Of a stretch of 12,748 nucleotides of DNA, positions 1 through 12,748 are shown piece after piece. Under the pieces are notes generated by a model that worked only from the letters and a program-made list of their open reading frames with translations, was not told where the DNA came from and made no database searches. Location of the stretch: contig JAWCFL010000016.1 in NCBI GenBank assembly GCA_038858525.1, positions 30,297 through 43,044 of the forward strand, given 5' to 3'. Numbering within the stretch: position 1 is the stretch's first letter; each line of letters opens with the position of its first letter. A program made the translations under genes and the position numbers. The DNA is from Candidatus Jordarchaeales archaeon (GTDB taxonomy: Archaea; Asgardarchaeota; Jordiarchaeia; Jordiarchaeales; Freyrarchaeaceae).

Positions 1-10
1 AGGAGTGGCA

Positions 11-481
11 GTGTCTGAGACTGTTTCTGAAAAAGAAATTCTTTCAGCATGGTCGATCCTATCAGTGATCGGCGGCCTCTACGCTCTGGGTGTAGGCGCC
101 TTAGTTCTGCCGATACCGTCAGCCATAAACAACGCGTTGACATCAGCGCTCGTTGCATACACGCTCAGCCCTGAAACCTTCGCCCCCGTAATAACAGCTC
201 TTCCGCTTCTACAACTGATCCTAAGCAACCTAACCATAATACTCGGCCTCCTTCCTGGCATGATGGGAAGCCTGGGTGGCGGAATATACGCTTACGGAGT
301 AAGCCTAGTAGTCATTGGTATACTGATAATCGTAGGAGGCTTAATGAGCTGGAGGGGAATGAAGGTCGGAGGCGCCATCTGCCTGATCTTCGGCCTAATA
401 GGATTCCTTGTACTCTTCAACGTGGGCGCAATGCTCGCCCTCATAGGCGGAGTTCTATCATACGTCCTTGCAAAGAAGTAA
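11..481 (+). CDS. Hypothetical multi-pass membrane protein (~156 aa, about 4 TM helices)
   Basis: Hydrophobic Gly/Leu/Ile-rich ORF ending in a KK tail. AGGAG at 1-5 lies 5 nt before GTG at 11, so 11 is preferred over the track start at 5. An upstream start outside the window cannot be excluded. Confidence 0.75.
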   Translation: MSETVSEKEILSAWSILSVIGGLYALGVGALVLPIPSAINNALTSALVAYTLSPETFAPVITALPLLQLILSNLTIILGLLPGMMGSLGGGIYAYGVSLVVIGILIIVGGLMSWRGMKVGGAICLIFGLIGFLVLFNVGAMLALIGGVLSYVLAKK

Positions 482-503
482 ACTATGAAAACACCTGTTC
501 TAT

Positions 504-533
504 CTTTCCATTTTTCTACTTTTTCTTCTGTTT
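504..533 (+). terminator. Archaeal oligo-T terminator region between convergent genes
   Basis: T5 runs at 511-515 and 520-524 within a pyrimidine-rich stretch just after the stop at 481. Confidence 0.5.
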
Positions 534-537
534 GGCA

Positions 538-795
538 TTATACGTTATTAGTAGTTATACTTAGTGGTGGTCTTGCTGGTAAGATTTCAGGCAGTATTCT
601 GATGGTTGGGGGGCGAGGCGGCTGGATGGTGAATATGGGCAGTGTCAGTTTGCTCTCCCCCTTCATCAGCTCGCATTGGAGGCAGACTCGTGGATCAATA
701 GTCACCTCGCCTTCCTCCCATGAAACCCTTACAGCGTTACATGCACTCCCCTTAACCATGCATTTAACCACGTTTTCCTTAGGCATCCAATCCAC
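538..795 (-). CDS. Small hypothetical protein with 4 Cys (C-x6-C ... CxxC) and a Pro-rich C-terminal tail
   Basis: 85-aa ORF filling the gap between two plus-strand genes. GGAGG lies upstream of GTG 795; the alternative start ATG 786 has GGGTGG upstream. Contains a CLQC motif. Confidence 0.6.
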   Translation of the reverse strand: MDWMPKENVVKCMVKGSACNAVRVSWEEGEVTIDPRVCLQCELMKGESKLTLPIFTIQPPRPPTIRILPEILPARPPLSITTNNV

Positions 796-860
796 CCTTA
801 TCCTCCTCTCCAGAACATAGTTAAAGGAGTTCGCAACTAATAAGTTTTAGGAGGGTTCTC

Positions 861-1265
861 ATGAGTGGAAGGCTCTCCGAGACTAACGCTGGAAGCCATA
901 CTGTTCAGGGAAAAGACGTTCTAATTTACGGCTCCTGTATATCGACGGAACACCCTGAAGTCTTCAGGGAAATTTCAAGGGGGCGCACCTCTCTTTCAGC
1001 ATGTCTGGAAGCTGAGCACATGAACATGATCGTCTACAAGTTGGCATACATGTTTAAGCTAAAGAATCCGCCAGCATCATTAACAATACTAACGATAGAC
1101 GGCTCTCCACACTGCGTCCAGTTGCATTACGCCGTCCAAGAAGCACTTAGAATATCCGGAGCCGAGATCCCAACGACTCACCTAGTGATCGCTAACGGAA
1201 AAGTCGTTGAGGTAAGCTCCGAAGCAGTAAAAAGGTCAAGGTGGCTAAGCAAGATAAAAACGTAA
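861..1265 (+). CDS. Stand-alone Fe-S/metal-binding protein (archaeal '4Fe-4S ferredoxin / iron-sulfur cluster-binding oxidoreductase' C-terminal-domain type)
   Basis: SD GGAGGG before the ATG. Motifs LIYGSC, ACLE and LTIDGSPHCVQLHY recall this family (bacterial relatives have ADC / GCPKLD / MEVPCC). Family assignment is from memory. Confidence 0.7.
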   Translation: MSGRLSETNAGSHTVQGKDVLIYGSCISTEHPEVFREISRGRTSLSACLEAEHMNMIVYKLAYMFKLKNPPASLTILTIDGSPHCVQLHYAVQEALRISGAEIPTTHLVIANGKVVEVSSEAVKRSRWLSKIKT

Positions 1266-1267
1266 AG

Positions 1268-1289
1268 CAAGTAACAGGACAAGTAACAG
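1268..1289 (+). repeat. Tandem direct repeat CAAGTAACAG x2 (12-nt period)
   Basis: CAAGTAACAG at 1268-1277 and 1280-1289, directly after the stop codon at 1265. Confidence 0.8.
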
Positions 1290-1460
1290 TGCTCCAACGA
1301 GACTGCTTCACTTTTACGCGCGAAAAAATAAGGGCGTGTGTCCCCGTTCTAATTGCAGCAACTACCTGTCGCCTGCATGTTTCCGAAAATTAAGCGCTTC
1401 GCGAACTGGTACTAACAGGGGGAGAAGAGAGGTTACCTTTACCCTTCCTAAGGTGGGTGA

Positions 1461-2063
1461 ATGCGTATGTTTCAGGAATGGACCCCGCTAATGGTTAACG
1501 CTTTCATTGCTGGTGTTGGTAGAGCTCTGGATTTGCTTTCAACTTGGTATGTGACTCCCAAACTTAGGCTTGAGACGAGCAGGGTAATTGGGCGGCTTGG
1601 CTGGAAGGGCGCTGTTGTGTTGCAACTTCCAGTAGTTGCATTAGCGTCCTTCCACGTTTTCGTTGCACTCTTCGTCCTCTTCTTTTCGCTTTTCCTCGCA
1701 GCGGGAAACGTTCAGGGGGCTTGGTTTGTTAGGGGGATTGGCGAAGAGAACTACTTCAGGTTGATGGTTGAGGCTGTTAGGAAGGCAAAGTGGAGGGAAA
1801 TCGTGGCTAGTGAAGCCGCGCACTTAGTCCTCCACGTGGCGCCTGCAGCCGCGCTCACCTGGATAACGCTCTCCGCGTCCTCCTTTCAGTTTTCATCATG
1901 GGACACATATACATTAGCGCTTCCCATACTCCTAGCGCTTGCTTTCTACGGCTTCCTGGGAACCTTCAGGATGCTGACGTATCTTCACAGGCTCAAGAAG
2001 GCTGCTATAGTCATGAAGAAAGGCGGTGGCAACTTCAAACAGACGCCTTCAAGCTTTGATTAA
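1461..2063 (+). CDS. Conserved hypothetical membrane protein (DUF5658-like D..ST...E motif)
   Basis: SD AGGTGGGTGA adjacent to the ATG. Several TM segments; N-terminal RALDLLSTWYVTPKLRLE motif. Confidence 0.75.
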   Translation: MRMFQEWTPLMVNAFIAGVGRALDLLSTWYVTPKLRLETSRVIGRLGWKGAVVLQLPVVALASFHVFVALFVLFFSLFLAAGNVQGAWFVRGIGEENYFRLMVEAVRKAKWREIVASEAAHLVLHVAPAAALTWITLSASSFQFSSWDTYTLALPILLALAFYGFLGTFRMLTYLHRLKKAAIVMKKGGGNFKQTPSSFD

Positions 2064-2072
2064 GCGCCCGTC

Positions 2073-2085
2073 GACCTTATATTAA
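2073..2085 (+). promoter_or_regulatory. Putative TATA box for the gene at 2116
   Basis: TTATATTAA at 2077-2085, about 30 nt upstream of the ATG at 2116. Confidence 0.45.
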
Positions 2086-2115
2086 CGGAACACAATACTC
2101 TTCAAGGTGGTTATA

Positions 2116-2895
2116 ATGGAAGAAAAGGTTTACACTGTGGATTTCTGGAAAACCGATATTCACGGGGAGGAGATAGGGATCAGGCAGAAGGAAGTTTTAA
2201 TGTCTAAGTCGAGGCAGTTCACTAGAGACATGGACCTCTACGGCTCTGTTAAGCTCGGGTCTGAGGAGGTCGGGTATATCGGTTACAGAAGTGGGATCTG
2301 GGACTCCGGCGAGGTGGGGCTGGAGGAGAAGAGGCTCGTCGTGAAGTTTTTTTCGAAGTCGATCTCTTGGATTGGAAGCATAGAGGAGCTTGTCAGTAGG
2401 AGCGTTGCGAGGTCTATTGGTGTGGGGCAGCCTCTGCCCGCCTTCGCCGTCGTGCTTGCTGAAGATAGAATAGTCCACTACTTGGAGAAGATTTACCGTG
2501 GACCCGCAAGAACGGAGACCTACGTGCTTTCATCAGTGGATGAAGAAAACGGCTTTCTCCACACGGTGAAGCTGGTAGGTAAGCGGGTTTCGCTGGGAGC
2601 AGACTTCGACGTGCTCTATGGAGCTGAAGAGAAAAAAGTTGGAAAAGTGGATTCCAAGCTGCTAAACGTAGGAGGAAAGGTTGAAGTCAAACTCTCGGAG
2701 GAAGTTGCTGAGAGTAAGACTCTCGCTAACTTACTGGTTCTCTTCGCCGCAACTTTAAGGTTTCAAGGTGGAGTCGAGTCAAAAATAGAGAAGCTCATTG
2801 ACATGATGAAGAAAGAAAATAGGACTGTTAAAGTTCAAAGCGAAGAGGTTGGACTTCTAGTCAACCCGAGAATCCTTAAGAGCGCAGTCTTCTAG
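2116..2895 (+). CDS. Hypothetical protein with a C-terminal LURP-one/scramblase/tubby-C-like beta-barrel signature
   Basis: SD AGGTGG at 2105-2110 favours ATG 2116 over the track start at 2107. The segment KRVSLGADFDV...KKVGKVDSKLLNVGGKVEVKL followed by the hydrophobic helix LANLLVLFAATL resembles the LURP-one pattern. Confidence 0.75.
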   Translation: MEEKVYTVDFWKTDIHGEEIGIRQKEVLMSKSRQFTRDMDLYGSVKLGSEEVGYIGYRSGIWDSGEVGLEEKRLVVKFFSKSISWIGSIEELVSRSVARSIGVGQPLPAFAVVLAEDRIVHYLEKIYRGPARTETYVLSSVDEENGFLHTVKLVGKRVSLGADFDVLYGAEEKKVGKVDSKLLNVGGKVEVKLSEEVAESKTLANLLVLFAATLRFQGGVESKIEKLIDMMKKENRTVKVQSEEVGLLVNPRILKSAVF

Positions 2896-2914
2896 CAGAC
2901 ACCTTTAAGCGTTT

Positions 2915-3556
2915 TTAACCGCCACGTCCAAGCATTTTTTTGCCTTCTTCGTAGCCAAAGTGGAAGGCGTCTATGTTTTTCTCCGGGTTTTCCAATCGTT
3001 CCATTATGGTTTCCTCTATGTGGCGTATTTCGAGGGGGATTCTACCCGTCGCGAAGGAGATGCCGAGCATTATGGTTCCAGCCATCGTGTAGCCTCCATA
3101 TTTTTCGTCCGCCATCCTGTTAACGTTAACCGTGTAGACGTGAGGCGTGAACGCTTTCATGGCTTCAACGAACTTCTCTATTGGGGGGTACTCTGCCTCG
3201 CCTGCCCTGACCGAAACCGGCCAGACCTCGTATGTGTTCATTATAACTATGCCGCTGCTTGAAACATACTTCGCGTTTCTAAGGGTTTCCATCGGCTCAA
3301 GCCCGATTAGCAGGTCAGCTGTTCCAGACGGGATGAGGGAGGCGTGGATTCCGCGTCTCTCATCATACTCCTCTCCAGGCTCAAGGACGCCGAACCTCAC
3401 GTGGCTGTTGACTGACCCCTCTCTCTGTGACGCCCCCCTCGTCTCCGTCCCGCCAACCATGATGCCCGCCTTCACCGCTGCATACTTTAGAAGCATTCCT
3501 ATTGTCATCACTCCTTGGCCGCCAACTCCAGCAATCAAGATGTTAACCTTCTTCAT
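2915..3556 (-). CDS. iorB: Indolepyruvate:ferredoxin oxidoreductase beta subunit
   Basis: ILIAGVGGQGV, ETRGASQREGSVNSHVRFG and ADLLIGLEPMETLR are POR-gamma/IorB motifs. True start is ATG 3556, overlapping the iorA stop (ATGA at 3556-3553). Confidence 0.93.
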   Translation of the reverse strand: MKKVNILIAGVGGQGVMTIGMLLKYAAVKAGIMVGGTETRGASQREGSVNSHVRFGVLEPGEEYDERRGIHASLIPSGTADLLIGLEPMETLRNAKYVSSSGIVIMNTYEVWPVSVRAGEAEYPPIEKFVEAMKAFTPHVYTVNVNRMADEKYGGYTMAGTIMLGISFATGRIPLEIRHIEETIMERLENPEKNIDAFHFGYEEGKKMLGRGG

Positions 3557-5520
3557 GCCTTCGCCTCCTCTAGAATTGAGGTATTCCTCCATATTTTCGT
3601 GTGAGTTATGGCGCATCCCTTACAGAGCTGCTTGCAGACGGAGCAGTTGACGCATCTGCCGAGGTCTATCTTTGAAACCTTCCTGCCTTCGAACTCGCCT
3701 GCCACTATCGCTGGGCAACCAAAAGCCTTCAAGCACTCCTCACAGAATATGCATATGTGCTCTGCCACCTCGTAGAACTCCTCAATACCCTTTCTCTTTT
3801 TCTCCGCCTCAATTTCCCTCACTCTTCTCTTCGCTTGGAGCACGCATTCCTGCCTTGAAACCACAACCCTAACGCCGCTTCGCTTGAACGCCTCGTCGAA
3901 CACCGATATCGCCTGCTTTAAGTTGAAGGGGTCAACCACCCTCACGTAGTCGGCGCCCAGCGCCTTGCAGACCTCAGCGATGTCCACCGCCTTAGCTTTG
4001 CCTGTAGCGGAGAGCCCTGTTCCCGGGTGAGGCTGGTGCCCTGTCATGGCTGTCCACCCATTATCCATCACGACTATGAGTATGTCTGCTTTGTTCCACA
4101 CAGCGTTAAGCACAGCCGGCATCCCCGTGTGGAAGAAGGTTGAGTCCCCAATGAAGGCCACAACCTTCTGCTTCTTGCTCTTAAAGCTTATCCCGGAGGC
4201 TATGCTTATACCGGCTGACATGCAGACCATAAAGTCACTCATGTTAAAGGGCGGAAGAGAAGCGTTGGCGTAGCAGCCTATGTCCCCTCCCCAAACGATA
4301 TCGTAGCCCTTGCCCTCAACGGCCTTTTTTATCGCGTATAGTGTCGCCCTGTGAGAGCAGCCGGGGCAGAAGCCAGGCGTCCTCATCATGAGGAGGCTGC
4401 TGAAGCCAAGCGTCTTCAACGCCAGCTCCTGAGGGTTTATGGGCAACTCAACTCCGAAAACCTTGCTGTAAGCGACGAGCGCGTCATCAACGCTCAGCTC
4501 GCCTGCAGGAGAGAACAACTCCTTCCCGACTATCTTGACGCTTAACCCCTCGTCATAGGCGATCTTTTTAAGTTCATCCTCCAAGAAGCCTTCAAGCTCC
4601 TCCATAACCACGATCTTTTCAAGGTTCTCGGCGAACTCCGCCACCAGCTTCTTGGATAACGGGTAAACCATGCCAAGCTTAAGTATCGGCACGTCGTAAA
4701 GCTTTAACATGTCAAGCGCCTCAAGAGTGTAGTTGTATGAGACGCCGGACGTCACTATACCAATCTTCCTACTCCCCTCAAGGACCCTGTTCAGCGGCGT
4801 CCTGTAAGCATAGTCCCCCGCCAGCCGAGCCATGTTCCTAAGAAGCTTCTGCTTGTTAGAGACCGCTATCACCAGGGCACTGAAATACTTGCCCCAGTTT
4901 TTCACGAAATACCCCTCCTCCTTCGGAGGCTTTAACTCTCCGAGGACGACTGGGCCGAGAGAATGGCTGGTCCTGGCGGTCATGTTAAGCATAACCGGCA
5001 CGTCAAACTCCTCGGAAATGCTGAAAGCCGTGGAAGTAAAGTCCTTGCACTCTTGCGGATTCGAGGGCTCAACCACAGGCATGTGGGCGTGTAAGCCGTA
5101 GTACCTGTTATCCTGCTCGTTGGTGCTCGAAATACAGCTCGGGTCTCCACCATTAACTATCACCAGTCCTCCTCCAGGTCCAACGCCACAGTAGCACAGT
5201 GTAAAGAGCGGGTCTGAGGCGACGTTCATACCAACCATCTTCATGGCGCAGAGCGCGCGGACACCACTCCAGCTAGCGCCTATAGCGGTCTCCAAAGCTA
5301 CATACTCATTAGTGGAATACTGGGCGACAAGCCCCGGAAACTCCCTCGCCACCTCAACAAGCGTGTCTAAGACCTCTGAGGCAGGAGTACCTGGGTAGCC
5401 GGAAGCAAGCCCTACGCCAGCCTCTAGAGCACCCCTCGCGACAGCCTCGTTACCTAAAAGCAGAACGCGCTTCCCAGGCTCATTCAAGGCAACATCGCTA
5501 ACCAAATATGAAGCCTCCAT
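3553..5520 (-). CDS. iorA: Indolepyruvate:ferredoxin oxidoreductase alpha subunit
   Basis: LLGNEAVARGALEAGV, GYPGTPASE, FCPGCSHR, GDIGCY, TPP motif GDSTFFHTG...N, and a C-terminal 2x[4Fe-4S] domain (CIFCEEC...GCPAI; CVNCSVCKQLC). Confidence 0.96.
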   Translation of the reverse strand: MEASYLVSDVALNEPGKRVLLLGNEAVARGALEAGVGLASGYPGTPASEVLDTLVEVAREFPGLVAQYSTNEYVALETAIGASWSGVRALCAMKMVGMNVASDPLFTLCYCGVGPGGGLVIVNGGDPSCISSTNEQDNRYYGLHAHMPVVEPSNPQECKDFTSTAFSISEEFDVPVMLNMTARTSHSLGPVVLGELKPPKEEGYFVKNWGKYFSALVIAVSNKQKLLRNMARLAGDYAYRTPLNRVLEGSRKIGIVTSGVSYNYTLEALDMLKLYDVPILKLGMVYPLSKKLVAEFAENLEKIVVMEELEGFLEDELKKIAYDEGLSVKIVGKELFSPAGELSVDDALVAYSKVFGVELPINPQELALKTLGFSSLLMMRTPGFCPGCSHRATLYAIKKAVEGKGYDIVWGGDIGCYANASLPPFNMSDFMVCMSAGISIASGISFKSKKQKVVAFIGDSTFFHTGMPAVLNAVWNKADILIVVMDNGWTAMTGHQPHPGTGLSATGKAKAVDIAEVCKALGADYVRVVDPFNLKQAISVFDEAFKRSGVRVVVSRQECVLQAKRRVREIEAEKKRKGIEEFYEVAEHICIFCEECLKAFGCPAIVAGEFEGRKVSKIDLGRCVNCSVCKQLCKGCAITHTKIWRNTSILEEAKA

Positions 5521-5550
5521 AACCTTCTACAATGTAACAACGTTCTCTAA

Positions 5551-5572
5551 ATTATTTAAACTTAAGTTTCTA
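5551..5572 (-). promoter_or_regulatory. iorAB promoter (TTTAAATA) overlapped by a perfect 12-bp palindrome AAACTTAAGTTT
   Basis: The minus strand reads GAAACTTAAG-TTTAAATA about 30 nt upstream of the iorA ATG. The palindrome is at 5558-5569. Confidence 0.55.
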
Positions 5573-5641
5573 AGCCTAAGTACGCCACAAAAACACAATC
5601 CACAACCAAAAACTCCACCTAAAAATGTTAGAACCTAATCA

Positions 5642-6319
5642 TCATCCGTCTTCGAGTGACTCCCCCTTGAATCCGCCCATCCGAATCAGCAGGGATCTCA
5701 ATTCCTCGCTCACCGCCCTCTCCAAAATGTCTCGCCCACCTCCCTCCACGAATCCTAACGCCAACTCTCTAATATCGTCCCTTTCAGGGTACTTTTCTAG
5801 GAAACGTTGCCACAACGCTTTAGCCATCGGGACGAAGTCCTCAGAGGAGAGCATTGCCCTCAGCCTGTCAGGCGTCATAAACCCACTTCCCTCAGCATCC
5901 ACCTCGTCACTAAAACTCGGCACCCCTCCAACTAGTGCTAAGAAGACGTAGTTCACTTCGTTGTCGTCCTCGTCGTAAAGCGGACCCATGAAAAAGGACA
6001 GCCTACCGCGAACCCCCATCTCCTCAATCAGCTCCCGCTCAGCAGCCTTAAAAAGCCCATCAGGGCTTAACGCCTCTTTAGGGGAAACGTGGCCGGAAGC
6101 CGTATCCGTATACCTTCCAGGGTTACTCCTCTTAAGTTTAGACCTCTTCTGGACGAGAATTAACCCGTCCTCGCTAAAGCCCAAAACCCTGACCACTATG
6201 TGAGGCACATTAGCTCTGTGAGCTTCCTCCCTGCCTAAAGGGTAAACTCTAACCTCTCCATCCTCTAGCCTAACACACGCAATCACTTCGTCTTCCTCAT
6301 ACATCTCCCAGACCACCAA
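5642..6319 (-). CDS. Nudix hydrolase, IDI-type-1/YfcD-like
   Basis: PHIVVRVLGF, LVQKRSKLK..PGRYTDTASGHV, and Nudix box G-x5-E...AAERELIEEMGV with a ~5-residue insertion. TTG start with GGTG 5 nt upstream. Confidence 0.85.
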   Translation of the reverse strand: MVVWEMYEEDEVIACVRLEDGEVRVYPLGREEAHRANVPHIVVRVLGFSEDGLILVQKRSKLKRSNPGRYTDTASGHVSPKEALSPDGLFKAAERELIEEMGVRGRLSFFMGPLYDEDDNEVNYVFLALVGGVPSFSDEVDAEGSGFMTPDRLRAMLSSEDFVPMAKALWQRFLEKYPERDDIRELALGFVEGGGRDILERAVSEELRSLLIRMGGFKGESLEDG

Positions 6320-6351
6320 GCAGGCACCGCTTAATCACATACCCCACGAAA

Positions 6352-6370
6352 ACATAAACCCCTTTTTTCC
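6352..6370 (-). promoter_or_regulatory. Putative BRE-TATA for the Nudix gene
   Basis: The minus strand reads GGAAAAAAGG-GGTTTATG, about 35 nt upstream of the start. Confidence 0.45.
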
Positions 6371-6420
6371 TTTACCCTAAAATCTTGAAAATATTTAACT
6401 CTTCAACCTTCAAAGTTACT

Positions 6421-6496
6421 GCAGGCTCTCCTCCTAAAAGGCTAAAATGAACAGATTGCTTGTTTAACCTTCTAATCTGTTCATGGCGTCTTTTTT
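6421..6496 (+). ncRNA. Candidate small hairpin RNA (or palindromic operator)
   Basis: Perfect 11-bp inverted repeat (6447-6457 / 6474-6484), outer stem AAAAGGC/GTCTTTT, T6 at 6491-6496, and GAAAA-TATTTAAC at 6387-6399 about 26 nt upstream of 6421. Confidence 0.35.
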
Positions 6497-6600
6497 AGAC
6501 ACTTGCCGCCACTTTTCCGCATAAAAATAAAAGAAAAAACATTAATGCCCTGCCCCCTTGAATGTAGCAGCAGAGCTCCTTTCACTATGGGGGTTTCTTC

Positions 6601-7440
6601 TTGCTACTGATATCTACCGCTAAGCATACTCTGGAGGAACTGCTTAAAGTGAGGGGATACGTAGATGGATACGAGCTCGGAATAGGCAGCGTGGAGCATA
6701 ACAGGATGCTCTGCAGCGTCCTAGGCGGCTCCATTCTAACCATCCATAACCTTCCAGCTCTTATGCCGGGGGAGGAAGCATTCATGATGGAACCGGCAGC
6801 TGACCCTAAGCCCGCAGCCAAGATGGCTACTAAGATGATTAAACGTATGGAGAACATGCTCGGGTCTTGGAGCGTTTATGGGGTTCACGCAGGGTTGAGA
6901 GGGAAGATAAAGGGTCCAAGTGACTTCACAATTAAAGGAAATCTGCTCCCGTTCGAGAAGTGCCTAGAAAACATAAGGACGTTCTGTGAGTTAATGCGGA
7001 ACGTGGCTCGGCATGGCAGTCTTGCTGTCGAAAACATTTACGGGGCGGATGAGAGGTCGCCAGCAGTAGGAGCTGACGAGAATGAACTTTTGCTTCTGTC
7101 AAGGGTCGTGCCGCTCCTTCTAGACCTCGGTCACTTGGCGGTTAACTGCGCCTACAGGAGTGTCCCACTCGAAAGCTTAAACCTCAAAGGTTTACGTATC
7201 GCCGAGCTCCACGTAAGCTTCCTTCACCCAAAAATAAAGGACTTCACACCGGAAAGCTTGAGGGCGGCGCCAATGTTCTGGGACCATCACCCCTACACGG
7301 ACACCCCTGTGAACAGGCAGATCCTAAATATGGCATCACAGCTCATAAACGAAACACAGCTCATAGTGGCGGAGGTGAGCGGAACACCGGAAGAAACTAG
7401 ACAGACGCTGGAAAAGCTCTTCTTCGCTAGAAGCAGGTAG
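6601..7440 (+). CDS. TIM-barrel protein, xylose-isomerase-like / AP-endonuclease-2 superfamily
   Basis: Metal-ligand-type motifs in the expected order: GYELG, TIHN, GVHAG, LAVEN, LLLDLGHL, ELHVS, DHHP, VAEV. Confidence 0.75.
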   Translation: MLLISTAKHTLEELLKVRGYVDGYELGIGSVEHNRMLCSVLGGSILTIHNLPALMPGEEAFMMEPAADPKPAAKMATKMIKRMENMLGSWSVYGVHAGLRGKIKGPSDFTIKGNLLPFEKCLENIRTFCELMRNVARHGSLAVENIYGADERSPAVGADENELLLLSRVVPLLLDLGHLAVNCAYRSVPLESLNLKGLRIAELHVSFLHPKIKDFTPESLRAAPMFWDHHPYTDTPVNRQILNMASQLINETQLIVAEVSGTPEETRQTLEKLFFARSR

Positions 7441-7444
7441 CCCA

Positions 7445-7458
7445 ACAAAAAATATATC
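7445..7458 (+). promoter_or_regulatory. BRE-TATA promoter of the H/ACA RNA
   Basis: A-rich BRE followed by ATATAT at 7452-7457. The predicted TSS at ~7482-7485 coincides with the 5' end of the hairpin. Confidence 0.6.
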
Positions 7459-7483
7459 TTAACTTTCGGGGCAAGATCATTAA

Positions 7484-7559
7484 TGGCCCGCCACAGAGTG
7501 CACGGGGAGCAAAATGGCCAAGCGATGATCCATAGTGTCCTCCATGGCGGGCCACACTT
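7484..7559 (+). ncRNA. Box H/ACA pseudouridylation guide sRNA (single hairpin, K-turn)
   Basis: 9-bp P1 stem (7485-7493 / 7545-7553), bipartite pocket CAGAGU / CCUCCA, P2 GCAC/GUGU, K-turn GGGGAGC / GCGAUGAUCC, and ACA at 7554-7556, 15 nt from the top of the pocket. Confidence 0.82.
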
Positions 7560-7680
7560 AAGCCAAACAAGCTTCACAGTGATCCTTTCTGCTTCTTGAT
7601 TGGTTGTAGCGATAGCAAAGTAAATAAGGAAGAAAAACATAGTTAAGTCTCAAAATGGTTGAAGGGAGGAGAGCGTTCCC

Positions 7681-8022
7681 TTGAAAGCCGGAATAGTATT
7701 AGCTGGATTAATCGCCGTGATCGTAGCTGCAGTCTTGTTCTTTATGGCATACTCCCAGCAGCACCTTATATACAACGTGACAACAATGGTTGACCTTGGA
7801 ATACTACCTTCAACGATCACTCTCCCAACAATTTACGGGACAAACACCACGATGGATACTGTCATATGGGCGATAAAGGCGCAATATGGTGGCTTCTTCC
7901 TTAACAGCGTGCTTCCAACAGGCAACACGATCTACGTCTACTACTCAGACGTCATAGTAGCGGCGAGCCTCGTGCTGGGAATATTTGGTCTATACGCGAT
8001 AGCTAAAGGCGCTCAAACATAA
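7681..8022 (+). CDS. Small hypothetical membrane protein (2 TM helices flanking a Thr-rich loop)
   Basis: SD GGAGGAGAG 7 nt before the TTG. N- and C-terminal hydrophobic helices; N-x-T sequons (NVT, NTT) in the loop. Confidence 0.75.
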   Translation: MKAGIVLAGLIAVIVAAVLFFMAYSQQHLIYNVTTMVDLGILPSTITLPTIYGTNTTMDTVIWAIKAQYGGFFLNSVLPTGNTIYVYYSDVIVAASLVLGIFGLYAIAKGAQT

Positions 8023-8084
8023 AATAAACCTTCCATCTTCTACTTTTTCCTTGCTATATTTTTGAGCCTCAGTGTATAGTTCTA

Positions 8085-8099
8085 GAAAGCCTTTAAAGG
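8085..8099 (+). promoter_or_regulatory. BRE-TATA promoter of the ferredoxin-GGR operon
   Basis: GAAAG at 8085-8089 plus TTTAAA at 8092-8097, the latter inside the palindrome CCTTTAAAGG. Confidence 0.5.
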
Positions 8100-8151
8100 A
8101 ATTTTAGCATCATTGATTCTTACCGTTTAGCGCTCGGAGAGGTGTTCCTGC

Positions 8152-8325
8152 TTGAGAGTTAATGATGAGCTTTGTGGTGTTTGCTCTGGTTGTGCTTCCG
8201 TATGCCCCAGAGGAGCCATAAGTGTATCTGAGAGGGGGTTAACCGTTGACTCTAACCTGTGCAACAATTGCGGTGTTTGCGCGAGTGTGTGTCCCGTGGG
8301 CGCTATAACTGTTGAAACAAAGTAG
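8152..8325 (+). CDS. 2x[4Fe-4S] dicluster ferredoxin (57 aa), not in the ORF track
   Basis: Manual translation from TTG 8152 gives MRVNDELCGVCSGCASVCPRGAISVSERGLTVDSNLCNNCGVCASVCPVGAITVETK, with two CxxCxxCxxxCP motifs. SD GGAGAGGTG lies 7 nt upstream. Confidence 0.95.
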   Translation: MRVNDELCGVCSGCASVCPRGAISVSERGLTVDSNLCNNCGVCASVCPVGAITVETK

Positions 8326-8335
8326 TTGGAGGTGG

Positions 8336-9556
8336 ATGAGCTTGAATTACGACTTGGTTATTGTTGGGGCTGGACCCGGCGGCACGTCAACGGCAATCTC
8401 TGCTCTGAAGGCTGGCGGCAAGGTTATGATTCTCGACAGAAAAACCAACGTGGGTGTACCTGTTCAGTGTGGTGAAGCTATAGGAAAAACTGGCCCAAGT
8501 CTCGCCGAGATAGATGTCCCGAAAAGAGCCGTCTTGAACCCGATAAGGGGGTTCAAGATATTCAGTCCAAACTTGACGCCTGTGGTCTACGCTAAAAGCG
8601 AGGCTGAAGGGTACATTGTGGATAGGCGTGTCTTCGACAAGGAGCTACTTGCACGCGCCTGCGACCTTGGCGCCGACGTTATGGTGGGGGCGAACGTGGT
8701 TGACTTAATTTACGAGGACGGCAAGGTTTCAGGGGTTGTCGCCCGCTGCTTCGGGGAGAAGGTTGAAGTTCGGGGGGAAGTAGTAGTAGGGGCGGACGGC
8801 GTTAACAGCACTGTTGCCCGCATCTCAGGCCTAAGGAAGTTCATTAAGCCCCGCGACCTTGACACCAGCGCCCAGTTCGAGATGGTAGGTGTCAACATTG
8901 AAGACGTAGACCTCATGGAGTTCTACTTGGGTCGTAATGTTGCCCCGAGAGGTTACGTGTGGGTTTTCCCCAAAAGCGAGAATAGGGCTAACGTCGGCAT
9001 AGGGATTGGTGCAGGTATGGGCGAGAAGACTGCCTATGGGTACCTAATGGACTTCATAAAGAACAACCCGCGAGGAAAGGAGTTATGTAAAGATGCTAAG
9101 CCCATCGAGTTTAGGGTTGGAGCTATACCATTAGGGGGGCCCAACGCCAAGAACGTTGCTGACGGGCTCATGCTTGTCGGCGATGCTGCGGGACAGGTTC
9201 ACCCAATAACGGGGGGAGGCATAGGCTACGCTATGGTTTGTGGCAGCATAGCTGGAAAAGTTGCTGTTGAGTGCATAGAGAACGGCGACGTGAGCGAGAA
9301 GTCCCTTTCGAAGTATGAGTCTCTTTGGAGAGAGAAGTATGGACACGAGTTCAGTCAAATGTTAGCCCTCAGAAACCTTCTTGAGGAGACGGACGACGAA
9401 GTTCTGGACGACTTAGCGAAGATATTGACGGGCGAGAACGTTGTGGAGCTCACAGCAGGAAAGAAGATAGGCGTCGTTCTCAGGGCTGCGGCGAAGGGCA
9501 ACGTTAAGCTCATTAAGCTACTAAACGAGCTGAGGAAACTCCAGCTAATACAGTAG
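8336..9556 (+). CDS. Digeranylgeranylglycerophospholipid (geranylgeranyl) reductase family flavoprotein
   Basis: DLVIVGAGPGG FAD motif, PVQCGEA, DRRVFD, GYVWVFPK, VGDAAGQVHPITGGGI. SD GGAGGTG at 8328-8334 places the start at ATG 8336 or TTG 8342 rather than 8312. Confidence 0.92.
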   Translation: MSLNYDLVIVGAGPGGTSTAISALKAGGKVMILDRKTNVGVPVQCGEAIGKTGPSLAEIDVPKRAVLNPIRGFKIFSPNLTPVVYAKSEAEGYIVDRRVFDKELLARACDLGADVMVGANVVDLIYEDGKVSGVVARCFGEKVEVRGEVVVGADGVNSTVARISGLRKFIKPRDLDTSAQFEMVGVNIEDVDLMEFYLGRNVAPRGYVWVFPKSENRANVGIGIGAGMGEKTAYGYLMDFIKNNPRGKELCKDAKPIEFRVGAIPLGGPNAKNVADGLMLVGDAAGQVHPITGGGIGYAMVCGSIAGKVAVECIENGDVSEKSLSKYESLWREKYGHEFSQMLALRNLLEETDDEVLDDLAKILTGENVVELTAGKKIGVVLRAAAKGNVKLIKLLNELRKLQLIQ

Positions 9557-9568
9557 GAGGAAAAGTGT

Positions 9569-9895
9569 TTGACAGTCTCGTTCGAGGAATTCGCGAAAAT
9601 GGACATAAGAGTAGGCAGAGTAGTTGAAGCCGAAAGGGTGGCGGGAGCCAAAAAACTTGTTAAGGTTCTAGTTGACCTAGGAGAAGAAAAACCGAGGCAA
9701 GTTGTAGCCGGCATAGCCGAATATGTAAACCCTGAAAGTCTTCTGGGAAAAAACGTGGTTGTGCTCGCCAACCTGGAGCCGAAAAAGTTCATGGGATTGG
9801 AGTCTAGAGGAATGCTACTGGCAGCGGACGTCAACGGCAAACCAGTACTCTTAACAGTCGAAGAGTCTGTCCCCCCGGGAACCAGGGTCAGGTAA
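9569..9895 (+). CDS. Stand-alone tRNA-binding OB-fold protein (MetRS C-terminal domain / Trbp111 / CsaA family)
   Basis: SFEEFAKMDIRVGRV, RQVVAGIA and VVLANLEPKKFMGLESRGMLLAA signatures. Confidence 0.93.
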   Translation: MTVSFEEFAKMDIRVGRVVEAERVAGAKKLVKVLVDLGEEKPRQVVAGIAEYVNPESLLGKNVVVLANLEPKKFMGLESRGMLLAADVNGKPVLLTVEESVPPGTRVR

Positions 9896-9907
9896 CACGG
9901 TGAGCCC

Positions 9908-10555
9908 ATGAGTAAACTACGAACCTATGCCAATGAGTTCGGACCAATACTTATCCCCCTCCTTGTTTTCTCCGCTTTAAACCACGTTTTCAACACTGAG
10001 TTAAGCCTTCTCGCCCAGCCTGTTTACGGTTACAGTTTCTCTGGCAGACTAATAAGCGTCATCCAGCTCTCCTTCTCAGTGGCCTTCAATTACAAGCCCG
10101 TCCCGCCAGCCCCCCTCCTCCAGCAAGCATTTTTCTATGTATTTCAGCTTGACGTTAGGGTAATAGTGCTCCTCCTCTGGTTCTCCATAGGCTTCCTTTT
10201 CATGCTTGCCTCCGGCAATCCACGTGGCGTCTTCCAGTCATCCTCCCCTCTTCTCTTCTTCATGGTCTCTATCCTCCTTTGGGGTCTCAGCACCAGACAC
10301 CCCTACGCTTGGTTCCTCCTCACAGTTTTCCAAGCCAACCCTCTCCTGACGTGTGTCGCAGGGTATGTCTTAATTGTTCTAACGCTGGGTCTAAGCGCCT
10401 ATATATCTGAAATACTCCTAAATCTTAGGCGCAGGGTGGAGCCGGTAGAAGAGCAAACGGTAAGGGTATCATGTCCCAGGTGTAACGCGGAGTTTAGGTC
10501 TAACCCGGTATACTGTTCATTTTGTGGATTTCGCATCAAAAACACGGAAAATTGA
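9908..10555 (+). CDS. Membrane protein with a C-terminal zinc ribbon
   Basis: SD GGTGAG at 9899-9904. Multiple TM segments; C-terminal CPRC-x10-CSFC. Confidence 0.8.
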   Translation: MSKLRTYANEFGPILIPLLVFSALNHVFNTELSLLAQPVYGYSFSGRLISVIQLSFSVAFNYKPVPPAPLLQQAFFYVFQLDVRVIVLLLWFSIGFLFMLASGNPRGVFQSSSPLLFFMVSILLWGLSTRHPYAWFLLTVFQANPLLTCVAGYVLIVLTLGLSAYISEILLNLRRRVEPVEEQTVRVSCPRCNAEFRSNPVYCSFCGFRIKNTEN

Positions 10556-10674
10556 TGTTTTCATTATCGCATCTTGTTGCTTAATCATCCTTTATTCTCG
10601 AATTTTTCATTGAAATTTTCTTAATATTCATCAATTAATAATGTATATTCCTCAAAAAGTAGGAGAGTTTTATG

Positions 10675-10688
10675 GAAAAACTTATATA
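10675..10688 (+). promoter_or_regulatory. Strong BRE-TATA promoter
   Basis: GAAAAAC-TTATATA. The standard ~26-nt spacing predicts a TSS at about G10711. Confidence 0.65.
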
Positions 10689-10710
10689 CCTGTTTACGTC
10701 CTCATTTTTA

Positions 10711-10798
10711 GTGGCTGAGCCGTCTAATCTCTCCCCTCCTCCCAACACGCCCTCCTCCCCCTCCTTATTAATTCTTGTGAAAACGGCGATGAGGCCGC
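10711..10798 (+). ncRNA. K-turn-closed, CU-rich-loop structured RNA (stand-alone sRNA or 5' leader of the TrmB gene)
   Basis: GUGGCU-GA-GCCGU (10711-10723) pairs with ACGGC-GAU-GA-GGCCGC (10783-10798) as a complete K-turn. The ~59-nt pyrimidine-rich loop contains repeated CCUCCU. Confidence 0.65.
10734..10766 (+). repeat. CCCTCCTCCC direct repeat x2 plus a third CCTCCTT
   Basis: Copies at 10734-10743 and 10750-10759, with the partial copy at 10760-10766. Confidence 0.9.
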
Positions 10799-10810
10799 GC
10801 GTCTTCTTCA

Positions 10811-10823
10811 GAAAAGTTAATTA
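10811..10823 (+). promoter_or_regulatory. Possible second BRE-TATA directly upstream of the TrmB gene
   Basis: GAAAAG-TTAATTA predicts a TSS at ~10845. SD AGGTGAT is at 10859-10865. Confidence 0.4.
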
Positions 10824-10865
10824 CCTGCTAAAAACCTCATAATTATTAGTGTTTTCTTAGGTGAT

Positions 10866-12748
10866 ATGATGCCTCTTAAGCCTGTTTCGAAGGAGTTGCT
10901 GGGGAACTTTGGGCTTAGTGAAGGCGAGATCAACGTTTACTTGGCGGCGTTGTCCCTCGGCGAGTTCTCTGTTTATGACCTAGCGTGTCACCTGTTGCTT
11001 CCCGAGGAAGCAATTAAAGATGCTGTTGAGCAACTTGTGGAGCGTGGCTTCCTACGCAGGCTTCCAGCTTCAGTTGAGCGCTACGTTGCGCTCGAACCCT
11101 TCCTGGAGCTTTTCATCGAGCTTTACGAGCGGGCTGGAAGGGATCTGCACGCTCTCAGGGATGAATTATCGTCCTCCTTCGAGGAGGCTTCTAGGCGTCT
11201 CCGTGACCTTTCAAAAACCATTGTGGGTGGGGTTTCCGACGAGCTTAGCGGCGCCACTGAGGATGTGAGGCTTCTACTTGATTCCCTTGTCGGCGAGTAT
11301 AAGAAGATCGTGGAGGAGGGCGGGGATATTCTGAGAGGAGTTGTGGTTTCCGTTGAGGAGTTGTTGGGCTCCTTCCTCTCTACCTTTATGCTTAAAATGA
11401 GGGATGTTGAACGCTTTGAAGGAAACGCTATTCCTCTCTCTGAGATAATGCGCGAGTTCCTGAGGCGTGTCGATGAGGGCGTTCGCATAACCACCGATGC
11501 CCAACTCAAGCTTATAAGTGCCCTACAGAGTGAGGTTTCTAGGCGTCTTGATGGCCTCATGGTTCAGGTCAGGACAATGCTTGAAAATCACTATAAGTCT
11601 CACGTTAAATCAGTTGAGGAACTGGTGCAAGCTCTCGGGGAGATAATAGGGGGAGAAATGAAGCGGTTGAGAGAGTTCGTAGAGAAACAGGAGGTTGACT
11701 CGACCTGGCTGGTTGAGGGAATGACCGTCAGGGTTGGCGGTCTCATCCAATCCGCCGGGAGAAAGTTCACTCACCTGGTTACAGATGCCCTCCAGAGGGA
11801 GAGGGAGCTTGCCAAAGTCTTTCTTTCTAAGCTGGATGAACTGGTAGGCAAGGCTTCAGTTATTGCGAAGAATCTCGAGTCACTTAGCAGGACAAAGGGG
11901 TCAATACTCGAGAAGTTCAGCTCATCTAAGATCAGGACGGCTATGGAGGCTTGGTCGCGTGAAGTTTCAAGCTTAGCGGGCTCTTTACGTGAAACTTACA
12001 GCGAAATATTATCCATTGAGGAGGAACTAGTTAGGCGAGTTGAGGATGAGGTCGTAAGAAGCACTGTTAATGCTCTGGAAGAAGAACGCGAAAACCTCCA
12101 GAATGTACTCATGGGGATAAGGAAAGAAGTTGAAGAGAGGCTTAGCGTGCTCCCAGAGATTTTTGAGACCAAAATTACAAATGAGATAAACTCCTCTCTC
12201 TTGAGGAGCACGAGAGGATGCGAAGACGCCACGAACGCCATAATATCATTCATGTCCGACGAGTTTAAGGCTCTCGTCAAGAGTCTAGTATCCTCCCTTG
12301 CTTCATACGCTCAAGAGGTGTCGGAGCTCTTCGCCTCCTATGCTAAGGGAGCCATCGAAACCGTTAAGCTCGTTGAGTTCAGCGTGCTTGTCCTGCGCAG
12401 AAAGGCTTCCATGATCATGCAGGAAAAGGCATACGAGTATGACAGGAAGGGCGAAGCCCTGATAGAGAACGTGGAGAAGGTGAATCACGCAAAGCTGGCG
12501 GAAGTTAAAGGAAAAGTAGCTGCGAGAAGAGAAATCATCAATCAAAAGGTTGTACGCGAGCTTGATGGTGCGGCGAGTAGCATAGAAGAAGTTGTTGGGA
12601 AAGCTAGAAAAACAATGGAAAATGCAGCGCTCAAGATAAGGGAAGGCGTTGAGGTTTTAGAGGACATATGGCACCGCTCGCTCGACGTCACCCCCATATA
12701 CACTGGCACGTGGACCATTACAGGTAAGGACGCTATAGCCAAGCAGAT
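10866..12748 (+). CDS. TrmB-family regulator-like protein: N-terminal winged HTH, ~500-aa helical/coiled-coil insert, start of a TrmB C-terminal-like domain (3' truncated by the window)
   Basis: Manual translation is open from ATG 10866 (or 10869) to the window end, at least 627 codons. The N-terminus LGNFGLSEGEINVYLAALSLGEFSVYDLA...LVERGFL...RYVALEP is TrmB-HTH-like, and the tail TWTITGKDAI resembles the start of the TrmB effector domain. The track omits it because no stop codon falls inside the window. Confidence 0.88.
   Translation, partial: MMPLKPVSKELLGNFGLSEGEINVYLAALSLGEFSVYDLACHLLLPEEAIKDAVEQLVERGFLRRLPASVERYVALEPFLELFIELYERAGRDLHALRDELSSSFEEASRRLRDLSKTIVGGVSDELSGATEDVRLLLDSLVGEYKKIVEEGGDILRGVVVSVEELLGSFLSTFMLKMRDVERFEGNAIPLSEIMREFLRRVDEGVRITTDAQLKLISALQSEVSRRLDGLMVQVRTMLENHYKSHVKSVEELVQALGEIIGGEMKRLREFVEKQEVDSTWLVEGMTVRVGGLIQSAGRKFTHLVTDALQRERELAKVFLSKLDELVGKASVIAKNLESLSRTKGSILEKFSSSKIRTAMEAWSREVSSLAGSLRETYSEILSIEEELVRRVEDEVVRSTVNALEEERENLQNVLMGIRKEVEERLSVLPEIFETKITNEINSSLLRSTRGCEDATNAIISFMSDEFKALVKSLVSSLASYAQEVSELFASYAKGAIETVKLVEFSVLVLRRKASMIMQEKAYEYDRKGEALIENVEKVNHAKLAEVKGKVAARREIINQKVVRELDGAASSIEEVVGKARKTMENAALKIREGVEVLEDIWHRSLDVTPIYTGTWTITGKDAIAKQ

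Follow-up and report, generated by a model that had tools for sequence, protein, structure and literature searches.

A 72-nt single hairpin at positions 7485-7556 (+) of the window (the whole 12,748-nt stretch of Jordarchaeum DNA that was analyzed) contains, by reading of its letters, a complete archaeal box H/ACA motif. Very probably it is a genuine small guide RNA, as yet uncatalogued, that adds a member to a well-known RNA class. We put a probability of about 85% on this hairpin being a single-hairpin box H/ACA guide sRNA of Jordarchaeum with a predicted target in helix 69 of 23S rRNA, at the uridine equivalent to E. coli U1911. Transcription of the hairpin, its assembly into a ribonucleoprotein and the resulting pseudouridine are each inferred.

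Architecture and genomic context

All of the H/ACA hallmarks listed in a preliminary description of this DNA were found: a 9-bp lower stem (P1), a pocket, a short upper stem (P2), a K-turn, an ACA box and an upstream TATA-like box (Table 1). The K-turn, again as read from the letters, fits the consensus. The ACA box lies 15 nt after U7538 at the top of the pocket, the spacing originally claimed, and 14 nt after C7539, the first guide base. C7539 may be unpaired; otherwise it is the true partner of G7500, and U7538 bulges out. The predicted fold has an energy of -37 kcal/mol (z = -3.86), and none of 200 shuffled sequences folded equally well. Readings of the element as a C/D-box or SECIS RNA were dropped; it has no box D, and its covariation is with helix 69. 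An Rfam search, suggested in the preliminary description, found nothing in the window at the gathering threshold (models for HgcE, HgcF, HgcG and others) and nothing near the element up to E = 10.

Table 1. Parts of the candidate guide RNA and of its putative promoter, in window coordinates.
Feature	Positions	Strand	Sequence and remarks
A-rich stretch upstream of TATA-like box	7444-7449	+	read from sequence
TATA-like box	7450-7457	+	AAATATAT; read from sequence
Lower stem P1, 5' strand	7485-7493	+	GGCCCGCCA; pairs with 7545-7553 (9 bp)
5' guide strand of pocket	7494-7499	+	CAGAGT (CAGAGU); pairs with helix 69 ACUCUG (predicted)
Upper stem P2, 5' strand	7500-7503	+	GCAC; G7500 is the pocket-closing base
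K-turn, non-bulged strand	7504-7510	+	GGG (NC stem), GA (sheared pairs), GC (C stem)
Apical loop (11 nt)	7511-7521	+	AAAATGGCCAA
K-turn, bulged strand	7522-7531	+	GC (C stem), GAT (3-nt loop), GA (sheared pairs), TCC (NC stem)
3-nt bulge between NC stem and P2	7532-7534	+	ATA
Upper stem P2, 3' strand	7535-7538	+	GTGT (GUGU); pairs with 7500-7503
3' side of pocket, all 6 nt	7539-7544	+	CCTCCA (CCUCCA)
Extra C	7539	+	alignment column present in family f1 only
3' guide strand	7540-7544	+	CTCCA; CUCC (7540-7543) pairs with helix 69 GGAG (predicted)
Lower stem P1, 3' strand	7545-7553	+	TGGCGGGCC, as RNA UGGCGGGCC
ACA box	7554-7556	+	directly 3' of P1

The upstream gene ends at 7440, and a small downstream gene without a Pfam match occupies 7681-8022. 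A minus-strand open frame (7293-7640, 115 aa), also without a Pfam match, overlaps the element, and there is no T-run after the stem. The center of the TATA-like box lies ~27 nt ahead of the expected RNA start near 7480, where an archaeal TATA box would be expected, and similar A/T-rich boxes occur at the same place in three Jordarchaeum relatives. The hairpin is probably transcribed from this predicted TATA box of its own.

The host metagenome-assembled genome (MAG; 2.09 Mb, 63 contigs, 92.7% complete) represents DNA that occurs in hot-spring metagenomes. A look-up of RNA datasets listed none that contain the element. Three raw-read hot-spring metatranscriptomes (3-5% of each sampled) and one sediment RNA run gave two reads only on the upstream gene and contigs of relatives on the downstream gene. 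Metatranscriptome reads of the same study gave no usable coverage of the element's locus at that sampling. A sediment metatranscriptome contig from a close relative runs over the downstream gene (window 7690-7952) and contains a joint that jumps back 263 bases. Misassembly, a repeat or a circular form could account for this joint.

Conservation and covariation of the hairpin

In four relatives (three of the same genus, one of the same family) 63-67 of the 72 positions of the element are identical, compared with 11-46 of 44-69 aligned positions in the flanks, and conservation drops sharply at the ends of the hairpin. Covariance models, built from five family f1 sequences and then iterated, identified orthologs in 15 Asgard genomes from at least six families, with hosts among the Jordarchaeia, the Freyr-like lineage, the Baldrarchaeia and two further families. 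The five-sequence model recovered a copy from the sister family (G006, 30.9 bits) in which the lower stem is rewritten as UACCCAUU/AAUGGGUA, and iterated models recovered copies from the more distant Candidatus Baldrarchaeum yapensis (G016), from its sister genus g17 (G036, G045 and G053) and from two more families (G111 and G018). The ortholog count leaves out weak model hits with other pockets (G014, f16, G110, G121, G145 and Njord-type). A contig scan also gave about 20 bacterial matches, none of which scored with the covariance model; these were rejected as chance. For family f7, in which helix 69 reads GGGAC-U-A-ACUAUG, a strict pattern for the matching guide gave matches at about the rate of a reversed-pattern control.

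Alignments were based on the models; MAFFT misaligned the distant orthologs, and one alignment that contained antisense hits was discarded. The covarying orthologs that the preliminary description proposed to look for were obtained, and the guide architecture described there is supported by compensatory changes across the 15 genomes: 13 of the 17 pairs in the 15-sequence alignment (A7) change on both sides. Paired cells make up 90% of A7 and 35-47% when pairing partners are slid by 1-3 columns, counts that are favored by the fitting of A7 to the model's structure. Within P1, both partners vary at seven of the eight model pairs. RNAalifold, making its own prediction, recovered both P1 and P2, together with a ninth P1 pair (A7493-U7545) that is kept as A-U, G-C or C-G.

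Loss of the K-turn or the ACA box in relatives had been named beforehand as evidence against the RNA; both are retained. The ACA box is found in 15/15 orthologs, the 5' GA of the K-turn in 14/15 (AA in G004), and GATGA or AATGA on the bulged strand in 15/15. The pocket-closing G.U pair is kept in 14 of the 15, and NC-stem pairs vary on both sides. Orthologs differ in the letters and the size of the ATA bulge (0-4 nt), which is what unpaired bases would be expected to show. Within the apical loop, TGGCCAAGC is invariant across the five family f1 genomes, while loop length and sequence are variable in other classes. Conservation within the RNA is highest at the guide bases.

Several related structures were seen during these searches. 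In the Freyr-like genus (L047:1480-1600 (-), also L055, L056 and L057) the hairpin and ACA box lie inside a perfect 9-bp outer helix, GAGGGUAUA/UAUACCCUC, that competes with the first two lower-stem pairs; this helix, which Jordarchaeum lacks, may serve in processing of the precursor. Related 86-nt hairpins (L062 from G029, L063 from G056, Njordarchaeota B13_G17, and L081) have nearly the same K-turn and lower stem (GGCCCGGC/GCCGGGCC), a different pocket (AAAGAGA / UAGUCC) and, in two of the three, AUA in place of ACA; the MAGs that carry them are without 23S. A 58-nt hairpin in two Freyr-like genomes (L048:802-859 (-), L049:814-871 (-)) combines an 8-bp lower stem, an AACUGU / ACUCCAU pocket and an ACA box with no recognizable K-turn; this could be a chance match or an unusual H/ACA-like RNA.

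Predicted pairing with helix 69

A search of the host MAG found no assembled 23S gene, and the target sequence was taken from three relatives, two of the same genus (G002, G003) and one of the same family (G004). Helix 69 reads CGGGAG-U-A-ACUCUG-AC in all three. Six Watson-Crick pairs join the 5' guide, CAGAGU, to ACUCUG in these 23S sequences; with the 3' guide the total is 4+6 Watson-Crick pairs, and U-A is left unpaired. The target uridine is the equivalent of E. coli U1911 because it pairs with an A across the base of the 7-nt loop. The helix 69 sequence given in the preliminary description (GGGGG-U-A-ACUCUG) is right for U-A-ACUCUG and wrong in its 5' flank, which in the relatives is CGGGAG. 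The target predicted there (UGGAGG-U-N-ACUCUG) holds on the ACUCUG side, and its 3'-guide register is off by one. That register, CCUCCA with GGAGG, puts an A x C mismatch at helix 69, leaves helix 69 unranked and lets another site lead; when C7539 is left out of the guide, helix 69 rises from unranked to a clear first. The 3' guide makes four Watson-Crick pairs in Jordarchaeum; that of G004, CUCCC, makes five and that of Baldrarchaeum, CUCCCG, makes six. The A-to-C change in the G004 3' guide adds a pair in the corrected register only.

When the guide of each of four lineages was ranked against sites in its own rRNA, the helix 69 uridine was the top rRNA site every time (score vs. next best: G002, 26 vs. 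17; G004, 29 vs. 14; G006, 17 vs. 14; G016, 31 vs. 18). Shuffled guides reached the observed score in 6/1000 cases for G002, 1/1000 for G016 and 147/1000 for G006. The G016 guide forms 6+6 Watson-Crick pairs with its own helix 69; the Freyr-like orthologs pair weakly with theirs (3+5 bp). Genome-wide, the host MAG (which is without an assembled 23S) has no perfect 12-bp Watson-Crick target, only chance-level matches of 11-12 pairs that include G.U pairs.

Helix 69 differs among lineages at one loop base (position 1916), and the third guide base, which faces it, follows in every case. ACUCUG (G002, G003, G004) occurs with guide CAGAGU in the Jordarchaeaceae. ACUAUG occurs with CAUAGU in Baldrarchaeum, G018 and G111, and in the Freyr-like genus (23S from G006 and G008) with AAUAGU, or GAUAGU in G009. 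In genus g17, ACUGUG is matched by CACAGU; for this comparison the 23S comes from a congener (G026) and the guides from other genomes (G036, G045, G053). Three Watson-Crick-matched states of guide and target sequence are hard to explain unless the pairing is under selection. They are the decisive evidence and, together with the ranking in four lineages, sustain the proposed U1911-equivalent target.

In several Asgard 23S genes (L099/G026, L111/G111, L109/G110, L116/G008 and L031/G011) the conserved sequence stops right after helix 69, following CUCUC or CUCUUAA, and returns hundreds of bases later. Such breaks suggest introns in the rRNA where helices 69 and 70 meet. In Jordarchaeum the 23S genes run uninterrupted past helix 69.

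Geometry and proposed mode of action

In published archaeal systems the ANA box lies 14-15 nt from the target U and the 3'-guide duplex carries more weight (Muller et al., PMC2377435), and productive folds have a 10-layer GA stem, a 3' guide of 5-6 nt and a 9-bp lower stem (Toffano-Nioche et al., PMC4652768). The element agrees with these rules in its lower stem (9 bp) and ACA spacing (14 or 15 nt). Exactly 10 GA-stem layers are seen in the Baldrarchaeum and G111 orthologs (7 bp, two G.A pairs and a U.U pair). The Jordarchaeum GA stem consists of 9 layers and a 3-nt bulge, and 10 layers would need one stacked base; by analogy with the productive folds (PMC4652768), one base of ATA may stack and supply the tenth layer. 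The P. abyssi H2 helices never have more than one bulged base (PMC2377435), and the 3-nt bulge in the Jordarchaeum upper stem, larger than any of these, counts against the guide reading. The GA stem with its bulge is the least secure feature of the element. The 3'-guide duplex of Jordarchaeum, of just 4 bp, also counts against that reading: the 3'-guide duplex matters most, and one of 4 bp with two G.U pairs failed (PMC2377435).

By analogy with solved archaeal H/ACA RNPs, L7Ae would bind the K-turn and Cbf5 the lower stem and ACA box, with Nop10 and Gar1 completing the particle. The pocket strands would pair with helix 69 (CUCC with GGAG, CAGAGU with ACUCUG), and the loop-closing U and the following A would stay unpaired in the active site of Cbf5, where the U would be converted to pseudouridine.

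The host encodes Cbf5 (461 bits), Nop10, Gar1 and two L7Ae-family genes, with all four proteins above curated cut-offs. Its cbf5 gene (G000:C1 about 177180-177210; L094 about 1695-1725) is interrupted by an in-frame 30-nt insert with a TGA stop, located in the catalytic motif (GHAGTL-E...N-PKVTG) and including a CCCCUUCA/UGAAGGGG hairpin. Removal of the 30 nt restores GTLDPKVTG, rebuilding the catalytic Asp codon from GA + T. The insert looks like a tRNA-type mini-intron, and it recalls the cbf5 intron of Crenarchaeota.

The host also contains a three-hairpin, HgcG/Pab40-like candidate (G000:C36:15786-16122; L113:1501-1837) that scores 28.6 bits, below the gathering score of 77. In its third pocket the two strands, UUUGAGAG + UGUUAGUUAC (GUUAC / GAGAG), bracket the 1915/1917-equivalent uridines. 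There is a similar match in Baldrarchaeum (L114).

Alternative explanations

The hairpin could be a genuine H/ACA guide that acts mainly or additionally on a different substrate, be it a tRNA, a small RNA or a further site in rRNA, in which case helix 69 would not be its main target. Archaeal H/ACA pockets can serve several targets (PMC2377435), and sR435 has eight (PMC11077068); the Jordarchaeum 3'-guide duplex with helix 69 is short, the target ranking covered rRNA, and in the register of the preliminary description a second 23S site, at G002 position 978, scores 5+3 pairs. However, no other rRNA site comes close to helix 69 in the four lineages, the genome is without a perfect 12-bp Watson-Crick target, and pairing with helix 69 alone accounts for the three states of the 5' guide and for the 3'-guide changes in G004 and Baldrarchaeum. 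We consider such a substrate unlikely. Still less probable is a conserved K-turn RNA that has the H/ACA shape without modifying its partner, acting as a helix 69-pairing chaperone of rRNA folding or processing or as an L7Ae-binding regulatory element. Some eukaryotic H/ACA RNAs, such as snR30, do work in processing rather than modification (PMC2664660), and expression and pseudouridylation are predictions for our element. In the predicted pairing, however, just U and A stay free at the pocket top, with ACA at the canonical distance of 14-15 nt. Catalysis needs this geometry and a chaperone does not require it, and the strongest conservation of this RNA falls on its guide bases.

That the locus holds no RNA gene at all, and the hairpin is a chance GC-rich fold, a piece of the minus-strand coding frame or the upstream gene's terminator, seems to us highly improbable. 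The 115-aa frame does overlap the element, and metatranscriptomes sampled at 3-5% provide no read coverage of it. Against this, the frame is without a Pfam match, the stem is not followed by a T-run, conservation ends at the boundaries of the hairpin, and compensatory changes keep the helices intact in distant classes with unrelated flanks. Chance hairpin, terminator and coding region are all contradicted by the covariation.

Relation to known guides and significance

The helix 69 guide proposed here is most like the single-hairpin sRNAs of Thermococcales (Pab91, Pab160 = Pf9, Pab21 = Pf1; PMC2377435, PMC4652768). Like them it has one hairpin, a lower stem of ~9 bp, a pocket of 5-8 + 5-6 nt, an upper-stem K-turn or K-loop with GA bases in the same orientation, an ACA box 14-15 nt from the pocket and an rRNA target with U-N unpaired. 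It differs in its target site, its Asgard host and the 3-nt upper-stem bulge of Jordarchaeum, and has no detectable sequence relation to them (no Rfam match even at E = 10).

H/ACA guidance of helix 69 pseudouridines is already known in archaea and eukaryotes. Archaeal examples are motif 3 of Pab40/Pf7/Afu4 (23S position 2016; PMC2377435), H. volcanii sR-h45 (1940/1942) and S. islandicus sR148 (2060/2066) (PMC5029457, PMC11077068), which share with our candidate Cbf5-dependent, RNA-guided pseudouridylation in the helix 69 hairpin of 23S. These guides make the equivalents of E. coli 1915/1917, plus that of yeast 2266 in Sulfolobus, whereas the Jordarchaeum RNA points four bases upstream, to the loop-closing U. 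The 1911-equivalent pseudouridine is absent from the P. abyssi, H. volcanii and S. islandicus maps, where helix 69 is modified at or after the 1915/1917 equivalents only (PMC2377435, PMC5029457, PMC11077068).

In bacteria RluD makes pseudouridines 1911, 1915 and 1917 in helix 69 (PMC2794176). It acts on the same 1911 site as a stand-alone protein enzyme, without a guide RNA. In eukaryotes the helix 69 pseudouridines are H/ACA-guided (yeast snR191, snR3 and snR84; human guides), in a nearly identical helix 69, GGGAGUAACUAUGACUCUC. Human 28S rRNA is modified at the 1911 equivalent. Yeast has pseudouridines at 2258, 2260, 2264 and 2266 and not at the 1911 equivalent (bioRxiv 10.1101/2024.02.02.578723). 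The eukaryotic snoRNAs have two hairpins and no K-turn, unlike the Jordarchaeum RNA.

A literature search that combined Asgard with H/ACA or Cbf5 turned up no relevant paper. The target site is modestly new and the comparative support unusually good. A bolder claim would be that this is the first dedicated archaeal guide for the helix 69 1911-equivalent pseudouridine, conserved across several Asgard classes, that together with the three-hairpin RNA it would give Asgard ribosomes the full 1911/1915/1917 triad known otherwise from bacteria, through RluD, and from human 28S and, in the strongest form, that it is an ancestor-like relative of the eukaryotic snoRNA for this site; we hold this to be doubtful. 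Understanding of how H/ACA RNPs work is unchanged by the finding. The three-state covariation is a clean computational example of target assignment in uncultured organisms, and the covariance models could serve as the starting point of an Rfam family and help to annotate Asgard MAGs better. The finding gives the Asgard archaea, which among prokaryotes are closest to the eukaryotes, a further family of H/ACA sRNAs that is uncatalogued and has phylogenetic support, and it predicts a modification at intersubunit bridge B2a.

Follow-up and report, generated by a model that had tools for sequence, protein, structure and literature searches.

A conserved small RNA of Asgard archaea with a likely kink-turn clasp and a CCUCC-rich loop

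The stretch of Candidatus Jordarchaeales DNA analysed here (12,748 nt; the window) carries on its + strand, as judged from its sequence, an independent non-coding RNA gene of about 88-95 nt at positions 10711-10798, and we have little doubt that it represents a small RNA family that has so far gone uncatalogued. The ends of the RNA are likely clasped by a kink-turn, and the large loop between them displays overlapping copies of CCUCC. The small RNA most likely regulates translation, to judge by its motifs and their conservation. The remaining best guess on its mode of action, to which a probability of roughly 0.45 is assigned, is that its C-rich blocks would pair with purine tracts resembling Shine-Dalgarno (SD) sequences. 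The features of the locus are collected in Table 1.

Table 1. Features of the small RNA locus in window coordinates. BRE, NC and C are used as in the text.
Feature	Position	Strand	Remarks
BRE (GGAAAAA) and TATA box (CTTATATA)	10674-10688	+	Promoter of the small RNA gene, as read from the sequence
Predicted transcription start	10709-10712	+	Inferred from promoter distance; first bases of the terminal helix
Small RNA gene	10711-10798	+	Stand-alone, non-coding; clasp at the ends, C-rich loop inside
Outer (non-canonical, NC) helix, 5′ strand	10711-10716	+	Pairs with 10793-10798; U10716 is kink-turn position 3n
G-A of the D-like box (CUGA)	10717-10718	+	Non-bulged strand of the tandem sheared G.A pairs
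Inner (canonical, C) helix, 5′ strand	10719-10723	+	Pairs with 10783-10787
Loop, 59 nt	10724-10782	+	Predicted largely unpaired
Invariant C-rich block	10728-10765	+	CCCCUCCUCCC (10733-10743), AACA linker, CGCCCUCCUCCCCCUCCU (10748-10765)
Inner (C) helix, 3′ strand	10783-10787	+	Five pairs with 10719-10723
C-like box GAUGA	10788-10792	+	Bulge G10788-A10789-U10790, then the G-A of the tandem sheared pairs
Outer (NC) helix, 3′ strand	10793-10798	+	G10793 is position 3b
Pyrimidine tract TCTTCTTC	10802-10809	+	Likely termination region; weak in this genome
Separate BRE/TATA (AGAAAAG-TTAATTA)	10810-10823	+	Conserved in the genus; bounds the small RNA and lies outside it

Results and Discussion

A conserved, non-coding RNA gene with its own promoter

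BLAST detected homologous stretches in each of the other three species of the genus and, within the family, in a second genus. In four relatives, identity was 80-99% over the small RNA and 74-89% over the BRE/TATA block at 10674-10688, and the neighbouring sequence diverged, with 30-55% identity in the spacer between TATA box and start and 49-79% in the downstream spacer. In the second genus, the BLAST similarity was limited to 10712-10815, nearly exactly the proposed RNA. Such conservation of an intergenic segment is not the rule in these genomes, since another candidate small RNA of the window (6387-6498), in which a promoter, CUCUCCUCCU, an 11-bp hairpin and a T6 run are all present, had no detectable match in 10 other genomes of the order.

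The centre of the TATA box lies 26 nt from G10711, and direct reading thus recovered the spacing between the TTATATA box and the predicted start that had been claimed in the initial annotation of this DNA. Among the 27 tabulated members of the family, a BRE/TATA-like box begins 32-48 nt before the kink-turn 3n position (32-42 nt in 25 of them). At the other end, 19 of these 27 members have three or more consecutive T after the kink-turn GA, and in 16 this run begins 9-12 nt past the GA. The BRE/TATA at 10810-10823 serves the downstream TrmB-domain gene.

An open reading frame of 56 codons (10672-10842) overlaps the RNA in this genome, and it was rejected as a small protein gene because its frame is broken in relatives. 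The ATG lies upstream of the TATA box and is replaced by CTG or TTG in G001 and G004, and stops and indels of 1-2 nt break the frame in G003 and G002. The initial annotation had set the RNA against this ORF, asking which of the two is conserved; the kink-turn and the CCUCC repeats were kept and the ORF was not. The ORF reading is largely refuted.

Distribution and gene context of the family

The covariance-model search suggested by the initial annotation was carried out on a sample of the phylum, with a first model built from seven sequences and a second from 25. Matches were found in all 11 genomes of the window's class and in all three of a second class, and further matches in families f20 (2/3 genomes), f15 (1/4) and f6 (1/1) of the phylum sample. 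The large families f9, f7, f5 and f12 of this sample gave no covariance-model matches except ones judged spurious; large samples were scored with stricter filters, under which weak members may be missed. The family thus spans several classes of one archaeal phylum, with lengths of 83-154 nt. Genomes carry one to two clear gene copies: each f1 genome has a single copy, and most f2 genomes have two paralogues, about 122 and 150 nt long; a third match in G005 is weak and doubtful. A pattern scan of metagenomes added 12 further copies, on contigs, and no copy was found on viral contigs. The first pattern scan of species genomes was dominated by chance matches in GC-rich bacteria.

Several weak model matches were discarded. 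The one at L188 (G145 contig 63, 634-774) is a CRISPR array, a repeated 29-nt unit with spacers, and was classed as a false positive; those in G105, G144 and G005c were judged spurious.

A search of the whole window against Rfam 15 at E values up to 1 gave no match, and a literature search of incomplete coverage found no description of such an archaeal RNA, in agreement with the initial view that it belongs to no described archaeal class. For this phylum, no regulatory RNA was found in Rfam 15 or in the searched literature.

The gene order geranylgeranyl reductase, tRNA-binding-domain protein, RNA and TrmB-domain protein is common to both families of the class (window 8312-12746; L138; L144). 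The tRNA-binding-domain protein has 108 aa and is 58% identical between the families, and the downstream TrmB-domain protein contains a long helical region. In the second class, the gene downstream of the RNA encodes a Glu/Gln-tRNA synthetase and is convergent with the small RNA. The variation of the flanking genes among lineages, together with this convergent arrangement, shows that the small RNA is neither a leader nor a trailer (3′ UTR).

The gene immediately upstream of the RNA (window 9908-10555, + strand) has a product of about 200 aa, which contains hydrophobic stretches and, in its C-terminal part, a zinc ribbon (CPxC...SNP..C..CG). A zinc-ribbon protein of the same size is encoded just upstream of the RNA in the second class (L146:1708-2319 and L147:1743-2333, both on the - strand); the matches, at E values of 5e-7 and 4e-10, cover the same ribbon alone. 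Family f2 lacks the protein at this position. This neighbour could be a case of old synteny or a functional link.

A probable kink-turn at the ends of the RNA

The two ends of the RNA contain the standard sequence features of a kink-turn, namely a C-G/G-C helix end, a 3-nt bulge, G.A/A.G pairs and a second helix. In the tandem pairs, G10717 faces A10792 and A10718 faces G10791. Both GA dinucleotides are unchanged throughout the 25 aligned members, which represent 23 distinct sequences, and also in the matches from further families that were read directly. The inner helix, GCCG(U)/(A)CGGC, adjoins the bulge through the C10787-G10719 pair; its GCC/GGC core does not vary, and its fourth pair covaries between A-U and G-C via G.U intermediates. 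Of the 27 tabulated members, 25 carry GGCGAUGA unchanged; the variant in G045 is AAUGA and that in G014 is GGUGA. In the outer helix, compensatory changes were observed from C-G to U-A at one pair and among six pair types at another.

The initial annotation had described a full K-turn with six NC pairs, tandem G.A pairs and a GAU bulge. These sequence features were recovered and are backed by covariation, with the exception of the sixth NC pair: the outer helix of the window RNA does have six pairs, two of them U.G, but the outermost, 10711-10798, is kept in only 7 of 23 members, and the conserved outer helix comprises 4-5 pairs. The reversed box order was seen on direct reading as described, with the D-like CUGA (10715-10718) at the 5′ end and the C-like GCGAUGA (10786-10792) at the 3′ end; the terminal helix is on the non-canonical side.

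The clasp was supported by covariation analysis of the 23 distinct sequences. Of all cells, 87% were paired, and 25 cells showed two-sided changes against 9.1 expected, a count that none of 500 shuffles reached; in controls with a slid register, all covariation scores were below that of the true register. The alignment used here had been fitted to the covariance model, which favours the structure. This concern is answered by an independent result: RNAalifold, run on a MAFFT alignment of eight diverse members, predicted the clasp alone, with five and four pairs, a 2-nt/5-nt asymmetric loop between the helices and compensatory change at four pairs. The single-sequence fold energy was unremarkable (z = -0.15 for the + strand and -1.46 for the - strand), the + strand value being explained by the fact that energy models do not score kink-turns. 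Taken together, the terminal clasp is a kink-turn with good, though not complete, confidence. Two L7Ae-family genes are present in the host genome, and the small RNA is probably bound by L7Ae, as far as its sequence can tell.

The clasp contains 17 G.U cells, which would give A.C mismatches on the opposite strand, indicating that the + strand is the functional one. It is hardly credible that the locus is instead an element acting at the DNA level (a G-quadruplex/i-motif or a regulator site for the TrmB-like gene) or that the 56-codon ORF is real. The minus strand does have four G runs with short spacers, and the ORF does exist in this genome; yet the strand-specific G.U pairs, the oriented promoter of its own and the T tract speak against a DNA element, as does the position of the RNA beside unrelated genes in other lineages, and the broken frame and unstable start codon described above speak against a protein.

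A C-rich loop that matches the 16S rRNA tail

The loop is composed of 44% C and 6% G. It carries CCUCCUCCC twice and CCUCCUU once, so that the motifs first noted for a mostly unpaired loop of about 59 nt are present, and the loop is unpaired by prediction: when the clasp was forced, 30 of 33 bases in C/U tracts were unpaired in the window RNA. In clasp-forced folds of the whole family, this share was about 53-100% per member and was lowest where a hairpin is inserted.

The C-rich block at 10728-10765 is 95-100% identical in genus and family. It contains five overlapping CCUCC, which is the number in the window RNA, and up to six are found per molecule across the family. Of the 27 tabulated members, 26 retain the core CGCCCUCC, and these come from two classes and two of the three further families; the exception is G014 (f6), in which the tract has diverged and CGCCCUCC is absent. 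The 3′ end of the host 16S rRNA is GAUCACCUCCU, which ends in CCUCCU and shares the CCUCC core with the loop.

Hairpins are inserted in the second C-rich block of the 'b' paralogues of family f2 (L140, L141, L143, L144 and L145) and, at the same point, directly after CGCCCUCC, in the second class (L147 and L162). These insertions are 30-40 nt long and independent, and each brings a GGG run that is predicted to pair with the adjacent C run. They are suggestive of a C tract that can be engaged by purine runs in cis, and may, on the predicted folds, be masking or switch elements.

Relation to known RNAs

The closest structural likeness is to the internal C′/D′ motif of box C/D RNAs, a K-turn or K-loop bound by L7Ae. 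Shared with it are CUGA and GAUGA, the tandem G.A pairs and the GAU bulge, as well as the order of a D-like box 5′ of a C-like box with a canonical stem between them. According to a study on archaeal box C/D sRNA, helix ends could anchor and stabilise the RNA, which is a further likeness to the small RNA (PMC5062973). Unlike the C′/D′ motif, the small RNA has a single box pair, its stem opens into a loop of 59 nt instead of 3-6 nt, and the segments where guides would lie pair with each other; complementarity to rRNA or tRNA was looked for and not detected. A box C/D sRNA, which has box C (RUGAUGA) near its 5′ end, box D (CUGA) near its 3′ end and a terminal stem on the canonical side, was rejected on the reversed order, the missing second box pair, the lack of 10-12-nt guides, an rRNA-operon duplex within background and the lack of an Rfam C/D match. 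An H/ACA sRNA, a hairpin with a pseudouridylation pocket, a kink-turn in the upper stem and an ACA box some 14 nt 3′ of the pocket, was rejected as well: no ACA follows the 3′ helix, there is no pocket, and the clasp is the only conserved pairing. Direct reading thus agreed with the earlier statement that an ACA box and an internal C′/D′ pair are absent.

The same observations bear on a role as an RNA-processing or modification cofactor, in which the kink-turn would recruit L7Ae with Nop5-fibrillarin, or another enzyme, and the loop would pair with a G-rich stable RNA, for instance pre-rRNA. The boxes match the box C consensus at 6 of 7 positions and box D at 4 of 4 in a C′/D′-like topology, and the family is broadly conserved in the manner of housekeeping RNAs. 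We nevertheless regard this role as very improbable. No second box pair was seen, and only 5-6 helix bases precede CUGA, which leaves no guide beside the D-like box; an ACA box or pseudouridylation pocket is likewise missing. The best duplex with the rRNA operon (-32 kcal/mol) falls inside the range for random 10-kb pieces of the genome (-24 to -41), and most families of the phylum sample gave no match to the RNA.

In the cuckoo RNAs of alphaproteobacteria (CcsR1-4 / RSs0680, SmelC397 etc.), CCUCCUCCC is an anti-SD-like loop motif (PMC4615179). Like the small RNA, they display several copies of CCUCCUCCC per molecule in single-stranded form. They differ in being bacterial and Hfq-associated, with each motif in a hairpin loop of its own (PMC4615179), whereas the small RNA is archaeal and holds all motifs in one large loop closed by a kink-turn. 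Membership in the cuckoo family, whose RNAs consist of two to four adjacent hairpins, was rejected: CCUCCUCCC occurs twice, but in one unstructured loop with no conserved hairpins, and there is no Rfam match at E values up to 1. The likeness is most plausibly a convergence.

By analogy, the closest functional precedent is provided by sRNA41 and sRNA154 of M. mazei, which mask ribosome-binding sites (Buddeweg et al. 2018, reviewed in PMC5867862). Both are archaeal intergenic small RNAs with C-rich loops, and sRNA41 masks several sites in polycistronic mRNAs. Compared by description only, they differ in that no kink-turn clasp is reported for them, in their restriction to Methanosarcina and in having targets that were found experimentally.

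Kink-turns bound by L7Ae also occur in archaeal mRNAs, as in the 5′ leader of l7ae, and two studies tie L7Ae to translational control (PMC5539422, PMC6298567). Both cases place a kink-turn outside rRNA and guide RNAs. The mRNA-leader kink-turn belongs to the regulated mRNA itself, at whose ribosome-binding site it lies in cis, whereas in the small RNA it would be the scaffold of a separate RNA with the SD-like logic in the loop.

Y RNAs, which are associated with Ro60, are about 100 nt long and combine paired ends that form a protein-binding stem with a large pyrimidine-rich loop and a 3′ U tract. This overall design is like that of the small RNA. Their protein-binding stem is of another type than the kink-turn, and the likeness is one of analogy only.

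Proposed pairing with Shine-Dalgarno-like tracts

In the proposed mechanism, binding of L7Ae would lock the short helices of the clasp, and the bound clasp would shield both RNA ends from exonucleases and hold the G-poor loop open. The invariant CCUCC-rich blocks, which match the 16S 3′ tail, would pair with GGAGG-type purine tracts of mRNAs, mainly in SD regions, and the pairing would reduce or adjust the initiation of translation for a group of targets. In the longer paralogues, the inserted hairpins with their GGG run would serve as built-in masks of the C run.

The features expected of an anti-SD small RNA are present: a promoter of its own, a T tract, a loop predicted to be unpaired and CCUCC as the core of the 16S tail. 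Upstream of crudely assigned gene starts in the host genome, no 5-mer is more frequent than GGAGG, and GGAGG-N4-9-ATG occurs 968 times against 559 in a backwards control, a 1.7-fold enrichment, confirming genome-wide the heavy use of GGAGG-type SDs noted earlier for the window. Any C-rich single strand looks 'anti-SD', so that the motif alone is weak evidence.

No specific target emerged. When the longest stretch complementary to the C block was determined for each gene start region, the lengths were distributed as in a reversed-block control, with only generic matches of SD length. An exact 10-mer target search returned hundreds of purine-rich coding matches, and in a genome-wide duplex ranking none was better than purine-rich genome sequence generally. 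Where the frame was read, the best genome-wide duplexes were in Glu/Gly-rich coding sequence, including a C9 site inside a radical-SAM-like gene. A search for 13-mer complements across the order gave counts near the backwards control in most genomes. The downstream neighbour gene uses GGUGA, which the small RNA does not match. A run of more than 30 G was found at a contig terminus (minus strand of G000 contig 2, beginning at position 21 of the reverse complement) and is probably an artefact of assembly or sequencing.

Use of SDs was also compared among lineages. In an SD-use index of 151 genomes, lineages bearing the RNA did not use GGAGG more than lineages without it, and the strongest SD signal was observed in families f7 and f14, both of which are without the small RNA. 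The initial annotation had proposed an RNP that pairs with GGAGG ribosome-binding sites; an independent, non-coding and conserved gene was borne out, and neither extended complementarity to start regions beyond that of the control nor a correlation with SD use was obtained.

Two further explanations were considered. As a global SD sponge, an abundant RNA would compete with the 30S subunit for most SDs and damp overall translation. Up to six overlapping CCUCC per molecule (five in the window RNA), the large share of genes that carry GGAGG and the absence of extended, target-specific complementarity are consistent with this idea. Against it, one to two clear copies per genome would require very high expression, the presence of the RNA is uncorrelated with SD use across the phylum, and the invariance of the whole 38-nt block and of a CG dinucleotide exceeds what a generic sponge needs. 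A global sponge is accordingly quite improbable, and the 'multi-target sponge' version is the weaker form of the anti-SD reading.

Somewhat less improbable, and still unlikely, is that the RNA acts as a protein decoy or scaffold, in which the CCUCC repeats mimic the 16S 3′ tail and titrate or deliver proteins that bind the tail or C-rich sequence, for example KH-domain small-subunit maturation factors such as Dim2/Pno1, or initiation factors. The core of the 16S 3′ end recurs exactly in the blocks, their invariance extends well past the 5 nt that SD pairing needs, and no mRNA target stands out. Jia and colleagues are said to have reported in 2010 that an archaeal Dim2-like protein binds a fragment of the 16S rRNA 3′ end, which would also fit a decoy. 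Conversely, no gene for a candidate protein accompanies the RNA across lineages: of the shared neighbours, namely the tRNA-binding-domain protein, the zinc-ribbon protein and the TrmB-like regulator, none is universal. In addition, GAUCA, which lies upstream of CCUCC in 16S rRNA, is not copied in the small RNA.

Pairing of the C-rich blocks with SD-like tracts is retained as the preferred reading. More tentatively, and on balance doubtful, the RNA may be an ancient Asgard-type RNP regulator, an L7Ae-locked mimic of the 16S tail that would compete for SD sites or for tail-binding factors, with the lineage-specific inserted hairpins, each masking one repeat, as switches.

A second C-rich locus nearby

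A second locus resembling a C-rich small RNA is conserved in the genus and was observed in relatives at L191 (G004 contig 6, about 14000-14300, + strand) and at L192, L193 and L194 (G002, G003 and G001, minus strand). In G002 and G004, where its placement was verified, it shares the orientation of the kink-turn RNA and follows it at a distance of about 6.5 kb. A BRE/TATA is succeeded by a single-stranded CCUCCC-rich tail and then by a 13-bp GC stem that encloses a 6-bp inner stem, the loop of which carries UCCCUCCUCCCC; no kink-turn was seen. In the window's own assembly, where the contig ends 2 kb after the kink-turn RNA, the locus had no BLAST match. This second, unrelated locus suggests that C-rich regulators are a recurring theme in the lineage.

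Implications

Few archaeal regulatory RNAs are understood. The small RNA described here has clear boundaries, a structure backed by covariation and, in the kink-turn and L7Ae, a biochemical handle; the covariance model could seed a new RNA family entry, and the hypothesis of anti-SD pairing is open to simple standard assays. We would class the RNA as a structurally new variant on the known theme of anti-SD small RNAs.

The L7Ae/kink-turn platform is known from guide RNAs, RNase P and rRNA. If the proposed function is confirmed, this platform would also have been recruited for a trans-acting translational regulator, and the 'CCUCC seed' solution would have arisen independently in archaea and bacteria. 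Should the RNA prove to be an RNP that mimics the 16S tail, it would represent a mode of translational control without a described archaeal counterpart.
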